Shown here: positions 1-64,000 of the stretch, in pieces
Layout of the letters: the number at the start of each line of letters is the position of its first letter
How positions within the stretch are numbered: position 1 is the first letter of the stretch
Sequence record: ON568341.1
Reading direction: 5' to 3' (one strand)
DNA from: Escherichia phage UE-S1
DNA length: 64,000 nucleotides
Program-made: the position numbers and the translations under genes
Notes under the pieces: generated by a model
What the model was told of the DNA's origin: nothing
Seen by the model: only the letters and a program-made list of their open reading frames with translations
The model's database searches: none

Positions 1-3000
1 GATTATCATTGTAAGTCAAACCACTGAATCCACAACCAACGGCATCATGAATTTTATCATCACTGATATCTTTATAAAGTTTCAATCGGTTGGCTAATGT
101 GTTATACTGAACATATTGTCTAAGGTCAGTAAACATTTCATTATGTGTTGATTCTTTATAAACGCGTTCTAACGTAGCTGTAAATTTATCAGTAGCTTCT
201 AAATCATCTGCATGTTCTTTATACCACTTGTTTACACCATGTGCAGTTCCAAGTGTTACATCCAATTCTGGATAGTAGATTTGCATTAGATAAGCATTAA
301 CAAGGTCAAACGAATTTTCATTATATTCTGGGAAAGAATATATGTAACGTTGTAATTCATAGTTATTAACAGAGTCTTTTTCATTGGTTTGATATTTTTT
401 ATTAACATTAATTAAATCATTAATGTTTGCCAAATCTTCATTTGGTTTACATTGAATGTTATCATAATGCATAATAATATCAATTTCTTGGAATCTTCTA
501 TGTGGGGAAATAAAATCACTAGGTAGTGCACCAACTTGTTCCCATTTTTTAGTAACTTCATTATATTGTGCGTACTCGTAATCCCAAATATCTTTTTCAG
601 TTTTAATCCAAGAACCATCAACGAAAATATACCCATTAGGATCTAAATCGTTACAAAGACCTTTTATTAAATCATCATCAGATGTTTTTTGTTCTATTTG
701 TGAACGAATTTTAGTTCTATAAGGTTTAACCTCTTCAAAGTACTCAACAATTTGATTAATCAAATTGTCATTTGAGTAATTTTGTACTAAAGATTGTTCC
801 AAACCAACAATATAGATATAGGAAGTTTTAAATACCCAATCTACAACACTTTGTTCAACGTGAACATATTTTACCATATCAAAAACAATTTCACTTTGAT
901 GTAAATCGAAAGAATGTTTGAGTAATGCTAGTGCTTTACGAACATTTATTTCACGATTACTAAGGGAACCGTTTTCATTATGAATACTATAGTCTGCATA
1001 AATCAAATCATTAAGTTCAATAGTGCTATGTTGACGACCAATAGCTTTCCAATAAATTGAATCACGCGATTGTGCTTTGATATACAACGTCCAAATATTT
1101 TCACTATCCGTAACTCTGATGATATCACCAACTTGATAATTTTTAGTATTTGCTTCTTCTAAACTAGTCTCTTGAATATAAGCTGTTTTGCTATCATACC
1201 CAACGTCATACCAATCAGCATACGACCAGTACTGAGTCATATCTAATGATGTTCCAAGTGATTCGACATAATCACTTTGCTTAATCATTTTATGTTGTCC
1301 CTCACCTTTATTTTCTAAAGTTATAGTAACAACATTTCCTGTATTGGCTGGGCTGTTCATTAACTGAATATATCCATTTTCATCAAAGTGAATGAAATAA
1401 ACTGCACTAGTGGATAAAGGATTTGGTAGATAACCACTGGAACTTAAAATAACAGCGTCATTTTCTTTAAATTTATCCTGCTCGACTGCAATCACTAATT
1501 CATTATTATAAGACAATACACGGAAAGAAACCTCATTAGGGTTAACTTCTGTTGTTTTGACATTAAACACATCTTCCATAACAACACTATTAGTGGTTAT
1601 GTTTTGTGATCTATAATAATTATTTGCACTTTCTACAAAGTTTCTTCGTGCATCAATTACATTCTGGAACCAGGTTTTATTGGAGCCTATACCATTATCA
1701 ACATCTGGATATAATAAATTTATCACCGAACCTGACTTGGTTGTTTCTTGTCCTATTAGTGAGTTCCACATTGAATCCCAAATTAATGGATTAAAGTTAT
1801 AGCTTTCACCCTCTTTACACAGTTGGTATTGATCATGTTTAACAACTTCAGTACTGTCCATATAGTAAGAAATAGTCAAAACACTAGTGTCATCATTGAC
1901 TTTAAACTGCATATTACTAAGGATAAAGGAGTTTTCATTAATTGGTGCAAACCAAGGAATGTTTAACTGTGATGGATCTTTAATAATACGTGCAATATCA
2001 GTACATGATTTAGTTCTGGTATGTAAAGGTGGTACATAAATTGTATCACGTACCCAGAAATAGTATTTTGTCACATAACTGTCAGTTGAGCTATCATATT
2101 CCAAAAATGTACTATAATTATCTTCAAGTGCAGTTCCGCTTGGAAGATACATATTATTATTTTTGTTTTTCTTAGCAACATCTTTACAGTACTTATCCCA
2201 GTTATATGGTTCTACTGGCGAGCATACCCACTCCAATACATCAATAGTGCTATGTGGCAACAAACGCCCCCAGTTGTATCGTTTGTATTCATTAGTAGCG
2301 TCAATATCAACATTACCATCTGCGTCATAAATGGCACGAGTATAATCCAAATAAAATGCAGTGCTTGTGTTCCACCATACTTGACCTACTTTATCTGCAC
2401 CCCAAGCTTGGACTAATTCACCATTACTATTATATTGTGCAGGGTCAATTGGTGAAGTATATGTCACGTTTTGCATAGCTGCACCTGGAATAACACCATT
2501 AATTGGGTCATAAACGTTTAGATATAATGCAGTAATATTTGTACGTTCATCATACGTTGTTGGTCGTTCAAATAGAGTGCTCTGTGGTGCTTTAAAGCTA
2601 TATTTTTTGTCAATATATTCTTGACGTTTATCAGCACTAGTGAATCGTGACACATAACGATACAAACGTGGACGAGTAGCCGGATCAGTAAATTCAATAT
2701 TAATTGAAGTATCAAATGGAACTACCATAACTTTAGGATCTTCGCCAGCAGTGTAATATTGACTTTCTACAGTTAAGGTATCTGGCATAAAATTCGTTTC
2801 ATCAACAAAATAATAATAATCGCCATCTTCAAGTGGGATTTTATCAGTCAATGTTACTTTACAGAATTGTTCAGCGTAAATATCGGTATTTTCGATTGGT
2901 GTTATAGAAACCATTTGCACATTAGTGTCAACTAATTCAAAAATGTTCCACAAACCATTACCATCTTTAAACATCCAAACTGATTCAGGATTTTCACCTT

Positions 3001-6000
3001 TACCATTAACATAAGAAATGCGGTCGTTATATGCAGTACTGAAATCTTTAGTAGTGTAAGATACTTCATCTAAGGTAACTGGACCAATATCAGGAAGTTG
3101 AATGTGTTCACTTCTCCCACTACGCATTGGAAATGAAAATTTTCCATTCGGGCGTGTAATCCAACGTGGGTCTTTACCTTGATCACCAAAATATACAACA
3201 TTATTACCAGTACCATTTGAAGTTGCATTTTCATCAAAAGACACCATTTGTGGTTGTTGTTTAAATTGGTCATTAATTAATTTAAATTGAAGATTTTTCT
3301 TACCATCAATATTACCATATGTACCAATTTTAAATGCCCATTCTTGTAATGCTTTATACTCATCAGTGTCATATGATTTAGAAACACGCAAAACACGTTC
3401 TAAAACTTGGTTAGTACCTTTATCATGAATAAATCCTTTATAAAAATCAACACGACTAACATCGCTACTAATCATACGTTGTAGATAATCACGGGATTGA
3501 TAGCCAATTAAATGACTAGACAATTCTTGTAATTGTACATCGCTTACTGGACTTTCATTATCATAGTAATGTTGGAAATCAGTTACTAATGTTTCAAATG
3601 AAGGAATTGTACCAGATTCTAATATAATAAAACCAGGTGCTTGTAATCTTCCAGTCCATGAACCAGTAATATAACCGTACATTTTGATTAGTTCCTGAAT
3701 AGAACCATATGTTGGTTGATAGATGTAATCACCAAAAATAGTTTTATCATCAAATATAACCGCATGTTCATATGAACACAAACTTAAACGAAGTAATGCA
3801 ATACGTTTATTAGAATCTAATGTTCTAACAGTGAAAATATTACCAATACGAGAAGTTTCGATTTCATACTGACGAATACCTTGGTTATTATCGTCAAGTA
3901 GTGACCATACTCCACCATTATTTTGTGTAATAGACTGAACTGAACCAAAATCTGAACCAAATTTTGCATTTGCTGCACTTGGTGTACAAGATATAAATTC
4001 ACCAGTTATAAGAGAATTCTGACTCCACATCACAAAATCTTTAGCAATAGTGTTCCAATCTTGTTGAACGCCGCCATCATTTACATCTTCGAAGATCCAT
4101 CCATGTTCTTTAAGATACTCCCCATAACCACAAATAAAAGTATAGACTTCTTGGTAACTGTTAAGAACTGTTCCATATTCAATAGAAGCCTCAGACTTCC
4201 ATTCATTGTAATGGACAACATTACGGTTTTCTAATTTAAGAGTTACTTTTCGACCATTTTTCACTGGGAGTTTATATTTAAATTTAGCCCCAACCAAGTC
4301 ATATCCATCTATTTGATATGCACTACCATTCCAGGTAATTTTGATAGCACTCATCTGTTCATCACGAATATTATTTGAACGTACAAGTCCAATTGTTTGG
4401 TTTTCTTGTGAAATCAACCCAAATGATTTAGCATTGAATGTTAGTTGGTCTGCTTTAGTAAATCCTCCAATTTTATGTCCTACATTTACATTAGAAGAAC
4501 GAACAACATCACCATATTTTGTAGTAATGTTTTTATTTTGATACATCAAATAATCACTAACGAACATTTGATACCCAATTGTTCTTGTGTTATTTTCACC
4601 ATGAACAGTGGTTTTTTTATCAAAATTGATACGATTACGGGTATCCCCATAAAGAAATTGTTCACCACCAGTGAATATTTCTTTTAAATTATCATTTCGG
4701 GTGTCCCAAAAATAGTTTGCGAATTGTGCTGGTTTAGCTTTATACAATAGCATCATTTGGTCATATGCAAATAATGTGGTATTCATGTAAGTAAATTCCA
4801 TGTCACCCATATCACCATATGCCCAAGGTTCGGCTCTATGATTTAAAGAACCAGATACTAAACCTAAAATCTCAGGGGCAATATACTCAACAACACAAAT
4901 ATCCACTCCAGAGGATGTTTTATTTCCAGTTTTTGTAATTTTAAATGGTTGTACACCAAATCTTCTATATTTGTCATACTGACCACGGCGGTCACCAGAT
5001 AAAATTGTACCAGTACTACTATCCCCGATAGTATCATTAATATTCCACAGACCACTAGGAACTAAATCACCTTGTTCATCAGTGACAAGTGCTTCATATA
5101 CATATACAACATCACCATCACGTTCACCAACTTGAACAGCAGTTGGTTCATATTCTTGATTCCACCAAGTAGGACGTTGTGTAAATCCAAACATTTCCCA
5201 TGGATGTGTTGCTGGACGATATGTACCATATTGGTCAGTATAGATTGCACGCCACGAACCACGAGCAGGAATTTCAGTACTTTTACCATTGACCATATAA
5301 TAGGTTCCAGTGTAGTTCCATGTTCTCCAGTTACTGGGATCATAATCATGTGTACTATTACTAATACCATTGGATGCTGTAAAGTTAATATAACCACGCA
5401 ATAAAAGTGTTTGTTTCTCTTCCGCACTATATTCAGTTTTTGTAAAATATGGTGTAGGGAAAAGGTCATCACTATTCAATACTGGAACATAATCAACATC
5501 TTTGAATTTATTATCAATACTATTAAAAATTCTATTTTCTAACTCATAAACAACATCATCCATTTTATCAACACCATTAATTACACGGTATGCTTTTGAA
5601 ATAATACCAGTATGACTAATGTTATAAAAGCTTGGTTTACTACCAGCAGTTAGAAATGTAGCTTTCTCAGGAACATATGCTTGTAAAATACCCAAAAACT
5701 GTGGTGTTGGTGGTATAAATGCACGAACAAGTCCAGATGTGCTTCCTACATTATCATAATAGAACGGGAATGAGCTGTCGCGTCCCATATTGATAGTAGT
5801 TAAAATAGAATCAACAATATTTGCTGCACTATTTTGTAAAAAGTTAGATGGATTTTCATTATACATACGAAGCATTTGAGTATTAAATTTATTAATGAAT
5901 CGGAAATATTCAGATTGCATAAACATAGTTGCTTCAAATAAATCAATATCTTCATTTGCGGTATGAGCCATCAATGGAAGCATAGAAGCTTCATTTTGAA

Positions 6001-7996
6001 TAATTTTAGTTCCTACTCCATTATTCACTAATCCCTTAGCTAAACGTTCTTCATAATCGTTGAAGTCATCAGCATAACCACTAGTGATATTCTGTTGAAT
6101 AATATCCTGAAAATGTAGAGTATAGTCTCCTTGATTAATATATATAATATTGGAGTTATATGGGTTATTTTGTAAGTTAATCGGAACTTCATATGCACCT
6201 AATTCTTTATCAGGTGTTACGGTTCTACTATAAGTTCTAATTTGAATAACAGAATCATCATCTAAATCTACCGAACTATCAAGTGTGATGCTTTGTACTT
6301 GGCCTTTTGATACATTCTTTGTATATTTTGATACATTAACACCATCGACATTAACTTCAATAATATCAGAATCATTATCTAAAACTTTTTGAGCTAATTC
6401 AAACGTATGATCATATTTTAAAATCTGAATACCATCACCACTAATCTGATGCCAGTCCAAATAAGTTTCACGTTCTGCTTTATAGTACTGATATGTTCTA
6501 TCAACTTCAATAACATATGCATACATACCATCAACAGGTTCTTTGAACACTTCCATGTCATATACAGTACTGAATACTCGATACATGTCAGTGCGTTGGA
6601 CCTGTGGAGTTTGTTTTACATATTGTTTAGAGTATTCGTTTGAACGAACCCAATCAGTTTTTAGATTCATTTTATTATTTTCATCAATAATGTTATAATA
6701 ATACAATCCACCAATTTCAACTTCAACACCAAGATGATCATATGTATAACGTTGTGATTGCAAAAAGTTTTCATAGGTGTAATAGTTATAATCACCAAGT
6801 TCAATGTTATACCCATATACACTATCAGTAGCGTAATTATAATTTATTTTAAAACCAAATAATTGTGAACCTTTAAAGTTACTGGATGGGTATGTTGTAC
6901 TATTATCTAGTTTAATCCCATTGCGATCATAAAGTTGGAATTTTGGGAAGACGTTAACACTAGGTTTAGACTGTGCACGAACCCACAAATTACCATTCCA
7001 AAACATAGAACTATTACCATATTCATTACCTTTGGTAATTAAAACAACATCTCCATCCTGTGGTTCACCACTTGGACGAGATTCTGATTCTTCATCGGGG
7101 TCTAGTGCTAAGCCATAAACACGTGTACCATCTTGCATTTTTTTAACATATACTTTATAAATCCTATTGTTTTCACCATCGTTACCAATACTAGTGAATA
7201 GAATACGCATACCATCTTGTGGAATAATACCATCAATACGAATACCACTATTGACATCTTTTTGGATAATATCTTCAGGTTTAATATTATCAGAAAAAAG
7301 TTCAACTGTACCACGGAATTTCGTACCGTAGTTAATTAGCTCAATGTTTTTATTATATTCAATAATTGGTGCACGAGCACGAATAAAACGAGCATCTTGC
7401 ATTAATTCTTCGGTCAAGATTGAACCATCTTCCAGTGTCTCACCTAAAGTATACCAAAAGTTTTGTAATGACCAAGTATTACCATTAAGTGCACCACGTT
7501 CCATGACAATGTAGTCAGGAGTAGTAATATTATAAGAGTTTTTTGTATCCCAAAGATATGAGCTAAAATTATTCATTTTATTTGGGTTAATTGCAGGTGT
7601 CCATGCGTAAAACTTACCGTTAAATAAGCGACTTTCATTATCGGTTAGTGCTCCATAATGACTCATGTACCCAACCAGATCATCATAAAATTGAATTGAA
7701 CGAATAGTCGAATCATCATTTTTAGAGACGTAAGCAGTGGACAACTGATATAGTTGTCGAGCAACAGTACTTTCGTGTAAAAAGATATTACCAGCAGCGG
7801 CTGGAGAACCCATATCACCAATATAACCGTCAACTAATTCGTTTTCAGCCGGATTAAACCATTGTTGAATAACATCATCACTGACTTTCTGAATATCTTC
7901 TAAGCCTTGCATCCACTCAGGCAATCTTTTAATAAAAAGCTTTTTCTGTACTGCTTCAGCCATCTGTGTAGGTTGAAACTTAAAATTATTAGTCAT
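1..7996 (-). CDS. Giant virion structural protein (baseplate wedge / tail-fibre-like), 3' end truncated by window edge
   Basis: Minus-strand frame read by eye from ATG at 7996-7994 (GGAG 8 nt upstream) to position 1 with no stop noticed, more than 2,660 codons. Missing from the ORF track only because its stop lies outside the window. Sits at the distal end of the baseplate module. Confidence 0.6.
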   Translation of the reverse strand, partial: MTNNFKFQPTQMAEAVQKKLFIKRLPEWMQGLEDIQKVSDDVIQQWFNPAENELVDGYIGDMGSPAAAGNIFLHESTVARQLYQLSTAYVSKNDDSTIRSIQFYDDLVGYMSHYGALTDNESRLFNGKFYAWTPAINPNKMNNFSSYLWDTKNSYNITTPDYIVMERGALNGNTWSLQNFWYTLGETLEDGSILTEELMQDARFIRARAPIIEYNKNIELINYGTKFRGTVELFSDNIKPEDIIQKDVNSGIRIDGIIPQDGMRILFTSIGNDGENNRIYKVYVKKMQDGTRVYGLALDPDEESESRPSGEPQDGDVVLITKGNEYGNSSMFWNGNLWVRAQSKPSVNVFPKFQLYDRNGIKLDNSTTYPSSNFKGSQLFGFKINYNYATDSVYGYNIELGDYNYYTYENFLQSQRYTYDHLGVEVEIGGLYYYNIIDENNKMNLKTDWVRSNEYSKQYVKQTPQVQRTDMYRVFSTVYDMEVFKEPVDGMYAYVIEVDRTYQYYKAERETYLDWHQISGDGIQILKYDHTFELAQKVLDNDSDIIEVNVDGVNVSKYTKNVSKGQVQSITLDSSVDLDDDSVIQIRTYSRTVTPDKELGAYEVPINLQNNPYNSNIIYINQGDYTLHFQDIIQQNITSGYADDFNDYEERLAKGLVNNGVGTKIIQNEASMLPLMAHTANEDIDLFEATMFMQSEYFRFINKFNTQMLRMYNENPSNFLQNSAANIVDSILTTINMGRDSSFPFYYDNVGSTSGLVRAFIPPTPQFLGILQAYVPEKATFLTAGSKPSFYNISHTGIISKAYRVINGVDKMDDVVYELENRIFNSIDNKFKDVDYVPVLNSDDLFPTPYFTKTEYSAEEKQTLLLRGYINFTASNGISNSTHDYDPSNWRTWNYTGTYYMVNGKSTEIPARGSWRAIYTDQYGTYRPATHPWEMFGFTQRPTWWNQEYEPTAVQVGERDGDVVYVYEALVTDEQGDLVPSGLWNINDTIGDSSTGTILSGDRRGQYDKYRRFGVQPFKITKTGNKTSSGVDICVVEYIAPEILGLVSGSLNHRAEPWAYGDMGDMEFTYMNTTLFAYDQMMLLYKAKPAQFANYFWDTRNDNLKEIFTGGEQFLYGDTRNRINFDKKTTVHGENNTRTIGYQMFVSDYLMYQNKNITTKYGDVVRSSNVNVGHKIGGFTKADQLTFNAKSFGLISQENQTIGLVRSNNIRDEQMSAIKITWNGSAYQIDGYDLVGAKFKYKLPVKNGRKVTLKLENRNVVHYNEWKSEASIEYGTVLNSYQEVYTFICGYGEYLKEHGWIFEDVNDGGVQQDWNTIAKDFVMWSQNSLITGEFISCTPSAANAKFGSDFGSVQSITQNNGGVWSLLDDNNQGIRQYEIETSRIGNIFTVRTLDSNKRIALLRLSLCSYEHAVIFDDKTIFGDYIYQPTYGSIQELIKMYGYITGSWTGRLQAPGFIILESGTIPSFETLVTDFQHYYDNESPVSDVQLQELSSHLIGYQSRDYLQRMISSDVSRVDFYKGFIHDKGTNQVLERVLRVSKSYDTDEYKALQEWAFKIGTYGNIDGKKNLQFKLINDQFKQQPQMVSFDENATSNGTGNNVVYFGDQGKDPRWITRPNGKFSFPMRSGRSEHIQLPDIGPVTLDEVSYTTKDFSTAYNDRISYVNGKGENPESVWMFKDGNGLWNIFELVDTNVQMVSITPIENTDIYAEQFCKVTLTDKIPLEDGDYYYFVDETNFMPDTLTVESQYYTAGEDPKVMVVPFDTSINIEFTDPATRPRLYRYVSRFTSADKRQEYIDKKYSFKAPQSTLFERPTTYDERTNITALYLNVYDPINGVIPGAAMQNVTYTSPIDPAQYNSNGELVQAWGADKVGQVWWNTSTAFYLDYTRAIYDADGNVDIDATNEYKRYNWGRLLPHSTIDVLEWVCSPVEPYNWDKYCKDVAKKNKNNNMYLPSGTALEDNYSTFLEYDSSTDSYVTKYYFWVRDTIYVPPLHTRTKSCTDIARIIKDPSQLNIPWFAPINENSFILSNMQFKVNDDTSVLTISYYMDSTEVVKHDQYQLCKEGESYNFNPLIWDSMWNSLIGQETTKSGSVINLLYPDVDNGIGSNKTWFQNVIDARRNFVESANNYYRSQNITTNSVVMEDVFNVKTTEVNPNEVSFRVLSYNNELVIAVEQDKFKENDAVILSSSGYLPNPLSTSAVYFIHFDENGYIQLMNSPANTGNVVTITLENKGEGQHKMIKQSDYVESLGTSLDMTQYWSYADWYDVGYDSKTAYIQETSLEEANTKNYQVGDIIRVTDSENIWTLYIKAQSRDSIYWKAIGRQHSTIELNDLIYADYSIHNENGSLSNREINVRKALALLKHSFDLHQSEIVFDMVKYVHVEQSVVDWVFKTSYIYIVGLEQSLVQNYSNDNLINQIVEYFEEVKPYRTKIRSQIEQKTSDDDLIKGLCNDLDPNGYIFVDGSWIKTEKDIWDYEYAQYNEVTKKWEQVGALPSDFISPHRRFQEIDIIMHYDNIQCKPNEDLANINDLINVNKKYQTNEKDSVNNYELQRYIYSFPEYNENSFDLVNAYLMQIYYPELDVTLGTAHGVNKWYKEHADDLEATDKFTATLERVYKESTHNEMFTDLRQYVQYNTLANRLKLYKDISDDKIHDAVGCGFSGLTYNDN

Positions 7997-8045
7997 TTTC
8001 TGGACTCCATATAATTCGTTCATTCATTTATTTTATTTATTAGAT

Positions 8046-8069
8046 AAAAAAGGCGTTCCGAAGAACGCC
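8046..8069 (-). terminator. Rho-independent terminator after gp6-like gene
   Basis: Hairpin GGCGTTC-cgaa-GAACGCC, followed on the minus strand by a T-run. Confidence 0.55.
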
Positions 8070-8078
8070 AGTGTAATA

Positions 8079-11000
8079 TTAAGAACCAATATTTATATTG
8101 CTTTTAGCTAATGAGTTAACTATTTGAACATTTTCTACTGATGCCGTACTCAAAAATATTTGGTCCGAACGTGATGGAATTTCAAATAGTGACCCAAATT
8201 TTGAATTTGGATTTTGTGCAACAATAACAATTGTACTAATATGTCTCCCCAATTGGGAATGTATATAAGTACACAAATCAGTGTAATAGAAACTTTCACC
8301 AAAATCCCAATTATCAACATTAAAATATTCATTTGTTAATGCAATAACATTTTGACGAATTTCATCGTCACTCATAGTACTATTTGGTAATTTAACAACT
8401 TTAAAATCAGCTTTATAGTCTTCAGCAGCACTATTGCCAAACAATGGTAGGTACTCTGCACTATGCCAAATAATACTGTCACTGATGACAATTTTTTGCT
8501 CAACATCTTTGAACATATTTTTCAATTCAACTGATGTAGGTGGTTTTGGGATACTTCCAACTGCATTATTTTTCAACCACACATCAACTTCGGTTTTATA
8601 CGAGTTAGTTAGAACATACATATCAATTAAGTTTGTTCTACTTGGATCAATGCGATTATCGTCAGGTGCATAATGTTTCCAATGGAAGTCAATACTTGTA
8701 CGAGCATTTGTTTTGACTGTGTATTGTGCAGTAACATCTTTATAACCATAGTAATCCAACTTCTGATTCTCATCAGAATTAGTACCCATGTTGTTAATTG
8801 TACGATAAAATGCGAGTTCTGGTGTAACAGTTATGGTGTCATCTGAATATGTCAAATTACTAATTAATTGACCCAAACGATCATTGTTGTTACCAACGGT
8901 TTGTTCGATGAAATAATATTTACCATCATATTTAAAACACACTAAGAATCCAGAACCTTTACTGTACAATCCACTCAATGAGTTAGAACGAATTGCATTA
9001 TTTCGTACAAATTCAGTTCTTTTATATGTATTAGGTTCAGCTAATGCTTGTTCCATCGTATAAGACCAAGATGAATCTAGAAACGTGAATGTATCATTTG
9101 GTAAAGATAGAACTGAAATAGTAAAATCATTATTTTCTTTGAATATCAAAATACCACCATATTTCAATGCATCAGTACCTGACCATTCTGGAACAATTTC
9201 TTTAAATTGGTTTGGTTCCAATGGTATACCATTACTATCTACTTTTCTAGATGTGACAATAATACGAGAGCCATCAAGATATCCATTTTCTTGCTGTATT
9301 GTATCATAAATTTGAAAATCAATATTACTCGTCAGTCCAGAATTGTTAGTACTGGTGGTGTTCGAAGATAAAATTTCAATCTTATCGCTTTGAACAGTGC
9401 CAGTACTAATATCAGTTATTTTTTTGGATGAAACAAAGTAAAATTTCACTTTATCCCCACCAACGAATATATATTCAATACCATTAGCGTCAAATTCCCA
9501 AGTTTCTGCTGTATATTTTACATTTATAACAACCAAAACTTCATGACCATTATACATAATAGTATCATCATTCGTACTTACTTCTACCGGAACCCATGCA
9601 GTTGTTTCTTTGTCATGCACAATGACAAAATCAGTTTTCTTATCCAACATTGCAGAAATAGATTGAACTTCAACGGAATCAAACCTAGTTCTATATGGTA
9701 ATATATAATCAATTGCTTGCATTCTACTTGGTACGGATGTACTTAATACATAAAACCCATTATCTAATACACTAACAATACTTGCCCATACTGTAGTGGT
9801 AGAGTTAGAAAATTTAATCAAAGTACCCACCTGATACGAGCCATATACAGTCCCAGATGAACCCAAAATTCTACCATATGTATTTGTAGTATAATTTGAA
9901 TTATATACAGGCGTCCATGATTGTTGGATTTCAATGCCAATCGTATTGGAAGGGTAAGCTTGATAGCGTTGTATTACCGCATTTTCACCAATCAATGGTT
10001 GAATATTATCAATAACAATGCTGGCATTAGTTTTTGTTGTTGGTAGTAATAGTGACCTATTAAATTTAGTATTTTCTTGATATAATGCCCCGTCATCACT
10101 AAACACATCAGTGTTTTGGTATTTTCCAGTAGGATCATTGATGTCAATAAATCTAGACTGACCACTATAAATTCTATTAATAGCTTTCGACTTAAGCACT
10201 GTATTCCCTAAACTAAGGGGTGCTATATTATAATCTTCACCATTAACAAAGCGGTTTTGTGTATAGTACATTTGTGGTGCACGTGCTTTAATCTGCTCAA
10301 TTGTCTCAGCACTTTGTGCACGATCTGATTCATATTGTAATGAAAAACGTACATCCAACGTACTAGATTCATAACTTGATTGTGTTTTAGTTCGATATGT
10401 ATACTTTACACTTTTATTTTGAATTTCTGATGTTTTAATGTTATACGTTTTACCATTACTGACGCGATACCACACGCGAAAAGTTCCACGCGGCACAACA
10501 CCACTTCTAGAATCTGGATATTTAATTGTTATTTGGTCTTTGTCACGTGTTGAAACAGCAAAAATTGTTTTTAATTGACGGTTAACCGTATTATATGCAA
10601 TACTTTCCATAGATGGTACTTTTGTCCATTTCGCACGCACAATACCATCTTCATTAATTTCTTGAACCCAAACATCAGTTTCGTTTATATTATCAACGTT
10701 TACATCTTGTATTCTATTTTCTTCACGAATATTATATTGATAATCTTGATATGTCAACGTCCCTTGTATAAAATATACAAAAAAACCAGTATTTGGTGAA
10801 CTGAATCCATTACCATCATTTTGATAGACAATATATTTTTGTTCTTGCGGTTCTGGGTGACGTTCCTCAACACCAACGGATGTAATGTCAGGGTTTACCA
10901 CTTCAAATGTCATAGATTCACCATTTACTGTTGCAACAAATGGTATACTTGGTGCAGTCATTGGAATTGTATTCATCCTATACAATTGTCGAGATACACC

Positions 11001-11540
11001 ATTAACATCAATACGTTTAACTGGGTTACCAAATTGATTAGTACTAACAAATGAGCTATTCATAACAAGAATGAAGTTTTCATACCAATTTGCATCCATC
11101 GGGTCATTCCAACGAATAATTTTATCTTTTAGCGATTCATTGAAACTATTACGAACATCTTGGTTAGTTTTAATTTCAGTTAATTTAGCAACTGCACGAC
11201 CAGGATAAGAACGGCGTGGTGCATAAGAAATCATTTTAGCTAGTTTTAGAACTGATGCACGACGTGTTGCAGTATCTAAAAAGTTTTCACGTGTGTTTAA
11301 ATCCATACGAAATGCCAAGTTCTGTCCTAGCATAGAAATTGTATCCAGAATAAAAATGAATTGGTCATTTTCAATCCAGTCATTGAATGAATCAGGATAC
11401 GTTTGACGCAAATAATCAATCATACTCTGGCGAATAGTATCAAAATCATATGCAGTAAGATTGATTTTATAAAAACTTTCATAAACTTGAGTCCAATCTT
11501 CACCACTATATAAATTTGATTGCCTTTTTTGTTGTGACAT
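8079..11540 (-). CDS. Baseplate wedge protein, gp6/gpJ-like (1153 aa)
   Basis: Long ORF directly downstream of the gp25/gpW-like gene, matching the conserved V-W-J order of contractile-tail baseplates. Function inferred from position and size only. Confidence 0.45.
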   Translation of the reverse strand: MSQQKRQSNLYSGEDWTQVYESFYKINLTAYDFDTIRQSMIDYLRQTYPDSFNDWIENDQFIFILDTISMLGQNLAFRMDLNTRENFLDTATRRASVLKLAKMISYAPRRSYPGRAVAKLTEIKTNQDVRNSFNESLKDKIIRWNDPMDANWYENFILVMNSSFVSTNQFGNPVKRIDVNGVSRQLYRMNTIPMTAPSIPFVATVNGESMTFEVVNPDITSVGVEERHPEPQEQKYIVYQNDGNGFSSPNTGFFVYFIQGTLTYQDYQYNIREENRIQDVNVDNINETDVWVQEINEDGIVRAKWTKVPSMESIAYNTVNRQLKTIFAVSTRDKDQITIKYPDSRSGVVPRGTFRVWYRVSNGKTYNIKTSEIQNKSVKYTYRTKTQSSYESSTLDVRFSLQYESDRAQSAETIEQIKARAPQMYYTQNRFVNGEDYNIAPLSLGNTVLKSKAINRIYSGQSRFIDINDPTGKYQNTDVFSDDGALYQENTKFNRSLLLPTTKTNASIVIDNIQPLIGENAVIQRYQAYPSNTIGIEIQQSWTPVYNSNYTTNTYGRILGSSGTVYGSYQVGTLIKFSNSTTTVWASIVSVLDNGFYVLSTSVPSRMQAIDYILPYRTRFDSVEVQSISAMLDKKTDFVIVHDKETTAWVPVEVSTNDDTIMYNGHEVLVVINVKYTAETWEFDANGIEYIFVGGDKVKFYFVSSKKITDISTGTVQSDKIEILSSNTTSTNNSGLTSNIDFQIYDTIQQENGYLDGSRIIVTSRKVDSNGIPLEPNQFKEIVPEWSGTDALKYGGILIFKENNDFTISVLSLPNDTFTFLDSSWSYTMEQALAEPNTYKRTEFVRNNAIRSNSLSGLYSKGSGFLVCFKYDGKYYFIEQTVGNNNDRLGQLISNLTYSDDTITVTPELAFYRTINNMGTNSDENQKLDYYGYKDVTAQYTVKTNARTSIDFHWKHYAPDDNRIDPSRTNLIDMYVLTNSYKTEVDVWLKNNAVGSIPKPPTSVELKNMFKDVEQKIVISDSIIWHSAEYLPLFGNSAAEDYKADFKVVKLPNSTMSDDEIRQNVIALTNEYFNVDNWDFGESFYYTDLCTYIHSQLGRHISTIVIVAQNPNSKFGSLFEIPSRSDQIFLSTASVENVQIVNSLAKSNINIGS

Positions 11541-11605
11541 AATTTATTCCTTTAAATCAGTAAAGTACTAGTTCAGTACTGGGAATTATATAGAAATATT
11601 TATTC

Positions 11606-11637
11606 AAAAAGAAAAGCACTCAGAAGAGTGCTTTTTC
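11606..11637 (-). terminator. Bidirectional hairpin terminator
   Basis: GCACTC-agaa-GAGTGC stem flanked by an A-run and a T-run. Confidence 0.45.
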
Positions 11638-11641
11638 TTAG

Positions 11642-12037
11642 TTATAAAGACGATACAGAATATGTTGCCATTCTATTATTACTTCTTGCATCAAAGACTA
11701 TAGAAAGTTCTTCTACCGTATTCAATACAACGTATTGTAATACGATATTCATTTGGTATCCATATTCAATTCTTGAAATTTGTATGTTTTTAAGATTTAA
11801 GCGTGGATCTAAGCTAATAATCCTACGTGCATCTGCTTCTAAAAGGTTAATAGTATTATATCCTTCCAATTCAAACAACAAATCCCATGCAATAAACCCA
11901 TAGTCTGCATCGAATGCTCTTTCGCCTTTTTTTGTATTAAAATGATTCATCAAATCCTGACGAACCAATTCATTATCATACAACGTTTCAGTTCTACCCA
12001 CAACTGGTGTAGAGAAACCTTTGAAAACAACTGCCAT
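11642..12037 (-). CDS. gp25: Baseplate wedge protein gp25/gpW family
   Basis: 131 aa. Motif KGERAFDADYGFIAWDLLFE parallels T4 gp25 KGSRPFDPEFGCDLSDQLFE. Confidence 0.7.
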   Translation of the reverse strand: MAVVFKGFSTPVVGRTETLYDNELVRQDLMNHFNTKKGERAFDADYGFIAWDLLFELEGYNTINLLEADARRIISLDPRLNLKNIQISRIEYGYQMNIVLQYVVLNTVEELSIVFDARSNNRMATYSVSSL

Positions 12038-12050
12038 TGTCTATTTCCTT

Positions 12051-12539
12051 TTATACGGATTCGACGATACGTGCCATCTTTTCCGCTCTAGAAGTGGTTT
12101 GTTTATACCATGTACTATCACGCAATTCTTTACCAGCAGTTTTATAATCAGCTTTACCTAATGCGGACATTGCTTTTTTGAATTTCAAAACTTTGGTTTT
12201 ACCCATTTGGAATACCATCATCCACAATACACGTTGTACCTGTACTGGTGCTGTCATACCAAACTGTTCATAAATGGATTTTGCGTCATTGTACGCAGTT
12301 TGAGCATCTTTAATAAGAAGTTGGTCTGCTTGTTCTTCAGTTAAACCATTTTTGAAGTTCTCGTTGGGAAGAACTAAATGACCATAACCAATAGTATCAA
12401 GTCCGAGGCTATCTTTATATACCCAAAACTTATCATTTTTAAAATATCCAAGTTTTTTTTGATAAGAAATTGTACCTTCAAACTCTTTAATTTCTTTAAA
12501 AAACTGCTCATCTGTATTTTTAATTTCCCATTTACTCAT
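12051..12539 (-). CDS. Lysozyme (T4-lysozyme-like), free-standing
   Basis: 162 aa. Catalytic-triad context EFEG ... DSLG ... DTIGYGH matches T4 lysozyme E11/D20/T26. Paralogous to the C-terminal domain of the upstream spike protein. A TATAAATA late box lies 17 nt upstream. Confidence 0.8.
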   Translation of the reverse strand: MSKWEIKNTDEQFFKEIKEFEGTISYQKKLGYFKNDKFWVYKDSLGLDTIGYGHLVLPNENFKNGLTEEQADQLLIKDAQTAYNDAKSIYEQFGMTAPVQVQRVLWMMVFQMGKTKVLKFKKAMSALGKADYKTAGKELRDSTWYKQTTSRAEKMARIVESV

Positions 12540-12555
12540 AAAGACATCCTCATTT

Positions 12556-12563
12556 TATTTATA
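12556..12563 (-). promoter_or_regulatory. T4-type late promoter box TATAAATA
   Basis: Plus strand reads tatttata, that is TATAAATA on the minus strand, 17 nt upstream of the lysozyme start. Confidence 0.5.
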
Positions 12564-12575
12564 GTACTGAAATAT

Positions 12576-15239
12576 TTATTGACATGCCTCCAAACGTCGA
12601 GCCATTAACTCAGCACGGCGTGTCGTTTGGCGATACCAAGCCGAATTACGGATTTGTGCTGCTGCTTGTTTATAATTTCCTTTCGCTAATTCAGATAACA
12701 TTGTTTTAAATTTAAGAACTCCACCTTTGCCCATTTGAAATACCATTTGACATAGAACTTGCTGTGCCATATAAGGAGTTTTCATGTTATATGATGCATA
12801 AATTGATTTAGCATCATAAATTGCTTTACTACTATCACGAACAAGCATATCATTTGCTTGTTGTTCAGTTATACCAGAAGAAAAGTTTTCGCCATTCACG
12901 ATTAAATGACCGTAACCAATAGTTGGGTAGCCACGACTATCCAAATAACGCCAGAATTTACCATTTCGATAATACCCTTTTGCTTGTTGATATTGCATAG
13001 TACCCTCATATTCCTTTAATTCGGAAATAAATTGAGAATCACCTGGGACAATTTTCCAATCTATTGCAGTTTTATCTACATTACCGACATTATATGTTGG
13101 TTGTACAACTGGTGTAGATGATACACCACTTCTCTGTGTTCTTCTTTTACGAGGTACATGTCGTGAGCCACGCTGTGAATAACCAGTACCAATTGTTTTA
13201 ATTTTGGTAGTAACGACCAATTCATCACTATCAACGGATGGTTGTACTACTGCTTGCGGTGAAGATTGATTTGTTGCTTGACCTGCAATCAATGTTTTAT
13301 TAGCTGCATCTGCACCAATACCAGTTTGTGATGCATAAAATAATCCTGGGTCAACTGAACCACTAAAGCCGAGGACGTTAGCTGACGTTACACGTATTTC
13401 AAATTGCATAACACCATTTGCTTTACCAATGACCTGTCCCTTTTGAACTACATCCTTGTTTAGTAAATTCGTTTGAATATTATAAAATATAGATTTATAA
13501 CCAGATTTATGTTGAATCAAAATCCCACCATTAGTAATTACAACAACACCACCATCTGGTGCAACAACATCTCCTTTACATTGTATTTCCCATCCAGAAC
13601 GGTCAGTCTTTCCTCCATTTTGTGTTGGAATGCCTTTTCCCCAATAGCCGTATTGACGAATGGTCCCACTACACGGCATATACATATGCAAACCTTCATA
13701 TGTAATGCTATACCCAGTCATTCCAGTATCAGATACCATTAAATCTTGTGTTTGAACTTGTTCGGTTTCGGGTGTATAGTTCACAAACTGAATAGCTTCA
13801 GTTTCTTGAGCTTCAGGAATTTCTGGTGTAACATCATTTGCAGGCTGTGGCTGAACAGGGGATTCACTTGAAATCTTCCCCCCACCTTGTCTTGGTGGTT
13901 CAACATAACTACCATGGTTTTTCGCATCAACCCATGAAACAATGTCATGAATGTGTTCATTAAGACCAGCAGATGGTGTTCTGAAATTTGGTGCAGTAAA
14001 TTCAGCAGTACCGCTATTACCACCACTATTAACTGTTAATGTTTGACCTCCACCACTAACAATTGCTGAAGATGAACCAATTAAGTTTGCAGATGTAGAA
14101 GCAGAAATAGACGCATTTGAACCAGCAGTAATATCAGTACTGCTACCACTTTGCATACGTAAGGACGCAGCAGTGACCAGTCGAAGATCAGCACCGGAAT
14201 TAACCACAACTTGTCCACCAACTTTTGCATCAAGAGTTCCAATTAGATCTAATTTAGTATTGGCTCCTACGCGTGCATTAAAATCTTGACCCGTTTCAAT
14301 ATTATATGAACGACCAGCAGTGATGTTAATATCTTGCCCTGCACGAATATTGATATTCTTATCACAGTGCATGTCAATATCCCCTTCACCAGTAAATTTT
14401 ATACGGGCGGTCCCATCACGATTAATTAAAAGTACATCCCCCGTTGCTTCTGATAATAAAAGTTGTGCACCACTACGGGTTTTTATTACAACTCCTTCAT
14501 TTTTACGAGAACCAACACGGGTGTCGTTTACTGGGTTATTGAATTGTGTATCTTGATATCCATCTGGGTCTTGATCCCATGTGGGTGCAGTTAATTCCTC
14601 TTCGGTATAGCCATCATCAATGATGAAACTATTTCCACGTGGGGATGACATCCCATATACAGTACTCGTTGTTTGGCGAGTACTACTTCGGTTAGCAAGG
14701 CCAGCTTCTTCATCATACAAAAGGTTTTGCTTTTTAAGACCAGCAATAATTGGAACATTTGCATATTTGTCTTGCATATCAGTAGTGAGTGTGTTACGAT
14801 CATAGTCAGTAACAGGAAGAGGCATATCTGTTCCGCTATAATTACTAACATCTGTTGCCATACCAGGGACCATAGTATTCATGCGATGGTCATATACACA
14901 ACCAATCCAATACGCTTGAAATGTACGAGCCTGTGCGAAAATCACAACAACAGTGCACCCAACATCAGGCGGCACAGCCCAGAATCCATAACCTTTAGGA
15001 TACTGTCCATAAGCATCTGCACTTGGAATACCTGGTGTTTTACCAGCAAAAGGAGACATATAAGATGCCTCAATCCATGATTCTTTTGAATTTTTATCGC
15101 TTTGTGAACCTTGTATCCAAACTTTTAACTTTCCAGATTTAGTTGGATCTCTATTATCCATAACTGTTGCTAATTGTGGATAAGCTGGGTCAAAACGACC
15201 CAACTGTTGTTGTGCATACTTTTTACTTGTATCTGCCAT
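12576..15239 (-). CDS. gp5: Baseplate central spike / hub protein (gp5/gpV-like) with beta-helix, M23-like barrel and C-terminal lysozyme domain
   Basis: 887 aa. N-terminal OB-fold pattern resembles T4 gp5. Central Gly/Ser/Thr-rich repeats suggest a beta-helix needle. An M23/LytM-like segment follows. The C-terminal ~160 aa is a lysozyme domain with EYEG ... DSRG ... PTIGYGH. Confidence 0.7.
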   Translation of the reverse strand: MADTSKKYAQQQLGRFDPAYPQLATVMDNRDPTKSGKLKVWIQGSQSDKNSKESWIEASYMSPFAGKTPGIPSADAYGQYPKGYGFWAVPPDVGCTVVVIFAQARTFQAYWIGCVYDHRMNTMVPGMATDVSNYSGTDMPLPVTDYDRNTLTTDMQDKYANVPIIAGLKKQNLLYDEEAGLANRSSTRQTTSTVYGMSSPRGNSFIIDDGYTEEELTAPTWDQDPDGYQDTQFNNPVNDTRVGSRKNEGVVIKTRSGAQLLLSEATGDVLLINRDGTARIKFTGEGDIDMHCDKNINIRAGQDINITAGRSYNIETGQDFNARVGANTKLDLIGTLDAKVGGQVVVNSGADLRLVTAASLRMQSGSSTDITAGSNASISASTSANLIGSSSAIVSGGGQTLTVNSGGNSGTAEFTAPNFRTPSAGLNEHIHDIVSWVDAKNHGSYVEPPRQGGGKISSESPVQPQPANDVTPEIPEAQETEAIQFVNYTPETEQVQTQDLMVSDTGMTGYSITYEGLHMYMPCSGTIRQYGYWGKGIPTQNGGKTDRSGWEIQCKGDVVAPDGGVVVITNGGILIQHKSGYKSIFYNIQTNLLNKDVVQKGQVIGKANGVMQFEIRVTSANVLGFSGSVDPGLFYASQTGIGADAANKTLIAGQATNQSSPQAVVQPSVDSDELVVTTKIKTIGTGYSQRGSRHVPRKRRTQRSGVSSTPVVQPTYNVGNVDKTAIDWKIVPGDSQFISELKEYEGTMQYQQAKGYYRNGKFWRYLDSRGYPTIGYGHLIVNGENFSSGITEQQANDMLVRDSSKAIYDAKSIYASYNMKTPYMAQQVLCQMVFQMGKGGVLKFKTMLSELAKGNYKQAAAQIRNSAWYRQTTRRAELMARRLEACQ

Positions 15240-15252
15240 ATTTTTTTATTCC

Positions 15253-17502
15253 TTAGTCAACTATACTATCGTGACGTTTAAGTGCACGGATTACAATTGC
15301 AGCTTGAATTTGTTGTGTAAAAGAACCACCTGCACCAAAATCATGAACGATTTTATTAACACGATAAATTGTTTGATTAAACGTAGTTGGTGTATTAATA
15401 TCCAATACACCAGTGTTATCATTAATTGACACTACTGGTTGTAATTTTAATAATAGATATGCTTCAGATGTTATGTAGTTTGCTACGTGATAATCATCTG
15501 GATTAATTTCCATATCCTCACCATTAATTACTTGCTCTAGATATTGTAAGTACGAGTAATCACTCCATCCTAACCAATATGGATCACCAACTACACGCAT
15601 ATCAAGCTTGCACAAAAAAGGTCTATTGTAATAGTTGTCACGTATTTTACGTCTATCCATTTCATATGTACTACTGTTATCGTTTAGAGAAGCCGATAAC
15701 GTCGTTTCATTATTGGTTGCTTCAGTAGGCATTGTGAATACTTCACCATAACGATGTCCAATCCCATCAGTTCCTTCATCGTTTTCTTCATATGTAGTGA
15801 CATAATCTTCAATATATTGTGGTAACACATTTACTTGATAATTATTATAACGGTCTTGTTCTTCAGCGTTCCCGACCTGCATTTGGTTTTTAGCCAACGT
15901 ATCAATTTCTGACAATAAATCTTGTTGGTCTTTTGTTAACATTCCACCCATATCACGTGTTACACGCAAATCACTTGTTTTTGCCCATGCATCTGGTATA
16001 CTATTATATTGCACACCTTGTATATTCAATTCTTGTGAGTTATGTGTACCAGAATGGTTTGCCACGTCTTGAATTGGCCCTGGGTTACGGGTAGTGGCTA
16101 CGAAAAATTGTTGGTCAAATTTTAAATCCAAATCAATTATCTCACTATTAAGACCACTAAACTGATAATTATAAGTTTTTATATTCAATTTTGGTTTTTG
16201 ATCGATAGGATCTACATATTTTTCCGCATTCTCAAAGAAATATTCAAATGTGAAATTTTCTGGTTGTAAATCAGATTCATGTACAATATCACCTATCTTA
16301 AATTTAACTATATAAAAAATAACTTTATAAACTGAAGTGTTACGATAATTATCAAAACCAATATATTGTTTTATTGGTATAATATTAACAAATTGTCGTA
16401 CACTGGTGCTCTCATCTGCTTGTACTGTACAAGTATCAATAACATCATCAATAATTCTGGATATAGGAGTACTTGGGTTCCATGAAAAGTTTTTAGAACC
16501 TTGGGTTCCACTTTTAGTTGTTCCAGCTTCTGCCATTTGTTTAGAATCATAATTTATAAACAAATCTTGTAAATCAGGAGCAACTTTAAATTCAAAAAAT
16601 TTGCCATCAGATAATTCACCAAATTTATATCTAAGATACCCATATTGTTGGTCAGCCATCTGATTTAATTTATCTTCCAAATCAAAACAGAAATCACCAA
16701 AGTTTTCAGCCGTACAATTAAATGGTTCTTTAAGTGTCCATTCAATATTATCAACCAATGCTGCTCTATTATGAACTAAACTCATAGAATACATCATAGT
16801 ACTTCCACTTTGTGATGCACTAGCCGTTATACTATTAATTTTAACTGACCATCTTCGTGTTGTTTCAGGAATAATTTCAGGGATTCCATTCTTATTAAAA
16901 CCTATGAACTTTAATTCCAATATCAAAGGTAAGTCCATGAATTTATGAAATCTAAGTTTATTACTTAACGATATTAGTTCATCATATAGACTCATACTAT
17001 TATTTTCAGACATATTAAGAACAGCCGTATTGAAACAATAGTTAGTTGTCATTCCAGGTGTGGATGGTCCAGCTTGCGTCATTTGTACACTTGTGATATT
17101 ATATTTTCCACTAACACCACTTTCAGATATAACATGACGCTGCACGTCGGCATCTGGATAAAGCCAAAAATTTTTAAAATCATCCTTATCCAACGCAAAC
17201 AGACAAAAATGCCAAGTTGGATTATCATATTTTAATAGTTTGTTGTTGTATGGTATCACAAATTGACTTAAATCTAAATCTTCATAAACTTGTCCCATAC
17301 CAGCACTCTGTGATGGCAATGACTCAACATTACTAACATTTGCTTTATAGTTATTTTTTGTAATAGCTTTCACGTCATTTTGTAATGTATTAGCGGTAGC
17401 TTTCAAACTATCCAATGAATTAGATGCAGTTGTTTTTGTCTTCTTATTAATACTTGAAATATCATTTTGAAAATTATCAACTGTACTTCGTAAATCTGCC
17501 AT
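15253..17502 (-). CDS. Putative baseplate hub protein (gp27/gpD-like position)
   Basis: 749-aa ORF immediately upstream of the spike gene. Assigned by synteny only. Confidence 0.3.
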   Translation of the reverse strand: MADLRSTVDNFQNDISSINKKTKTTASNSLDSLKATANTLQNDVKAITKNNYKANVSNVESLPSQSAGMGQVYEDLDLSQFVIPYNNKLLKYDNPTWHFCLFALDKDDFKNFWLYPDADVQRHVISESGVSGKYNITSVQMTQAGPSTPGMTTNYCFNTAVLNMSENNSMSLYDELISLSNKLRFHKFMDLPLILELKFIGFNKNGIPEIIPETTRRWSVKINSITASASQSGSTMMYSMSLVHNRAALVDNIEWTLKEPFNCTAENFGDFCFDLEDKLNQMADQQYGYLRYKFGELSDGKFFEFKVAPDLQDLFINYDSKQMAEAGTTKSGTQGSKNFSWNPSTPISRIIDDVIDTCTVQADESTSVRQFVNIIPIKQYIGFDNYRNTSVYKVIFYIVKFKIGDIVHESDLQPENFTFEYFFENAEKYVDPIDQKPKLNIKTYNYQFSGLNSEIIDLDLKFDQQFFVATTRNPGPIQDVANHSGTHNSQELNIQGVQYNSIPDAWAKTSDLRVTRDMGGMLTKDQQDLLSEIDTLAKNQMQVGNAEEQDRYNNYQVNVLPQYIEDYVTTYEENDEGTDGIGHRYGEVFTMPTEATNNETTLSASLNDNSSTYEMDRRKIRDNYYNRPFLCKLDMRVVGDPYWLGWSDYSYLQYLEQVINGEDMEINPDDYHVANYITSEAYLLLKLQPVVSINDNTGVLDINTPTTFNQTIYRVNKIVHDFGAGGSFTQQIQAAIVIRALKRHDSIVD

Positions 17503-17513
17503 GTGTTACTCCA

Positions 17514-17828
17514 TTAGCCTATGTTTCGAGTACCATTAAGATAGTTTTGTACTCTTTGATTTGCTGGTATTCTAATTGTTACTCCACTTTTAAAATTATA
17601 TATAGGATCTTCTCCTAATATATCTGGATTTAACAATGCAAAAATATAATATAGACGTTCATTGCCATACATCTCGTAGGCTAAACGCCAGGGTTGATAT
17701 TCATACTTCAATGGGATCTCATAAAAATCATCAGTATCAGCAGGAACTATATCTCGTGGTAAATTATAACCAAGATACCAAGATTGTTTCACCTTAGCAT
17801 AAGGTGAGTATTGACTATAGTTGGACAT
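17514..17828 (-). CDS. Small baseplate protein with LysM-like segment (gpX/gp53-like position)
   Basis: 104 aa. A LysM-like pattern ending GVTIRIP. Position upstream of hub and spike. Confidence 0.3.
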   Translation of the reverse strand: MSNYSQYSPYAKVKQSWYLGYNLPRDIVPADTDDFYEIPLKYEYQPWRLAYEMYGNERLYYIFALLNPDILGEDPIYNFKSGVTIRIPANQRVQNYLNGTRNIG

Positions 17829-18559
17829 TAAATAAATCCTCCTTTGCGTAATAGTTCACCTCGTTTAAATGCATTGAGGTTAAACGTTTTAGTCATATAA
17901 TCAGATGTCGGTTGTTCTTCAAGTTGTAACATAACTGATATTTTTTGTGGAACCCAAACTTCATCTTGTGGATTCATATATCCAGTACTTCTAAGTTGTT
18001 CGAAGAATTTTCTACTATCCATATCGGATAAATTAAAAGTACTGTCACTACTATTCAAAGGAACTTGAATATAAGAAACATCATTAGGATATGTAAAATT
18101 ATAAGATTTTAAAATTACCGGAATATCATTATATGTGTAACGACCATATCCACTTAAAAGTAAAATTGGTGGTGGTGCACCAGCAATTGCCAATTCGGGG
18201 TTATTAGCAGATGCTGCTTGTCTACCAAAATCCATCAATGAAACCGAACGTATAAAATGAACACATGCCAATGCATACATGGCTTCTGCTGCCGTATTAG
18301 CATAAAATTCACCCTGAATAGTGAAAACCGTATTGGTGGTGTTTTTGTAATTATTATAGTTACTATTGGTATGTATAGGTGACTGTGTTTCATACTGAAT
18401 TGACCTTTGTTCAGTAATTATTGGTGTTACAGTCCAAACCAACCCATTAGTTGGACGCAGAAACGAAAGTAGTGTTGGTTCGGAGCTATCCCCGAAATCA
18501 CCATATACATAGTTAGCACCTGCGGCTTTAGGTCGTAATCGAATTCTACGATCAATCAT
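17828..18559 (-). CDS. Late structural protein (tail/baseplate), unknown function
   Basis: ORF-track frame. Start refined to ATG at 18559 (MIDRRIRL...) with GGAG 9 nt upstream. The track start at 18616 is a GTG inside the promoter region. A TATAAATA box lies upstream. Confidence 0.6.
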   Translation of the reverse strand: MIDRRIRLRPKAAGANYVYGDFGDSSEPTLLSFLRPTNGLVWTVTPIITEQRSIQYETQSPIHTNSNYNNYKNTTNTVFTIQGEFYANTAAEAMYALACVHFIRSVSLMDFGRQAASANNPELAIAGAPPPILLLSGYGRYTYNDIPVILKSYNFTYPNDVSYIQVPLNSSDSTFNLSDMDSRKFFEQLRSTGYMNPQDEVWVPQKISVMLQLEEQPTSDYMTKTFNLNAFKRGELLRKGGFI

Positions 18560-18593
18560 CTTTTGATTCTCCATCATAAGGGAACATTTGATG

Positions 18594-18601
18594 TATTTAT
18601 A
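18594..18601 (-). promoter_or_regulatory. T4-type late promoter TATAAATA
   Basis: Plus strand tatttata, about 35 nt upstream of the refined start at 18559. Confidence 0.5.
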
Positions 18602-18604
18602 CGT

Positions 18605-18633
18605 GGGACAAAACACTTTTTGGTGCTATAATA
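18605..18633 (+). promoter_or_regulatory. Early sigma70-like promoter (GGGACA-N17-TGcTATAAT)
   Basis: GGGACA at 18605-18610 and extended -10 TGCTATAAT at 18625-18633, upstream of gp55. Confidence 0.5.
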
Positions 18634-18689
18634 ACATTGATGGTATAAGGATTGTATCTATTGGATTTAAACATGGAGAGTTGAATATA

Positions 18690-19529
18690 ATGACAAATAG
18701 ACCAAAGCGTAAAAAGTATCTCAATAATGCTGATTTACTTCGTGAAATACAAAAAAGTAAGATTTCATATTGCTGGTTATTAGACAAATCATATAGTATG
18801 TATGATTATATCGTTTTTCATGAGTCAGAAATTACTGCTGAGTTACTTGAAAAAGCAAAAGCAGCACGAATTAAACGACTTAACAATGAAATGCTTGATA
18901 GTATTCGTGCAAAGGAAAATATGAGTGCTAAAAAAGCGAAAGAATATGCAGAAGAAAATAATCTAGTTATTACTGATGTTCCAATTGATGAAGTAGTTAT
19001 TCGTGTTATTACAGATGAACACATCCCACCAGATACTAGAGTTAATTTTGAACCTTTCAAACATTATATCGTAGATAATGAAGGTATTCTTTATGAAGTA
19101 TGTCGCTCTCATTGGAAAGGTGACCTTGAATCTGGGGAATTTAGTACTGTTCATGGTAAAATAACAAATGAACTAGGGAAAATGTTCATTAAACTAGCAG
19201 AGGAAATCTCACATAAATCTAACTATAGAAACTATACATACTTAGATGAAATGATGGGTGATGCAAGAATACAATTAGTTAAAAATGCACTTCTCTTTAA
19301 AGAGAGTATTCTTTATAAAAAAGACAAACCCGCTGTACAACTAAATCCTTTCTCTTACTATACATCATTCGTAAACAATAGTTTTCGTTCAATTTTGAAT
19401 AGTGAGAAAAATGTTCGAAATATACGTGATGATTTACTTGAAATGCATGGCTTTACACCATCACATACACGTCAAATTGAAATTGAATTGAACATGATTG
19501 AAAGGAAAAATGAAGATGGCACTGTTTGA
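18690..19529 (+). CDS. gp55: Late-transcription sigma factor gp55
   Basis: N-terminus RPKRKKYLNNADLLREI parallels T4 gp55 KPKYNYVNNKELLQAI. C-terminal blocks LGKMFIKLAEEISHKSNYRNYT and NPFSYYTSFVNNSFRSIL parallel T4 [22 protein letters not shown] and NPHAYITQACFNAFVQRI. Start refined to ATG 18690. About 90 aa longer than T4 gp55. Confidence 0.75.
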   Translation: MTNRPKRKKYLNNADLLREIQKSKISYCWLLDKSYSMYDYIVFHESEITAELLEKAKAARIKRLNNEMLDSIRAKENMSAKKAKEYAEENNLVITDVPIDEVVIRVITDEHIPPDTRVNFEPFKHYIVDNEGILYEVCRSHWKGDLESGEFSTVHGKITNELGKMFIKLAEEISHKSNYRNYTYLDEMMGDARIQLVKNALLFKESILYKKDKPAVQLNPFSYYTSFVNNSFRSILNSEKNVRNIRDDLLEMHGFTPSHTRQIEIELNMIERKNEDGTV

Positions 19530-20547
19530 TAAAGCAATTACATTCACTGATATCCATTTAGGTTTAAAGAATAACAGCAAGCAGCACAATGAAGATTGTT
19601 TAAACTTCATTAAATTTATGATTGATGTAGCTAAAAAAAATAATATTAAATTTTGTGTTTTTATGGGTGATTATTTTCACAATAGAAGTAATATAAATAT
19701 CCAAACACTAAACTATGGTTTACAAATACTTCAATTACTAAATGATAATTTTGAAAAAGTTTATTTTCTAGTTGGGAACCATGATATGTATCACAAAAAC
19801 AAACGTGATATAACAAGTATCAACATGGCCCAAGTTTATGAAAATATAGAATTCATAAACGAAATTACAACGATTGATGATTGTACTTTTATTCCTTTCA
19901 TGATTGAAGATGAATATAAGTTGTTACCACAACTAAAAAGTAAGTATGTTTTTGGACACCTAGAATTACCAGGTTACTTACTTAACAAAATGGTCGAAAT
20001 GCCCGACCATGGTAAAGAAACAGAGGGTTCTTTTGGTGGTTGTGAGTATGTTTTTAGTGGGCATTTTCATAAGAGACAATCAAAAACAACATCAAAGGGA
20101 ACTCGTGTAGTTTATACTGGTAATTGTTTCCCACATAATTTTTCCGATACATGGGATGATGCAAGAGGTGTGATGATTTTAGAACATGGAAAAGAACCAA
20201 TTTTCAATTCTTGGACAGAAGCACCAAAATATAGAACATTTACACTTTCAGAACTTTTGACTGACCCAAGTTATTATCTTCAAGAGAATACAATTTCAAA
20301 GGTTCAAGTTGATATTGCGATAACTACAGATGAAATTAGTTTTATTCGTGATACTTTCACTAAACTTTATAACATACGTGAATTTAACGTAGTTACTAGT
20401 AAACAAAGTATATCAGAATTGATTGAAGATGGTAAAAGCTTTGAAAGTACTGAGTCAGTTGATGAGATTGTTTTACAACAAATTATGGAAATTGATTCAC
20501 CAATGTTCGATAAAAATCTTCTAATCCAAATTTACAGATCGCTATAA
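19516..20547 (+). CDS. gp47: Recombination endonuclease subunit gp47 (Mre11/SbcD-like)
   Basis: Phosphoesterase motifs FTDIHLG, FMGDYFH and LVGNHD. Adjacent to the gp46 gene as in T4. Start ATG chosen 9 nt after an AAAGGA RBS. Confidence 0.85.
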   Translation: MALFDKAITFTDIHLGLKNNSKQHNEDCLNFIKFMIDVAKKNNIKFCVFMGDYFHNRSNINIQTLNYGLQILQLLNDNFEKVYFLVGNHDMYHKNKRDITSINMAQVYENIEFINEITTIDDCTFIPFMIEDEYKLLPQLKSKYVFGHLELPGYLLNKMVEMPDHGKETEGSFGGCEYVFSGHFHKRQSKTTSKGTRVVYTGNCFPHNFSDTWDDARGVMILEHGKEPIFNSWTEAPKYRTFTLSELLTDPSYYLQENTISKVQVDIAITTDEISFIRDTFTKLYNIREFNVVTSKQSISELIEDGKSFESTESVDEIVLQQIMEIDSPMFDKNLLIQIYRSL

Positions 20548-20555
20548 GGGAATAT

Positions 20556-22703
20556 ATGCTAAACATTACACGTATATCAATGAGGAACTTCTTTTCATTT
20601 GGGAACGCACCACAATCAATAGAATTGAATAGTTCTGATATTTCATTAGTTCTTGGGCAAAATAATGATGCAGTTATTGAAGGTGGTGATAGCACTGGAC
20701 GACGAAATGGAGTAGGGAAAAGTGCTATTATTCAAGGATTAGTTTTTGGCTTATTTGGGAAAAGTATTGGTAATGATATTAAAATTCCCAACCTAGTCAA
20801 CAAAACTAATGGCAAAAATTGTGAAGTAGTTATAGAGTTTGAAAAAGATGGTGTGCAATATATAGTTGAGCGTGGGAGAAGTCCTACGTATTTCAATTTT
20901 ATCACATTAGGAAAAGATAATAAGATTGAAGATGAATCGAGAGGTGAAAAAAAAGACACACAAGAAGATTTGAATGAAATTCTTGGAATATCTCAATTAT
21001 TATTTGAACATATTGTAGTTCTTAATGCGAACGTAGAACCGTTTTTGGCTTTATCATCTCAAAAACAACGTGATATGATAGAAGAACTTCTTGGAATAAC
21101 ACAGTTGACTGAAAAAGCTGAAATTCTAAAGGAGATGTACAAGGATACTAAACGTTTAGCCGAACAAGAAAAGTTCAAAAATGAAACTGTGGCTGCAAGC
21201 AATGAACGCATTCAAAAAAGTATTGAAGTACTTCAAGAACAGGCTAACCAATTTGAGATTGATAAAAGTAATAGAGTATCTAAGCTAAATGAAGAGTTGA
21301 ATATATATAAAACTTTAGATTTCAATGATCTCTACCAAGCTGCTGAAGAGAAAGAGAAAGCTCTTATTCATAACGCAAAGCGTGGTGAAATTGAACGCCG
21401 TGTACAAGAGTTGGCTTTAAAATATGATGCTTATGAACGTGAACTTGAAACGTCCAAGCGAGTGTTAAATCTAAGCATTGATAATTTAAAAACGATTGAT
21501 ATTAGTTCGGAATTGGAAAATCACAAGGAGTTGGAAATATGGAAACAGTTAGAGGCTATTCTTAAAGAGAATAATAATCAAAAACGTTTCAAAGAACAAA
21601 AGCTCAACTCACTAAAAGTTGCGTTGAATGGATATAAATGTTCAATTAATACTGAAATCGATAAATTATCAACAGTTGAAAGCAGTAAATGTCCACTTTG
21701 TATGTCTGATTTGGAACATAACGAACATACATCTTCAATTAAAGACAAAATTCAAAGTTCTATTAGTGATCTTCAAACCAAAATTGATAGTTCTTCTTCA
21801 GAAATTGAAACATTACTTAAAGAAATTGAGAGTATTGAGATTTTTGATATGCCACCTAAACCAGTGACATACTATAATACACTTTCAGAAGCACAAATGC
21901 ATGAACATAAGCTTCAAGAACTGATTAAAAAGAGCGAAGAAGAACCAATAAACATCTATGCTAACGAACTTATGTCATCATATGATGAACTTAACTCATA
22001 TGAACTAATGGAAGTACCAGATACATTAAACAAGTACGAAGTTAAAGAGCTAGAAATGACCGTAAGCTCGTTATCACAGCAATTAGAACGTGAATTGAAG
22101 ACTACTAACACTTTTATTAGCCAAATTAACACCCTTAAGACAGATTCTTTAGTTACAATAGACTATAGTGACTATAATAATCTTGATAAAATGTCAAATC
22201 ACCAAGATTTTTTGGTTAAATTACTATTGAACAAGGATTCTTATGTCCGTAAGCGTATTATTGAGCAAAATATCTCATATTTGAATACACGACTTCAGTA
22301 TTATATCGATATGTGCGGTTCTGAGCACAATGTTGTCTTTTTGAATGATTTGAGTGTTGAAATTGAGAAAAGTGGGCAGTACTTTGACTATAAACAGCTT
22401 AGTAGGGGTGAGCGTACAAGGGTAAACATCGCATTATCTTGTGCTTTCCGTGATACATATGAGTCATTATACCAAAGTATTAATATTCTTATCATTGATG
22501 AGATGATTGACCAAGGTCTTGACTCAAGTGGTGTTCTACGTGTGTGGTCTATCTTCCAAGATATGGCTGCTGTACGTGGTAAGAATGTTTATGCTATTTC
22601 CCACAGAGAAGAGTTACTTTCTAAGACTGAAAAAATCCTCAAAGTTGTTAAAGAGGACGGATTCAGTACTGTTGAATATGCAACTCTTGATGATGTTTTC
22701 TAA
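20556..22703 (+). CDS. gp46: Recombination endonuclease subunit gp46 (Rad50/SbcC-like ATPase)
   Basis: Walker A GRRNGVGKS near the N-terminus, long central coiled-coil, C-terminal LIIDEMIDQGLD. Confidence 0.85.
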   Translation: MLNITRISMRNFFSFGNAPQSIELNSSDISLVLGQNNDAVIEGGDSTGRRNGVGKSAIIQGLVFGLFGKSIGNDIKIPNLVNKTNGKNCEVVIEFEKDGVQYIVERGRSPTYFNFITLGKDNKIEDESRGEKKDTQEDLNEILGISQLLFEHIVVLNANVEPFLALSSQKQRDMIEELLGITQLTEKAEILKEMYKDTKRLAEQEKFKNETVAASNERIQKSIEVLQEQANQFEIDKSNRVSKLNEELNIYKTLDFNDLYQAAEEKEKALIHNAKRGEIERRVQELALKYDAYERELETSKRVLNLSIDNLKTIDISSELENHKELEIWKQLEAILKENNNQKRFKEQKLNSLKVALNGYKCSINTEIDKLSTVESSKCPLCMSDLEHNEHTSSIKDKIQSSISDLQTKIDSSSSEIETLLKEIESIEIFDMPPKPVTYYNTLSEAQMHEHKLQELIKKSEEEPINIYANELMSSYDELNSYELMEVPDTLNKYEVKELEMTVSSLSQQLERELKTTNTFISQINTLKTDSLVTIDYSDYNNLDKMSNHQDFLVKLLLNKDSYVRKRIIEQNISYLNTRLQYYIDMCGSEHNVVFLNDLSVEIEKSGQYFDYKQLSRGERTRVNIALSCAFRDTYESLYQSINILIIDEMIDQGLDSSGVLRVWSIFQDMAAVRGKNVYAISHREELLSKTEKILKVVKEDGFSTVEYATLDDVF

Positions 22704-22713
22704 TTAAAAGATA

Positions 22714-22738
22714 AAGGGAGCCTTAGCTCCCTTTTTTT
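22714..22738 (+). terminator. Bidirectional rho-independent terminator
   Basis: AAGGGAGC-ctta-GCTCCCTT followed by TTTTTT. Overlaps the stop of the convergent minus-strand gene. Confidence 0.6.
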
Positions 22739-23214
22739 ACATCAACCATATTTAATTTACCGTCCTTAATCAGCTTTCTAGCTTGTTTTGCACGAGTAGT
22801 AGTGTTACTGCCAGGGACAACTCCGAACCCTTCCAGAATCTCGTTTTGCTGCGTTGCTGGGAGCCTTTTAAATTTATTAGTATCCACTGTTAGTGCCGTG
22901 TGATGTATAACTTGCTCTTCTGGTGGAATATTATTGTTCTTTTCAAGGTAGTCAGCAAGGTTGCGTAGTACTTCATGCAATGGCTTATCTGTTAAATGAC
23001 TAAGACAGCGTTTAAATGAATTTGCAACCCTTCCTTCCCATCCATTCACCTCATTTTGAAGAACCTGTCTACAATGTTGATTTCCACCATGATAGTGATC
23101 CAGAACTGGTTTAGTTATTTTTATGCCTATGATGGGGTCAATGCCATTTTGTTTATTTAGCAATTCAGTTCGATAGTTTGCAGCATCCTTACTATCTTTT
23201 AATCTTTTTTTCAT
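22723..23214 (-). CDS. gp49: Endonuclease VII-like Holliday-junction resolvase (T4 gp49 family)
   Basis: LDHYH, KFKRLPATQQNEILEGFG and the overall pattern parallel T4 endo VII LDHDH and EFSRLGKEEMMAEMLQRGF. The first Cys pair of the T4 zinc site appears absent. Confidence 0.55.
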   Translation of the reverse strand: MKKRLKDSKDAANYRTELLNKQNGIDPIIGIKITKPVLDHYHGGNQHCRQVLQNEVNGWEGRVANSFKRCLSHLTDKPLHEVLRNLADYLEKNNNIPPEEQVIHHTALTVDTNKFKRLPATQQNEILEGFGVVPGSNTTTRAKQARKLIKDGKLNMVDVKKGS

Positions 23215-23305
23215 AATTCCTCACCAAACTATTTGTCATCACAATATTTATAGATTAGTTATTTGCAATATTTTAAGTACTTAATGAATATTTTATAAAA
23301 ATAGT

Positions 23306-23333
23306 GAGACAACTTTAAAATTTGTGCTATAAT
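23306..23333 (+). promoter_or_regulatory. Early sigma70-like promoter (GAGACA-N16-TGcTATAAT) driving a non-coding locus
   Basis: GAGACA at 23306-23311 and TGCTATAAT at 23325-23333. Same architecture as the promoters of gp55, gp32, primase, rnh and the clamp-like gene. Confidence 0.5.
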
Positions 23334-23339
23334 ATTTGT

Positions 23340-23810
23340 TGTAGTAATGACAATCCTGTTGAATGCAGAAATGCATATAAATGAGAACCTGATCCTATCG
23401 AAAATGTAGATGGCAGATGAGCAGTTCAACAGTGCGATGAGCAGAAGAAACCCGTCAGATGTGGGCATAGTTTGAACCCCTCACGGCAATGCGGCTCAAT
23501 AAAGAACTCCGATAAGCATACAGAGAGTTCCTAGATAGACATATAAGGATCGCACCTTACCAGATTTGCTAAGGGAGTTTATTAAGTGATTTTAATAAAC
23601 AGCCTGAAGTTTGATTGTATAGACTTTCAGGTGAGTGTCAGGATGATTAAGACTGACGACCGTTGCATATGACCGTGATAGGGAGAAACCGAGCAACCCG
23701 CTTCCGTTTGCGATTGATCTTTTTACAATATAGATCCGTCCAAAATTCACGATACAATAAATGCTGAAACCATCAGCGTCAAGAAATAGAGACTTCATTG
23801 TCTCTTTTTT
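23340..23810 (+). ncRNA. Candidate structured non-coding RNA (about 470 nt), unknown class
   Basis: Bounded by a promoter and a terminator. No plus-strand ORF of 60 aa or more. Locally GC-enriched with several short stem-loops. No RBS-led ORF. Confidence 0.3.
23788..23810 (+). terminator. Rho-independent terminator closing the non-coding locus
   Basis: AGAGAC-ttcatt-GTCTCT followed by TTTTT. Confidence 0.45.
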
Positions 23811-24040
23811 ATTGTCTTCATTCCCCTGCGGGGGGATGAAAATGTCCTCAACAAATCCCGTCAAGTATTAAATCTTTTAAAGTTCTTTATAATTAATTTA
23901 ATGAAATGAATATGAGTTACGTAGTAACGAATATTCTTCAGCTAACGAATGAAATGAGTTAGATGAATCCAATAATATTAAAATTAATTCTTCCATAATT
24001 CAATTCAAATAATTCTGTAGTTTAATGAAAAAAAAAACCA

Positions 24041-24067
24041 GCAACAATGTGCTGGTCGTGTGGGATT
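24041..24067 (-). terminator. Rho-independent terminator of the minus-strand late operon
   Basis: On the minus strand: CCAGCA-cattgt-TGCTGG followed by TTTTTTTTT. Confidence 0.6.
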
Positions 24068-24276
24068 TAGTGCTTCTCGTTTTGTTTTTTAATTTTTTTA
24101 TTAAAAGACTTAACTAATAAGTCTCTATCTATTAATGGCATATTAAGAAGTGTTCCGTAATCAATATTATCCATATACACAGAACACTCCATTAGTGCAT
24201 TTTTGATTTCTGACTTATTCAGTTCTATCTCCTTCAGTACTTCTTGTATTTCTTCAGGAGATGACTGGAGAAGCAT
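24067..24276 (-). CDS. Small hypothetical protein (69 aa)
   Basis: ORF abutting the upstream 278-aa gene (stop and start overlap), followed by a terminator. Confidence 0.45.
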   Translation of the reverse strand: MLLQSSPEEIQEVLKEIELNKSEIKNALMECSVYMDNIDYGTLLNMPLIDRDLLVKSFNKKIKKQNEKH

Positions 24277-25112
24277 TACTCGAAAAAATGACTAGGATCA
24301 TATTTTAGTCCATCAATTTCCCATTGATGATTACATCCATCACACTCAACTTCCATACTATGCGATACTCCAATTTCAAGTACTTCATCCATTTTTTCAC
24401 GAATTAGTTTAAGAACTCCTTTTGATTGTTGTCCAAGCCACTCATTAATGAATTCTTTTTCAACTACTTCATCACCATCTGGAGTGATGATTTTTGCAAT
24501 AACTCCACCAATCATATCAAAGTTTAGTTGTGCCATATTTTCAAATACTTCAGAAAATATTTTTACTTTTTCGTCTTGTTCAATCTCAGCAGTTTCTAGA
24601 AACTTAGTTTTCTGCTGCTCACTGAACATACGCTCAGCAAACGATGAATATTCTTTCCATGTTAGTGGTCTAAACTCTAAACGTAGTCCATTATCTAAAT
24701 CAATAGATGGGATTTCTTCGAATGCTTGTGCAGTTTCAAGAAGATATGATAGATTACGTTCAAAACGACCTTCTTTTTCACATTCAGGACATACAGCGTT
24801 AATATCATATGTTTCTTCTTTAGATGCAACTTTAATAGCAATAAGAAGCATTTCAACGTCATTTACATATAACTCATCAGCATCAATAACATTAGGAACA
24901 CAGTTTTCAATGACACGTGATACTGCATCGCCGTTTAGTAACATATCTGGTGTATTGAGTGTCATTTCATCACGTGCACTACGTGCACAAACGCCACATT
25001 TGACACCTTTTGGACCTAAAACTCCGTCTTTATAAGGAATAATGCCGTTAGTAACTAATTTTGTACTGATCTCTTCAATTTTAGTGTACTTAGCAAGTGG
25101 ATTCATAGCCAT
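24276..25112 (-). CDS. Late protein with three CxxC zinc-ribbon motifs, unknown function
   Basis: 278 aa. CGVCARS, CPECEKEG and CDGCNHQWE motifs. GGAG RBS. TATAAA-like late boxes in the divergent region. Confidence 0.7.
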   Translation of the reverse strand: MAMNPLAKYTKIEEISTKLVTNGIIPYKDGVLGPKGVKCGVCARSARDEMTLNTPDMLLNGDAVSRVIENCVPNVIDADELYVNDVEMLLIAIKVASKEETYDINAVCPECEKEGRFERNLSYLLETAQAFEEIPSIDLDNGLRLEFRPLTWKEYSSFAERMFSEQQKTKFLETAEIEQDEKVKIFSEVFENMAQLNFDMIGGVIAKIITPDGDEVVEKEFINEWLGQQSKGVLKLIREKMDEVLEIGVSHSMEVECDGCNHQWEIDGLKYDPSHFFE

Positions 25113-25203
25113 TTTTGTTAAATCTCCATGTAATAAATGTGTTTATAGTATTTATGACCCCAATAAAAATTAAATAAACCATTTTTTATAATCACAATAG
25201 TTT

Positions 25204-25211
25204 TATAAATA
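25204..25211 (+). promoter_or_regulatory. T4-type late promoter TATAAATA
   Basis: Exact TATAAATA 33 nt upstream of the start at 25244. Confidence 0.55.
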
Positions 25212-25243
25212 TTTCTATAATACATTTATTAAAAGGGAATGTT

Positions 25244-27448
25244 ATGGCTGGAAATACAAGTGATTACCTACTCCAGCAGTTGGTTAATCAAACTAAAGAT
25301 AACAACGATAGTTTGAGTGCTATACGTGAGTTATTGGCTGAAAATATAAAAAATGACAGAAAGAAGTCTGGTTCTAAAAGTGGAAAACGCAATAGTAGCA
25401 ATTCATCAAGTACTGGAAATCGTGGTTCACGAACTAGTAACAAGAGTGCTGATGGTAAAGAATTTGGTAAAATATTCAAATCATTATCATCGGAAGTATC
25501 AAATGTTGGTAAAACTATGATGAGCACTTCTGCAAATGTTAGTAATGTTGTCAATTCAATGGGAATGAGTGCATCTTCATTTGCTGGAACATTGTCAATG
25601 ATTCCTGGTCCTGTTGGTGCAGCAGCAACTGCTTTTAAATTGGTCGCTGACGTTGGTATGGCAGTATATAATGTATTAAACGCACAACTTGAAGTTTATA
25701 ATAGAATAAACAGTGCTGGTGTTGCCCTATCTGAAGGTTATGGTTCCATATTAAAAGGTGCAGGTGCATCAATGATGAGTGTTGATGCATTTGGTGAAGC
25801 ATTACAAACACATAGTTCTGTTGTTGCACAATTGGATGGAGCATATGGTGATGGTGTTTCTACCTTTGGTAAATTATTGGGTACTGTACAACAGGCACAA
25901 AATCAATTAGGCTTATATGGAGTATCACAGAAAACATTAACTGATTTAACTGCACGTAATATTAAATTCCAAAAGCAATTTGGTGGAAGAGAAATGTTAC
26001 GTAGTATGGATCAAGCAAAAAGCACTGAACAGTTTATTATGAGCATGACTAAGTTCAGTAAAAGTATGGGTGAATCAGTTGATGCACTATTAAATAAAAC
26101 ACAAAACTTAGATAAATCATTAGACACACGTTCAATGCAAATAGCATTACAAAACTATTCTGGATTATCTGGTAAAGCAGCGGTTGAAACATCAAAAGCA
26201 TTTAACGAAGCTGCTGCAAGTATGGGTGATGCGGGTGCTGATTTTCTACGTTTGATTTCACATCGTTTGACGATTGGTGGTGTACCAGATGATTTATTGA
26301 CTCCAGTACTTAATCAATTCGCCGACTTAGGTGAGAACTTGGTACGTAGTGGCGTTACTGATTCACAAGAAATTCGTCGCCAGCAGATAGAATTTGTTAA
26401 AAAGAACAAAGAATTAATAAAGCAAGATTTATTACATCAGATTAATTTAGGAAACACTACTGCTGCAATCTTCAACCAACAACTGCTTGATATGGAAGCT
26501 GCGATAAACGATCCTAAGAGTCAACCAGCAGATAAACTAACACAATTCACTGATAGATTCAATAGATGGATTAGTAAAGAATTTTCTGCACCATTTAATA
26601 AAATGTACGCAGATACTCAAAATTCTATTGCCGATTACCTTACTGATATTGCTGATCGAACCGATGGTGCATGGGAGTTTATTGGTCAGTTAGCACTTGA
26701 TGGGTTTGGTTTAGTTCCAATTGCGAAAGATGCAGTTGCGTATTTGGATAGGATTGGTGGTGAGTTTGAGCAGTGGTTAGAAGGTTTAGGTACTGAAATT
26801 TTTGGTAGTGGATACAATAAAGTTTCAGAATCATTTAATAATTTCATGAATAACTTAATGGATTTACCTGGTAAATTATGGGATTCAGTCAAAGGTTGGT
26901 TTGGTGGTTCAAGTGATAAAGTAAAAGTTGATAATAACCCTGTTACTGATGGTGCTGAAAAAGTTAACAGCTACTTCGAAGAAAAAATGAATTCATTTGG
27001 TGATTATATTTCTAATTCATTTGATCATTTTTTAAAATGGAATTCAAGCAGGAACTTCAAACAGCCCAAACCATTAGATGAATCTGTAGCAGAAAAACTT
27101 ATTAGTAGTGGTCTTGAAAATAAACCAAGTGCAACTGCTAGAATAGAAAAATCTGAACATGTTGCACCTTATGTTACTATTACTCCTAAAACATTCGATA
27201 AATCAGCATGGGGTCCGAATGAACCACCGATTCAAGCACAACCTGACGATTATGAGTCAATGAAAGCGATGATAAATAATGGTAGTAGTATGGCAAATGC
27301 TAATAATAATGCCACAATTTCAGAAGACATGAAAGAATTACTTAAAAAACTTGCTGATGTTAACGAGCAATCCCTATCTGCTGTACAACAGACAAATAAC
27401 TATCTAAGAACTATCTCTGAAAACACTCAAGGTGAGAGAAACAGTTAA
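25244..27448 (+). CDS. Late virion-associated protein (734 aa), unknown function
   Basis: Late promoter. Immediately upstream of and co-oriented with the portal gene. Ser/Gly-rich low-complexity N-terminal region. Confidence 0.7.
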   Translation: MAGNTSDYLLQQLVNQTKDNNDSLSAIRELLAENIKNDRKKSGSKSGKRNSSNSSSTGNRGSRTSNKSADGKEFGKIFKSLSSEVSNVGKTMMSTSANVSNVVNSMGMSASSFAGTLSMIPGPVGAAATAFKLVADVGMAVYNVLNAQLEVYNRINSAGVALSEGYGSILKGAGASMMSVDAFGEALQTHSSVVAQLDGAYGDGVSTFGKLLGTVQQAQNQLGLYGVSQKTLTDLTARNIKFQKQFGGREMLRSMDQAKSTEQFIMSMTKFSKSMGESVDALLNKTQNLDKSLDTRSMQIALQNYSGLSGKAAVETSKAFNEAAASMGDAGADFLRLISHRLTIGGVPDDLLTPVLNQFADLGENLVRSGVTDSQEIRRQQIEFVKKNKELIKQDLLHQINLGNTTAAIFNQQLLDMEAAINDPKSQPADKLTQFTDRFNRWISKEFSAPFNKMYADTQNSIADYLTDIADRTDGAWEFIGQLALDGFGLVPIAKDAVAYLDRIGGEFEQWLEGLGTEIFGSGYNKVSESFNNFMNNLMDLPGKLWDSVKGWFGGSSDKVKVDNNPVTDGAEKVNSYFEEKMNSFGDYISNSFDHFLKWNSSRNFKQPKPLDESVAEKLISSGLENKPSATARIEKSEHVAPYVTITPKTFDKSAWGPNEPPIQAQPDDYESMKAMINNGSSMANANNNATISEDMKELLKKLADVNEQSLSAVQQTNNYLRTISENTQGERNS

Positions 27449-27459
27449 GGACGAAAATA

Positions 27460-29199
27460 ATGAGTTGGAAACGACATATGACAGTGGGAAGGTCAAAGCT
27501 ATCGACTATCCCAAATCAGTCCAATAATAGCAATAAATCAACAGGAACAAAAACCAATTTTGCTTCCTATCTTCCAGTTGTATATAATGGATTGGCAAAC
27601 CGTACTGAACGTTATAGTCAGTATGAGCAAATGGACCAAGACCCTGAAATTAGAACTGCATTGAATATCATTGCTGACTTTTGTACTCAAAGTACTGAAG
27701 ATTATGGTTTACCATATAAAATAAAATACAAAGATGATATTGGGGATACTGAAGTAACAACGATTGAAGATCGTTTAGATGCATGGACTGAACAAAATGA
27801 TTTTAAAACACGAATGTATGAGATTGTACGTGGTCTTTTGAAATATGGGGACCAGTTTTTTATCCGAGATCCAGAAACATTTGATTGGTATTGGGTGAGT
27901 CCAAAAAACGTCGAACAAGTATTTGTTAATGAAGCAACTGGGAAAACACCAGTAATTTATTACATACGTGATGTATCATTAAACTTAAAAGATAAAGTTT
28001 ATAGTAATCTACAAGTTGGATTCGATAAAACCGCTTATCCTGGTGCTATTCCTACAACAATGGGTGGTGGTGGTTCTGTCGCTGCTGGCGGTGCATCTGG
28101 ATTCACTAGTCAAGGTAATACTGCTGACCCTTTCAGCACTAATGGTCAATTAGATGTTATTCCTGTTGGTGCAGAACACGTAATCCATTTGACGCTAAAT
28201 ACTGGACAAGATGGAGTATGGCCTTTTGGTACTAGTATACTTGAGGATGTATTCAAAGTTTATAAACAAAAAGAACTTCTAGAAGATAGTATCATAATTT
28301 ATCGTGTACAACGTGCTCCAGAACGTCGTGTTTTTAAAATCGATGTTGGTGATATGCAAGCACATCAGGCAATGGCTTATGTGGAAAGATTTAAAAATGA
28401 AATTCATCAGCGTAGAATACCTTCAAACAAAGGTGGAAGTACTTCTTTAATGGATGCAGCATATAATCCTTTAAGTATATTAGAAGATTACTTTTTCCCA
28501 CAAACTTCTGAAGGTCGTGGTTCGGATGTTCAAACTTTACCAGGTGGTGATAACTTAGGGCAAATTGATGACTTACGCTACTTCAATAATAAATTGATAC
28601 GTGGTCTTCAAATACCAGCTTCCTATCTACCACAAGGTCCAGATGATGGTGGTGTTTCATTATTTGGTGATGGTGCAACACAAGCTATGGCAAGTGAATT
28701 ACGATTCAATAATCAATGTATGCGTTATCAGCGTTTAGTTGCGAAACATTTTGATGCTGAATTCAAAAGATTTATGGTAAAAAATGGATATAATATTAGT
28801 ACTTCATCATTTGAAGTCATTATGAATCCACCAATTAACTTAGCTTCTTATCGTAAAGCTGAATTGGATGCTAAATTAATTAATACATATCTACCTCTTA
28901 ATGATTTACCTTATATGGCTAAACAAACAATTCTTGAGAAAATGGGCTTTTCTAAAGCAGATATTGTTAAGAATGAACAAATGTGGTTACAAGAGAATCC
29001 ACAAGATGGTTCTCAACCTTCTAGTGGTGAAGAAGATTCTGCTGGATTACAGTCTGTTGGTATTGATGCACCAAATGACCCAGGTATGGATCTTGGTATT
29101 GACGGTGATGGTAATTTAGAAAGTGCTGATTCCGAATATCAAGAACAACAAAGTGGAAGTGATGGTTTCAATCCTAATAATTTAGGCAATTCTTTTTAA
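27460..29199 (+). CDS. gp20: Portal vertex protein gp20
   Basis: IIYRVQRAPERRVFKIDVGDM parallels T4 gp20 [21 protein letters not shown]. 579 aa. Heads the portal-protease-scaffold-capsid order. Confidence 0.9.
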   Translation: MSWKRHMTVGRSKLSTIPNQSNNSNKSTGTKTNFASYLPVVYNGLANRTERYSQYEQMDQDPEIRTALNIIADFCTQSTEDYGLPYKIKYKDDIGDTEVTTIEDRLDAWTEQNDFKTRMYEIVRGLLKYGDQFFIRDPETFDWYWVSPKNVEQVFVNEATGKTPVIYYIRDVSLNLKDKVYSNLQVGFDKTAYPGAIPTTMGGGGSVAAGGASGFTSQGNTADPFSTNGQLDVIPVGAEHVIHLTLNTGQDGVWPFGTSILEDVFKVYKQKELLEDSIIIYRVQRAPERRVFKIDVGDMQAHQAMAYVERFKNEIHQRRIPSNKGGSTSLMDAAYNPLSILEDYFFPQTSEGRGSDVQTLPGGDNLGQIDDLRYFNNKLIRGLQIPASYLPQGPDDGGVSLFGDGATQAMASELRFNNQCMRYQRLVAKHFDAEFKRFMVKNGYNISTSSFEVIMNPPINLASYRKAELDAKLINTYLPLNDLPYMAKQTILEKMGFSKADIVKNEQMWLQENPQDGSQPSSGEEDSAGLQSVGIDAPNDPGMDLGIDGDGNLESADSEYQEQQSGSDGFNPNNLGNSF

Positions 29200-29272
29200 A
29201 CATAAATAACAGTGTATAAGAATGAGGGTTTATATTAGCCCTCATTTATAATGCATATTTCAAGGAGATTGA

Positions 29273-29500
29273 ATGTTAAAGGACATCTTTGAATCTAGCA
29301 GTGATTCAATGTACGACCCTGAAGATGATCAGAACGTATATAAAATTACTGACTCCAGAAAACCAAAACTAACATTACAAGTATTAAATAACTTAAGAAA
29401 GTATCGTGAATTTAAAGCACATGAGGAACAACGCCGCAAAAATGTGGTTGCTGTTGTTTATGCATCTACCCCAACAGGTGATGATTCTGGATTAATGTAA
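29273..29500 (+). CDS. Small head-morphogenesis-cluster protein (positional analogue of T4 prohead core genes)
   Basis: 75-aa ORF between portal and prohead protease genes. Assignment by position only. Confidence 0.4.
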   Translation: MLKDIFESSSDSMYDPEDDQNVYKITDSRKPKLTLQVLNNLRKYREFKAHEEQRRKNVVAVVYASTPTGDDSGLM

Positions 29501-29550
29501 ATCAAAAATCGCACTTTTTTAAGCTTTTAAAAAAGGTGATTTTATTCAGT

Positions 29551-29604
29551 ACTAAATAATATCATACTTTATACGAATATAATATATCTATGGAGGATAT
29601 AATG
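29551..29604 (+). repeat. Conserved late-gene leader element, copy A
   Basis: actaaataatatcatactttatacgaatataatatatctatggaggatataATG is near-identical to the leader of the major capsid gene at 32297-32352. Confidence 0.6.
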
Positions 29605-30432
29605 GCGAATTTAAAACTACTACAAGAAGCAATTGCGGCGTTTGCAAATGGTGAACAAGATATTGCTGATAAAAAAATGCGTAAGTATTTTGTTGAGCAA
29701 GCACAAGAAATTAACAAGAAGCTAGAAGAAAGCATGGAAGATGAAGACGAGGAAGTTGAAGTCGAAGATGAAGAACAGCTTGACGAAGATTTTGATGTGC
29801 AACCAGATGCTGGTCTAAATGCTGAAATCGAATACACACTTGGTGAAGAAGATGAAAGTGCAGAAGATGAAGTTGAGTTTTCTGCTGATGCTGATGGTGA
29901 CGGTGAAGATGATGTTGATGTGGAAGTGAAGGCAGATGCTGATGTTCCTTCTGAAGATCAATGGGAATCAATTCAGGATGCTTTCCGTGGTTTACAACAA
30001 ATGTTTGATGAAATTGGTGATGGCGAAGTTGACCTAGATTCCGATGAAGAAGTTGAAGATAGTGAAGAAGAAGTCGGCGTTGACGGTGAAGACGAATTTG
30101 CTGACGTTGAATTCGGTGATGAAAAAATTGGTGAATCCTTCAAACTAGAAAAAGTTGCACCTGTCGACAAGAAAGAAAAAGCTGGTACTCATACTAAATC
30201 CCCAGTAGCACCTGAAGCAAAATCCCCAGTAGCAGGAGCAGAACCAGTTAAATTTGCAAAGAAAACTGATCAAGCACCACTAGTAGACCTAGATGATAAA
30301 TCTGTTCTACCAAAAGATAACCTTGATCTTGGTAAAAATGCTCGCGGTGAAATGAAAGATGTAAAAGCACCAAAAACTACTGCATCAAATTCTAAATCAC
30401 CACTAAGTAAAGCACAACCTAAAGTAAAATAA
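29602..30432 (+). CDS. Highly acidic prohead core / scaffold-like protein
   Basis: Start refined to ATG 29602 after a GGAGGA RBS. Extreme Asp/Glu-rich central region and Lys/Pro-rich tail. Lies between portal and protease genes. Confidence 0.6.
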   Translation: MANLKLLQEAIAAFANGEQDIADKKMRKYFVEQAQEINKKLEESMEDEDEEVEVEDEEQLDEDFDVQPDAGLNAEIEYTLGEEDESAEDEVEFSADADGDGEDDVDVEVKADADVPSEDQWESIQDAFRGLQQMFDEIGDGEVDLDSDEEVEDSEEEVGVDGEDEFADVEFGDEKIGESFKLEKVAPVDKKEKAGTHTKSPVAPEAKSPVAGAEPVKFAKKTDQAPLVDLDDKSVLPKDNLDLGKNARGEMKDVKAPKTTASNSKSPLSKAQPKVK

Positions 30433-30452
30433 ATAAATGAAAGGAGATCATT

Positions 30453-31076
30453 ATGAGTAGTATGATACGTGAATGGTCTTCATTCAATGATTCTAAAGTT
30501 GTTTTGGAACATCGTGATAATGGGTTTGGTGGGCGTGATTGTTACCTTCGTGGTATTGCAATTCAAGCAGACCAACGCAATTTGAACGAGAGAATTTACC
30601 CTTTATCTGAAATTACAAGAGCAGTAAATAATATGAATCAGCGTTTAGCTAAAGGTGAAAGTATTCTTGTTGAATGTGACCATCCAGAAACACTGACTAT
30701 TAATTTAGACCGAGTAGCAGCAATGATTACTAAGGTTTGGATGGAAGGTGCAAATGGTATGGCTGAAATCAAATTACTTGATACTGCACATGGTCAGAAT
30801 ATCCGTAAAATGCTAGAGGCTGGTGTAAAACTTGGTGTAAGTTCTCGCGGTTCCGGTAACGTAGATTATAATGGAATAGTTTCTGATTTTGAAATTATCA
30901 CTATTGATATTGTTGCTCAACCTAGTGCTCCAGAAGCATACCCAACAGCGGTATTTGAATCTCTGATGAGTAAGTACGGATCACCTTGTAATGGTTCTAA
31001 AAAAATCACTGAATCTAAAAAAGTAAATAATTTAGATTCTGAAATATACGATTTTTTCAAGAAATTAAAAGGTTAA
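30453..31076 (+). CDS. gp21: Prohead core protease gp21
   Basis: LGVSSRGSGNV parallels T4 gp21 PGVSSRGLGSL. ERIYPL parallels KRLYPK. Confidence 0.85.
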   Translation: MSSMIREWSSFNDSKVVLEHRDNGFGGRDCYLRGIAIQADQRNLNERIYPLSEITRAVNNMNQRLAKGESILVECDHPETLTINLDRVAAMITKVWMEGANGMAEIKLLDTAHGQNIRKMLEAGVKLGVSSRGSGNVDYNGIVSDFEIITIDIVAQPSAPEAYPTAVFESLMSKYGSPCNGSKKITESKKVNNLDSEIYDFFKKLKG

Positions 31077-31087
31077 CATTTTAAAAA

Positions 31088-31120
31088 TATAAATATCTGT
31101 ATGTTGAAGTACAGATATTT
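31088..31120 (+). promoter_or_regulatory. Late promoter TATAAATA plus 11-bp leader hairpin upstream of the scaffold gene
   Basis: TATAAATA at 31088-31095. Perfect inverted repeat AAATATCTGTA / TACAGATATTT at 31091-31101 and 31110-31120. Confidence 0.5.
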
Positions 31121-31142
31121 CAGTACTTAAAGGAGAGAACGA

Positions 31143-32258
31143 ATGTCTAAATTAGAAAAGCTTCTAAAAGAATCATCTCTTTCTGATGAGGCAAAACAGC
31201 TAATTCAGGAAGCATGGAATGAAGAAAAGAATACACTAGCCGCAGAGATGCGTGAAGAAATGAAAGGCCGTTATCAGCAAGATTTGGCTGAATTAACCGA
31301 AGGGTTGAACACTATGGTTACTCAAGTCATTGCTGAAGAAATGGGTGCTGTATATGAAGAGAAAAAACGTCTTGTTGAAGACCGTGTAACTCTACGTAAA
31401 ACACTAAGCAATTTCTCTGCGTTTTCAAATTCTGTTTTGGCTGAAGAAGTTAAACAAATGCGTAAAGAGCGTAAGCATCTGCATGAATGCATGGGTAAAT
31501 TCGTTAATTTTTCTAACGGTATCCTAGCAGAAGAACTAAAAGAATTCCACACAGAAAAACGTCAACTGGTTGAAGCTCGTGTAAAATTACTTGCAGAAGG
31601 TTCACGTCAAATTGCTGAAGCTCGTAATAACTTCATCAAACGTACATCTGAAAGTGCTGCTAAATATATTGCAGAGACAACACAGAAGAATCTATATGCG
31701 TTAAAACAAGATCTAGTGGAAGCGAAACAAAATATGTTTGGTCGTAAAATCTTTGAAGCATTTGCTCAAGAATTTAATGTCAAACAATTCAATGAAAATT
31801 CATTGCTACGTTCACTAACTGAAACAATTAAATCTAAAGAAGATGAAATTGATCAAGTTAAGCAAGAACTACATGAAACTGTTAATGCGGTTAAAGCTGC
31901 TAAAACTAAACTACGTATTATGGAAGATGCACAAGCCCGTAATGCGATTATGTCAGAACTAGTAAAACCACTAACTGCACAGCAAAAACAAATTATGGAA
32001 TCCCTTCTAGCAACTTCACCTACTGAAAAGCTTAAAGAAGATTTCAGTAAGTACCATAAGTCAGTACTTAACGGTACTAAAGTAAATGAATCTGCTACCA
32101 CTCGTCAAGCAGTTCAGTCTTCCGCTAAGAAAACTCTTGCAGAAGGTAAAGTGATCACTGGCAACCGTCAGGCTATTGTTGAAAGCGAAGAAATGACCGC
32201 TGACGATATGGCATTCCTAAAAGAACTCGATGTTCTTTCGGGTATCAATAAAAAATAA
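31143..32258 (+). CDS. gp22: Prohead scaffold protein gp22
   Basis: 371-aa charged, coiled-coil-type sequence between protease and major capsid genes. Confidence 0.6.
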   Translation: MSKLEKLLKESSLSDEAKQLIQEAWNEEKNTLAAEMREEMKGRYQQDLAELTEGLNTMVTQVIAEEMGAVYEEKKRLVEDRVTLRKTLSNFSAFSNSVLAEEVKQMRKERKHLHECMGKFVNFSNGILAEELKEFHTEKRQLVEARVKLLAEGSRQIAEARNNFIKRTSESAAKYIAETTQKNLYALKQDLVEAKQNMFGRKIFEAFAQEFNVKQFNENSLLRSLTETIKSKEDEIDQVKQELHETVNAVKAAKTKLRIMEDAQARNAIMSELVKPLTAQQKQIMESLLATSPTEKLKEDFSKYHKSVLNGTKVNESATTRQAVQSSAKKTLAEGKVITGNRQAIVESEEMTADDMAFLKELDVLSGINKK

Positions 32259-32296
32259 ACATTTTAAAGCATTTTAATAATCAATTTTTTCAGTTC

Positions 32297-32352
32297 TATA
32301 AATAATATCATACTGAAAAACGAATATAACATCTTTAAGGAGATATATAATG
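32297..32352 (+). repeat. Conserved late-gene leader element, copy B, including TATAAATA
   Basis: ctataaataatatcatactgaaaaacgaatataacatctttaaggagatatataATG. TATAAATA at 32297-32304. Confidence 0.6.
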
Positions 32353-33525
32353 TCACAACTACTAAATGAATCCAAATGGGTAGCAGTAAAAGAGAAACTA
32401 GTTGAAGGTCTACAGGGTACTCGTAAGTCTGTAATGGAAACTGTTCTTGATAACCATCGTAAAGTTATGCTAACTGAATCCGCAACTTCTGGTGCAACTA
32501 CCGCTGGTAATATCGCTACACTAAACAAAGTGATTCTACCAATTATGCGTCGTGTAATGCCAACTGTTATTGCTAACGAAATTATCGGTGTTCAGCCTAT
32601 GACTGGCCCAGTCGGTCAAATTCACACCCTACGTGTACAATATGCTGATAATGCACCTGGTGTTATCGCTGGTGAAGAAATGCTTTCTCCATACAAAATC
32701 GCTAAATCCTACTCTGGTGAACTAAATTCTGATAACAGCAATCCTCAAGCTGCTCCTACTAGCCAACTAGAAGGTACTATGGGTCGTCGCGTTAACATCC
32801 GTATTCTACGTGAAACAGTTGAAGCGAAATCTCGTCGTCTATCTGCACGTTGGACTGTTGAATCTGCACAAGATGCTCAATCCCAACATGGTGTTGACGT
32901 TGAAGCAGAACTAATGGCTGCAATCGCTCAAGAAGTTACCGTAGAAATCGACCAAGAGCTACTAAGCCGTCTACGTGCACTACCTGGTGCTGCTGCTGTA
33001 ACTTATGACCAATCTAAAGTTACTGGTGTTGCAACCTTCGTTGGTGATGAGCACGCTGCTCTAGCAACTCTAATTAACCGTCAAGCAAACGAAGTTGCTC
33101 GTCGTACTAAGCGTGGTGCTGCAAACTGGGCTGTTGTTTCCCCAACTGCACTAACCATTCTACAATCTGCTACTACTTCTAGCTTTGCACGTACCACTGA
33201 AGGTACTTTCGAAGCACCAACTAACGTTAAGTTTGTAGGTACTCTAAATAGCACTATGCGTATTTTTGTTGATACTTATGCAAGTGATTCAGAAGATATT
33301 CTAATTGGTTATAAAGGTAATGCAGAAACTGATGCTGGTGTGTTCTATTGCCCATACATCCCACTAATGGCATCCGGTACTGTAATGGACCCTAACACTG
33401 GTGAATTGGTCACAACCTTCCTCACTCGTTATGGTTACGTACAACTCACTGACTCAACCAGTAGCTTGGGTAATGCTGCGGATTACTACAGCAAAATCGC
33501 TATCAAAAACGTTACTTTCATGTAA
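32350..33525 (+). CDS. gp23: Major capsid protein gp23
   Basis: IIGVQPMTGPVGQIHTLRVQY parallels T4 ICGVQPMNSPTGQVFALRAVY. VEAKSRRLSARWTVESAQD parallels IEAKSRQLKAAYSIELAQD. Only 391 aa against 521 in T4. Confidence 0.9.
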   Translation: MSQLLNESKWVAVKEKLVEGLQGTRKSVMETVLDNHRKVMLTESATSGATTAGNIATLNKVILPIMRRVMPTVIANEIIGVQPMTGPVGQIHTLRVQYADNAPGVIAGEEMLSPYKIAKSYSGELNSDNSNPQAAPTSQLEGTMGRRVNIRILRETVEAKSRRLSARWTVESAQDAQSQHGVDVEAELMAAIAQEVTVEIDQELLSRLRALPGAAAVTYDQSKVTGVATFVGDEHAALATLINRQANEVARRTKRGAANWAVVSPTALTILQSATTSSFARTTEGTFEAPTNVKFVGTLNSTMRIFVDTYASDSEDILIGYKGNAETDAGVFYCPYIPLMASGTVMDPNTGELVTTFLTRYGYVQLTDSTSSLGNAADYYSKIAIKNVTFM

Positions 33526-33571
33526 TATTGATTTTTGTAGAATTTATAGAATAAAAAACTTTTATACTAGG

Positions 33572-33594
33572 GACTCTTCGGAGTCCCTTTTTTG
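33572..33594 (+). terminator. Rho-independent terminator after the major capsid gene
   Basis: GGGACTC-ttcg-GAGTCCC followed by TTTTTT. Confidence 0.7.
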
Positions 33595-33616
33595 GTTTTT
33601 ATATAACTAAAAGATC

Positions 33617-33645
33617 TTGACAGTACTTAACAATTGTAGTATCAT
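33617..33645 (+). promoter_or_regulatory. Sigma70-like promoter (TTGACA-N17-TATCAT)
   Basis: Canonical -35 TTGACA at 33617-33622 and -10 TATCAT at 33640-33645. Confidence 0.45.
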
Positions 33646-33679
33646 ACGTGTAAATAAAGAAAAGAACTCGGAGAAAATC

Positions 33680-35275
33680 GTGTTAGAAGAAATCAAGAAG
33701 TTTTTATCAGAGAAAAATGTTCGTGGTGTTAAATCTGCTCTGCAAGCAAAATCTGTATACATTGAATTCCTGCGAGAGATGTTTGGTGATATCGATCTTA
33801 ATGAAATGATTTATATGGTATTGAATGATATTACTTCAGTGCCGAATGCTGAATGTGGTGACAAAGCTAAGTTTATAAGTATTACCGAAGGATATTCTTA
33901 CAAGTGCAATAAACCATTTCAAGGAAAAGGAAAATGCCTTATCTGTTGCTCCGCAGTTGCTAGGAAACGTAAAGAAACTTACAAAGAAAAAACTGGTTAT
34001 GATAACCCGGCACAGAATCCAGAAATTCAAAAGAAAATAGGGTATACCAATGAACAACGTTATGGCACTCGTATTGCTCAACAATCTGAACAAGTAAAGC
34101 AGAAATCAATAGAAACTAATATTAAAAAGTATGGTGTTGTTCATCCATCACAGTTGGAAAGTAATAAACAGCAACGTTTACAAACGGTACAAGAAAAGTA
34201 TGGTATCAATAATGTATGGCAACTTAATAAAGGTCTTAGTGCACGTTATGAACAGTTTAAAACACGATTTGAACAGGATGGTAAATTTACTCTTTTAAGT
34301 GATGAATCCCATTATGATAATAGCAATGACGCAACTCATGCAATCATGCACTGGAAATGTAATGAATGTGGTAATGAGTTTGATAAAGTTGCTCTTTGCT
34401 TACGCTGCCCTAAGTGTGAACCATATTCATCCAGTACTGAAGAAGTAAATCTTTATAATTACATTACCTCTATCTATAGTGGTGTGGTTATTCAAAACAG
34501 CCGCAACATCATCAAAGGTAATGAGATTGATATCTTCATCCCAGAATTGAAACTTGGTATTGAGTTCAATGGTGAGTATTGGCATCGTGATGAAGTTCGT
34601 GGTAAAAACTATCATCAATCCAAATACTTCAAAATGAAGGAAGCAGGATACAAACTTATCACTATCTATAGTAATGAATGGTCAAATAAAACTGAAATTG
34701 TTAAGAATCGTTTGAAAAGTTTGATTAGTGTGGATAGTAAAATCTATGCTCGTAAGTGTGAAGTTAGATTGGTTGCCCATGAAGAATGTGATAAATTTTT
34801 GTATGAACATCATATTCAAGGACCATGCCAATCATCAATCAAACTTGGACTTTACTATAATGATGATTTGGTTGCTTTGATGACATTTGGTGCACCACGA
34901 TTTAACAAGCAGTATGAATATGAATTACTGCGTTATTGTTCTAAAGGAACAGTTGTTGGGGGTGCATCGAAACTGTTAAAACATTTTGAACGTATGTATC
35001 TTCCTAAATCTCTTCTTTCATACGCCGATATGAACTGGAGTACTGGTAATTTGTATGAAAAAATTGGTTTTACTTTAGAAGAAGTAACTCAACCTGGTTA
35101 TTTTTACTATGATAGAAAAAACGAAGTTGTTTATTCTCGCCATCAATGCCAAAAACAAAAACTTATTAAAAAATATAATTTTGATAGTTCTATGACAGAG
35201 AAGGAAATGACAAAAGAATTAGGATACTTTAGAATCTATGATTGTGGTAACTTAGTTTATAAAAAGATTTACTAA
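33680..35275 (+). CDS. Free-standing homing-endonuclease-like protein: zinc ribbons, tandem KYG repeats, PD-(D/E)xK (Vsr/DUF559-like) core and GNAT-like C-terminal domain
   Basis: Cys pairs CLICC and CLRCPKCE. Four tandem repeats of about 20 aa. Nuclease core EIDIFIPELKLGIEFNGEYWH. C-terminal VVGGASKLL ... LYEKIGF resembles acetyltransferase motifs. Start set to GTG 33680 after GGAG. Sits after gp23, the position of segD in T4. Confidence 0.5.
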   Translation: MLEEIKKFLSEKNVRGVKSALQAKSVYIEFLREMFGDIDLNEMIYMVLNDITSVPNAECGDKAKFISITEGYSYKCNKPFQGKGKCLICCSAVARKRKETYKEKTGYDNPAQNPEIQKKIGYTNEQRYGTRIAQQSEQVKQKSIETNIKKYGVVHPSQLESNKQQRLQTVQEKYGINNVWQLNKGLSARYEQFKTRFEQDGKFTLLSDESHYDNSNDATHAIMHWKCNECGNEFDKVALCLRCPKCEPYSSSTEEVNLYNYITSIYSGVVIQNSRNIIKGNEIDIFIPELKLGIEFNGEYWHRDEVRGKNYHQSKYFKMKEAGYKLITIYSNEWSNKTEIVKNRLKSLISVDSKIYARKCEVRLVAHEECDKFLYEHHIQGPCQSSIKLGLYYNDDLVALMTFGAPRFNKQYEYELLRYCSKGTVVGGASKLLKHFERMYLPKSLLSYADMNWSTGNLYEKIGFTLEEVTQPGYFYYDRKNEVVYSRHQCQKQKLIKKYNFDSSMTEKEMTKELGYFRIYDCGNLVYKKIY

Positions 35276-35292
35276 AATACGGGAGAATACGG

Positions 35293-35643
35293 ATGTTAAC
35301 TGTATACAAATTTAACAAAGAAGAGTACTTAAAGAGTCAGTACTCAAATATAGAAATAAATGTTCCTTATGGTACGTTAGTTGGATATGATGAAGCCACT
35401 GAAACATTGTATTATAATGATGATAGATTGGATTATAGTTTAGATTCTTTCATAGAAGATATACTTAATACACAAACTGAAGATATGTTGTATGAAGAAT
35501 ACATCGATCATTATAGAGAACGTATGTCGGTGCTGCATTCTGATGCTCCTGTACTAAACATAGCACAAGAACCATCGGAATTTCAGCCACATAATCCTTT
35601 TCAACGTTTAATTGATATTGGTTTAAAATTCACTATTAGTTGA
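35293..35643 (+). CDS. Hypothetical protein (116 aa)
   Basis: ORF with an RBS inside the accessory island. Confidence 0.5.
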   Translation: MLTVYKFNKEEYLKSQYSNIEINVPYGTLVGYDEATETLYYNDDRLDYSLDSFIEDILNTQTEDMLYEEYIDHYRERMSVLHSDAPVLNIAQEPSEFQPHNPFQRLIDIGLKFTIS

Positions 35644-35682
35644 TAGATAAATATCTCCATATTAATGATGGAGATTGAATCT

Positions 35683-35991
35683 ATGTCACAGATATGTTAT
35701 GTTATAATAAACTCTGCATGGCCTGACTATGTTAAGATTGGTTTCACTTCTAAATCTGAAATGACAGAGCGTTTGAGAACGTATCAGACAGCTACCCCGT
35801 TTCGTGATTTTGAAGTTTATCATGAAGTTCACTTTGAAGACGCACGTTTAGCTGAAAAAGAGATACATAAAAGGCTTAAACAAATGAATGCAACTAGACA
35901 ACCAAACACGGAGTGGTTTAAAATGTCTAAAAAAATAGCAGCAAACATCATTGATTCTGTGTGGGATGATATGGATAACGACTTGCTATAG
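35683..35991 (+). CDS. T5orf172 / GIY-YIG-superfamily-like domain protein
   Basis: CYVIINSAWPDYVKIGFTS ... RLRTYQTATP pattern typical of T5orf172-type domains. Start at ATG 35683 after a GGAG RBS. Confidence 0.45.
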   Translation: MSQICYVIINSAWPDYVKIGFTSKSEMTERLRTYQTATPFRDFEVYHEVHFEDARLAEKEIHKRLKQMNATRQPNTEWFKMSKKIAANIIDSVWDDMDNDLL

Positions 35992-36031
35992 GAATAAATA
36001 TAGTATATATTAATCATAAAGGGATTTATAC

Positions 36032-37642
36032 ATGAGCATAAGTTTTAATAACCCATTGGATACAATGACCAGTACTGGTGCTAATGGATCTTTAGAACTA
36101 ATAGTGCTTGGTGGTACACCAACTAACCCAAGACCTATTCGTTTTAATTCGTCATCAGTTATTATACCAGTAAAAACACTACCTACTGGTGAGCAAGGTG
36201 CAATGGTTTTTGATAGAAATGAATTAGTTTTGAAGTATCATAACGGTACAAGTTGGATTGCAGTGTACGATAATGATACTATTTTGGAGCCAATTAGGAT
36301 TTCACTAGATGAAGTAAACAGAAAACTAAATTTAAAGGTAGAAAGTGTAACATATAGTAGCAGTTCTGTTCCAAGTGCAAGTATAAGTGGAACTAATTTA
36401 AATATTGTATTCCCTACTGTGTCTACGGGTGGTTCTGGCCCTACTGGACTTTATACTTCACTAAAACCTGGGGCTATTACACAATATTCATTGACTTCTG
36501 GTCAATCGGTTGCTAGTATACGCGAACAAATGTCAGGACAATCGAATGGACAAAGTGGACGAAACGGTTCACAAGGTGCTCCGTGGAAAACGTCAGACGG
36601 TTGGTGTTTTGCTGATGGTATGTGGTGGCAATGGGAGGGGGAAAATGGTACAATTACCAAACAAGTACCAAACCTTAACCAAAACGCGTATTTAAAAGGT
36701 ATATCCACATCGGGTGTAACTAAAACTGATAGTGTTATTGGTAGTAGCGGTAATATTAGCGGCACAGTATTAAGTGTTGCCCAGTTACCATCACACTCAT
36801 TTAGTTTTAGTGGGACCACTAGTGCTGCTGGTCGTCACGGTCATAGTCAGGCACTAAAAGGTAATGACCGTAGTGGTCTAAATGCAATAACATCTAGTAG
36901 AGATAATGGCATCCCAACTGTAATCAGTAATATTAATGAAGCACCCGACCATGTTCACTCATTTAGTGGAAACACAAACACACTTGGTGGAAATCAGCCA
37001 CATTATCATGGCATTAGTAACATTGATGTGGAACACTTAAACGTCGCCTACCTATATAACATTGCTGAATCTAACGTCGCATTGAGCGAAAAAGTTGCAA
37101 ATAAACGTTATGTACTAAAAACTGGTGATACAATGACTGGTTCATTGACTATTGCAAACAGTGCATCCATACAGTCAAATGATACATCATTAGTTCTTTA
37201 TTTCCGCAATGCAAGTGGTGGTGAACGTGCAGCGGTATATCATAACTCATCAAACAATACCTTGAGATTACGTTCCGGTGGTGCTGAAGTAGCTGTAAAC
37301 TCTTCTGGTAACTTATCTGCTCCATCTTTAACTGTTTCTACTAACTCAGCTACTGTTGGTGGCAAAAATATTGTTCGTTCTATTAACGGAAATGCAGCAG
37401 ATGGTAATGGTAATGTTACATTACAAATTAGTGCTAATAATGTACAAAGTGTACGTTTGAGTGCAAGAATTGAAACTGGTAAAATGTCTGACAAGTCGTG
37501 GACATATACACCGGAGGGTTCCTTTATGGATGGAATATATCTTTCTGTAAATGGTAGCTCTGGTACACACGTCGAACGCCTAAGTTATCGTTTTATTCAA
37601 GTACAAATTAATGGCAACTGGGAAACTGTACGTCCACAATAA
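36032..37642 (+). CDS. Tail fibre protein (receptor-binding, His-rich tip motifs)
   Basis: 536 aa, Ser/Thr/Gly/Asn-rich beta-type sequence with HGHSQ, HVHSF and HYHG His clusters. Followed by a tail-fibre assembly chaperone gene. Confidence 0.6.
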   Translation: MSISFNNPLDTMTSTGANGSLELIVLGGTPTNPRPIRFNSSSVIIPVKTLPTGEQGAMVFDRNELVLKYHNGTSWIAVYDNDTILEPIRISLDEVNRKLNLKVESVTYSSSSVPSASISGTNLNIVFPTVSTGGSGPTGLYTSLKPGAITQYSLTSGQSVASIREQMSGQSNGQSGRNGSQGAPWKTSDGWCFADGMWWQWEGENGTITKQVPNLNQNAYLKGISTSGVTKTDSVIGSSGNISGTVLSVAQLPSHSFSFSGTTSAAGRHGHSQALKGNDRSGLNAITSSRDNGIPTVISNINEAPDHVHSFSGNTNTLGGNQPHYHGISNIDVEHLNVAYLYNIAESNVALSEKVANKRYVLKTGDTMTGSLTIANSASIQSNDTSLVLYFRNASGGERAAVYHNSSNNTLRLRSGGAEVAVNSSGNLSAPSLTVSTNSATVGGKNIVRSINGNAADGNGNVTLQISANNVQSVRLSARIETGKMSDKSWTYTPEGSFMDGIYLSVNGSSGTHVERLSYRFIQVQINGNWETVRPQ

Positions 37643-37652
37643 GGAGTGTGTG

Positions 37653-38162
37653 ATGCAATTAACAAATTTTAAGATGTATGACAAAGAAGGTGGTAATTCT
37701 AATTCATTATATATGATTTCTGATGAAGGTATGGATTGGTATGATTCTCGTGGATTGTTTGACATTAATAAAGCAAAATTTATGTATGATAATAATGGTC
37801 TGATTGTTTCAGCATCATACAACATTCACGAATTAGTACCTTTGGGTTTTAGCGTTGCTGAAATAGATTATGATGGGGATATCAATAAACTATATGGTAT
37901 GGTTTATGATGGTAACACTATTAGTGAATATGTTGAAACTAAAGAAGAAAAAAATGAACGCTTAAAAAATGAATTGGCAAATTTAAAATATATGGCAATC
38001 CAAGAAATCAGCCACTTAAAAACCGCTATGGATCTTGGTTTAGCAACGGATGAAGAATCAGTATTGTTTGGGAAATTAAAAGAATATGTAACACAATTAT
38101 CTTCAATTAAACCAGCAGATATGATTAAGAAAACATTTTCATTCCCAGTTAAACCTGAATAA
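37653..38162 (+). CDS. Tail fibre assembly chaperone (Tfa-like)
   Basis: Approximately 170 aa. C-terminal LGLATDEE motif characteristic of lambda Tfa / Mu U-type chaperones. Start ATG 37653 after AAGGAG. Confidence 0.5.
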   Translation: MQLTNFKMYDKEGGNSNSLYMISDEGMDWYDSRGLFDINKAKFMYDNNGLIVSASYNIHELVPLGFSVAEIDYDGDINKLYGMVYDGNTISEYVETKEEKNERLKNELANLKYMAIQEISHLKTAMDLGLATDEESVLFGKLKEYVTQLSSIKPADMIKKTFSFPVKPE

Positions 38163-38199
38163 AAAATTGGGACAGTGGATATAACTGTGATACACTTAA

Positions 38200-38234
38200 G
38201 TCATCTCACTAATGGTAGTGAGATGACATTTTTT
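38200..38234 (+). terminator. Strong rho-independent terminator
   Basis: 12-bp perfect stem GTCATCTCACTA-atgg-TAGTGAGATGAC followed by ATTTTTT. Confidence 0.75.
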
Positions 38235-38259
38235 CAAAACACATGGAGATATACAAAAA

Positions 38260-38562
38260 ATGGCTAAATCTAAAAAAGAAGTTAAAGTAGAAATTCGTGA
38301 TCTAAACGATGAACAACGTAAACGTCTCGGTGATGCACTTAATAACATTGTTGTACAACTTACTTTCATTGATGATACCAAAGCATCCTTGTCAGATTTT
38401 GTTTCTAGTATTTCAGATGAACTAGGTATCAATGCATCTGATATCAAGCAAGCTGCACAGCGTATGTACAAAGGTGATTACTTTGATAAACAAAGCAAAC
38501 TAGATAACATCGAAACTATCCTAAGTGTTACTAATAATCTACCACAAGCAGATGATTACTAA
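38260..38562 (+). CDS. Small protein, possibly DsbA-like dsDNA-binding late-transcription factor
   Basis: 100 aa. MAKSKKE start and DELGINASDIKQAAQRMYKGDYFD weakly parallel T4 DsbA DELGVDGKMFNRLLALYHKDNRD. Confidence 0.3.
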   Translation: MAKSKKEVKVEIRDLNDEQRKRLGDALNNIVVQLTFIDDTKASLSDFVSSISDELGINASDIKQAAQRMYKGDYFDKQSKLDNIETILSVTNNLPQADDY

Positions 38563-38585
38563 TTTCTAATAAAATATATTCAATG

Positions 38586-38613
38586 GCCTCCAGTGACGGA
38601 GGCTTTCTTTTTA
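38586..38613 (+). terminator. Hairpin terminator / possible translational operator upstream of the polymerase gene
   Basis: GCCTCC-agtgac-GGAGGC followed by TTTCTTTTT. Lies 30 nt upstream of the gp43 start. Confidence 0.5.
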
Positions 38614-38641
38614 ACTTAATAAACGTAAGGGAATATAAACG

Positions 38642-41600
38642 ATGTATATCGATGCTTATATGGAACGTAAACGTACTGGTGATATTCTTCATGTTGTGGA
38701 ACGTAAAAATGGTAAACGCATTCTACGTGAATTGGACCCAGTATATGAATATTATGTTGAATCACCACAAGGAACACATAAAACTGTTTATGGTACAATG
38801 GCTAAACATTTTGAGTTTCAAACCCAAGCTCAAATGAATAAAAGTGTAGAGAAACACAAAAGTGAAGGTCTACGTATTTTTGAAAGTGATTGTAATATCA
38901 TATTCAAAACCTTAGCTAAAGAATATATGGGGAAAGGTTCACCAGATTTGAATATCGTATTCTTCGATATTGAGACTGACTTCCATAAGAAATTTGGTTA
39001 TGCTCCACCATCGGACCCATTTAACCGCGTAACTGCTATTTCTTTATATCAATCATGGACTGGAAAAGATTATGTACTTACTTTACCACCAGTTGATATG
39101 GAAATTTATGAAGCACAAGATATTGTTCGTAAACTAAATGAAGAAACAAATGATCCTAACAGTACTGTGATTCTATATACAGACGAAAAGGAAATGTTTA
39201 TGGAATTCTTTAGTTTAATTGATGACTCTGATGTTATTTCAGGATGGAATAGTGAATTTTTTGATATTCCATATATGATCAATCGAACTAAAAAAATCTT
39301 CAATGAAGCAACGACTGCTCGTTGGTGTTTATGGAATAAAAAACCAAATTCACGTGAAGCCGATAACTTTGGAAAAACTGTACAAACTTATGATCTGGTA
39401 GGACGTGTTCATCTAGATTACTTGGCTTTGTATAAAAAACATGCTGGGCAAGTTGAACAATCTTATAAACTAGATTATATTGCTGAAAAAGTAACAAAAG
39501 AAAATAAAGTATCTTATGAAGGTTCATTGGATAAACTTTATAGAGAAGATTACATTACTTTCTTGCGTTATTCTAAACAGGATAGTATTCTTCTTAAAAA
39601 GATTGATGCTAAATGTGACTATATCAACCTACACAATCGTCTTGCACATAAAGAGTGTGTACTTATTAGTACAACAATGGGTTCAGTAGCACTAATTGAC
39701 ACTGCTATTATTAACTTAGCACATAGCCGTGGTGAAGTTGTTTTTAACAAAGCACCTAAAGACGATGTTGAGTTTGATCCAGAAATGGAATATTATAGTG
39801 ATGATGGTGAAGATGAAGAAGAGAAAATCAGTGCAAAAGCCGCAGGTGCATGGGTACAAGATCCAGTTTTGGGACTTGTAAGTGACCTTGGATGTACTGA
39901 CTTTAACTCTCTTTATCCTACAGTTCTACGTACATTGGGAATGAGCACAGAATGTATTCTTGGTCAATTACGTCAAGATTATACGGATGCGTATCTTGCA
40001 GCTAAAATTCAGGAACAGAAAAATAAATCCAAATCTAGATCATTTGAACCAGACTGGACTGCCGCATGGCATGGTTTGTTTGCTGCTGTTGAGTTCACTA
40101 TGGTTCATGAAAAGTCAGAAGAAACATTGATTGTAGATTTAGAAGATGGGAGTTCTTTTAAAGCAACTGGAAAAGAACTATATGATATTATTTTTGCAGA
40201 AGATAGTACTATTGTTCTAAGTGCAAATGGAACCTTGTTTGATAAATCAAAATCTGGTGTAATTCCAGATATTCTTACACAATGGTATTCTGAACGTAAA
40301 GCTCAACAAAAAATGGTTATTGATTACAAACATATGTGTACTGATGGTTGGGAGTTTAATGGTCATGAAAAAGTTGAACCACTATTGACAAACTATACCC
40401 CAGGAACTATGTTTAGAACTAATATCCATGATAACGATCCTGTATACTTACTTCGCAAAGAAATTGGCAAAGGACAATGGGATGAAGTTGCTAAGTTGAT
40501 TGTAGAAAATGGATTAGTACTTAAAGATGGTCGCATTTACTGTCCTAAAGAAGAAAAAGATTACTTCAAACAACGTAGTGCTTTCTGGAAACAGAACCAA
40601 CAGATTCGTAAAATTCTTCTAAACAGTCTATATGGTGCACTACTGAACAAAGGTTCTCGTTTCTTTGATAAGCGTTTGGGTCAATCTGTCACATTAACTG
40701 GTCGTTCGATGACTAAGCATATGGCAAGTCGTATCAATGAAATTACAACTGGTGTATATATTCATCACGGCGGTTCTGTGATCTATGGGGACACTGACTC
40801 TGTGTACTTTAGTGTAACGCATTATCTAAAAGAACAAGGCATTCCATATAATTTATCTAAAGAAGAAATTGTTGATATGTATATTAAAATTGGTGAAGAA
40901 GTTGGTGAATCTTTTCCATCATTTATGCATCAAATGTTCAACACTGGTATTGAAAAAGGTAAGATTGTTGGGGCAGACCTTGAGATGGTTGGTTCCCGTG
41001 GATTATTCTTGAAGAAAAAACGTTATGCAATTTTGAAGTACTGGGAAGATGGATTTCGCAAAGATATTGATGGTAAACCTGGTGAAATCAAAGCTATGGG
41101 TCTTGAAATTAAACGTTCAGATACACCAAAATACATCCAGAACTTCCTAGAAGAGACTCTAATTGCACTACTGGTAGGTGAGAATGAACAACAGTTAAAA
41201 CAGCGTGTACGTGCTTTTAAGGACGTATTTAAAGATATGCCTGTGCATGAAAAAGGCTCACCAAAAACTGTAAAAAACTACACAAATTTAGAGGCCGAAT
41301 ATCAACTAACAGGTAAGTGTAAGGTTGGGCACGTTCTTGCTGGTATTCAATGGAACCGCTTACGTGAAGTTTATGATGATAAAACTGTCCCAGAAGTAAC
41401 TGATGGAACAAAAGTAATTGTTTGTAACTTAAAAGATAATCCAATGGGGATTAAAGCAGTTGGTTATCCAATTGACTGTGTTGAGTATCTACCTGAATGG
41501 TTCTTAGAACTACCATTTGACACTGAAAAAATGGAAGAGATTGTTCTAACTAAAAAATTAGAGAATATTTTTGGTATTTTAGATATGGATATTGGTATTC

Positions 41601-41647
41601 ATGAAAAAAGTACTGCATCAGTAAACAATGGATTCTTCACTTGGTAA
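38642..41647 (+). CDS. gp43: DNA polymerase, family B (gp43)
   Basis: Exo I FFDIETD, motif B KILLNSLYGAL, motif C YGDTDSVYF. 1001 aa, uninterrupted. Confidence 0.95.
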   Translation: MYIDAYMERKRTGDILHVVERKNGKRILRELDPVYEYYVESPQGTHKTVYGTMAKHFEFQTQAQMNKSVEKHKSEGLRIFESDCNIIFKTLAKEYMGKGSPDLNIVFFDIETDFHKKFGYAPPSDPFNRVTAISLYQSWTGKDYVLTLPPVDMEIYEAQDIVRKLNEETNDPNSTVILYTDEKEMFMEFFSLIDDSDVISGWNSEFFDIPYMINRTKKIFNEATTARWCLWNKKPNSREADNFGKTVQTYDLVGRVHLDYLALYKKHAGQVEQSYKLDYIAEKVTKENKVSYEGSLDKLYREDYITFLRYSKQDSILLKKIDAKCDYINLHNRLAHKECVLISTTMGSVALIDTAIINLAHSRGEVVFNKAPKDDVEFDPEMEYYSDDGEDEEEKISAKAAGAWVQDPVLGLVSDLGCTDFNSLYPTVLRTLGMSTECILGQLRQDYTDAYLAAKIQEQKNKSKSRSFEPDWTAAWHGLFAAVEFTMVHEKSEETLIVDLEDGSSFKATGKELYDIIFAEDSTIVLSANGTLFDKSKSGVIPDILTQWYSERKAQQKMVIDYKHMCTDGWEFNGHEKVEPLLTNYTPGTMFRTNIHDNDPVYLLRKEIGKGQWDEVAKLIVENGLVLKDGRIYCPKEEKDYFKQRSAFWKQNQQIRKILLNSLYGALLNKGSRFFDKRLGQSVTLTGRSMTKHMASRINEITTGVYIHHGGSVIYGDTDSVYFSVTHYLKEQGIPYNLSKEEIVDMYIKIGEEVGESFPSFMHQMFNTGIEKGKIVGADLEMVGSRGLFLKKKRYAILKYWEDGFRKDIDGKPGEIKAMGLEIKRSDTPKYIQNFLEETLIALLVGENEQQLKQRVRAFKDVFKDMPVHEKGSPKTVKNYTNLEAEYQLTGKCKVGHVLAGIQWNRLREVYDDKTVPEVTDGTKVIVCNLKDNPMGIKAVGYPIDCVEYLPEWFLELPFDTEKMEEIVLTKKLENIFGILDMDIGIHEKSTASVNNGFFTW

Positions 41648-41660
41648 GGAGTTAGATAAT

Positions 41661-41810
41661 ATGGTTATTGTAAATGAAATCGAACTAAATTATGATGAAG
41701 TAAACGACACTTTCACCAATGCAGTATTGAACATTACTGAAGAAAGTGTAAATGATGCATGGGAAAAATATGTAGAATGGGCTGCATTACAAGGTAAAAA
41801 TAATGAGTAA
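41661..41810 (+). CDS. Small hypothetical protein
   Basis: Short ORF overlapping the polymerase stop, ATG after GGAG. Confidence 0.35.
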   Translation: MVIVNEIELNYDEVNDTFTNAVLNITEESVNDAWEKYVEWAALQGKNNE

Positions 41811-42099
41811 TATATATAAGCGTATTGGAGAAGTTCTGGAAGGTAATGGTATCATTAATTCAGTTCTAGCATACGATAATAATGAAGAGATGGTTCTAAT
41901 TGGTGCTGGTTTTACCCGCACTGGTTCGGTGGAAGTTGATGGCGAAATTGCTGATATCTACACTATTGTGAAAAAGCGTAATGTTGTTTTTGTGGATGAT
42001 GTGTATACATTAAAAGACTTGGCAAATTTACGTAATAAAATTGGCATGAGTTCCACTATTGATAAACCTTATCTTAAACGTTGGAACACAAAATTCTGA
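41803..42099 (+). CDS. Hypothetical protein (98 aa)
   Basis: ORF with translationally coupled start. Confidence 0.45.
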   Translation: MSNIYKRIGEVLEGNGIINSVLAYDNNEEMVLIGAGFTRTGSVEVDGEIADIYTIVKKRNVVFVDDVYTLKDLANLRNKIGMSSTIDKPYLKRWNTKF

Positions 42100-42109
42100 T
42101 AAAAAAAAT

Positions 42110-42138
42110 GAGACAAGCATCATTTTTTGAGATATAAT
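42110..42138 (+). promoter_or_regulatory. Early sigma70-like promoter (GAGACA-N17-TATAAT)
   Basis: GAGACA at 42110-42115 and TATAAT at 42133-42138. Confidence 0.45.
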
Positions 42139-42201
42139 GGTGCTTGTAGTAATCTGACATAAACACATTTTTGATTAACAAATAGAACGGAGAATTATAT
42201 A

Positions 42202-42933
42202 ATGGATCTACGCAACGTATTACGTGACCTTGTAAACACAACCAGTGGTATTGACTTCTCTTGTATTGCTGTAAGTAGTGAAGACCGTGGTGAAGGGCAA
42301 CGTGTATATCTAGAAGCGTACACAGATGACCGAACTCTAGTGATGCGAGCATATACTAAAGAGGATGTTCCTGAAGTTCAGGGTCGCTTTGGGTTAGGAA
42401 ATCTAGGTCTTCTTCAGGGTCTAATGTCTCTAAAAACATACAGTACTGAAGGAACAACAATCACATCAAATGTCAAAGACGGTTCTGTAAAAAGTCTAGC
42501 ATTTAAATCTGAAGATGCAAGCACTACATTTATGGTACAAGCTGAAAAACTTATTCCAGTACAACCACGTTTTCATGAACAACCATATGACGTACAGGTT
42601 ATTCCTAGTGCAGCAAAAGTTCAAGAACTAAAGAGTTTTTCTGGTGTATTTAAATCATTCAGTTCTCTCGTAACTCCGTATACTGATGGTGACACACTAT
42701 ACTTTCACGTTGGTGAGAAAAACAAAAGCAACCACGTTGGTTCACTAGCTTTTTCTAAAACTGATGGAGAATTGGGACTTGGATTTGGATATAATATTGA
42801 TCGAGTACTTCAAGCACTATCTCGTGTCTCTAATGCTGAATCTGTATCACTTGGTATCACAAAAACTGGTATGTTAAATGTCACACTAGATACTGGAATT
42901 GCTGTATACAAATTTTATGTAACTGGTTGCTAA
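42202..42933 (+). CDS. Putative sliding clamp (gp45-like)
   Basis: 243 aa. LVNTTSGIDFS and LGNLGLLQGLMSL weakly parallel T4 gp45 LKNFATINSGIML and LNGFLGILSLV. Size matches. Confidence 0.4.
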   Translation: MDLRNVLRDLVNTTSGIDFSCIAVSSEDRGEGQRVYLEAYTDDRTLVMRAYTKEDVPEVQGRFGLGNLGLLQGLMSLKTYSTEGTTITSNVKDGSVKSLAFKSEDASTTFMVQAEKLIPVQPRFHEQPYDVQVIPSAAKVQELKSFSGVFKSFSSLVTPYTDGDTLYFHVGEKNKSNHVGSLAFSKTDGELGLGFGYNIDRVLQALSRVSNAESVSLGITKTGMLNVTLDTGIAVYKFYVTGC

Positions 42934-42998
42934 TATAAATAACGGGGAACAAGTTGTTCCCCGAATTAGTTTGATTTAAAAGTAAAGGAATACAAAAA

Positions 42999-43205
42999 AT
43001 GCCATTATATACATATCGTTGTGAAAAAGAAGAATGTAAACATAGTATGGAAAAAATTGTTAAAATTGCTAATCGTGATGAACCCCATGACTGTCCTAAA
43101 TGTAATGGTAAAAAGACTATGAAGTTAGAAGTATTCACACCAGGTGATAAAGGTGCTAATCTTTATTTCCGTGGAAAATGGTTTGCAAATACTGGAGGAT
43201 ACTGA
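42999..43205 (+). CDS. FmdB-family zinc-ribbon protein
   Basis: MPLYTYRCEKEEC ... DCPKCNG: two CxxC pairs in the FmdB arrangement. Confidence 0.55.
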   Translation: MPLYTYRCEKEECKHSMEKIVKIANRDEPHDCPKCNGKKTMKLEVFTPGDKGANLYFRGKWFANTGGY

Positions 43206-43206
43206 T

Positions 43207-43506
43207 ATGAAAATTAAAATGATTAATGATTACGTTCTTGTTCGTCAAATTGAAGCACAGAATAAAAGTTCTGGTGGTATTATTCTAGGGAATGTTGAGC
43301 CACCATGCATTGGTATGGTAATTTCCGTTGGTCCAGGTAAAGTTCTACCGAACGGACAACTAGCAGAGCATGATATTAAAGAAGGTGATATGGTTGTATT
43401 TGGACGTTCATCTTTGAACACTCCCCTAACTGAAGATCTTGGTGGTGGAGAAGACACATACTATGTAATGAAAATCGAAGAGATTTTTGGTAAGAAAAAT
43501 GGCTAA
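43207..43506 (+). CDS. GroES-like co-chaperonin (functional analogue of T4 gp31)
   Basis: DYVLVRQIEAQNKSSGGIIL ... GMVISVGPG ... IKEGDMVVFG matches the Cpn10 pattern. Start ATG 43207 after GGAGGA. Confidence 0.6.
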   Translation: MKIKMINDYVLVRQIEAQNKSSGGIILGNVEPPCIGMVISVGPGKVLPNGQLAEHDIKEGDMVVFGRSSLNTPLTEDLGGGEDTYYVMKIEEIFGKKNG

Positions 43507-44224
43507 AAATAAATTTATACCATTTTGGATGATCCCTGCTCACTGGGGACTTTCTGGTAAGGCAAAAGAAATAGCCAAAGCATATTACTACAATGATGAT
43601 TATGAAGCTGATATGAAGATTGCAGAATTGACATATCTAACTCCATATGAAGTTGAAGTAGCACAATTGGATATCAAAAAGAAATATGGTGTAATAGAAG
43701 AGTTAGAATATCTAATTGCTATACTAGATGTAGAATTGAAATATTCCAAAATTACTCGTGAACAGTATGATGTTAAAGTTCTTGATGCAAAATTGAGTAC
43801 TGGTGCAATCACTGAAAAAGAATATGATATGGAAATCATCGAGCTAATGCCAGATGGTGATGAAAAAAGACTAAAGGCTATTGAATTTGCATATCGTTAT
43901 GATGAAATCACACAAAGTGAATATTCTAAGGAAATATATACACTTCGAAAAGAGCCTTGGATTGATTTGAATGTGGTTCTTGACCCTGAAACAAATGAAG
44001 TTGAGTTTGTGTTTGATTATAATGAATATTTCTGGAAAAAACTGAAAGCGGAAGGTCATCCAGGTAATGACGAAGAAGAAATTATCGATAATTTTGTTAG
44101 AGACTTAGGTCGCAAACTTGCTACAGATGATTTCAGTGATGATTATGACGCAAAGTTGGTGAGTGTGAACGAAGGATTAGACAAGCTACCTGGTTTACCT
44201 GAAGGATTTCGTTCATATAGATAA
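43499..44224 (+). CDS. Hypothetical protein with internal ITxxEY repeats
   Basis: ORF start ATG 43499 (MAKNK) overlapping the GroES-like stop. Followed by a bidirectional terminator. Confidence 0.6.
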   Translation: MAKNKFIPFWMIPAHWGLSGKAKEIAKAYYYNDDYEADMKIAELTYLTPYEVEVAQLDIKKKYGVIEELEYLIAILDVELKYSKITREQYDVKVLDAKLSTGAITEKEYDMEIIELMPDGDEKRLKAIEFAYRYDEITQSEYSKEIYTLRKEPWIDLNVVLDPETNEVEFVFDYNEYFWKKLKAEGHPGNDEEEIIDNFVRDLGRKLATDDFSDDYDAKLVSVNEGLDKLPGLPEGFRSYR

Positions 44225-44231
44225 AATATAA

Positions 44232-44256
44232 AAAGGAGAGCGTGTGCTCTCCTTTT
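44232..44256. terminator. Bidirectional terminator between convergent genes
   Basis: GGAGAGC-gtgt-GCTCTCC flanked by an A-run and a T-run. Confidence 0.65.
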
Positions 44257-44269
44257 CTTTTGTAATATG

Positions 44270-44959
44270 TTAAACCAATGCTGGAAGATATTGGAATAGT
44301 TTAATACCGAAATCCCCTGCTGCATCAGCGGCCTGTGAACGTAGATAAACTTCAGTGACCCCATCTTTAGCAAGTAGTGGAACACCAGTTAGATCATCAA
44401 TTAGTAGGCGACCTTCTTCATATTCAGTACTTGGAACGCCTTGTGGTGATTTTAGATCTTTGTTAAAAACACTAGCACGTTCAACTAGGAATGTGATAAC
44501 AGACGCATCATCAAGACTAACTTTACCAGCACTAATAACACCATCTGGTGCGTTGGTGAAACCAGTAACTGGAAACACTTCACTACCATTTCCTGCAATG
44601 TTGGATGTTGCAATAACAACTGCACGTTGTTGTACAACATCTACGATGCGTTTTACGTTAGTTTGTGCCGCATAGGATGCATTGTAATCTGATTCTAGTG
44701 ATTCTAGAACGAAAGCAGAACCATCAACACGCTTGATACCTTTATCATTTAGGTATGCTAGAATTTCTTCTGGGATATCAGTGTTTAGAAAACGTTGTAA
44801 ACCTACATAAGAGGAAACTGCTCCTGTTACAAGAACGTTCACGTCACCAAGTTTACTAATAGCAATAGATGCTAGGGCGTTAGTACCACAAAAGTAACCT
44901 AGAATACGCTCAAATGAATACCCATTGATACGTTCAAAAGAAGTATTAGTATTTGACAT
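44270..44959 (-). CDS. Ala/Val/Thr-rich structural-type protein, paralogue B
   Basis: 229 aa. Shares QQRAVVIATS and ERASVFNKDLKSP blocks with the adjacent 199-aa protein. Confidence 0.7.
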   Translation of the reverse strand: MSNTNTSFERINGYSFERILGYFCGTNALASIAISKLGDVNVLVTGAVSSYVGLQRFLNTDIPEEILAYLNDKGIKRVDGSAFVLESLESDYNASYAAQTNVKRIVDVVQQRAVVIATSNIAGNGSEVFPVTGFTNAPDGVISAGKVSLDDASVITFLVERASVFNKDLKSPQGVPSTEYEEGRLLIDDLTGVPLLAKDGVTEVYLRSQAADAAGDFGIKLFQYLPALV

Positions 44960-44974
44960 AATATTACCTCTCTA

Positions 44975-45574
44975 TTATAGTTGAACTGGAAGAGCAGCAC
45001 GTACTTTAATAGCTACAGCAGTAGATGCACCTGCATCACCAACACCATCAGTTCCTTGACTTACGAAAGTTTTAGTACGAAAAACTTTAGCTTGTGCAAT
45101 AGATTTAGCTAGGTCAACAGTTGGATCAACTGGAGCAGGACATGCAGAACCTGGACGAACTTCTTGTTTATTAAATACGTCTTGACGTTCACAGATGAAA
45201 GTCAATGCAACAGAGTTAGCACCACCTTTAACATCAGTACCGCTAGTACCAAATGCAACTACGTTTGGGTTAGCATTTTTAAAATCTTCAGGAATAACAA
45301 CTTCTGCATCAAGAGCAAGTAGTGAAGTCGTTACAAGAACAGCACGTTGCTGTAGTAGTTGAGTAACCATGAATAGGTTATATTGTGCATTGCTTAGTGC
45401 AGTTTGATATGCATCAGCTTGAGCATCAGAACCATCGGACACAACTTTAGTAGTACCGATTTCAACATCAGTTGGTAGGTCGATTACGATGGTTACAAAA
45501 CCGTTGTTGCCACCCCACCATTCACGTGCAACACCAGACATACCATAGTTACGGTTAAAAGAATTAAGACTCAT
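44975..45574 (-). CDS. Ala/Val/Thr-rich structural-type protein, paralogue A
   Basis: 199 aa. QQRAVLVTTS and ERQDVFNKQEVRP blocks. Tandem with paralogue B. Confidence 0.7.
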   Translation of the reverse strand: MSLNSFNRNYGMSGVAREWWGGNNGFVTIVIDLPTDVEIGTTKVVSDGSDAQADAYQTALSNAQYNLFMVTQLLQQRAVLVTTSLLALDAEVVIPEDFKNANPNVVAFGTSGTDVKGGANSVALTFICERQDVFNKQEVRPGSACPAPVDPTVDLAKSIAQAKVFRTKTFVSQGTDGVGDAGASTAVAIKVRAALPVQL

Positions 45575-45699
45575 GAAAATCTCCTTGTCGAATTTTGTGC
45601 AGGTTCATCCTGCTTAAAGTTATTTATCAAAAAATATTCCTAGCATTTAAATTTACTGGAATAATTAATGAATTTCTATGATATTATTTATCAAAAATG

Positions 45700-51960
<6,261 letters not shown>

Positions 51961-51976
51961 AGAGTGATATAATGAT

Positions 51977-52005
51977 GTTTGTCAAGGTGATGAGCCTTGA
52001 CAAAC
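51977..52005 (+). promoter_or_regulatory. 11-bp perfect inverted repeat (candidate operator / RNA hairpin) upstream of the gp32 gene
   Basis: GTTTGTCAAGG-tgatgag-CCTTGACAAAC, immediately after a TGATATAAT -10-like element at 51965-51973. Confidence 0.45.
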
Positions 52006-52020
52006 AGAGTTAAAAAATAT

Positions 52021-52048
52021 GGGACAGTATAAAAACCTGTGCTATAAT
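52021..52048 (+). promoter_or_regulatory. Early sigma70-like promoter (GGGACA-N16-TGcTATAAT)
   Basis: GGGACA at 52021-52026 and TGCTATAAT at 52040-52048. Followed by an 88-nt AU-rich leader. Confidence 0.5.
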
Positions 52049-52136
52049 GTAAAACGTTGAAGGAACAATTAAGTTTCTGAAACATTGAAGCCAATTAACA
52101 AATAACAAAGAAACCCCAATATCAAGGAAGAAATAT

Positions 52137-53189
52137 ATGAAATCTCTAGCTGAAATTCGTGCACACCTAAAAGCAGAACAAGAAAAAGCAGAAGCTCAAA
52201 AGAATGGTACATTTACTGGCGAGCGTAAAGCTGATTCGTTCTTAGCTTTCTGGAACGTACCTTATAACGAACCACTAAACCTACGTTTTCTACCAGATGC
52301 AGATGAGTCTAACCCATTCTTCTGGCGTGAACGTGACATGATTAACCTAACTTTCAATGGTGTAGTCGGTATGCACACTGATAAAGTTACCGTTCAAGTG
52401 CCTTGTAATGAAATGTGGGTTCCTAAATCTTGTCCGGTACTGAAAGAAGTACGTCAATGGTTCCAAAGTGCGAATGAAACAGGGAATGAAGAGCTAAAAG
52501 CAATGGCTGGTCGTTACTGGAAGAAGAAAACCTATCTAATGCAATGTTTTATTGCCCCTGATAGTGTTGCAGTAAAAGACGACATTGCACCAGAAAATCC
52601 AATTCGTCGAATTCTGGCTAACAAAGATATCTTTGATAAAGTTAAATCTATCCTACTAAACCCAGGTATCAAAGAATCACCAACTCACTACGTTCAAGGT
52701 CGTGATTTTGGTATTGTTAAAACTAAGAATGGTGGTGGTTATAATAGCTATGACATGTCACAATTCTCCATGTCAGAACGCCCACTCAACGAAGAAGAAC
52801 TTGCAGCAATTGAAAAATATGGTCTATTCAATCTAAATGATTTTATGCCAAAACAACCAACTCCAGAAGAGTTAAAAGCAATTGAAGAAATGTTTGAAGC
52901 ATCTGTAAATGGTGAAGCATATGATCCAGCACGTTGGGCATTTGCATATCGTCCAGCAGGTGTACCAAAACCTAATACTGGAACTGTTGCTGAATCAAAA
53001 CCAACTCCTGCTCCAGCACAACAAGAGTCAGTACCTGCATCAGTAGCACCTACTGCACCAGTTACACCAGCACCACAAGCTGCTCCAGTAACTCCAGCAG
53101 CTACTCCAGCAGTAACCACTCCTGAAGCACCAAAAGAACAACTATCTGCATCTGCACTAGTTGCTCGTTTGAAACAACAAGGTAAATAA
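52137..53189 (+). CDS. gp32: Single-stranded DNA-binding protein gp32
   Basis: LRFLPDADESNPFF parallels T4 gp32 IRFLPSKNDEQAPFA. GGGYNSYDMSQFSMSE parallels VSGFSNYDESKFLNQS. Pro/Ala/Thr-rich C-terminal tail. Confidence 0.85.
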   Translation: MKSLAEIRAHLKAEQEKAEAQKNGTFTGERKADSFLAFWNVPYNEPLNLRFLPDADESNPFFWRERDMINLTFNGVVGMHTDKVTVQVPCNEMWVPKSCPVLKEVRQWFQSANETGNEELKAMAGRYWKKKTYLMQCFIAPDSVAVKDDIAPENPIRRILANKDIFDKVKSILLNPGIKESPTHYVQGRDFGIVKTKNGGGYNSYDMSQFSMSERPLNEEELAAIEKYGLFNLNDFMPKQPTPEELKAIEEMFEASVNGEAYDPARWAFAYRPAGVPKPNTGTVAESKPTPAPAQQESVPASVAPTAPVTPAPQAAPVTPAATPAVTTPEAPKEQLSASALVARLKQQGK

Positions 53190-53258
53190 TAGTTTTTGAA
53201 AAGGTAAGGGGCAACAGAGTTTGCCCCGTTTTATTTCATGAAATTCAAGGAGCGAATT

Positions 53259-54377
53259 ATGAAAATGACAAGTGGTTTTGCGAACATTCTTAAAAACAGT
53301 ACTGGTAGTGTTAAAAAGAATACTGGTGTTAGTGTTGGTTTTCATGATCCAGATACATGGGTTAGCACTGGTAACTATGCACTAAACTATCGTATCAGTG
53401 GATATTTTGACCGTGGTATCCCACTAGGAAAAGTAACTATGTTTGCTGGTGAATCAGGTAGTGGTAAATCTTTTATCGTATCTGGTAACATTGCACGTGA
53501 AGCTCAAAAACAAGGCATCTTTGTTGTTATGATTGACACAGAGAACGCATTGGATTCTGATTGGCTTCAAGCACTTGGTGTTGACACTTCTGAAGATAAA
53601 CTGTTGAAAGTCAATATGGGTATGATTGGTGACGTTGCAAAATTCACCTATGAGTTCATTGAAGGCTATCGTAAAGAATACGAAAATACACCTAAAGATG
53701 AACGTCAAAAAGTATTGTTTATTATTGATTCAATTGGTATGCTAAACACTGAAGTAGCCAATGATCAAATGAAAGCGGGTAATCTTAAAGGTGATATGGG
53801 TCATAAACCCAAACAGCTTAAAGCATATATCACAAACTGTGTAAACTCTATTGGTTCATTGAACATTGGCATGGTTTGTGTGAACCATTCATACGAATCT
53901 CAGGACATGTTTAACCCAGATCCTAAAGTTTCAGGTGGTAGTGGTTTGATTTATGCTTCATCTATGGTTATCGCAATGGGTAAATTAAAACTTAAAGAAG
54001 ATGAAGATGGAAATAAAACTTCCGAAGTAAATGGTATTCGTGCTAAATGTAAAGTCATGAAGACTCGTTACAACAAGCCGTTCGAAGATGTAGAAATTAA
54101 AATTCCTTGGGATAAAGGTATGGACCCACGTAGTGGTCTACTAGATATGTTTGAAAAATACGGTCTAATCACTAAATCAGGTAACCGTCTATTGTATGTT
54201 GATATTGTAACTGGCGAACAGATTCTAAAATATCGCAAAGAGTGGATGCGTAATGAAGATTCATGTCTTGATTTGGTAATGCATCAATTTAAAAATCATC
54301 CTTTGATTGAAGAAGTTAAAGAAGAAGAAAAAGGTGATGAAACTTTTGGTACTGATGTTGATATTAGTGAGGAATAA
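53259..54377 (+). CDS. uvsX: UvsX recombinase (RecA-like)
   Basis: Walker A GESGSGKS. MDPRSGLLDM parallels T4 UvsX IDPYSGLLDM. Start ATG 53259 after AAGGAG. Confidence 0.9.
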   Translation: MKMTSGFANILKNSTGSVKKNTGVSVGFHDPDTWVSTGNYALNYRISGYFDRGIPLGKVTMFAGESGSGKSFIVSGNIAREAQKQGIFVVMIDTENALDSDWLQALGVDTSEDKLLKVNMGMIGDVAKFTYEFIEGYRKEYENTPKDERQKVLFIIDSIGMLNTEVANDQMKAGNLKGDMGHKPKQLKAYITNCVNSIGSLNIGMVCVNHSYESQDMFNPDPKVSGGSGLIYASSMVIAMGKLKLKEDEDGNKTSEVNGIRAKCKVMKTRYNKPFEDVEIKIPWDKGMDPRSGLLDMFEKYGLITKSGNRLLYVDIVTGEQILKYRKEWMRNEDSCLDLVMHQFKNHPLIEEVKEEEKGDETFGTDVDISEE

Positions 54378-54838
54378 TGAAACCTTGGCATTGGATTATC
54401 AAAGATGATAAATCTAAAATTATTGAAATGATTGAGTTCTTTAACAAAGAAATTGAAGAGGCTCGTTGTGAAGTAAAGAAGATTGGCATCATTGAAAAAA
54501 TTGCTCAAGAGATTCCTGGCTGGCATGAGACGCGTCTAAGCCAGCTTCAAGAACTTGAAGCAGTATTGGAAATGTTAGAAATTGAAATGCGTCAGATACA
54601 AGCCGAGAAGTTCAAATACTTTCTCGAAGGATACCGCCGTGCACTATCTTCATCTGACTGTAAAAAGTATGTTGAGGGTGATAAAGATGTTTGTGAGTTA
54701 GCAGAACTTATAAACGAGGTATCTTATATAAGAAATACATATTCCAGTATTGTTAAATCCTTAGAGATGAAAGCTTTTCAGTTAAACAATATTGTGAGAC
54801 TACGTGCCGCTGGTATTGAAGATAGCCGACTTGACTAA
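54377..54838 (+). CDS. Possible UvsY-like recombination mediator
   Basis: 153 aa, immediately downstream of uvsX. C-terminal ...LEMKAFQLNNIVRLRAAGIED weakly parallels T4 UvsY ...IKSRGFAIKHIQDMRAFEAGK. Confidence 0.3.
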   Translation: MKPWHWIIKDDKSKIIEMIEFFNKEIEEARCEVKKIGIIEKIAQEIPGWHETRLSQLQELEAVLEMLEIEMRQIQAEKFKYFLEGYRRALSSSDCKKYVEGDKDVCELAELINEVSYIRNTYSSIVKSLEMKAFQLNNIVRLRAAGIEDSRLD

Positions 54839-54854
54839 TATAAATTAAATAAAA

Positions 54855-54881
54855 GACAGTTTAAATAAAACTGTCTTTTTT
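54855..54881 (+). terminator. Rho-independent terminator
   Basis: GACAGTT-taaataa-AACTGTC followed by TTTTTT. Confidence 0.65.
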
Positions 54882-54897
54882 GTTAGGTAATACGGTT

Positions 54898-55617
54898 ATG
54901 GGTGCAAATAATAAAAAGCAAACAACAGAACAATTTATAGAAAAATCAAAATCAATTTATGGTGATATATTCTTATATGATAAAACAGTATATGTGAATG
55001 TAAATTCAAAAGTTATTGTAACTTGTAAAATACATGGTGATTATGAGCAATTTGTTAAAGTCCATTACAACGGTGCTGGATGTACTAAATGTTCAAGACG
55101 CTCCAAACATACAACTGAAACCTTCATTGAGGAAGCTAATAAAATACATAATGATAGATATAACTATGATAAAGTTGTATATGGCAAAAACAACAAGCAA
55201 AAACTCACTATAACTTGTAAAATACATGGTGATTTTTTACAAAGAGCAAATGATCATTTATCAGGAAAGGGTTGTATTAAATGTGCAATATCTAATAAAA
55301 TGTCCAAGGCAGTTAAAGACATACGTGACGTTTTGGATATGAAAAATGTATCGTATGAAATGGAAAAAACGTTTGATGATTGTAAAAATATACTTCCTTT
55401 GAGATTTGATTTTTATCTTCCAACGTTTAATATGTGTATTGAATACGATGGTCTTCAACATTTTGAATCATGTGGTTGGGGCGGTGAAGAAAAACTAAAA
55501 CTAACTCAGAAAAATGATAAAATAAAGAATGATTATTGTATTCAAAATAATATTAAATTGTTGAGAATAAAATACGATGAAGATCATATTAAAATTGTTC
55601 TAGAAAATATATCATAA
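54898..55617 (+). CDS. Free-standing homing-endonuclease-like protein (tandem zinc-ribbon repeats plus PD-(D/E)xK Vsr/DUF559-like core)
   Basis: Two approximately 55-aa repeats (TTEQFIEKSKSIYGD ... CKIHGD ... GCTKCS and TTETFIEEANKIHND ... CKIHGD ... GCIKCA). Nuclease core LRFDFYLPTFNMCIEYDGLQHFE resembles the EIDIFIPELKLGIEFNGEYWH core of the ORF at 33680. Confidence 0.55.
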   Translation: MGANNKKQTTEQFIEKSKSIYGDIFLYDKTVYVNVNSKVIVTCKIHGDYEQFVKVHYNGAGCTKCSRRSKHTTETFIEEANKIHNDRYNYDKVVYGKNNKQKLTITCKIHGDFLQRANDHLSGKGCIKCAISNKMSKAVKDIRDVLDMKNVSYEMEKTFDDCKNILPLRFDFYLPTFNMCIEYDGLQHFESCGWGGEEKLKLTQKNDKIKNDYCIQNNIKLLRIKYDEDHIKIVLENIS

Positions 55618-55657
55618 GGACGCATATCGCGTCCTTTTTCTATGTGAGATTAAAAAA

Positions 55658-56476
55658 ATGACAAAATTAAATGAATTCTTATCAAATATAGCAGTTCTTG
55701 ATACTGAAACCACTGGTGTTGAAAGTGATGATGATATTATTGAATTTAGTATCTCATATCCATATACTTCACATGAAAACATTGATACTATTGATAACTA
55801 TACATTGCGATATAAACCACTGAAAGATATTCCACCAGAAGCATCGGCTGTTCACTTTATCAGTACTGAGGATGTAGCTAATTGTGTTGGGTATAAAGAT
55901 GATTTAGATAACATAGATGCACTTATGGGATGCCGTAAGTATTTTGTTGGTCATAATGTACAATTTGACCGTAGAATGATGGTAGATAATGAATATAAAT
56001 ATCGTAACTCAGTTTCACAGTACTTACTCGATGAAGATAAATGGATTTGTACTCTTCGTTTGGCTAAGAAAATGTTTGCAGAAGATACCGAATATAAAAA
56101 CTTAACTCTAAGTTATTTGTGGTATAAGTTTGGATGCCATCGAGATGTTCACAGACCTATTAATGCTCACGCGGCAAAAGATGATGTATTCATGTGTTAT
56201 CAGGTTCTAATCAAATTGGTTGAAATTGCCATCGAACGTGGTCATATTGATTCCAATGGGGATATTGGTGAACAAATAGTAGCTTTTTGTAACACCCCAA
56301 TGCGTTATCAATTCATGCCATTTGGTAAACATAAAGGTGAGCCAATGAATACAGTACCATTGAATTACATTGAATGGATGATCACTAATAGTGACATTTT
56401 AGATGCAAGTAACCCTAACTGTGATAAAGATTTAGTATATACATTTGAGTACGAATATAATACTCGAACTAATTAA
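55658..56476 (+). CDS. DEDDh 3'-5' exonuclease (DnaQ/ExoX-like) with ExoX-type C-terminal domain
   Basis: Exo I VLDTETTG, Exo II HNVQFD, Exo III HAAKDDV. C-terminal FGKHKGEPMNTVPLNYIEWM resembles the ExoX C-terminal motif. Confidence 0.7.
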   Translation: MTKLNEFLSNIAVLDTETTGVESDDDIIEFSISYPYTSHENIDTIDNYTLRYKPLKDIPPEASAVHFISTEDVANCVGYKDDLDNIDALMGCRKYFVGHNVQFDRRMMVDNEYKYRNSVSQYLLDEDKWICTLRLAKKMFAEDTEYKNLTLSYLWYKFGCHRDVHRPINAHAAKDDVFMCYQVLIKLVEIAIERGHIDSNGDIGEQIVAFCNTPMRYQFMPFGKHKGEPMNTVPLNYIEWMITNSDILDASNPNCDKDLVYTFEYEYNTRTN

Positions 56477-56491
56477 TAAAGGTAATCATGG

Positions 56492-57976
56492 ATGAAAACT
56501 TGTAAGTTAACCTTATTGGATGAGGTGAATTGTAAATTTGAGGGACTTGATCCCTCAATTAGACAAAAGATGATTCGTGCAACTGAATATGTGTTACCAT
56601 ATGCAAAGTTCACACCAGCAGGACGTATTGGACGTTGGGATGGTAAAGTTCAGTTTATGAATTTAGGTGGAACAACTTATTATCATATGTTAGATAAGTT
56701 ATTGCCTATTCTTGATGAAGCTAAGATTGACATTGAATTGGTAGATCATAGGGTAGATTATGGATTTAAATTTGACCCTATTGATGAAGATATTTTTAGT
56801 GATGTTGTATTCGGTGCAGGACACCACATGGAAGGTAAATCCATAAAACTACGTGAACATCAAGTTAATGCGGTTAATGCATGTTTGGCTAATCCACACG
56901 GATTACTATTGGCAGCTACTGGTGCAGGTAAAACACTCATTACTGCTGCATTGTCAAAGAAAGTGCAAGAGTATGGACGTTCTGTTATAATAGTACCAAG
57001 TACTGACTTAGTACAACAAACATATGATGACTATATTATGTGTGGGTTGGATACTGGTATGTTCTATGGTTCACAAAAAGATTTTGGTCACCAACATACT
57101 ATTACAACGTGGCAATCATTTAACTCTCTATGGAAGAAAACCAAGAAAGGTGAAATTGAATTAACTGAACAAGATGTTAATGATTTTATCGATGGAGTAG
57201 TTTGTGTTATCGTTGATGAGTGTCAAGGTGCAGGTGGTGACGCATTAGTTCAAGTACTATCTAAAGTTATGAACAACGTACCATTACGTTGGGGTCTTAC
57301 TGGTACAATTCCGAAAGATCCGGTTGTCGCCGCAAAAATCAAATGTAATGTTGGTGATGTTATATTTAAAATAACTGCAAAGGAATTACAAGATAAACAG
57401 ATACTAAGTACATGTAATGTAAATTGCATAAAACTAAAAAGTAGTATGAAGTTTGCATCATATGCTGAAGAGTTGAAATACTTAGTAACTGACAGAGATA
57501 GAATGGCATATGTAGCATCATTGATATCTGCGTTATCTGAATCAGGAAACACTTTAGTTTTAGTAGATAGGCTTGAAGCGGGTGAGTTGTTATGTGAATT
57601 TTTAGGTATTCCCAAATCAGAATTTGTTCGTGGAGAAACTAAAAAGAAAGATCGAGAATCATCATATGGTGAAATTCGTTGGGCTGATAATAAAATACTT
57701 ATTGCGACATACGGTGTTGCCAGTACTGGTATCAGTATTTCAAGGTTATACAATGTAGTATTGATTGAGCCAGGAAAAAGTTTTGTAAGAACTATACAAT
57801 CAATCGGACGTGGATTACGCCGAGCAGAAGATAAAGACCATGTGGAAATATATGATATTAGTGGTTCTAATAAGTATAGTGCAAAACATTTACGTGAACG
57901 TTTAGCATATTATAAGGAAGCACAATATCCGCATAGTATAATAGATGTTAAAGATTGGGAAAACACAGCGGGATAA
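56492..57976 (+). CDS. uvsW: UvsW helicase (SF2)
   Basis: RIGRWDGKVQFMN parallels T4 UvsW RYGNWDGRIRLLD. Walker A ATGAGKT, DECQ box. ATYGVASTGISISRLYNVVL parallels ASYGVFSTGISVKNLHHVVL. Confidence 0.9.
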   Translation: MKTCKLTLLDEVNCKFEGLDPSIRQKMIRATEYVLPYAKFTPAGRIGRWDGKVQFMNLGGTTYYHMLDKLLPILDEAKIDIELVDHRVDYGFKFDPIDEDIFSDVVFGAGHHMEGKSIKLREHQVNAVNACLANPHGLLLAATGAGKTLITAALSKKVQEYGRSVIIVPSTDLVQQTYDDYIMCGLDTGMFYGSQKDFGHQHTITTWQSFNSLWKKTKKGEIELTEQDVNDFIDGVVCVIVDECQGAGGDALVQVLSKVMNNVPLRWGLTGTIPKDPVVAAKIKCNVGDVIFKITAKELQDKQILSTCNVNCIKLKSSMKFASYAEELKYLVTDRDRMAYVASLISALSESGNTLVLVDRLEAGELLCEFLGIPKSEFVRGETKKKDRESSYGEIRWADNKILIATYGVASTGISISRLYNVVLIEPGKSFVRTIQSIGRGLRRAEDKDHVEIYDISGSNKYSAKHLRERLAYYKEAQYPHSIIDVKDWENTAG

Positions 57977-57985
57977 ACCCGCTGT
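57965..57985 (+). terminator. Hairpin overlapping the uvsW stop (weak terminator)
   Basis: ACAGCGGG-ataaa-CCCGCTGT. Only a short T tract follows, then a TGATATAAT -10-like element. Confidence 0.3.
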
Positions 57986-58031
57986 TTGTGATATAATGTG
58001 TCATATGTAAACAACAAGGATGTGGAATAAA

Positions 58032-58460
58032 ATGGAATTGAGATCTAGTATTGCTTTTGTCTGTGACCAAGAAACGTTAGAGGTTATGGATGTATTGTTG
58101 AATGATGATGGTATTATGGATGACATGGTGTCTTCTCTTGACTATATTCCTGAACTAGAAACGGATGATACTAACGTATGGAGATGTAACATTGATGGCG
58201 ATTCGTGGATTAATATCTATGAATTACAAACACGAATTGATTCTAAGGTTGAATCATTGAAATATGATATCATCTATGCAAGTACTGATACAAAAACTTT
58301 TATTGATGTAGTAAGTCTAAGTGGTAATTTTGATTCATATCTTGATACTGATGTGGATAAAATTCAAGAGATGTGTGATACATACGGACTTGAATTTTAT
58401 GGTGCAGAAGATTTGGATGACGAAGACTATTACGATGATGAAGAAGAATCACAGTACTAA
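58032..58460 (+). CDS. Hypothetical protein with acidic C-terminal tail
   Basis: ORF with AAGGA RBS. C-terminus DLDDEDYYDDEEESQY. Confidence 0.55.
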   Translation: MELRSSIAFVCDQETLEVMDVLLNDDGIMDDMVSSLDYIPELETDDTNVWRCNIDGDSWINIYELQTRIDSKVESLKYDIIYASTDTKTFIDVVSLSGNFDSYLDTDVDKIQEMCDTYGLEFYGAEDLDDEDYYDDEEESQY

Positions 58461-58469
58461 GGAGACGAT

Positions 58470-58967
58470 ATGAACGTATTAACACCAGAAAATACATCTT
58501 TTGATATGGATTTAGTAACAGAACATATCCCTGAAGAAATGTATTGTGTTTTGGATTTAAGTCCAAATGGTGAATCTGATTTTTATTTTAGACATATTCT
58601 AAACACCGTATCATTTAATAGTATTAGTGCTGATCTTCAAATTGGTGAAAAGATTATTCAAGTGCCTTTAGGATGGCAAATTATGTTAGGGGATGAAGAA
58701 ACTGGTATGGTTGAGATGTGCACAATTGAAAACATTCTCAACATGAAAGAACCAAAAGCTTTTGTTTATAATCCTATCCGTTCGATGTATCCTAAGTTTG
58801 AGCCAGTAAAAGTACTACGTGTATTTGCTTTAACAACTAAGTGGCAAATTCCAATGCTACCGAAAAAGAATTTACTCTGTGTGCCGTTACATAGTGGTGA
58901 AAATCCACCATGTGTGTACTTTGCAGATGAAAATGAAAAAATTCAAGATTTGTATCTAGGAGTATAA
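58470..58967 (+). CDS. Hypothetical protein (165 aa)
   Basis: ORF with GGAG RBS. Confidence 0.55.
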   Translation: MNVLTPENTSFDMDLVTEHIPEEMYCVLDLSPNGESDFYFRHILNTVSFNSISADLQIGEKIIQVPLGWQIMLGDEETGMVEMCTIENILNMKEPKAFVYNPIRSMYPKFEPVKVLRVFALTTKWQIPMLPKKNLLCVPLHSGENPPCVYFADENEKIQDLYLGV

Positions 58968-58971
58968 AATA

Positions 58972-59814
58972 GTGTTTGATTTCAGTGATATTAAAAATAA
59001 GTCAGTCGATGATGATAAACCAACACAGCAGTCTTTTTCTATTGCTGAATTTCTAAAACATATTGACCGTGCTGATTATAAGTTCTATAATGACATGACA
59101 GAAAAAGAACGAAAAGAGTTTACACCTTATACTGTTTTGCGATGGGTAAGCTCTTTGGATGATTCTCTTCAAGTTACATATCCAAGTAGTAAAGTTGAAA
59201 AAGTATTTGGTAAATGGAAAGCTGGTGGTAAGGAAACATTAACTGAACTAGTAACTGAATTGAAGTCTTCTGGGACTAATGTTTCATCAGTAACCAAGTA
59301 CTGTCACGGTGACTATGATTGGCGTATTAAATTTGCGGTTCAATCTAAAGATGCCGCACAAAAATTAATATCATCAATGACAGAATTTGGTGTAACTGGT
59401 TCGGAAATTGTGTCATTAGTAGATACTGAAGTTGTAAAATATCAACTTATTATGCTGAATGACATGGTTAATGATGGTTTTTGGGATATGAAAGAACATC
59501 CAGAATTAGTATATCAACTTATGTGCTCAGTGCATGATATGATTGGTGGACAAGAAATGCCCCGTAATTGGTTGAATTTTTCTAAAAATTTCAAAAAAGC
59601 AAACAATGAACTATTTGAATTAATTAAAAGTTCACAACCTGATACTATTTCTACTCAAATGAATGAAGATGAATATAAAATTGTTTTATTACAGTATGAT
59701 AAAAAATCATTTGAAACATTTCTTGACAATAATGGTTTACAAGATAATGAAAAGAAATCTATGATGAAATTGTTTAAAGATGAATGTAAAAAATATGGCA
59801 AAGAAATCAAGTAA
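58972..59814 (+). CDS. Hypothetical protein (280 aa)
   Basis: ORF with AGGAG RBS and GTG start. Confidence 0.55.
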   Translation: MFDFSDIKNKSVDDDKPTQQSFSIAEFLKHIDRADYKFYNDMTEKERKEFTPYTVLRWVSSLDDSLQVTYPSSKVEKVFGKWKAGGKETLTELVTELKSSGTNVSSVTKYCHGDYDWRIKFAVQSKDAAQKLISSMTEFGVTGSEIVSLVDTEVVKYQLIMLNDMVNDGFWDMKEHPELVYQLMCSVHDMIGGQEMPRNWLNFSKNFKKANNELFELIKSSQPDTISTQMNEDEYKIVLLQYDKKSFETFLDNNGLQDNEKKSMMKLFKDECKKYGKEIK

Positions 59815-60505
59815 TAAAGTATACACCTGTAAATTTTGTGACCGTGAATTTAAACGAGAAGAAACTGTCAGCACACATAAATGTATAAAACGTGACCGAT
59901 ACGAAGACCGCCAAAGCCGCCAGATGATGGAGGCTTTTCGTATATATATGCAATTTATGGAATTGAATAAGTTCCCATTTAAAAAAGGCGTGGAGCCTTT
60001 TATTGCTTTTATAAAATCGAAGTACTTTAATGATTTTTATAGTTTCGCAGAATACTATTTGAATAATAGAGATATTATAAATGTGGACGAGTTTGTAAAG
60101 AACTTGATTATCACTAACAGACCAATTACTGAATGGAGTACGTATAAAGCAAAAGATGAATGGATATTAAAAACTATTCGTGCAGAACATCCAAAAGAAG
60201 CTATTGCACGAAGTGTAATATCATTGGTTGAATGGGCTGAAAAGTTGAATGTACAATGGAACACTTTCTTTGAAAATGTAAGTTCTGCTCGTGCAATTGC
60301 ATGGATAGAGAGTGGTAAAATTTCACCGTGGATTATATGGCTTGCTCCTAAAAAAAGTACTAATAAGTTTTTTAAAAAACTATCAAACTCAGAAATTGAA
60401 TATATACTTAAATACATCGATCCAAGTTATTTTGAAATAAAAACTATAAAATACAAAAAGGATTGTGATGAAATTAAGATTATGCTATGTGAGGCAGGAT
60501 TATGA
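59780..60505 (+). CDS. Hypothetical protein with N-terminal C2HC zinc-finger-like motif
   Basis: YTCKFCDREFKREETVSTHKC motif. Confidence 0.55.
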   Translation: MNVKNMAKKSSNKVYTCKFCDREFKREETVSTHKCIKRDRYEDRQSRQMMEAFRIYMQFMELNKFPFKKGVEPFIAFIKSKYFNDFYSFAEYYLNNRDIINVDEFVKNLIITNRPITEWSTYKAKDEWILKTIRAEHPKEAIARSVISLVEWAEKLNVQWNTFFENVSSARAIAWIESGKISPWIIWLAPKKSTNKFFKKLSNSEIEYILKYIDPSYFEIKTIKYKKDCDEIKIMLCEAGL

Positions 60506-60831
60506 ATGGAAAAAGTATATATAACAAAATACCAGAAGGGTATGTACCTGTACCTAAAGAACAAAAATCAAAACAAATATCTCTACTTAGACAAGGATCT
60601 ATTACTGAAATAACACTAGATGGCAAAACATTTCAAGTTCACGATCCGGCTCGTGTTGAAAAAATAATTTCTTTAGTTGAAAGACATGAAGAGCGATTTT
60701 TTAGTTTGAGTCAGGAGTTAGCAAAGACAAAACAAAATTGTAAAATATTAGAGAAACAAATATCAACGTTAGTTAATACAGTTAAACAGTTACAGGAGCA
60801 AATAAAAAATGCAGGATTTGACCGATTCTAA
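60502..60831 (+). CDS. Hypothetical protein (109 aa), C-terminal coiled-coil
   Basis: ORF translationally coupled to neighbours. Confidence 0.5.
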   Translation: MNGKSIYNKIPEGYVPVPKEQKSKQISLLRQGSITEITLDGKTFQVHDPARVEKIISLVERHEERFFSLSQELAKTKQNCKILEKQISTLVNTVKQLQEQIKNAGFDRF

Positions 60832-61447
60832 ACATTATAGAAAGGCCCGAACTGATATTGACATTGACTTCAAGGATAGTAAAAGTGTAATTGCAAAACT
60901 TCCTTGTGTACGAAGTACTGAAAAAATTACGGAGGATGGTTTAATCCCCCATAATAGTGGTGTTCATTTTGACAATATACCAACTGATCCAATTACTGGT
61001 TTGGCTAGTATACAATATAAAGAAGCTGAAAGGTTAGGATATCAAAAAGTTGATATTCTTTCACAGTCAGCTTACGTGTATGTTCGTGATAGAGAACATT
61101 TAAAAGAACTAATGAATCAGGAACCAAATTGGGATTTATTGTTAGAACCCGAAATAGTAGAGCATCTCTCGCAAATTAAAAAACATGTAACATTGTTAAA
61201 TGTATGGAAGCCTAAATCAATCGACGAACTGGCAATGTTTATTGCCATGATTCGCCCAGGAAAAAGGCAGTGCCAAAGTATGAACACATGGGACGAGGTA
61301 AAAGCCACCATATGGGACTACAGTACTATTGGCACGGACCAAGCAGGAAATAAATTACGATATTTCAAAAAGCCACATGCTTATGCATATAGCTTAATGA
61401 TTGTTGTTCAACTAAATGCTTTAGTTGAACATCTTACTTCTTCTTAA
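60809..61447 (+). CDS. Hypothetical protein with motifs reminiscent of C-family polymerase (DnaE) active-site blocks
   Basis: 212 aa. In order: TDIDIDF, HNSGV, LGYQKVDIL, KPKSIDELAMFIAMIRPG. Resemblance judged by eye only. Confidence 0.5.
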   Translation: MQDLTDSKHYRKARTDIDIDFKDSKSVIAKLPCVRSTEKITEDGLIPHNSGVHFDNIPTDPITGLASIQYKEAERLGYQKVDILSQSAYVYVRDREHLKELMNQEPNWDLLLEPEIVEHLSQIKKHVTLLNVWKPKSIDELAMFIAMIRPGKRQCQSMNTWDEVKATIWDYSTIGTDQAGNKLRYFKKPHAYAYSLMIVVQLNALVEHLTSS

Positions 61448-61667
61448 GTGCCACATTACGACGTTTGATGCGTTTCTGTGGCAAATTGCTTAAAGAAACT
61501 ACTGGACCACATACGAAATTCACCGATTGTGTATCGAATCTCTGTGTGTACGGTTCAAATTTCTCCATCTCTTCTTGAAAGAATAGACAAACTGGAATGG
61601 TTCTATTACTTTGCCACCACCAATCATGTGCTATACTTAACAATTCGTCTTGCATTGATTCATTCAT
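61434..61667 (-). CDS. Small basic hypothetical protein (77 aa); coding status uncertain
   Basis: Minus-strand ORF convergent with and overlapping the end of the upstream plus-strand gene. Trp-rich centre, Lys/Arg-rich C-terminus. Confidence 0.25.
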   Translation of the reverse strand: MNESMQDELLSIAHDWWWQSNRTIPVCLFFQEEMEKFEPYTQRFDTQSVNFVCGPVVSLSNLPQKRIKRRNVALKKK

Positions 61668-61806
61668 ATCATCGAAACAATAAAGAGTTGTATACTGTTT
61701 GCTTTTGATTTTGATGATACCAATAAACGTTTTACCATCATACTGGATTACAGTAATGAATGGTGGGATAGTGTTATATGATTCATATTAGTTCCATAAA
61801 TATTAG

Positions 61807-61814
61807 TATAAATT
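61807..61814 (+). promoter_or_regulatory. Late-promoter-like TATAAATT box
   Basis: One mismatch from TATAAATA, about 30 nt upstream of ATG 61844. Confidence 0.35.
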
Positions 61815-61843
61815 TATACCTATTATTTATGGAAGGAAAAACT

Positions 61844-62821
61844 ATGGCTCATCACGGCGTGTTTATGTACCCTTATAATCAGGAAGTATCATTGGGCAAT
61901 TTTAATATGCCATTTAGTAATGAAAAACTAACTATCTATCGAGGGGCAAATAATAATTTATCTTTTACTGTTCACAACGCTGATGGAAAATATACTTTAT
62001 TGAAAGATAATGAATATCTTACATTTATGATTTTTGATGCACGAAATAATACTAAACTATTTGATGTTGTATTGGAAAAGCAAGAACCAAGTTGGTTATC
62101 AGAAAGTGGTCAAGCTCGTCAAACATTGGGAAATAAAAAGAAAGTATACTATGGATGTATTGTTCCAGCAGGAGTTATTCAAGATACCAGTCCTGGTTCT
62201 AAATATAGATGGAGCATTACTAAAGTAACTATGGATGGTTCACTTATAGAACCAACACAATATCTATACACTGGAATGAACTTTGAGGCATCAGCGGAGC
62301 TAATAATTTCAGACCAAGCAGCCCCAGTATTTGTTCCTAGTACTGAAATATCTACAGACAAAAATTCAGCCTGGACATCAATAAAGCGTTTATATAATGA
62401 ACCAATTGGTAATGGTATGATAGGTGAGTATGATATACTCGCATCAACTCCACTTCCAGCACAAATGCAGTATGGGTTGGTTGATGGGCTAAGTAGCATT
62501 GCAATCTATTTTGATAAATTCATTGGAAGAATACAGTTACAAGGATGTTTGTGTAATAATGTACCTAATGATAATGAAAATTATAAATGGTTTATAATCA
62601 AATTAGATGGAAAGGATTATATTGAAAATGGGATTGATATTGATGGATTTCCAAAAGAACTTGATGGTATTCAAGCATTTAATTTCAAAGGAAATTATAT
62701 GTGGTTGCGAATCGTAGTAGCAATTCATCCTAAAAATGTTCCAGTACCATACGACTATGCTGCTGTGCGAAAAGTGTATGATCCTTTATTAACTGTACCT
62801 AAAATTTTGATTCGCAGGTGA
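61844..62821 (+). CDS. Hypothetical late protein (about 326 aa)
   Basis: Start refined to ATG 61844 (MAHHGV...) after a GGAAGGA RBS. Confidence 0.6.
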   Translation: MAHHGVFMYPYNQEVSLGNFNMPFSNEKLTIYRGANNNLSFTVHNADGKYTLLKDNEYLTFMIFDARNNTKLFDVVLEKQEPSWLSESGQARQTLGNKKKVYYGCIVPAGVIQDTSPGSKYRWSITKVTMDGSLIEPTQYLYTGMNFEASAELIISDQAAPVFVPSTEISTDKNSAWTSIKRLYNEPIGNGMIGEYDILASTPLPAQMQYGLVDGLSSIAIYFDKFIGRIQLQGCLCNNVPNDNENYKWFIIKLDGKDYIENGIDIDGFPKELDGIQAFNFKGNYMWLRIVVAIHPKNVPVPYDYAAVRKVYDPLLTVPKILIRR

Positions 62822-62847
62822 GACAAAATTAGAAGGTGTGCTATAAT
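62820..62847 (+). promoter_or_regulatory. Early sigma70-like promoter (GAGACA-N16-TGcTATAAT)
   Basis: GAGACA at 62820-62825 and TGCTATAAT at 62839-62847, upstream of the primase gene. Confidence 0.5.
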
Positions 62848-62876
62848 CATTTGTAAGAAAAGACAAGGATTAACTT

Positions 62877-63932
62877 ATGAACGCTGTACAAAACATAATG
62901 GCACAAATAATGAATGATCCAGTACCTTCAATTGGTACATGGTCACATCACAATTGTCCCGCTTGTGTGTTCAGAGGACATTCAAGGCCGGATACAAAGC
63001 ACCGTGGTAATCATATGTTCAATGCAGATGGTTCCGTATCATATAACTGCTTTAACTGTAGTTTAAAAACGGGTTGGCAGCCTGGAAAATATATGAGCAA
63101 AGATATGGAGTCTTTGCTCATTTCTTTTGGTGCACAAGATAAAGAAATAGAATTAGTTAAGTTTTATATTAAAGAAATGGTTGATAGTGGAGATTACGCT
63201 ACACAAGAAACGGTTGTATCAAAATTATATGATAGAATAACTGTGCGTGATTTACCATCAAATGCTAAAACATTTTGGGAATGGGCTTCGTTACCAGAAG
63301 ACAAAATTCCCCGAGAATTTTTGAGTGTTTTGCATAACGTCAATGAAAGAAACCCATACTTATTAGATTTAGAATTATATTGGTCACCCAATAAAGAACA
63401 TAAAATGTATGATAGATTTATTATTCCTTATTTCATGAATGGGAAAATCATTGGATACACAGCAAGACACAAATTAAAAGATCCCGGAAGTACATACAGG
63501 TTTATAAATCAAGTAAGTACAAATATACTATATAATTATGATTTATTAAAAGATGATAGAATAAAAACAATTTTAGTATGTGAAGGGCCGTTGGATGCTG
63601 CATTGATGGGTGGAGTATCTGCAAATAACTTTAAACTATCCAATGTACAAATTGATGTATTAAAAGATGCACAACAAAAAGGTAAAAAAGTAGTTATTGT
63701 TCCAGACCGAGACAAAGATGGGTTAATAACAATAGAACAAGCACTTGAAAATGGATTCAGTGTGTCGTTCCCAGACTTTGGTGCAGTTAGAGAAGGGAGT
63801 ACTATACGTCACATCAAAGATTTCGAAGAAGCGTGTTCACGTTTTGGAAGGTTATTTTGCTTGCAATTAATACACGATAGTATAGTAGATGAGCCATTTT
63901 ATATAAAAGCTCAAACAGAAAAATGGATGTAA
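62877..63932 (+). CDS. gp61: DNA primase gp61 (zinc-ribbon plus TOPRIM)
   Basis: N-terminal zinc ribbon HHNCPACVF ... YNCFNCSLK. TOPRIM motif ILVCEGPLDAAL and downstream VVIVPDRDKDG. Confidence 0.8.
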   Translation: MNAVQNIMAQIMNDPVPSIGTWSHHNCPACVFRGHSRPDTKHRGNHMFNADGSVSYNCFNCSLKTGWQPGKYMSKDMESLLISFGAQDKEIELVKFYIKEMVDSGDYATQETVVSKLYDRITVRDLPSNAKTFWEWASLPEDKIPREFLSVLHNVNERNPYLLDLELYWSPNKEHKMYDRFIIPYFMNGKIIGYTARHKLKDPGSTYRFINQVSTNILYNYDLLKDDRIKTILVCEGPLDAALMGGVSANNFKLSNVQIDVLKDAQQKGKKVVIVPDRDKDGLITIEQALENGFSVSFPDFGAVREGSTIRHIKDFEEACSRFGRLFCLQLIHDSIVDEPFYIKAQTEKWM

Positions 63933-63954
63933 TACATATAATGAGGGAACATAG

Positions 63955-64000
63955 ATGATTCAAAGCACAATGGATGTGAAACAATATGGGATTAATGCAC
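63955..64000 (+). CDS. Start of a further ORF, truncated by the window edge
   Basis: ATG at 63955 after an AGGGAA RBS-like sequence. Only 15 codons visible. Confidence 0.25.
   Translation, partial: MIQSTMDVKQYGINA

Follow-up and report, generated by a model that had tools for sequence, protein, structure and literature searches.

The window, that is, the whole stretch of 64,000 nt that was analyzed, belongs to an Asteriusvirus jumbo phage (121Q/PBECO4-like, Rak2-like) with a genomic G+C content of 34%. On its plus strand, the gene g600 (29602..30432; phrog_15696 match) encodes an acidic virion structural protein and is syntenic with the prohead-core gene 68 of phage T4, and the gene at 32350..33525 encodes the gp23-like major capsid protein (phrog_138 at 1e-98). 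The homologues in phage 121Q are gene 600 and gene 603, respectively, and a comparison with the T4 head-gene order 20-67-68-21-22-23 placed the window genes in T4-like synteny. The start codon of g600 is the ATG at 29602; an additional ATG located upstream at 29590 is missing from other genera. Since the g600 and capsid proteins are without meaningful similarity, the view that paralogous genes had brought their upstream regions along was rejected. A seeming absence of long open reading frames at positions 1-8078 of the window turned out to be an artefact, as a giant virion gene runs past the window end.

The window also contains a gene of the gp55 family of late sigma factors (18588..19529, plus strand) that was identified by matches to phrog_12791 ('sigma factor for late transcription', 1e-153) and phrog_234 ('late sigma transcription factor', 1e-17). 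The real start of this gene is probably located near position 18690, and its 121Q homologue, gene 591, is annotated likewise. Sequence searches with the deduced protein yielded neither a Pfam nor a PDB match. Homologues of gp33 and gp45 were reported as undetected in the related phage CBB (PMC5259590).

The 63 nt ending at the ATG codons of g600 and of the capsid gene were compared by local alignment, in which 50 columns are identical, 9 are mismatched and 4 contain gaps. The alignment score amounts to 34. Among the 1540 pairings of upstream regions that were scored within the window (mean 8.9, sd 2.2), the second-best pair reached 19, and 5000 trials with one shuffled partner yielded a maximum of 22 (mean 11.1). 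The similarity includes three blocks, beginning with the 16-mer TAAATAATATCATACT at 29553..29568 and 32299..32314, of which the 64 kb contain no other exact copy. The 10-mer ACGAATATAA follows after 4 nt upstream of g600 (29573..29582) and after 5 nt upstream of the capsid gene (32320..32329), and both 10-mers are in turn followed by the pattern ATCT-N-GGAG-N-ATATAATG at 29586-29604 and 32331-32352. An earlier note on this DNA had described near-identical leaders that extend from the late promoter into the 5' untranslated region and the ribosome-binding site, and this description is borne out by the alignment, in which the similarity continues beyond the promoter octamer through the predicted transcription start site. 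With respect to the copy number, BLAST located the leader at two places per genome, and the search for further copies that the note had proposed, run on the full genome of 121Q, detected these two leaders only, so that a multi-copy element was rejected. The 63-nt leader of the capsid gene (32290-32352) is at least 99% identical in 23 phage records, and 22 of the records listed match it at 63 of 63 positions. The pattern ATCT..GGAG..ATG is not a signature peculiar to this pair, as it is present at about 12 gene starts of 121Q.

Both genes are preceded by a T4-type late promoter box. The capsid gene is preceded by the exact octamer TATAAATA (32297..32304, plus strand), whereas the predicted -13 to -6 region of g600 (29551..29558, plus strand) contains ACTAAATA, a CTAAATA variant that differs from TATAAATA at two positions; in this respect a reading of the g600 box as TATAAATA had to be corrected. 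Other genera carry ATAAATAA at both promoter sites. The motif ATAAATA has been predicted as the late promoter of the Rak2-like phages GAP32 and CBB (PMC5259590), and T4 late promoters occupy positions -13 to -6 and tolerate the variants (A/T)ATAAATA and CTAAATA, the latter being the variant of phage Aeh1 (PMC1524935). The shared 16-mers comprise the promoter box, the spacer and a CATAC start context, and we infer that transcription starts at A29564 and A32310. The predicted +1 positions and leader lengths are based on the T4 spacing, since a literature search revealed no mapped transcription start sites of Asteriusvirus; the RNA-seq study of PA5oct provides sigma-70-like motifs only. At other late promoters the sequence following TAAATA is variable. 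A promoter scan detected no sigma-70-type promoter on the plus strand at either leader and 6 sites in the whole region, compared with 11.5 in shuffled sequences. The second block of g600 was considered as a sigma-70 -10 box (TATAAT) and was rejected on account of the missing -35 element and TG extension; the corresponding hexamer is TGTAAT in 121Q and Ecwhy_1 and TTAAAT in A4.

Downstream of the predicted start sites, g600 and the capsid gene would be provided with A/U-rich 5' untranslated regions of 38 nt (29564..29601) and 40 nt (32310..32349), respectively. Neither leader is significantly folded, with minimum free energies of -4.4 kcal/mol (z = -0.47) for g600 and -1.8 kcal/mol (z = +1.11) for the capsid gene. 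The only Rfam match between positions 29000 and 33000, L20_leader at 29145-29257, is located outside both leaders and reached 21.3 bits against a gathering threshold of 58.7 (E = 0.65). The translation-initiation region of g600, ATCTATGGAGGATATAATG (29586..29604), contains the Shine-Dalgarno sequence GGAGG at 29592-29596 and a 5-nt spacer in front of the AUG at 29602, and that of the capsid gene, ATCTTTAAGGAGATATATAATG (32331..32352), contains AAGGAG at 32337-32342 and a 7-nt spacer in front of the AUG at 32350. Both intergenic regions look built for strong expression. Of the assignment of these genes to the most highly expressed late genes in the earlier note, only the part concerning the capsid protein, the abundance of which is documented, can be retained: in CBB virions this protein was represented by 21 peptides (68% coverage) and the g600 homologue by a modest 3 peptides (15.5% coverage) (PMC5259590).

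Hairpins and inverted repeats were detected in the vicinity of both leaders. Between g599 and g600, the upstream portion of the intergenic region is formed by a terminator-like hairpin 3' of g599 (29505..29543, plus strand; -13.8 kcal/mol, z = -5.1) that is followed by UUUUAUU. The stem sequence differs between genera with the complementarity being kept, and the orthologous site in phage Munch is annotated as 'terminator'. The late promoter of the capsid gene is straddled by the inverted repeat TTTTTCAGT (32286-32294) and ACTGAAAAA (32312-32320), with -6.8 kcal/mol and z = -3.35 for the region 32286..32320. This repeat is present in every genus, including CTGT/ACAG and TTGT/ACAA variants; the covariation support is formally weak, with three rows of the alignment misaligned by MAFFT. 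Inverted repeats flanking late promoters are unsupported as a general feature, as stems of at least 7 bp were found at 3 of 38 promoters, one of them being a terminator loop.

A comparison across genera indicated that the shared sequence does not represent a discrete conserved element of 50 nt, as the earlier note had supposed. The intergenic regions are 1-3% and 8-13% diverged, compared with 19-50% at 4-fold synonymous sites. Conservation in all genera was observed for the promoter together with CATAC and for the translation-initiation regions; the latter are nearly invariant although the identity of the g600 protein drops to 39-48%, and the proposal of a conserved translation-initiation region can be upheld to this extent. 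The middle block, on the other hand, is common to Asteriusvirus only. Its capsid-gene copy is invariant in this genus and reads CGAAAAAAC in Munch and L002, whereas the g600 copy varies at about the synonymous rate, with ACGAATATAA in the window, ACGAATGTAA in 121Q, ATGAATGTAA in Ecwhy_1 and AGGAATTAAA in A4. The within-genome alignment scores of the two leaders form a gradient of 34, 32, 30 and 25 in Asteriusvirus and of 17-21 in other genera, with the window representing the extreme. Leaders of the same genome are more similar to each other than cross-paralog pairs from different genomes (p = 0.007 and 0.019), and the leaders of the same gene pair are also alike in the distant relative L014. 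These comparisons point to a co-variation of the leaders of two unrelated genes within lineages, which would have arisen separately in Asteriusvirus and in a distant relative and may result from matched selection or micro-conversion.

The best explanation, which we regard as reasonably probable, is that each copy represents a compact late-gene expression cassette. Host RNA polymerase equipped with the phage sigma factor of the gp55 family would read the T4-type promoter, TATAAATA in the case of the capsid gene and CTAAATA in the case of g600, and transcription would begin approximately 6 nt downstream at the A of the conserved CATAC. The resulting leader of 38-40 nt would be A/U-rich and essentially unstructured and would end with a strong Shine-Dalgarno sequence (GGAGG or AAGGAG) located 5-7 nt before the AUG in the context ATCT..GGAG..ATATA. 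The near-identity would then be the sum of a promoter and start context and a translation-initiation region that are under purifying selection in all Rak2-like genera, along with a spacer for which the best match happens to be found in this lineage. Co-evolution of the two leaders would be responsible for the excess of similarity, either by selection for matched expression or by short gene-conversion events.

Alternatively, the extra similarity could have arisen incidentally when two promoter regions that were already alike and are located 2.7 kb apart underwent gene conversion or ectopic recombination in a highly recombinogenic T4-like phage, with no function beyond promoter and ribosome-binding site. 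This possibility, which we consider rather unlikely, is favored by the lineage-specific score gradient, by the excess of within-genome over cross-paralog similarity and by the tetranucleotide that reads TATC in both copies of the crown group, while in A4 the outgroup state TAAC is retained by the capsid copy and the g600 copy reads TATC. However, no contiguous conversion tract is apparent: the leaders of g600 in the window, 121Q, Ecwhy_1 and A4 are clearly recognizable as orthologues, with single-base exchanges at 3 positions of the 10-mer, the flanking sequences of g600 (TTTATA) and of the capsid gene (TGAAAA) have remained different from each other in every genome, and parsimony attributes the perfect 10-mer of the window partly to a recent G-to-A change. 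A mere chance likeness of two A/T-rich intergenic regions could be invoked with regard to the low G+C content and to the middle block of A4, in which 7 of 10 matches are near the chance level, but the alignment score lies far above those of shuffled sequences and of all other real pairs, and the similarity recurs in L014, so that this reading is effectively refuted and its probability is negligible.

An improbable reading with respect to the middle block assumes a CGAAUA recognition motif for a trans-acting phage factor, for example a regulator or an enhancer of translation, that co-ordinates the synthesis of those virion proteins that are most abundant. Single copies of CGAATA are present in the leader of the capsid gene and, in the window, in that of g600, and the leader of the tail-sheath gene contains two, a tandem that is kept in 121Q, Ecwhy_1, CBB, GAP32 and fENko-Kae01; among 38 predicted late leaders of 121Q, two were found to contain three copies altogether, whereas 0.24 would be expected, and the annotation of this phage includes IF3-like and HPF/RaiA-like genes. 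This enrichment is nevertheless post hoc and is lost when 4096 hexamers are corrected for, the genome as a whole shows no enrichment of CGAATATA (15 observed, 25 in shuffled sequences), close relatives differ freely in the g600 copy and the capsid copy is missing outside Asteriusvirus. The two copies of CGAATA in the tail-sheath leader, which are kept across genera, also count against the best explanation given above, in that the spacer may not be entirely passive. A conserved RNA fold that stabilizes the mRNA or tunes ribosome access is in our estimation very improbable. It would be in line with a weak hairpin predicted for g600 that exposes the Shine-Dalgarno sequence in the loop (-4.4 kcal/mol, local z -2.1) and with a weaker analogue in the capsid leader (-1.8 kcal/mol), but neither the z-scores of the whole leaders nor the Rfam search are in favor of it, and the invariance of the leader sequences leaves this reading without covariation. 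The mRNA-stability element suggested in the earlier note is therefore unlikely to be a structural one, and a structured RNA element was rejected.

The finding is an ordinary T4-type late promoter combined with a leader that is short and unstructured and with a strong site for ribosome binding; it represents no new regulatory element, is of mild evolutionary interest and leaves the current understanding of phage gene expression unchanged. It refines the description of late promoters in Rak2-like phages to ATAAATAA, three bases and CATAC upstream of the genes for the capsid and core proteins, makes a prediction of two transcription start sites and provides a well-delimited and probably very strong late promoter and ribosome-binding site for Asteriusvirus jumbo phages, the practical value of which is modest. 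As a more speculative extension, to which we assign a low probability, the leaders might act as co-evolving 'expression-matching' cassettes, in which selection and micro-conversion fix the ratio of core to capsid protein by means of the same promoter strength, start context and ribosome loading, and in which CGAAUA would be read by a phage translation factor. Should selection for matched expression be demonstrated, the gene pair would illustrate in a simple natural case how cis-elements can control stoichiometry.

The expression cassettes resemble several known systems. In common with the gp55-dependent late promoters of T4 (TATAAATA at -13 to -6) and the ATAAATA motif of Rak2-like phages, they contain the exact octamer (capsid gene) or its CTAAATA variant (g600), lack a -35 element and precede late structural genes, and a sigma factor of the gp55 family is likewise encoded in the window. 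In contrast to T4, where the sequences following TATAAATA differ between g18, g19, g20 and g22 and where g23 is devoid of TATAAATA within 90 nt, the two promoters of the window share 8 further downstream bases, ATATCATACT, including the CATAC start context that is kept across genera. In the T4 genes e, soc, 49 and I-TevI, a late promoter is embedded in a hairpin by which the ribosome-binding site of read-through transcripts is sequestered (PMC3014915). The late promoter of the capsid gene is likewise flanked on both sides by the arms of an inverted repeat of 9 bp, and only read-through transcripts could fold this hairpin, since transcripts from the promoter would be devoid of the 5' arm; the 3' arm (+3 to +11, ending at 32320), however, misses the Shine-Dalgarno sequence and the AUG, which are located 17-30 nt further on, and a predicted fold of 32276-32373 leaves the Shine-Dalgarno sequence outside the helix.

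Cassettes of a terminator and an early promoter, referred to as PeSLs, are repeated in T4-like genomes and serve as substrates for homologous recombination (PMC2839356, PMC4122927). Similar to PeSLs, the leaders are short and near-identical intergenic cassettes, and the g600 region is composed of a terminator hairpin followed by a promoter. PeSLs are characterized by sigma-70 early promoters and many copies in hyperplastic regions with gene shuffling, whereas the present late-type promoter-leaders occur in two copies per genome in front of core head genes, with a strong upstream hairpin in the g600 copy only.

The leader of T7 gene 10, which serves as a strong ribosome-binding site in expression vectors, contains an 'epsilon' enhancer, as reported by Olins and Rangwala (1989). 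It resembles the translation-initiation region of the capsid gene (CTTTAAGAAGGAGATATACATATG in T7), and when CATCTTTAAGGAGATATATAATG of the capsid site is compared with AACTTTAAGAAGGAGATATACATATG of T7, both are found to contain CTTTAAG, followed by GGAGATATA and an A/U spacer, upstream of a gene for a major capsid protein. The promoter type differs, and the capsid leader contains no more than a part (ATCTTTA) of the epsilon nonamer TTAACTTTA; at the RNA level, UUAACUUUA of T7 corresponds to ACAUCUUUA upstream of the capsid gene and to UAUAUCUAU upstream of g600, with CUUUA as the only common part and in the capsid copy only. A strong Shine-Dalgarno sequence of the gene 10 type with an A/U spacer of 5-9 nt is found in both leaders, namely AAGGAG with 7 nt (capsid gene) and GGAGG with 5 nt (g600), and the resemblance of the capsid site to the T7 gene 10 leader is probably convergent.

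Two exact copies of the 16-mer TAAATAATATCATACT were detected in the window, at 29553 upstream of the g600 gene, which encodes a 276-aa acidic virion structural protein (29602-30432; phrog_15696), and at 32299 upstream of the major capsid gene (32350-33525). The 10-mer ACGAATATAA is located 4 or 5 nt downstream of the 16-mer in the two leaders, and the motif ATCT-N-GGAG-N-ATATAATG closes both leader regions. Pairwise alignment of the 63 nt preceding the two start codons yielded 50 identical columns, with a local score of 34, compared with 19 for the runner-up among 1540 upstream-region pairs of the window; 5000 shuffles reached no more than 22. The near-identity of the leaders of the two head genes described in the earlier note is therefore borne out and extends beyond the promoter octamer. 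A gene duplication that dragged the upstream region along was rejected as its origin, since the g600 and capsid proteins are unrelated. Leader identity does stem from gene duplication in the array of tandem RCC1-like paralogs at 117-131 kb of the 121Q genome (positions 17000-31300 of L095, a stretch of that genome), which have near-identical upstream regions (tgtatTAAATAtagtataatgaataaaggaggg..ATG).

Over 29000-33500, the sequence shares 94-95% identity with 121Q, PBECO4, UB and other jumbo coliphages of the genus Asteriusvirus, and the gene assignments were carried over from the annotation of 121Q and from PHROGs. The genes encoding the portal (27460-29199), the 75-aa protein g599 (29273-29500), g600, the prohead protease (30453-31076), the scaffold (31143-32258) and the major capsid protein match the T4 gene order 20-67-68-21-22-23. 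By virtue of this T4-like order, the former label of g600 as a core protein is a reasonable guess, but the family search provided no confirmation and returned no Pfam match for the g600 protein. The window also contains a gene for a gp55-like late sigma factor (18588-19529; phrog_12791, phrog_234). The stretch 1-8078, seemingly devoid of long ORFs, is the 5' part of a giant minus-strand gene (~10 kb), which encodes a virion structural protein and extends past the window end; this stretch is ~89.5% identical to PBECO4, with the best match (up to 90.0%) in ph0011.

For Rak2-like phages, which have a gp55-like sigma factor, a late promoter ATAAATA similar to TATAAATA of T4 has been predicted (PMC5259590). 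The T4 late octamer is located at -13 to -6, and relatives accept A/T at -13 or CTAAATA (PMC1524935). The capsid gene is preceded by an exact TATAAATA at 32297-32304 and g600 by the late promoter box ACTAAATA at 29551-29558. With T4 spacing, transcription would start at A32310 and A29564, each representing the A of a CATAC pentamer, and the predicted leaders would comprise 40 nt (capsid) and 38 nt (g600); a literature search revealed no mapped transcription start sites for this phage group. No sigma-70-type promoter was detected on the plus strand at either leader site. Both leaders are A/U-rich and lack significant structure (g600: -4.4 kcal/mol, z -0.47; capsid: -1.8 kcal/mol, z +1.11) as well as a match to an Rfam family, and they end with a strong Shine-Dalgarno sequence, GGAGG 5 nt ahead of the g600 AUG and AAGGAG 7 nt ahead of the capsid AUG. 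The extended -10 sigma-70-type motif TGTGCTATAAT occurs on the plus strand in four exact copies (23323, 45716, 52038 and 62837) and in eight matches with at most one mismatch, versus 2.7 expected; these sites, located upstream of non-structural genes, are probably early or middle promoters. Another site of this probable early or middle class, GGTGCTATAAT at 18622 (plus strand), closely precedes the late sigma gene.

The leaders were compared among the Asteriusvirus phages 121Q, Ecwhy_1, CMSTMSU and A4, the phages Munch, Yen9-03, CBB and Serratia BF of other genera, and several IMG/VR relatives. In all Rak2-like lineages compared, ATAAATAA-N3-CATAC is kept in both leaders and the initiation regions of g600, ATATCT(T)TTGGAGGATATAATG, and of the capsid gene, ATATCTTTT(A/G)AGGAGAT(T/A)(T)ATAATG, are almost invariant; over the same lineages the identity of the g600 protein drops to 39-48%. 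Relative to the window, Ecwhy_1 and A4 differ by 1.1% and 3.3% in the scaffold-capsid intergenic region and by 8% and 12.9% in the g599-g600 intergenic region, respectively, versus 19-50% at four-fold sites, which places both regions under purifying selection. The middle block of the g600 leader reads ACGAATATAA in the window, ACGAATGTAA in 121Q, ATGAATGTAA in Ecwhy_1 and AGGAATTAAA in A4, and is replaced by unrelated sequence in other genera; in g600 it thus evolves at about the synonymous rate. The capsid copy of the block reads CGAAAAAAC in Munch and in L002, one of the relatives compared. The g600-versus-capsid leader score is 34 in the window, the most extreme pair among the genomes scored, 32 in 121Q, 30 in Ecwhy_1 and CMSTMSU, 25 in A4 and 17-21 in other genera, the last range equalling or slightly exceeding the top unrelated late-gene pairs of the window (16-19). 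The conserved translation-initiation or mRNA-stability element suggested in the earlier note is thus borne out in part: conservation holds for the promoter with its start context and for the initiation region, but not for the middle block, which is lineage-specific and drifting in g600. Judged from these comparisons, the near-identity of the spacers is a lineage-specific trait and not a conserved element.

In a matrix of g600 and capsid leaders from nine genomes, the score was 22.7 within and 19.3 between genomes (permutation p = 0.007; p = 0.019 with one genome per independent lineage). This excess points to either matched selection on both genes or short conversion events. A contiguous conversion tract between the two leaders was not found, and within Asteriusvirus the g600 leaders are orthologs separated by point changes. 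The excess has two sources, Asteriusvirus and, independently, the distant relative L014 (IMGVR_UViG_3300027985_000435; capsid protein 72% identical), in which both leaders contain GTACTAAATAA..GTACAA(A)GA and GGAGAAAAT(T)AATG. This pair-specific likeness involves a sequence other than that of Asteriusvirus and indicates that the two leaders co-evolved there independently.

A trans-acting factor recognising CGAAUA in the shared block is conceivable, if tentatively. CGAATA is also present in two copies in the 121Q tail-sheath leader, ATAAATAAGACTATACGAATATATTTCGAATAAC...TTTTTGGAGGATTTAATATG (262795-262853; positions 12795-12853 of L093, another stretch of that genome), where YATAC has the same promoter distance as in the capsid and g600 leaders. 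The tandem is kept in 121Q, Ecwhy_1, CBB, GAP32 and fENko-Kae01, representing three named genera, with a variant in K64-1. CGAATA occurs in 2 of the 38 predicted late leaders of 121Q, with three copies versus 0.24 expected, but the comparison was made post hoc, and the octamer CGAATATA shows no genome-wide enrichment.

With respect to copy number, BLAST with the capsid leader hit exactly two places in each Asteriusvirus genome and a single place in other genera, and a scan of the assembled whole 121Q genome for further copies matched only the g600 and capsid leaders over full length. TAAATAATATCATAC yielded eight matches in 121Q at up to two mismatches, a few of them ahead of other virion or lysis genes. 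Since the sequence downstream of TAAATA varies among ~50-70 candidate late promoters, the 16-mer is specific to the g600/capsid pair and not a general late promoter consensus; an initiation region of the ATCT..GGAG..ATG style is present at ~12 gene starts. Two more promoter-like sites repeat the first half of the 16-mer, one at 45675-45690 (minus strand; ATAAATAATATCATAg), upstream of a virion structural gene (44975-45574, minus strand) with two tandem ATAAATAA boxes, and one at 50623-50638 (plus strand; ATAAATAATATtATA), upstream of a virion structural gene at 50659.

At the start of the g599-g600 spacer, UUUUAUU follows a strong terminator-like hairpin (29505-29543; -13.8 kcal/mol, z -5.1), so that g600 appears to head a late transcription unit of its own. 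In the Munch annotation the orthologous site is a terminator, and the stem sequence changes between genera with complementarity retained. Upstream of g599, the late promoter ATAAATAA (within 29202-29246) is followed after ~10 nt by an 8-bp G+C-containing stem-loop, AATGAGGG..CCCTCATT (29221-29246), likely the 5' stem-loop of the g599 mRNA; relatives have another, still self-complementary sequence at this site. After TATAAATA, the scaffold leader (31088-31125, upstream of 31143) has the hairpin ATATCTGTA..TACAGATAT; both the promoter and the predicted start site are overlapped by its 5' arm. Relatives conserve this hairpin, and their differences include one compensatory pair and many G-U changes. 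A 9-bp inverted repeat (32286-32294/32312-32320, TTTTTCAGT / ACTGAAAAA; -6.8 kcal/mol, z -3.35) encloses the capsid promoter in its loop and could form a hairpin only in read-through transcripts. The repeat is present in all genera compared, with the variants CTGT/ACAG, TTGT/ACAA and GTAC/GTAC; its formal covariation is weak and not significant, and inverted repeats are no general feature of the late promoters.

Taken together, the shared sequence consists of a promoter, a start-site context, an unstructured leader and a strong ribosome binding site, a well-known arrangement for late proteins made in abundance that is present here in two copies. The capsid initiation site CATCTTTAAGGAGATATATAATG is close in sequence to the T7 gene 10 leader AACTTTAAGAAGGAGATATACATATG, with the T7 'epsilon' nonamer being only partial. 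The promoter within an inverted repeat recalls the architecture of T4 e/soc/49 (PMC3014915); unlike in T4, the 3' arm of the capsid-promoter repeat stops short of the Shine-Dalgarno sequence.

Follow-up and report, generated by a model that had tools for sequence, protein, structure and literature searches.

A probable free-standing Hef-family homing endonuclease gene with a Mom-like domain in a polymorphic slot behind the capsid gene of a jumbo coliphage

In the T-even phage U5, the hef gene replaces mobE between nrdA and nrdB, and its product acts as an endonuclease on nrdB (Sandegren et al. 2005, cited in PMC2988022). Cleavage by U5 Hef is described in that source as site-specific and as occurring close to the hef locus. 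Taylor et al. (2011) assigned Hef-type enzymes to the Vsr-like EDxHD family. Separately, Mom-family GNAT domains fused to REase-fold nucleases have been described in jumbo phages, and a restriction-modification-like role has been proposed for them (Iyer et al. 2021; PMC7824862, section 3.4.7). Mom of phage Mu is a GNAT-fold protein that carries out a Gly-tRNA-dependent DNA adenine modification, the chemistry of which was resolved in 2026 (PMC13219725). The functionally important residues of Mom are H58, R111, S124, D149, R151 and Y159, and an HTH-like insertion between its last strands is required for activity; the HMM profile used in that mechanistic work was built from Mom-domain-only sequences (PMC13219725). 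In the literature searched, we found no functional test of nuclease-fused Mom domains. Here, we describe a jumbo coliphage gene that we compare with each of these systems.

The window analysed is a stretch of 64,000 nucleotides from Escherichia phage UE-S1 (sequence record ON568341.1), in which all features described below are on the + strand. Its source is an Asteriusvirus-like jumbo coliphage of the 121Q/PBECO4 group, and the flanks share 94-97% identity with many genomes of this kind. Genes are ordered as follows: protease, scaffold, gp23-like capsid protein, Hef gene, 116-aa ORF, stand-alone T5orf172 protein of 108 aa, tail fibre. The gene under study (33680..35275) is assigned to the Hef family of homing endonucleases from a full-length match to phrog_3339, a BLASTP match to a T-even Hef protein and an AlphaFold2 model. 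As the first-pass annotation had it, this ORF directly follows the major capsid gene, lying between the capsid terminator and the next gene. The capsid gene (32350..33525; gp23-like, 391 aa) forms the left flank and is likely to be the host gene of the target site; it is labelled major head protein in PBECO4, 121Q and ph0011, and Pfam Gp23 matches are found on its metagenomic orthologues. The right-flank gene (35293..35643; 116 aa, phrog_15724, function unknown) is 100% identical to PBECO4 from position 35293 on.

The reading frame is uninterrupted from a GTG at 33680 to a TAA at 35275 and encodes 531 aa plus stop. A GGAG ribosome-binding site (33670..33673), read from the sequence, is positioned 6 nt 5' of the GTG. 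This start lines up with the ATG of the ph0011 orthologue and is also the start of a database protein, P0001, which is identical over all 531 aa and is present on two independent contigs. A longer, TTG-initiated reading (33617) is not credible: it starts within the -35 hexamer of the promoter described next.

The capsid gene is followed by an intrinsic terminator (33569..33598), consisting of a hairpin (33569-33588; 8-bp stem with 5 GC pairs) and a T-run. It is kept in PBECO4, 121Q and ph0011 and is the last sequence in common with insert-free relatives. Beyond it lies a sigma-70-like promoter (33617..33645; TTGACA at 33617, TATCAT at 33645, spacing 17, 11/12 match). The gene had been proposed to be driven by this promoter; both elements are present and inside the insert, but the match alone is not statistically distinctive, 11/12 matches numbering 7 in the AT-rich window versus 5.1 in shuffles, which is not above chance. 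It is the position that backs the promoter, since it is inside the insert and since similar elements, read by eye, are found 3' of a terminator and upstream of four other same-site Hef genes (in ph0011, L014, L015 and L016). Base composition shows no foreign-DNA signal, with GC contents of 32.8% for the insert, 34.1% for the window and 42.8% for the capsid gene. A tblastn search for paralogues within the window found none, the best other match (13088-13225, E 0.029) being probably due to chance.

Insertion boundaries, for which comparison with insert-free phages had been suggested, could be obtained in this way. Junction alignments place the inserted cassette, made up of promoter, RBS and Hef gene, at 33597..35292, with boundaries approximate to ~10 nt: similarity to relatives ends just past the terminator T-run (~33597) and restarts at 35293, precisely with the start codon (ATG) of the gene that follows. 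The cassette stands in place of a spacer of ~45 nt found in the empty PBECO4 allele. The gene is free-standing and shows presence/absence polymorphism among close relatives, one and the same site being empty, occupied by Hef or occupied by T5orf172 endonucleases, depending on the genome. The slot is empty in PBECO4, SD-6_S16 and fEgEco12 and, as judged from span length, in CMSTMSU and the relatives whose hosts are Erwinia, Serratia and Yersinia. In 121Q, UB, G17, IA-38, Turkey5 and SE_PL, it holds zinc-finger/T5orf172 endonucleases of 307-406 aa (phrog_681), which have no sequence similarity to the window protein. Being in exactly the same slot, these T5orf172 endonucleases are competitors of Hef for the site. 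The initial expectation that the gene would be mobile rather than core is supported by this comparison, the gene being absent here from most relatives, with the site empty or taken by unrelated endonuclease genes.

Among the relatives examined, only ph0011 has a Hef-like gene in the same slot; between ph0011 and the window, identity is 65.6% for the Hef protein and 100% for the capsid protein. Next in similarity come the homologues P0004, P0005 and P0007 (48-52% identity), encoded directly 3' of a gp23-like capsid gene on three metagenomic contigs, in two of which the capsid protein is merely 77-81% identical to that of the window. The post-capsid placement of these three homologues therefore shows site fidelity of the Hef lineage. 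Alternatively, the gene may be found behind the capsid gene of divergent phages because of ancient vertical inheritance, combined with repeated losses. Other jumbo phages contain 3-10 places per genome that match the Hef protein.

The 3' end of the capsid gene has an unusual pattern of variation. Compared with its nearest relatives, the gene shows 98-100% identity over most of its length but 66-82% in the last 125 nt. We delineated a synonymous hypervariable patch (33400..33490), ~110-200 nt upstream of the insertion point, which is the putative target or co-conversion zone. Half of the capsid-gene differences to IA-38 or G17 (24/48) fall in these 91 nt, which make up 7.7% of the gene (binomial P 1e-14), and all differences in the patch are synonymous, among them serine codons switched between TCN and AGY. 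In a comparison of ten genomes, the patch has a nucleotide diversity of 0.12-0.18, versus 0.01-0.06 elsewhere. One patch allele is common to 121Q and UB, another to G17, IA-38 and fEgEco12, and a third to PBECO4 and SD-6_S16; that of the window is unique, with a Turkey5-like 3' half. We read these alleles as tracking the slot. The divergent tract (33400-33600) is on the left of the insert only, while the right side is 100% identical to PBECO4 from the first base. A cut site in the capsid 3' end, followed by co-conversion up to the insert, would leave such a pattern. The patch may have been generated by the Hef nuclease or by the T5orf172-type endonucleases of the same slot.

We then turn to the protein. 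The phrog_3339 profile, "homing endonuclease", matches residues 3-530 of 531 (E 1.7e-132), and the sole PADLOC match is "HEase"; an NCBIfam scan of the protein returned nothing useful. The AlphaFold2 model of the 531-aa protein, for which 120 homologues were used, has a mean pLDDT of 94.8. At the N-terminus is a four-helix domain of unknown function (aa 1-50; 33680..33829; model helices 2-10, 14-22, 25-35 and 40-48), for which no family match was found. It is followed by a degenerate zinc ribbon (aa 55-92; 33842..33955; C59, C76, C86 and C89/90) that forms a beta-hairpin in the model. C59, C76 and C86 are nearly invariant, and the family consensus is CxxCG...C..C, the first Cys of which is replaced by N56 in the window protein. 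Next come four tandem helical KYG repeats (aa 96-185; 33965..34234), presumed to be a DNA-binding array, which match Pfam DUF7487 over aa 96-184 (E 1.7e-12) with one predicted helix per repeat. The repeats were originally described as four units of about 20 aa with a KYG core: there are indeed four, but they are spaced by 22-23 aa and their anchors are TGY105, RYG127, KYG150 and KYG173. Homologues have anywhere between 0 and 13 [KRQE][YF]G motifs in their N-terminal portion. A second zinc ribbon, CxxC-12-CxxC (aa 222-248; 34343..34423; C227, C230, C243 and C246), precedes the nuclease; here C227 and C243 are nearly invariant, and the model has a beta hairpin (222-227/233-237). Thus, of the zinc ribbons previously proposed, that formed by C227xxC230 and C243xxC246 is canonical, while the N-terminal one is without the first Cys of its CxxC. 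The window protein has no NUMOD match, its N-terminal region consisting of KYG repeats (DUF7487) and zinc ribbons instead, and no GIY-YIG or T5orf172 match either. An I-HmuI NUMOD-like module is found in the homologue P0108.

The Vsr-like (EDxHD-related) nuclease domain spans aa 250-350 (34427..34729). Pfam REase_MTES_1575 matches aa 278-347 below threshold. D284, N297 and H302 align with D196, N208 and H213 of I-Bth0305I and are conserved in the family. D222 of I-Bth0305I aligns with the invariant H312, next to which is the invariant K315, and the strict EDxHD motif is therefore not kept. E255 is a tentative candidate for the equivalent of I-Bth0305I E170. The Vsr/DUF559-like core named in the first-pass annotation, which had listed the absence of a nuclease fold as evidence against a homing endonuclease, is recovered here as a Vsr-like fold in which D284, N297 and H302 are kept. 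The domain is a nuclease fold with intact conserved catalytic residues, and its activity is predicted from these features.

The C-terminal domain (aa 353-531; 34736..35272) has phage Mu Mom (PDB 8bv8) as its best structural match. The window domain itself does not match the Pfam Mom model (PF25680). We examined 28 homologous C-terminal domains, 42-69% identical to that of the window: Pfam Mom is matched by 22 of these with an E value of 0.01 or lower (best 7.4e-10), and P0018 and P0075 score above the gathering cut-off. Since Mom is matched by the homologues and not by the window domain, the Mom link is transitive. A C-terminal profile compared to PDB sequences yielded a weak generic GNAT match only (2bsw, E 0.067). 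RE_BanI, obtained for the isolated C-terminal domain, is a spurious sub-threshold Pfam match. The segment was thus correctly recognised as GNAT-like at the outset and, given the structural match and the Pfam matches of its homologues, is more precisely Mom-like.

Residues were placed in register with Mu Mom by hhalign against the single Mu Mom sequence (a weak alignment, probability 1%) and by HMMER. In this register, R418 corresponds to Mom R111, Y459 to Y159 and H378 to H58 (the last from the HMMER alignment), all three being invariant in the family. D450 corresponds to D149 and is present in 100 of the 120 homologues. For R151, the counterpart in the window protein is N452, a position that is Arg in 65/120 homologues; for S124, it is V426 or possibly S430. 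Conservation is high in the GNAT phosphate-binding loop (G427-G428-A429-S430-K431). In the model, strands 483-485 and 516-520 are separated by two helices (492-499 and 507-514); R487, Q491 and K492 are conserved in this insertion, which may correspond to the HTH-like insertion of Mom.

The wider family is large: 2746 database proteins score E <= 1e-5 against the window protein. By BLASTP, gp180 of Tequatrovirus SG1, which is encoded in the mobE slot between nrdA and nrdB, aligns over aa 37-528 (E 4e-47, 30% identity), and this alignment takes in both the nuclease and the Mom-like domain. The combination of nuclease and acetyltransferase-like domains, initially thought unusual, is in fact the standard Hef architecture: it is present in the T-even Hef of the mobE slot and was published by Iyer et al. 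2021 (PMC7824862). From its sequence, the window gene is a Hef-like homing endonuclease and an ordinary member of this family, with a domain combination that is already in print.

Taken together, we consider it very probable that the locus is a free-standing Hef-family homing endonuclease gene in a polymorphic slot between the capsid terminator and the next gene. The homing-endonuclease reading, which was that of the first-pass annotation, draws its support from the family match, the polymorphic slot, site fidelity, the nuclease fold and the capsid patch. We propose the following mechanism. When phages with and without the cassette infect the same cell, the protein would, at an early stage, use its repeats and zinc ribbons to bind a cassette-less genome at or close to the capsid gene 3' end, and its Vsr-like domain would cut the bound site. 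Recombinational repair off the cassette-bearing genome would then copy the cassette, together with the stretch from cut to insert, into the recipient. Co-conversion of the cut-to-insert stretch fits the one-sided tract at 33400-33600 and the 100% identity to the right of the insert. The carrier's own allele may be spared from cutting via synonymous changes. The sharply bounded synonymous patch also predicts where the cut site should be. More generally, a single site with empty, Hef and T5orf172 alleles in near-identical genomes represents a clean natural experiment.

What the Mom-like domain, kept across the whole family, contributes to such an enzyme is less obvious. It most likely serves either in site-directed adenine modification, protecting the carrier, or, without catalysis, in DNA binding or dimerisation. 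In its active form, the first would mean that the domain places a Mom-type adenine mark at or near the enzyme's own recognition site, using an aminoacyl-tRNA or acyl-CoA donor; we put this forward tentatively, as a possibility with the odds against it. If true, Hef would be a single-polypeptide homing endonuclease with built-in self-immunity, which cuts naive genomes and chemically marks that of its carrier. An active, self-marking Mom domain would explain why nuclease and GNAT domains are always paired and strongly selected, whereas DNA-binding modules are exchanged. The purifying selection that acts on the two catalytic domains across 120 homologues is strong and exceeds what a purely selfish, decaying element would need, which hints at a benefit to the phage. 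In the Hef family, a nuclease is joined to a Mom-like domain with conserved key residues, and the window protein, with its high-confidence model (pLDDT 94.8), would make a suitable test case.

The same features enter into the alternative that best withstands the data, namely that the protein is a single-polypeptide restriction-modification-like weapon, the Mom domain of which marks the phage's own adenines and the nuclease of which degrades unmodified host or superinfecting-phage DNA, resulting in exclusion or host shut-off. This role has been predicted for jumbo-phage Mom-REase fusions (PMC7824862), and conservation of the phosphate-binding loop and of the equivalents of Mom H58, R111, D149 and Y159 would suit it, yet N452 is found where Mom has its essential R151. 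Family-wide, strong purifying selection on both domains agrees with such a function; the swapping of N-terminal DNA-binding modules, however, is as in sequence-specific homing enzymes, and 3-10 divergent matching places per genome are hard to square with one global modification. Moreover, absence from most close relatives, with unrelated endonuclease genes at the exact site, is the pattern of a mobile selfish element, and U5 Hef is described (PMC2988022) as cutting site-specifically close to the gene that encodes it. We thus regard a restriction-modification-like weapon as unlikely, while noting that it is compatible with homing, so that both readings could hold at once.

Many free-standing homing endonuclease genes degenerate once fixed, and the gene might therefore be an inactive or decaying remnant that is carried along without cutting or moving. 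An N-terminal zinc ribbon one Cys short and a C-terminal domain under the detection limit of Pfam Mom are what this reading can point to. They are set against a full-length ORF without frameshift, a model with an AF2 pLDDT of 94.8, an identical protein on two independent contigs, and the retention by the window protein of every nearly invariant family residue of the nuclease and GNAT domains, which makes decay improbable. Finally, a core phage function at this position, such as that of a capsid-associated or DNA-processing enzyme, is scarcely credible even though the gene adjoins the capsid gene in five loci, and is rejected because empty alleles exist in isolated phages, the gene being missing in PBECO4, SD-6_S16 and fEgEco12 and, by span length, in the Erwinia, Serratia and Yersinia phages.

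With the Hef-family homing endonuclease as the preferred reading, the locus can be placed among known systems as follows. Its closest counterparts are Hef of U5 and the Hef-like endonucleases of T4-related, Campylobacter, Dickeya (F-Lim) and jumbo phages, with which homology is full-length, from the KYG repeats through the Mom-like domain; for the T-even phages, the protein compared was SG1 gp180. Like the window gene, the genes of this group are free-standing, intergenic and next to an essential gene, with several copies per genome. The window gene differs from T-even Hef in its location (behind the capsid gene, not between nrdA and nrdB), in its sequence (~30% identity) and in having a second zinc ribbon before the nuclease, for which the T-even protein shows none in the alignment. 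I-Bth0305I (PDB 3r3p), of the Vsr-like EDxHD family, is intron-encoded and has 266 aa, NUMOD/HTH DNA-binding modules and no GNAT domain, while the window gene is free-standing. Mu Mom stands alone, whereas the window domain is fused to a nuclease, is 13-18% identical to Mom, has Asn as the R151 equivalent and has an ambiguous S124 equivalent. T5orf172/CapR-type endonucleases (phrog_681; Barth et al. 2023, PMC10448857) occupy the same slot but belong to a different nuclease superfamily and show no similarity. T4 segD, to which the gene was first likened, occupies the same niche directly after gene 23, and in this respect the analogy is valid. It does not go further, as segD is on the opposite strand and encodes a 223-aa GIY-YIG enzyme of unrelated fold, so that the likeness between the two is positional only.

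The intergenic slot between the capsid-gene terminator and the next gene, which in the window houses the Hef gene, holds other endonucleases in relatives. In 121Q (locus L002, 2873-3970), G17 (L004, 1560-2483), Turkey5 (L013, 1341-2561) and SE_PL (L005, 1587-2708), the slot is occupied by phrog_681 endonucleases of 307-406 aa, which are unrelated to the window Hef protein and display CapR/DUF4379 zinc fingers together with weak T5orf172 matches. Therefore, at least two endonuclease families compete for one site. In Salmonella phage SE_PL (L005, 2743-3366) and in phage 7t3, whose span is the same, the slot additionally holds a gene of 207 aa beside the endonuclease, and Pfam and PHROG searches with its product returned no match. 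The insert is about 1.9 kb in both.

Asteriusvirus capsid genes, near-identical elsewhere, contain a dense hypervariable patch at window 33400-33490 (capsid codons about 351-378), in which all changes are synonymous and the alleles go with the identity of the endonuclease in the downstream slot. A second, smaller diversity peak is observed at capsid-gene nucleotides 901-960 (window about 33250-33310). The spacer leading from the capsid stop codon to the terminator stem (33526-33568) is 43 nt long and has the same length in relatives; in an alignment read by eye, its sequence shows roughly half identity to each of them, including ph0011, a relative with a Hef-like gene in the slot.

On the other side, no terminator lies between the Hef gene and the next gene. 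A promoter-like site on the plus strand, ATGACA-17-TAGAAT (35207-35235, 10/12 match), falls within the Hef gene's 3' end and precedes the ATG of the next gene by 58 nt. Further right, a plus-strand gene (35665-35991) encodes a 108-aa protein consisting of a T5orf172/MUG113 nuclease-type domain alone (Pfam E 3.7e-13), without a DNA-binding module. It is kept at the same position in all relatives examined, insert-free ones included.

Across Hef homologues (alignment A3), the nuclease and Mom-like core carries differing N-terminal modules: CapR/DUF4379 zinc fingers in the database homologue P0075, an I-HmuI NUMOD-like module in P0108, and between 0 and 13 KYG-like motifs per homologue. These sequence comparisons suggest that DNA-binding domains have been shuffled onto a constant two-domain core. 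Within A3, the columns of window residues 450-453 separate an "ADRRW" majority from an "ADMNW" subgroup, to which the window protein belongs along with the homologues nearest to it, and this split falls at the position aligned with R151, an essential residue of the phage Mu DNA adenine modifying enzyme Mom.

Follow-up and report, generated by a model that had tools for sequence, protein, structure and literature searches.

Two adjacent genes on the minus strand of Escherichia phage UE-S1, here called A and B, code for an ancient duplicate pair of proteins that are among the most abundant in the particles of Rak2-like phages, kept together and in one order throughout a clade of jumbo phages, and we give about an even chance to the explanation that they are accessory capsid proteins, of the decoration or cement kind, on the T=28 shell of these viruses. 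That the two genes exist as a pair, that they are paralogous and that their products are major components of the virion was already published in 2013, and in this respect the discovery is modest; the present analysis adds the rejection of the tail tube assignment, the description of the fold, the ordered conservation of the pair across the clade and the anatomy of the late operon. All positions refer to the window, that is the whole stretch of 64,000 nt of sequence record ON568341.1 that was analysed.

A paralogous gene pair retained in one order

A first-pass annotation, made from the letters alone, had described A and B as tandem paralogs with a composition typical of major virion proteins, and the reading frames that it gave for them are exact (Table 1). 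The relationship between the two proteins was borne out by formal pairwise alignment, in which BLASTP found a significant similarity (35% identity across 80 aa, E=3e-9), and by profile-profile comparison with hhalign of 28 A-type against 43 B-type sequences, which yielded a probability of 98.7% and E=2.1e-16 for 185 aligned columns, pairing residues 4-198 of A with residues 6-223 of B around an insertion of ~29 residues in B. The sequence blocks said to be shared do occur in both proteins, as QQRAVLVTTS and ERQDVFNK in A and as QQRAVVIATS and ERASVFNK in B, but the quoted pattern was wrong at one residue (V/I). The compositional claim also held: alanine, valine, threonine, glycine and serine together make up 47% of A and 43% of B, close to the 44.5% found in the major capsid protein, while in the replication proteins encoded nearby their share is 24-33%. 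A and B are relatively hydrophobic, with GRAVY values similar to that of the capsid protein, and their content of lysine and arginine is low (7.5-7.9%).

Table 1. Features of the A/B region, with positions counted from the first nucleotide of the window
Feature	Position	Strand	Details
Gene A	44975..45574	(-)	ORF; 199 aa, 21.0 kDa, pI 4.8; first in the putative operon
Gene B	44270..44959	(-)	ORF; 229 aa, 24.5 kDa, pI 4.55; second in the putative operon
A-B spacer	44960..44974	(-)	15 nt; carries the B ribosome-binding site GAGAGG; read directly
Intrinsic terminator, bidirectional	44230..44257	both	Between B and the convergent gene 43487-44224(+)
Proximal T4-type late-promoter-like motif, GATAAATAA	45620..45628	(-)	53 nt upstream of the A start codon
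Distal late-promoter-like motif, GATAAATAATATCATA	45684..45692	(-)	117 nt from the A ATG; second copy of the GATAAATAA-type motif
Leader hairpin, GCAGG-loop-CCTGC	45599..45613	(-)	In the mRNA leader, just 3' of the proximal promoter motif
Shine-Dalgarno sequence AAGGAG, strong	45581..45586	(-)	7 nt upstream of the A start; AGGAGATTT invariant in the alignment

Both proteins are assignable to the RaK2 gp106w/gp107w family (phrog_9326, 'virion structural protein'), whose profile matches A from residue 1 to 199 at E=2.6e-86 and B from residue 4 to 229 at E=1e-83. Orthologs of A are RaK2 gp107w, phAPEC6 gp210, PBECO4 gp504, 121Q 618 and CBB_271, and those of B are RaK2 gp106w, phAPEC6 gp211, PBECO4 gp505, 121Q 617 and CBB_270; the members of the family in GAP32 are 265 and 264. 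PBECO4, 121Q and phAPEC6 form part of the genus Asteriusvirus, Rak2-like jumbo myophages of ~350 kb, and identity to the orthologs from this genus is 95-99.5% for A and 91-96.5% for B, compared with 66-68% for both proteins to those of RaK2. At the DNA level, the region is 93.6% identical to Escherichia phage ph0011 and ~90.6% identical to PBECO4, 121Q and phAPEC6; judged by its sequence, the window is that of an Asteriusvirus-type, Rak2-like jumbo coliphage. Throughout the family, the two genes have the same tandem order and the same position on the opposite strand, between the RNaseH gene and a GroES-linked gene, and the family is likewise annotated as 'virion structural protein', leaving no material difference from A and B.

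In the phage collection, A and B were present in an identical set of 73 phage records, all from jumbo phages, and in every record having either gene (73/73) they formed an A→B tandem in the same synteny. The arrangement of an A-type followed by a B-type gene was found in PBECO4, phAPEC6, RaK2, CBB, 19 IMG/VR loci and metagenomic contigs, and a family HMM run over each fetched locus detected a tandem pair every time, with the A-type gene ahead; even two distant metagenomic contigs (L023 and L028) keep this order. The spacing between the genes is 13-48 nt in all related loci, the RNaseH gene lies divergently upstream and a gene for a short acidic protein (ORF105-like) convergently downstream, and GroES (or GroEL) and terminase genes are found near the pair. 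That both paralogs are always retained, and always in the same order, suggests that their functions are non-redundant and probably exerted jointly.

Beyond these loci, a word-indexed search of 5.8 billion proteins returned 38 clusters for A and 65 for B, nearly all of them unnamed, and an HMM search run exhaustively over 1.84 billion representatives gave 42 matches, one of which was spurious. This match, a bacterial protein of 1054 aa (P0144; E=3.7e-5 with the family profile), had at first looked as if lectin and Ig domains were fused to the A/B core, but was dropped, with the family match sitting inside its repeats; it is a repetitive He_PIG/Laminin_G protein with a signal peptide, whose gene neighbours an RHS gene on a contig of 5 kb that is not from a phage.

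Organisation of a putative late operon

The signals around the two genes are those expected of a self-contained late operon with high output, arranged head-to-head with a gene of an earlier class, with the late timing read from the promoter motifs. The spacer between A and B was found on reading to contain neither a promoter nor a terminator, indicating that the two genes are co-transcribed. Downstream of B, the bidirectional terminator has a stem of 12 bp with T-runs on both strands, and folds with a dG of -18.2 kcal/mol (z=-9.0), a stability that 0 of 200 shuffled sequences reached. The first-pass annotation had placed the pair between strong terminators and among replication genes. The former applies to the 3' end, but on the 5' side we find promoters and a small leader hairpin instead; the latter is correct in that the genes for DNA polymerase and RNaseH are nearby, but so are the large terminase gene, the GroES gene and one for a virion protein. 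The capsid gene is located 11 kb upstream of the pair, and the head genes 11-17 kb upstream.

Two motifs resembling T4-type late promoters precede A. Within the annotated part of the window there are 24 copies of the heptamer ATAAATA, 13 of them in intergenic DNA, which accounts for 6.3% of the bases. All but one of the 13 point at the start of a gene on the same strand within 150 nt; two precede A, and among the other genes preceded in this way are the scaffold and capsid genes as well as genes for a baseplate and a fibre protein. In the CBB paper, this class of motif was described before structural genes of CBB and GAP32, compared with the T4 late promoter TATAAATA and proposed to be a late promoter. 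Around the proximal motif, TTGATAAATAAC is invariant in ten relatives from several genera. The distal motif is conserved in closer relatives only, and has 15 nt (ATAAATAATATCATA) in common with the motif that precedes the capsid gene by 52 nt (32297-32312 of the window). A scan for sigma-70 promoters was uninformative, with 8 sites found and 9.5 expected.

The leader, from TTGATAAATAAC to AAGGAGATTT, is nearly invariant across genera. Its hairpin of 5-6 bp is of modest folding stability when taken alone (z=-1.8) and is conserved in ten relatives; in RaK2 it reads GTAAG/CTTAC, amounting to two compensatory pair changes from GCAGG/CCTGC, and in Eneladus/Mimas-type phages the stem is longer. In codon usage, A ranks third and B sixth among 49 genes by similarity to the capsid gene (0.76 and 0.63, respectively, with a median of 0.475). 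The RNaseH gene, on the other strand, is served by an extended -10 element (TGTGCTATAAT, 45716-45726), and its actual start is probably at 45789.

Orthologs in purified virions

The suspicion of the first-pass annotation that A and B are major virion proteins is supported by mass spectrometry of purified virions of RaK2, phAPEC6 and CBB, evidence that pertains to the orthologs of A and B in these phages; the GAP32 homologs are cited as structural. For RaK2 (PMC3622015, 2013), ORF106w and ORF107w were reported as 'two distantly related' proteins, abundant on virion gels, where gp106w and gp107w are among the few labelled SDS-PAGE bands and migrate at their predicted masses. Table S3 of the same paper gives a peptide coverage of 55.4% for gp106w and 53.5% for gp107w under the label 'putative tail protein', and its authors suggested that one of the two might be the tail tube. 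In virions of phAPEC6, coverage, which reflects copy number only roughly, was 69.8% for gp210 and 69.9% for gp211, with the capsid protein at 74.9% and the sheath at 68%. In CBB, CBB_270 ranked first in coverage among the 55 virion proteins (91.3%), with 56.4% for CBB_271 and 68% for the capsid protein.

The phage group possesses a gp21-type protease, which trims the major capsid protein. On indirect evidence, A and B appear not to be processed by this prohead protease, given that the RaK2 bands run at the predicted masses and that the coverage of CBB_270 implies the presence of its N-terminal region in the virion. The reported value of 91.32% equals, in our reconstruction, the sum of all tryptic peptides of ≥6 aa. 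The part not covered would then be exactly five short peptides with 19 residues between them, which implies that residues 5-20 are present; of the solutions that are mathematically possible, this is the most parsimonious.

Predicted fold

AlphaFold2, given the alignments of the family, modelled both monomers with confidence, A with a pLDDT of 85.7 and a pTM of 0.82, and B with a pLDDT of 81.2 and a pTM of 0.79. In both models, an unstructured N-terminal arm of ~20 residues is followed by a beta strand, a helix of 26 residues, a mixed sheet with a second helix, and a C-terminal strand, which makes the predicted fold an alpha/beta, ferredoxin-like one. The insertion in B (about residues 47-75) is modelled as two extra helices, H51-58 and H63-73, ahead of the long helix. 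No part of A is more conserved than the N-terminal arm: of the 39 invariant positions in the protein, 13 fall within residues 1-26, the very segment that is unstructured in the model. An invariant segment that is not folded in the monomer is what one would expect of a docking element, and lambda gpD docks to its capsid through an N-terminal arm.

Searches for related folds and families gave little beyond the family itself. With the B model, Foldseek found nothing in the full PDB at E≤0.001, and the matches from a structure search of BFVD were all either members of the family or phage proteins that are uncharacterised. Searches with A and B of Pfam, NCBIfam, PDB sequences and PDB profiles were empty. 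Neither protein matches the known decoration families T4 Soc, T4 Hoc/Ig-like or lambda gpD/HDPD in sequence or fold, nor the HK97 fold of capsid and vertex proteins. For phAPEC6 gp211, the label 'Hemagglutinin repeat-containing protein' found no support in Pfam or NCBIfam at E≤1, and we have discarded it.

Discussion

Rak2-like phages have T=28 capsids of ~135 nm, among the largest known for phages. [quoted passage not shown] For one or more of these densities, A and B are the strongest candidates, as they are the most strongly represented of the unassigned virion proteins in three proteomes and are moreover acidic, capsid-like in composition and apparently unprocessed. Their apparent lack of cleavage fits proteins that are added to the outside of a matured shell, which in UE-S1 is built from a major capsid protein of the gp23 family (Pfam Gp23, E=5.5e-90). 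It weighs against decoration that the fold matches no known decoration protein and that the genes lie outside the head-gene cluster. Other small proteins with high coverage in phAPEC6 virions (gp347, gp306c and gp253) compete for the same densities. In addition, a gel band of 21-24 kDa becomes visible at a few hundred copies, so that abundance alone would also be compatible with a location in the tail or inside the head. Of the roles that the first-pass annotation had considered, decoration nonetheless fits best.

From these observations, we infer a course of events in which A and B would be transcribed as one late operon from the T4-type motifs, with the hairpin leader, the strong ribosome-binding site and the capsid-like codon usage providing for high output, and with transcription ending at the strong bidirectional terminator. 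The proteins would then be added onto the mature T=28 shell without trimming by the prohead protease, where they may act jointly as a hetero-oligomer, their N-terminal arms docking on the major capsid protein or between the A and B proteins themselves. In this way they could account for the elongated two-fold network of phAPEC6 and 121Q, for the density at the hexamer centres, or for both. [quoted passage not shown]

To our knowledge, no accessory capsid proteins of Rak2-like phages have been identified so far. If A and B indeed give rise to the capsid densities, they would explain how very large shells are stabilised and could serve as a display scaffold like those of Soc and Hoc, with up to ~1600 sites. 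The cement lattice of the more specific version would be a Soc-like cage that arose from a duplicated gene, conserved throughout the Rak2-like clade and in related phages from marine and soil sources.

Among known systems, T4 Soc is the one that A and B probably resemble in function, with a putative binding to a gp23-type shell. Like Soc, they are small, seemingly expressed late and at a high level, uncleaved as far as the virion data indicate, and on this analogy would be added from outside; Soc is near-stoichiometric and forms a cage along the capsomer borders, near the quasi-two-fold and quasi-three-fold axes. Soc, however, is the ~9 kDa product of a single gene, in contrast to two paralogs of 21-24 kDa, and is unrelated to them in sequence and fold. 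With lambda gpD and P74-26 gp87, A and B may share a conserved, disordered N-terminal arm that takes on order once bound to the capsid. These proteins, however, are beta-tulips that form trimers at three-fold sites, whereas A and B are predicted to be alpha/beta and ferredoxin-like and have no match to Pfam HDPD, and the phAPEC6 density runs across two-fold axes. The network of minor capsid proteins in phiKZ offers a parallel in that many accessory proteins stabilise the very large shell of a jumbo phage; there, however, many of them sit on the inner side of the shell and some are proteolysed, and the phAPEC6 proteins have no sequence similarity to the inner-body proteins of phiKZ. The cryo-EM paper on phiKp24 was set aside as a model, as this phage belongs to another group and forms its capsid from a single large capsid protein.

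The place of A and B could also be on the surface of the tail or its appendages, as rings decorating the sheath or as anchors of the 'hairy' fibres found on both capsid and tail in phAPEC6, 121Q and CBB. There are vacancies for such proteins: the tail of phAPEC6 has a decoration protein at two levels and rings of fibres along the sheath, none of them assigned, its fibres are anchored at every capsid hexamer by an equally unassigned protein, and the composition of the CBB whiskers has not been established. Sites on the tail are few, however, with rings of 6-12, which is hard to square with a coverage on a par with that of the capsid protein in three independent proteomes, and the pair is universal in the clade, while hairs are variable, present in CBB and apparently absent from GAP32. 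We therefore regard this location as unlikely. An anchor at the hexamer centres of the capsid is a version of it that merges with the accessory capsid proteins proposed above.

That A and B are internal head proteins, packaged with the DNA and possibly ejected, for example as part of a radiation-sensitive 'inner body', seems to us improbable. The inner-body proteins of phiKZ are abundant and form paralogous families, and like the internal proteins of T4 they are processed by the prohead protease. Both phAPEC6 and 121Q possess an inner body whose proteins are not named, and high abundance would be compatible with this location; the acidity of A and B (pI 4.5-4.8), their scarcity of lysine and arginine and their apparent lack of cleavage speak against it. 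The authors of the phAPEC6 study, for their part, preferred RCC1-like proteins for the organisation of the DNA.

The idea that one or both proteins form the tail tube, suggested by the RaK2 authors in 2013 and echoed in the 'tube-like' of the first-pass annotation, had in its favour that they are abundant, roughly of tube size (21-24 kDa) and predicted to be rich in beta structure, and that no tube protein of RaK2 had been recognised when Table S3 was labelled, but we reject it as very improbable on the grounds of fold, family and gene position. A and B match no tube family of Pfam, PHROG or NCBIfam, their models lack the beta-sandwich fold of tube and Hcp proteins, and phAPEC6 gp210 and gp211 are encoded ~80 kb from the sheath gene gp277c, with a coverage of ~70% compared with 9-30% for the proteins of tube families in this phage, values of 9% and 16% among them. 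The present analysis thus removes a tail-tube label more than a decade old, and also the unsupported 'hemagglutinin repeat' annotation in phAPEC6. T4 gp19 and the tube proteins of phrog_4542 do resemble A and B in size and abundance, which was the source of the 2013 proposal, but their fold is different and there is no sequence match. Dedicated tube genes are found beside the sheath gene instead: just downstream of gp277c, phAPEC6 gp275c, gp274c and gp273c match phrog_4542 and phrog_13438 (E=5e-86, 8e-80 and 8.5e-227, respectively), and are weakly linked to the general tube family phrog_45.

Genes and putative promoters flanking the paralogous pair

The conserved convergent neighbour of A and B, the tandem paralogous virion genes of 199 and 229 codons, adjoins the pair even in distant contigs; it shares a 20-nt overlap with the GroES gene. 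Its product is acidic (pI 4.6, Asp+Glu 22%) and contains helical repeats; a role in the assembly of A and B is conceivable. The RaK2 ortholog, gp105, was found by mass spectrometry with 21.7% coverage; in the virion proteomes of phAPEC6 and CBB the ortholog was not detected.

On the other side of the pair, the true start of the RNaseH/FEN gene is probably ATG 45789, rather than 45732; the protein read from there has 328 aa, matching the RaK2 and metagenomic homologs. The extended -10 promoter-like element TGTGCTATAAT upstream is kept in relatives in the form TGTG(C/G)TATA. The divergent region, 214 nt long, thus appears to carry both a rightward promoter of early/middle type and leftward promoters of late type.

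In the most distant relatives of the pair, the metagenomic loci L024-L026 (Logan SRR17165171 and others), the second gene encodes 290-300 aa and its product has a Gly/Thr/Val-rich insertion of ~90 residues ahead of the last strand, in which the motif GG(T/S)(G/D)Y occurs twice. The insertion lies at a site that in A and B is a low-confidence loop of variable length. A GroEL-type chaperonin is also encoded nearby in these phages.

Further features of the window

Features in the window (all on the + strand)
Feature	Position	Strand	Remarks
Endonuclease gene, homing/HNH-type	33617-35275	+	552 aa; phrog_3339, E=4e-132; Pfam DUF7487
100-aa ORF	38260-38562	+	no assigned function
243-aa protein gene	42202-42933	+	ortholog of phAPEC6 gp215c
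Convergent neighbour gene	43487-44224	+	245 aa; phrog_13349 'virion structural protein'
Extended -10 promoter-like element TGTGCTATAAT	45716-45726	+	upstream of RNaseH/FEN gene
Large terminase gene	47965-50625	+	886 aa

Located directly 3' of the major capsid gene (32350-33525), the endonuclease gene is a probable mobile insertion within the head module. The 100-aa ORF, whose product had no match in a Pfam search, has the codon usage closest to that of the capsid gene in the window (0.777, the same value as for the capsid gene against itself), which suggests very high expression.

The 243-aa protein, encoded ~550 nt 3' of the DNA polymerase gene with two short ORFs intervening, is clamp-like in size and gene position; sequence searches of Pfam, NCBIfam and PDB gave no match. 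Its ortholog gp215c was detected in phAPEC6 virions (26% coverage). The CBB authors reported no gp45 clamp homolog in the Rak2-like clade.

The large terminase is considerably longer than the 545-aa proteins of PBECO4 and phAPEC6. The RaK2 terminase gene is about as long as the one in the window. Judged by Pfam matches (LAGLIDADG_3, E=5e-11; Hom_end, 3.5e-6; Intein_splicing, weak), the ~340 additional residues make up an intein that includes a LAGLIDADG homing endonuclease and is positioned before the Terminase_6N domain.

Follow-up and report, generated by a model that had tools for sequence, protein, structure and literature searches.

How is the gene for a gp32-like single-strand DNA-binding protein (SSB) controlled in a jumbo phage whose protein is only a distant relative of T4 gp32? 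To our knowledge, the recognition by gp32 of its own message is understood only for the T-even phages. The question is raised here by Escherichia phage UE-S1, of which one stretch of 64,000 nt (record ON568341.1; "the window") was analyzed, and in particular by the 176-nt gap that separates a gene for a 433-aa virion structural protein (50659-51960) from the gp32-like gene that follows it. An initial annotation, made from the letters of the DNA, had described this gap as a complex regulatory region, and that description is confirmed: all of the elements it named are present, and the region is conserved. Their positions are collected in Table 1.

Table 1. Features of the gp32 upstream region and of the transcription unit that follows it (positions in the window)
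Feature	Position	Strand	Description
Distal promoter P1	51946-51973	+	-35-like GGGACA 51946-51951, 16-nt spacer, extended -10 TGATATAAT 51965-51973
Hairpin H1	51976-52006	+	12-bp perfect inverted repeat 51976-51987 / 51995-52006 plus U.G pair
11-bp arms within H1	51977-51987; 51995-52005	+	inverted repeat, GTTTGTCAAGG; CCTTGACAAAC
A6 tract	52012-52017	+	just 5' of P2 -35-like element, approximately -44 to -39 of P2
Proximal promoter P2	52021-52048	+	-35-like GGGACA 52021-52026, 16-nt spacer, extended -10 TGCTATAAT 52040-52048
Hairpin H2	52056-52083	+	outer GUU/AAC, 2x2 purine internal loop GA/GA, inner AGGAAC/GUUUCU
TTGAAGG	52057-52063	+	repeat named in the initial annotation
TTGAAGC	52085-52091	+	repeat named in the initial annotation
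A-rich leader	52084-52136	+	53 nt, 55% A, predicted unstructured
Leader block	52088-52099	+	AAGCCAATTAAC; similar form recurs in several genera
Box ACAAAGAARC	52104-52114	+	AACAAAGAAAC; gp32-leader-specific
Shine-Dalgarno AAGGAAG	52124-52130	+	within A-rich leader
gp32-like SSB gene	52137-53189	+	350 aa; ATG at 52137; Pfam PF08804
Intrinsic terminator closing gp32 unit	53208-53227	+	GGGGCAACAGAGTTTGCCCC then GTTTTATTT; from terminator scan; annotated in phage G17

The gp32 locus and its two promoters

The closest matches to the window are Escherichia phages 121Q, PBECO4, G17, phAPEC6, and other Asteriusvirus jumbo phages, with approximately 97% identity over the region, and the window itself belongs to an Asteriusvirus (121Q/PBECO4-like jumbo coliphage). 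The 350-aa product of the gene scores 29.5 bits against PF08804, just above the Pfam cut-off of 26.8, which makes it a gp32-family protein by a small margin, and its homologues are labeled SSB in the records of the relatives. A phmmer search of the protein against the PDB gave no gp32 match and recovered no solved gp32 structure, and it is therefore regarded as a distant member of the family. The gene is followed by its terminator and then, in conserved order, by a RecA/UvsX homologue and a UvsY homologue, so that it forms a monocistronic unit heading a recombination cluster. This placement is in the conserved replication/recombination core of the genome and not in a hyperplastic ORFan region. 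Two small open reading frames in the gap were set aside. One, of 13 codons (MMFVKVMSLDKQS followed by a stop, 51972-52013), runs over the palindrome and is rejected because in phage A4 it reads MLFVGG and a stop, and in JNE01 M and a stop; the other, of 32-33 aa on the minus strand in some records, overlaps P2 and H2 and was treated as spurious.

The gap contains two predicted promoters of identical architecture, each composed of a -35-like GGGACA, a 16-nt spacer, and an extended -10. The initial annotation had noted tandem -10 elements, and both exist, with the difference that the first is not a stray one, P1 having its own GGGACA and 16-nt spacer. The common motif, GRGAHA-N13-TGNTATAAT (with the -10 as TGnTATAAT), occurs in 7 copies in the 64-kb window, where 0.02 would be expected, all of them on the + strand and with invariant spacing, and the sites at 18605, 45699, 57970, and 62820 lie directly 5' of + strand ORFs. 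The -35-like element of P1 overlaps the final codons of the upstream 433-aa ORF.

Among relatives, it is the -35-like word that varies from group to group: G(G/A)GACA(A/G) in Asteriusvirus, TGAAAC(G/A) in the Eneladus- and Mimasvirus groups, TGAACAA in RaK2, and TGGGACA in the Munch group. The two pre-gp32 promoters of the sister genera thus differ from P1 and P2 in this word while sharing their geometry. In phages CBB and GAP32, a "divergent RpoD-like" motif, TGAAACG/TGGTATAAT, has been described in front of DNA-synthesis genes (PMC5259590), and both of the promoters that precede gp32 in CBB, GAP32, and BF bear this published TGAAAC motif. Like P1 and P2, these promoters combine the extended -10 TGnTATAAT with an A-tract and with a -35-like element of 7 nt at a constant distance; unlike the Asteriusvirus promoters, with G(G/A)GACA(A/G), they have TGAAACG as the -35-like element. 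P1 and P2 are accordingly assigned, as predicted promoters, to the GAP32/CBB divergent RpoD-like class, which is phage-specific and probably serves the middle or the replication phase.

The proximal promoter had initially been called a full early promoter. This label has to be replaced by that of a phage-class promoter, of which there are two, because the motif matches the CBB/GAP32 type; neither P2 nor P1 has the TTGACA of the classical early-promoter -35. A TTGACA does occur within the right arm of H1, and was rejected as a -35 element in view of the missing -10 at 16-18 nt and of its lack of conservation in A4 and JNE01. A T4-late-like TATAAAAA within the P2 spacer was likewise rejected, being absent from ph0011 and A4. 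The A6 tract in front of P2 would, judging from its position and composition, be UP-element-like. An A-tract is kept there in most lineages, and in RaK2, Vibrio phage 2.275.O, and Eneladusvirus the sequence is AT-rich and has no clear A-run.

Hairpins behind the promoters

For comparison, the regions upstream of gp32 were gathered from GenBank phages, IMG/VR, and metagenomes, the material from beyond the window consisting of short loci. The comparison with related leaders that the initial annotation had proposed shows that the promoter-hairpin layout recurs in all of the lineages examined, with a hairpin-followed promoter in front of gp32 in Asterius-, Alcyoneus-, Eneladus-, and Mimasvirus, in the Munch group, in the Vibrio phage, and in the metagenomic lineages. 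The distal promoter was found in every one of them. The number of promoters is two in nearly all lineages, three in JNE01 and Turkey5, and one in L053, which has lost P2 and H2. The proximal -10 ends 77-117 nt 5' of the ATG in 15 of 17 lineages, the exceptions being L053 and the Vibrio phage, whose second -10 is too near the ATG for scoring. At each scorable gp32 promoter, the hairpin begins 0-14 nt, and usually 2-8 nt, after the -10. When the 44 nt beginning 3 nt after the -10 were compared with dinucleotide shuffles in 17 lineages, the distal gp32 promoters had a mean structure z of -3.4 (15/18 below -1) and the proximal ones a mean of -2.7 (13/15 below -1). No structure follows the five remaining members of the class in the window, whose z ranges from +0.85 to -1.08; a 5' hairpin therefore does not come with this kind of promoter as such, and the hairpins belong to the gp32 control region.

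This last result bears on the possibility that the elements are generic shuffling cassettes of a promoter and a stem-loop (PeSL-like), or chance features, with no role specific to gp32. Composite promoter and stem-loop units are known in T4-like phages, where a PeSL consists of a sigma-70 early promoter with a stem-loop located between or over the -35 and -10, in hyperplastic regions by ORFans (PMC2839356). The gp32 units share with them the composite build, the AT-rich upstream tract, the tandem duplication, and a copy number that varies between close relatives, from one in L053 to three in JNE01 and Turkey5. They differ in that they are not of sigma-70 consensus, that their stem-loops lie 3' of the -10 and are not polyG/polyC, and that their setting is the conserved core. 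The hairpin is, furthermore, not a general companion of this promoter class in the window, and since it is gp32-specific, a generic PeSL-type cassette is ruled out, while chance is excluded by covariation and by conservation across the 17 lineages. Taken as a whole, this explanation is highly improbable.

The first hairpin, H1, corresponds to what had been described as an 11-bp perfect palindrome starting 4 nt after the first -10. The palindrome is there, and it is longer than described: the perfect repeat is of 12 bp, and the RNA forms a 13-bp stem with a closing U.G pair, a 5-nt loop, and a stability of about -18 to -19 kcal/mol (-18.4 to -19.2). The 11-bp arm is separated from the -10 by 3 nt. 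The hairpin begins approximately 2-3 nt after the P1 -10, and the structure z at this position is -6.8. Inverted repeats that are perfect over 11 bp or more and have a loop of no more than 10 nt are enriched in the window about 20-fold (8 distinct ones, compared with 0.4 in dinucleotide shuffles), the others being mostly intergenic and terminator-like.

Two readings of this palindrome had been left side by side, a repressor operator and a 5' hairpin. As DNA, it has in the window a perfect symmetry of 12 bp, it spans approximately -4 to +27 of P1, which is the classic place for steric repression by a dimeric phage or host repressor, and its outer half-sites TTTGTC/GACAAA are conserved within Asteriusvirus. 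The variation among relatives nevertheless renders an operator blocking P1 very unlikely. Within Asteriusvirus, the palindrome is perfect in this window only, and most 121Q-type phages are imperfect as DNA palindromes. In 121Q, G17, phAPEC6, and ph0011, A51984 is replaced by G, giving a G.U pair in the stem; the TH47 group has a G.U pair one position further; the stem of A4 is longer by one pair and includes two G.U pairs; and in JNE01 the core GGAGG/CCUCC is fully compensated and the outermost pair has changed from U-A to A-U. All of the one-sided changes are transitions that produce G.U on the + strand and would produce C.A on the - strand, so that changes which break the DNA symmetry and keep the RNA pairing already occur in nature. 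In line with this, the + strand RNA is the more stable one in 9 of 10 variants, by a mean of 3.8 kcal/mol. The spacing of the TTGT...ACAA halves is not fixed either, with 17 bp in the window, 19 in A4, 21 in JNE01, 14 in RaK2, and 19 in the Vibrio phage, a range that a dimeric DNA-binding protein could hardly accommodate. Finally, the hairpins that follow P1 in other genera, such as the Mimas, Eneladus, and Munch groups, are unrelated in sequence to H1, and the H1 half-site was found nowhere else in the 64-kb window. MAFFT failed to align H1 across genera, and each variant was folded separately. The G.U and compensatory variants, the strand asymmetry, the variable spacing, and the unrelated hairpins elsewhere together point to a stem-loop in the sense-strand RNA, and we conclude from these sequence comparisons that the palindrome would act as such a hairpin and not as a repressor operator. 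The initial annotation had made its proposal hinge on a palindrome that is both conserved and transcribed; the stem is indeed kept as structure, and it lies in the sense transcription unit.

The second hairpin, H2, starts 7 nt after the P2 -10. Its energy alone is unexceptional (17th percentile of random positions), and the case for it comes from covariation, which was scored per group, as MAFFT did not bring H2 into one register across groups. In the five distinct Asteriusvirus sequences, compensatory double changes are found at 5 of 11 pairs, a number reached by 0-1 of 500 shuffles, and sliding of the register reduces the pairing from 82% to 31-49%. In the ten sequences of the Mimas/Eneladus type, double changes occur at 3 of 8 pairs (reached by 23/500 shuffles), and sliding lowers the pairing from 92.5% to 20-53%. 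Unguided RNAalifold recovers both H1 and H2. The MFE, centroid, and RNAalifold folds all give H2 as a simple bipartite hairpin, and a search for a pseudoknot partner found no conserved loop-to-downstream complementarity of 4 nt or more across 11 lineages. The Rfam scan of 51800-52300, with E up to 10, returned noise and no family match. The loop has 5-6 nt, AAUUAA in the window and AAUGAA in 121Q-type relatives.

Some of the conservation goes beyond pairing, and it could be taken to mean that H1, with or without H2, is an RNA element bound by a protein (a gp32 nucleation site, or the site of another translational repressor or of a processing factor) and not a passive stabilizer. The base of H1, UUGU...ACAA with AGG/CCU, is kept in sequence from E. 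coli phages to Klebsiella and Vibrio phages; the C-G-closed H2 loop A(U/G)GAA is shared by most lineages and conserved across genera while the stems covary; there is a likeness between GACAAAC, the 3' arm of H1, and (G/A)ACAAAGAAAC, the box in the leader; and both gp32 and gp43 of T4 use structured RNA operators (PMC3014915). We nonetheless hold this explanation to be quite unlikely: the post-P1 hairpin of the Mimas, Eneladus, and Munch groups has an unrelated sequence, L053 does without P2 and H2 altogether, and the conservation of the stem base may reflect constraints of the promoter discriminator or the start site.

The leader and its likeness to T4 gene 32

From the end of the P2 -10 to the ATG there are 88 nt, the length that had been given for an AU-rich leader. 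The length stands, and the composition is better described as A-rich: A makes up 50% of the 88 nt, compared with 34% window-wide, and 50-55% depending on the part considered, whereas A+T is 70% as against 66% in the window. Structure prediction, the check proposed for this leader, folds H1 and H2 and leaves the tract behind them unstructured, with no pairs in the centroid at 52084-52136 and no stable structure downstream of H2. Between genera, identity amounts to 62-75% in the 53-nt leader and to 44-63% at the fourfold-degenerate sites of the gene, an excess that is modest and due in part to low complexity.

Two sequence elements stand out in this tract. A block of the form AAGC(C/A)AAWUWAAC comes after H2 in several genera. 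The box ACAAAGAARC is unique within the 64-kb window, and in 43 of the fetched loci it occurs in the gp32 leader only, on the sense strand, in 1-2 copies, with its end approximately 20-22 nt 5' of the ATG; variants such as AACAAACAAAC replace it in the TH47 group, RaK2, and the Vibrio phage. A scan of viral contigs with TATAATGNNGTTTGTC was uninformative, returning more than 120 unrelated chance matches. The TTGAAGG/TTGAAGC repeat, which had been singled out initially, is present and is conserved in the closest relatives only, its TTGAAGG copy being merely the 5' half of H2.

Judged from its sequence, the gp32 leader resembles the control region of T4 gene 32 without copying it. Gene 32 of T4 is autoregulated via a structured element and an unstructured A/U tract (PMC3014915). 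In both phages, an SSB of the gp32 family is encoded in the replication/recombination core and served by several promoters, and a structured 5' element located approximately 70-80 nt before the AUG is followed by an unstructured A-rich tract that runs into the ribosome-binding site. The differences are equally clear. T4 has an H-type pseudoknot about 67 nt before the AUG, where UE-S1 has a bipartite hairpin; the repeated element is UUAAA in T4, whereas in UE-S1 it is the box ACAAAGAARC in 1-2 copies, the leader containing only one UUAA; the structured 5' end arises in T4 from RNase E cleavage and is predicted to arise in UE-S1 from the start site; and UE-S1 has two tandem promoter-hairpin units, with a protein only distantly related to T4 gp32. 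Thus, of what characterizes a T4-type operator, the gp32-family gene and the unstructured A/U-rich tract with repeats are found here, and the pseudoknot is not. A review of T4 has noted the absence of the pseudoknot from RB49 and has called for work on autocontrol in diverse relatives (PMC3014915).

A proposed control module

The reading that we favor, to which we give a probability of roughly 55%, is that the region is a module for transcriptional and translational control of the gp32-like SSB, in which the hairpins would stabilize the mRNA and H2 together with the leader would be a candidate operator. In the model proposed here, transcription from P1 and P2 in tandem would yield a monocistronic gp32 message with its 3' end at the terminator. 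Start sites are commonly predicted by the sigma-70 rule of 7-8 nt and a preference for purines, and this places them at about G51981 for P1 and about G52056 for P2. From these predicted starts, both transcripts would open with a flush hairpin, of 8 bp in the case of P1 and comprising the whole of H2 in the case of P2. Such 5'-terminal hairpins may shield the gp32 message, which is very abundant, from decay that depends on the 5' end (RppH, RNase E), and mRNA stabilization is proposed as the primary role of both, by analogy, because paired 5' ends protect E. coli mRNAs and because the T4 gene 32 mRNA is stable and has a structured 5' end. A 5'-terminal stem-loop was reportedly found to stabilize E. 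coli mRNA by Emory and by Bouvet and Belasco in 1992, in two papers listed in PMC3997798. None of the T4 messages is as stable as that of gene 32, the structured 5' end of which is present after RNase E processing (PMC3014915). The proposed arrangement is like that of the ompA and papA 5' UTR stabilizers in the stable hairpin flush with the predicted 5' end, the efficiently translated leader, and the 3' terminator hairpin. It is unlike them in that the UE-S1 starts are predicted ones, that the H1 stem reaches 4-5 nt upstream of the predicted start, and that the sequence of the H2 loop is conserved, for which a passive stabilizer would have no need. A search of the literature on Asterius-, Alcyoneus-, Mimas-, and Eneladusvirus found no transcriptome, start-site, half-life, or binding data, and the PA5oct RNA-seq paper has nothing on the gp32 leader locus.

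The position of H1 calls for a further consideration, as 4-5 nt of its 5' arm fall upstream of any plausible P1 start. The compensation of the outermost pair in JNE01 is a hint that the stem as a whole counts in transcripts derived from upstream. It could then be argued that H1 is mainly an attenuator or insulator, or a 3'-end protector, acting on read-through out of the late structural gene that precedes it, which would separate late from replication-phase expression and make its adjacency to P1 secondary. Both of these observations on the stem would fit, as would the terminator-like character of most other long perfect hairpins in the window, and H1 is strongest where a terminator in front of P1 is missing (-18 kcal/mol in Asteriusvirus, -12 to -14 in the Vibrio phage), with TTTT following the stem in JNE01. 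In Asteriusvirus, no canonical terminator was found between the upstream stop codon and P1, while the Munch, Eneladus-, and Mimasvirus groups, Hallingskeid, EJP2, and L053 have one 5' of P1. However, the lineages with a good terminator in this position still keep the post-P1 hairpin, and RaK2 has neither a terminator nor a strong H1 (-1.8 to -3.5 kcal/mol). H1 also does not combine a G+C-rich stem with a U-tract as an intrinsic terminator does: in the window, GAGUUAAAAAAUA comes after the stem, an A-tract stands where a U-tract would be expected both here and in most relatives, and the terminator scan, which did call the gp32 terminator, made no call at H1; it is for want of the U-tract that H1 is not considered an intrinsic terminator. 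Attenuation or insulation as the main function of H1 is consequently judged unlikely. As an addition to the proposed stabilizing role, H1 in Asteriusvirus, where it is unusually long, probably also obstructs read-through transcripts or marks a boundary for their processing, because it starts upstream of the P1 start, because JNE01 compensates its outermost pair, and because the terminator before P1 is missing in this genus.

As for translation, the best candidate operator would be H2 together with the unstructured A-rich tract and its ACAAAGAARC box, and gp32 itself may bind H2 and the leader cooperatively, the hairpin taking the place of the T4 pseudoknot. By analogy with T4, one may go further and suppose that H2 and the ACAAAGAARC boxes are a previously undescribed, family-wide operator for autoregulation of the gp32-like SSB in RaK2/121Q-type jumbo phages; this is put forward tentatively, as plausible but clearly less likely than not. 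More distant gp32 genes (42-51% identity) are preceded by a sigma-70 promoter of consensus type, by a hairpin that directly follows its -10, and by a leader with 2-4 AGGCA boxes. They share promoter, hairpin, and repeated leader box with the phages described above, and the design is therefore older than either box sequence; if the operator reading holds, these genes would use the same design with AGGCA boxes. With 0-1 nt between the -10 and the hairpin in these genes, the transcript of that promoter would lack most of the hairpin.

The locus thus offers a well-defined gp32 leader of a non-T-even type, conserved across several genera and supported by two hairpins with covariation or strand-asymmetric variation and by a unique sequence box, in which the question of autocontrol can be tested directly. 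Jumbo phages of this group are now used in therapy and biocontrol. For Asteriusvirus, a compact promoter consensus has been obtained, and annotators have gained a reason to drop the small ORFs called within this intergenic region.

Promoter-hairpin units and leaders of gp32 in relatives

The number of promoter-hairpin units that precede the gp32-like single-stranded DNA-binding protein gene varies, in that the Asteriusvirus relatives JNE01 (L006 833-1110) and Turkey5 (L048 533-811) carry three of them instead of two, with the hairpin of the inserted middle unit beginning with GTTTGT, as does H1, the hairpin following the distal promoter P1. A reduced arrangement is found in the metagenome contig JACCDR010416157.1 (L053, ~300-600; gp32 identity 78%), in which there is one promoter only (TGCTACAAT), followed by a hairpin of 14-16 bp, while AGGACG...TGCAAAAAAAT has the appearance of a decayed proximal promoter, P2. 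This leader is devoid of H2, the hairpin that follows P2, yet retains the GACAAAGAAAC box. In the environmental contigs L031-L045 and L066-L078, the gp32 of which is 42-51% identical, AGGCA is present two to four times (TTAGGCAAA / AAGGCAAT) between the promoter-adjoining hairpin and the ribosome-binding site. The layout is the same as that of the leaders bearing the gp32-specific ACAAAGAARC box, whereas the repeated box is a different one.

Small hypothetical proteins have been annotated within the gp32 intergenic region in some of the GenBank records (see the table). They vary from phage to phage and lie across the promoters and hairpins, and for this reason are probably over-calls.

Related promoters and hairpins elsewhere in the window

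A motif search of the window for the GRGAHA-N13-TGNTATAAT class, to which P1 and P2 belong, returned five further promoters, all of them on the plus strand.

Coordinates of further GRGAHA-class promoters in the window and of small ORFs annotated in the gp32 intergenic region of relatives
Feature	Location	Strand	Basis
Further promoter	18605-18632	+	motif match
Further promoter	23306-23333	+	motif match
Further promoter	45699-45726	+	motif match
Further promoter	57970-57997	+	motif match
Further promoter	62820-62847	+	motif match
Small hypothetical protein	L007 912-1010	-	GenBank record
Small hypothetical protein	L049 1064-1195	-	GenBank record
Small hypothetical proteins	L051 1003-1092, 1121-1219	+	GenBank record

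The promoter at 23306 is surrounded by a block of minus-strand ORFs; transcription from it would either run antisense or yield an RNA that is not annotated. The divergent intergenic region around the promoter at 45699 contains an 11-bp perfect palindrome, ATTTTCAATGA AAA TCATTGAAAAT (45725-45749), which overlaps the final bases of the -10 element and starts too far upstream to be retained whole in the transcript. At ~57968-57997, the -35-like GGGATA lies inside the hairpin GCGGGATAAACCCGC, seemingly the terminator of the preceding gene, in what resembles a compact terminator-promoter overlap.

On the minus strand, the hairpin GAGAC-AAUGAA-GUCUC (23788-23805) has a loop identical to that of the H2 of 121Q-type relatives, its AUG being the start codon of a 68-aa ORF; the match may well be a coincidence, since short-loop matches are common. 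The large terminase subunit (47965-50625) comprises 886 aa, as compared to 545 aa in the relatives G17 and phAPEC6. The extra ~340 aa, which are positioned ahead of the Terminase_6N domain match, contain a weak match to intein splicing in addition to LAGLIDADG/homing-endonuclease domains, and look like an intein that the close relatives do not have.

The upstream boundary of P1

The upstream structural-protein ORF encodes 433 aa in the window versus 428 aa in G17 and phAPEC6, the difference residing at 51936-51960, where the A-run of the window is one A shorter. Instead of stopping at the TAG that precedes CGGGACA, the ORF hence continues as far as the TAG at 51958-51960 and runs through the -35-like element of P1.

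In six Eneladus-/Mimasvirus loci (L008, L009, L012, L014, L019, and L051), a terminator hairpin just 5' of P1 overlaps the upstream stop codon, and after it comes a T4-late-like (T)ATAAATA motif, for which no conserved counterpart was seen in Asteriusvirus. Its location immediately 5' of the P1 -35-like element suggests that gp32 of the Eneladus-/Mimasvirus phages may be served by a late promoter besides the two tandem ones.

Follow-up and report, generated by a model that had tools for sequence, protein, structure and literature searches.

A putative mobile Vsr-like homing endonuclease gene with zinc-ribbon repeats between uvsY and exo of a jumbo coliphage

The locus and its signals

The window, as we call the whole 64,000-nt stretch of DNA analysed here, comes from the genome of a jumbo coliphage in the Asteriusvirus (PBECO4/121Q) group; over 52000-58000 it shares 96% identity with PBECO4 and about 20 other records. 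This region carries the recombination cluster gp32-uvsX-uvsY-exo-uvsW, the members of which were assigned with Pfam, and an intact ORF of 239 amino acids occupies the slot between uvsY and exo. The features of the locus are as follows.

52137-53189, gp32-like ssDNA-binding protein, recombination cluster
53238-54377, UvsX/RecA, recombination cluster
54377-54838, UvsY, recombination cluster
54819-54838, + strand, variant uvsY end of six codons and stop (GAA GAT AGC CGA CTT GAC TAA, ...EDSRLD*), which travels with the cassette and forms its left edge
54851-54884, + strand, cassette-borne, terminator-like hairpin with a GACAG...CTGTC stem and U-tract, parting uvsY from the endonuclease gene
54885-54888, + strand, Shine-Dalgarno-like AGGT, read from the sequence
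54898-55617, + strand, endonuclease ORF
54919-55107, + strand, zinc-ribbon repeat 1 (aa 8-70; ligands C43, H46, C62 and C65)
55108-55299, + strand, zinc-ribbon repeat 2 (aa 71-134; ligands C107, H110, C126 and C129)
55300-55614, + strand, Vsr-like nuclease domain (EDxHD-type, PD-(D/E)xK superfamily; motif V139, D171, D184, H188, D207)
55616-55636, + strand, resident terminator hairpin GGACGC...GCGTCC with U-tract, at the right edge of the insertion and overlapping the endonuclease stop codon
55658-56476, RNase_T-type exonuclease (exo), 3' neighbour of the endonuclease ORF
56492-57976, UvsW-like helicase, beyond exo

The reading frame is open without interruption from a TTG at 54880 to 55617. 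We regard the ATG at 54898 as the more plausible start because it is preceded, 9 nt upstream, by AGGT, a signal conserved in phage TH47 and in the metagenomic contig L018, and because the TTG sits within the U-tract of the upstream hairpin; the TTG was rejected on this ground. The gene is intergenic, has its own translation signals, lies outside any intron or intein and is flanked by two hairpins. The upstream one (54851-54879) folds at -12.4 kcal/mol with a z-score of -4.0 and stands directly 5' of the gene, in agreement with the preliminary description, which had placed the gene immediately after a terminator. The same GACAG/CTGTC hairpin is found 5' of the homologues in TH47, L018, GAP32, fENko-Kae01 and the metagenomic contigs L012 and L013, and empty sites do not have it. 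The downstream hairpin (55616-55636) folds at -13.5 kcal/mol (z -3.7); in PBECO4, ph0011, A4, Ecwhy_1, EJP2, RaK2 and fHe-Yen9-04, all of which are empty, the GGACGC terminator directly follows uvsY.

Zinc-ribbon repeats, nuclease domain and a second nuclease gene

The two N-terminal zinc-ribbon repeats of the preliminary description are present, being 47% identical to each other across 64 aa (BLASTP E 4e-19), although each measures about 63 aa and not the approximately 55 aa first given. The C-x2-H...C-x2-C ligand set of each repeat is invariant or nearly so among 70 homologues, and the repeats are presumed to be DNA-binding modules. PF05265/PF14311 (DUF723/DUF4379) is recorded for nearly all homologues; the protein's own Pfam match to DUF723 is sub-threshold (aa 82-130, E 0.0087). 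It does show the make-up of this CapR-like group, with a repeated unit of about 60 aa and a four-ligand putative zinc site. The homologues in GAP32 and fENko-Kae01 have three repeats, and the window protein matches their repeats 2 and 3 plus the nuclease, so that their first repeat is missing from it: repeat 1 is 70% identical to repeat 2 of the GAP32 protein, GAP32_274, and the corresponding figure for repeat 2 against repeat 3 of either homologue, GAP32 or fENko, is 56-62%. The two zinc-ribbon repeats also share an exact 22-nt stretch of DNA, ACTTGTAAAATACATGGTGATT (direct repeat, 55021-55042 and 55213-55234), which could reflect gene conversion between them. Repeats of this kind are a substrate for repeat gain and loss in zinc-finger homing endonuclease genes (HEGs) (PMC10055350), and by analogy the 22-nt repeat would be a substrate for change in zinc-ribbon repeat number here.

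The protein matches the profiles phrog_559 (5e-59) and phrog_9084, 'homing endonuclease' (5e-27), and 2886 homologues were found. AlphaFold2 gave an unusable model from the single sequence (pLDDT 31.7) and one of mean pLDDT 92.9 from a 70-sequence alignment. In this predicted structure the catalytic domain adopts the Vsr-like variant of the PD-(D/E)xK fold: Vsr was the top structural match, with other PD-(D/E)xK nucleases lower, and Foldseek concurred. Taylor et al. (PMC3239194) defined the EDxHD family by residues E170, D196, N208, H213 and D222 of I-Bth0305I and counted the Hef-type phage endonucleases among its members. These residues correspond to V139, D171, D184, H188 and D207 of the window protein, a correspondence drawn from profile alignments via the second nuclease of the window and I-Bth0305I (PDB 3R3P) and not from structural superposition. 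Four of the five motif positions are thus conserved, the Glu position being Val139. Residues D171, E182, G185, H188 and D207 are invariant among the 70 homologues, and position 139 is Glu in 61 of them and Val or Ser in the other nine. Among the copies examined in their genomic context, this position reads Val or Ala-Val (SKAV or SKVV) in GAP32, in fENko-Kae01 and in the lineage of the window and L018.

HMMER searches of PDB sequences with the endonuclease alone and with the family profile gave no true match, and hhalign of the family against the 3R3P sequence alone gave a probability of 2.4%. As there is no direct match between family and structure, the link to EDxHD enzymes comes from the predicted structure and from profiles matched in two steps, the endonuclease core to the Hef-type core and this in turn to 3R3P. 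A search of NCBIfam returned nothing relevant, and sub-threshold matches to Pfam Thioredoxin_3 and NCBIfam YjiA/GTPase were set aside as CxxC-driven noise. Although GAP32_274 and phrog_559 are labelled 'HNH endonuclease', Pfam found no HNH motif or domain in the window protein, and its nuclease fold is Vsr-like, not beta-beta-alpha-metal. We rejected an HNH identity, and the label is probably a propagated mis-annotation. A role in defence was also dropped, since the PADLOC models matched only weak PD-DExK fragments and nothing significant. The combined zinc-ribbon/nuclease architecture gave 313 matches in BFVD at E <= 0.001, some of them under the name homing endonuclease or that of a group I intron protein, and it is widespread in phage and giant-virus proteomes.

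The preliminary description held that this ORF (P1 in the following comparison) shares its nuclease core with a gene at 33680 and called the two paralogous cassettes with different DNA-binding parts. The second gene (P2) is a Hef-type gene at 33617-35275 (+) encoding 552 aa. The shared core was borne out by profile-profile alignment (hhalign probability 98.1%, E 1.4e-13, 84 columns, 18% identity), which rules out that the two are unrelated, and both proteins match phrog_559 (5e-59 and 6e-86) and phrog_9902 over corresponding regions. Pairwise BLASTP of P1 against the P2 core segment gave nothing significant (E 0.14), a method that is uninformative at 18% identity. Homology of the cores at profile level therefore stands and close paralogy does not; P1 and P2 are distant relatives within one fold family. 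The P2 core profile matches 3R3P directly (E 2e-8; hhalign 96.6%), and P2 is therefore a Hef-type EDxHD protein. The DNA-binding parts do differ, P1 having two zinc ribbons and P2 a DUF7487 domain, a single zinc ribbon and a C-terminal domain of about 170 aa. The profile of the P1 C-terminal domain matches residues 292-328 of P2 weakly (9 bits), and a 155-aa piece of P2, used as a query for homologues, gave one match. The last motif position, Asp in I-Bth0305I and P1, is His in the P2 core (aa 269-385) and forms part of a conserved 'YH..K'. No further paralogue was found by tblastn of P1 against the 64,000-nt window.

The slot 3' of the major capsid gene, in which P2 lies, is itself variable: a P2-like gene is present only in ph0011 (83% identity), and other relatives have GIY-YIG/T5orf172 genes, DUF4379-containing genes, 'endonuclease' genes or a shorter spacer. 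This slot is a second homing-endonuclease hotspot.

Cassette boundaries, distribution and transfer

Comparison with empty sites delimits an inserted cassette of about 790 bp (approximately 54819-55610), which comprises the variant uvsY end, the hairpin and nearly the whole ORF; the last codons and stop of the ORF (ATCATAA) lie within sequence common to empty sites. The empty junction reads ...GGT ATT GAG GAT GCA CGT TTA GAA TAA TTATCATTAAG-GACGCATATCGCGTCC. In the window and TH47 it reads ...GGT ATT GAA GAT AGC CGA CTT GAC TAA, after which come the hairpin, the ORF and ...ATATCATAAGGACGCATATCGCGTCC. The end of uvsY thus differs from that of PBECO4 and ph0011 (...GAG GAT GCA CGT TTA GAA TAA) by eight substitutions in 18 nt, against 98.4% identity over the rest of uvsY, and 54819-54838 is identical to TH47 at 19 of 20 positions. 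As to co-conversion, the part of uvsY that moves with the gene is limited to its final 20 nt, and no co-converted tract longer than about 10 nt is visible on either side.

A query spanning uvsY, the ORF and exo matched 79 phage records, and occupancy was counted among the 60 listed. In this survey of presence and absence, which the preliminary description had called for, the cassette is missing from 56 of the 60 (two aligned pieces with a span of about 1.3 kb). The four occupied records represent three phages, namely TH47, GAP32 (two records) and fENko-Kae01. The cassette is therefore polymorphic for presence at one fixed locus among collinear relatives, with precise junctions.

Identity of the window to TH47 is 95-97% over the cassette and 83-88% over its flanks; compared with empty PBECO4, the window flanks are 96-98% identical. 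For the window and TH47, synonymous divergence (dS) is 0.046 in the endonuclease gene and 0.87 in exo, a 19-fold contrast that requires the cassette to have moved laterally, and recently, into one and the same site of two backbones that have diverged. Phage ph0011 is empty, and its uvsY and exo differ from those of the window at just three positions. Because this near-isogenic phage lacks the cassette, gain in the window lineage is a simpler explanation than loss, which would have had to restore the empty allele precisely. Such patchy distribution and recent transfer into the same site support the reading of the gene as a selfish homing element put forward at the outset.

Across 54200-56476 (the uvsX 3' end, uvsY and exo) the window differs from ph0011 by three substitutions outside the cassette, and outside this near-identical block of about 2.3 kb the two diverge immediately, by 5-20%. 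The block looks like a recombination mosaic with the endonuclease site at its centre and the exo/uvsW boundary at its right edge. A third close copy of the gene is found on contig L018, which has a TH47-like backbone. Between TH47 and L018 the gp32, uvsX and uvsW flanks are 98.6-99.6% identical, the endonuclease gene 96.4% and the 5' part of uvsY 94.8%; the cassette region of this pair has either evolved faster than the backbone or been re-acquired.

The uvsY|exo slot also holds more distant homologues, three-repeat proteins of 55-66% identity, in GAP32 (Mimasvirus), in fENko-Kae01 and in the two contigs L012 and L013, so the site is occupied across genera. Homologues of 46-49% identity lie elsewhere, one beside ter genes and one beside a UvsW helicase gene, and that of phage Muenster is within an NAD-metabolism cluster. 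At position -4 of UvsY, Ser (AGC/AGT; ...EDS(R/H)...) is found in all seven occupied alleles and Ala or Ile in each of the seven empty ones examined, in a sample that is small and phylogenetically non-independent. Ser may go with occupancy because it alters the target and so confers immunity, or the occupied alleles may simply descend from one segment that was transferred along with the gene.

Homing, competing explanations and related systems

We propose, with a probability of roughly 0.8, that the ORF is a mobile, free-standing homing endonuclease gene of the Vsr-like type. In the model we favour, the two tandem Cys-His-Cys-Cys zinc-ribbon modules would bind specific DNA and position the C-terminal nuclease domain, and this metal-dependent domain (D171, D184, H188 and D207) would make a double-strand cut in genomes lacking the gene during mixed infection. 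UvsX, UvsY and gp32, encoded alongside, would repair the break from the carrier genome, and the cassette of about 790 bp would be copied into the empty site. Carriers would be immune through splitting of the site by the insertion and rewriting of the last six uvsY codons. The cut would most likely fall at the uvsY stop codon and terminator or close beside them; the candidate target of 35-40 bp is GAGGATGCACGTTTAGAATAATTATCATTAAGGACGC, and the empty allele would be expected to be cut near GAGGATGCACGTTTAGAATAA/TTATCATTAAGGACGC. The target is placed there because the travelling tract is short, the slot is shared across genera and the rewritten uvsY end co-occurs with the gene. In T4 and other phages, however, free-standing endonucleases often have their cut site hundreds of bases away from the gene that encodes them (PMC2988022), and a target at or next to the insertion point is for this reason a guess, to which we give slightly less than even odds.

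Activity of the enzyme at present is somewhat better favoured, and we think it probable, by a modest margin, that the protein still cuts. Two points speak against it, the Val139 at the Glu position and the presence of two zinc-ribbon repeats as compared with three in the same-site relatives, so that the enzyme could be weakened. These points feed the most serious competing explanation, that the gene arrived by homing but now cuts poorly or no longer and awaits deletion. Among the three close copies (window, TH47 and L018), dN/dS is 0.17-0.53, which is 3-10 times the value of 0.05 for exo, and the TH47 copy carries 13 amino-acid changes. Even so, dN/dS is below 1; in all three independently sampled copies the ORF is intact and the other catalytic residues and all eight zinc ligands are unchanged. 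The Val/Ser variant is shared by the nine homologues in 70, including GAP32 and fENko-Kae01, and so is an old state and not a recent lesion, and Taylor et al. say only that the Glu 'might also participate' in catalysis (PMC3239194). The dS contrast also indicates a transfer recent enough for activity at that time to be likely. We consider decay unlikely on balance.

It is more doubtful still that the gene has been domesticated as a sequence-specific DNA-binding protein or nuclease, serving in the exclusion of competitors, in CapR-like regulation of the recombination genes or in the processing of intermediates. Its location amid gp32-uvsX-uvsY-exo-uvsW, some purifying selection and the filling of the same slot in several genera would suit such a role, and there is precedent in related zinc-finger modules that came to serve as repressors (CapR; PMC10055350). 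Target-specific homing, however, also predicts occupancy of one site across genera, and the gene is dispensable, given its absence from most listed relatives and from near-isogenic ph0011. Its own terminator-like hairpin insulates it, it is not integrated into the surrounding operon, and there was no significant match to a defence-system model. A Vsr-type mismatch-repair nicking enzyme for the repair of phage DNA is the least credible of these explanations and seems to us highly improbable. Vsr is the best structural match, JGI names several homologues 'very-short-patch-repair endonuclease' and recombination and repair genes adjoin; but those names are automatic and derive from fold-level similarity, identity to Vsr is just 14-16%, and Vsr lacks the N-terminal zinc-ribbon array, a feature of homing endonucleases. 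Patchy distribution and lateral transfer also argue against a repair function. Decay, domestication and mismatch repair all fit the distribution and divergence data less well than homing does.

A bolder form of the homing model is that this lineage cuts exactly at its own insertion point, like an intron-encoded enzyme, that carriers are protected by the rewritten uvsY C-terminus (the Ala-to-Ser codon) and that the active site works without the conserved Glu, perhaps by nicking one strand or by using its metal differently. We offer this as speculation that is unlikely to hold in full.

Both the EDxHD/Vsr-like homing endonuclease family and zinc-finger arrays of the DUF723/DUF4379 type in phage HEGs are already known, and the gene belongs to a known type of element, ordinary for phage biology, which leaves general views unchanged. 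The EDxHD prototype I-Bth0305I is intron-encoded and binds DNA via two NUMOD/HTH motifs, and its first motif residue is Glu (PMC3239194); the window gene is free-standing, without intron or intein, and its product has two zinc-ribbon repeats and Val at that position. Hef of phage U5 and the Hef-type proteins, including P2, are likewise free-standing phage homing endonucleases with a homologous Vsr-like core, and Hef is reported to cleave nrdB (PMC2988022). They differ from P1 in that the cores are 18% identical, the last motif residue is His instead of Asp and the insertion site is another one; P1 also lacks the DUF7487 and C-terminal domains of P2. The T5orf172/GIY-YIG HEGs (Barth et al. 2023, PMC10055350) have the same kind of zinc-finger module (CapR/DUF723/DUF4379) in variable copy number, although their nuclease domain is GIY-YIG-like and that of the window protein Vsr-like. 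Zinc-finger-array HEGs of this kind are free-standing in phages and lie at boundaries of genetic exchange (PMC10055350). Escherichia coli Vsr (PDB 1CW0/1VSR) is, by contrast, not mobile; this repair nickase consists of a single domain, which has a zinc site of its own and aromatic residues that intercalate, and it has no zinc-ribbon array.

The closest named relatives are GAP32_274 of Cronobacter phage vB_CsaM_GAP32 (L004, 3810-4718; 66% aa identity) and ENKO_309 of Klebsiella phage fENko-Kae01. They share with the window gene the uvsY|exo slot, the upstream GACAG hairpin, the Ser-containing uvsY end and Val at the Glu position. They differ in having three zinc-ribbon repeats (303 and 318 aa) as compared with two, and in abutting or overlapping exo without the GGACGC terminator, whereas the window keeps both hairpins. 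In the literature we found no description of the cassette for Asteriusvirus-type phages, and no cleavage data for any member of the zinc-ribbon/EDxHD subgroup. The locus offers a natural example of probable homing in jumbo (Rak2-like) phages, with a near-isogenic empty site, exact junctions and the marked dS contrast, together with a candidate target for this enzyme subgroup and a correction to the 'HNH endonuclease' annotation of the GAP32 homologue. The uvsY|exo junction is moreover a recombination boundary, which is relevant to comparing and engineering coliphages that are candidates for therapy.

Other elements lie nearby. The preliminary description had mentioned an intein endonuclease elsewhere in the genome, and this is consistent with LAGLIDADG_3 and Hom_end matches at about aa 284-364 of the large terminase ORF (47965-50625, +, 886 aa, Terminase_6N). 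The UvsW-like helicase gene of ph0011 is 2580 nt long (L003, 4233-6812) compared with 1485 nt in the window, owing to an insert of about 1.1 kb at window position ~56931, and the helicase gene of contig L012 (5034-6903) encodes a Hint domain, with a NUMOD3/TnsA-like ORF coming after the gene. The helicase gene of the window is uninterrupted, and divergence between the window and ph0011 is highest at 56600-57000 (33-46 substitutions per 200 nt). This site in the helicase gene is probably an intein-type insertion hotspot.
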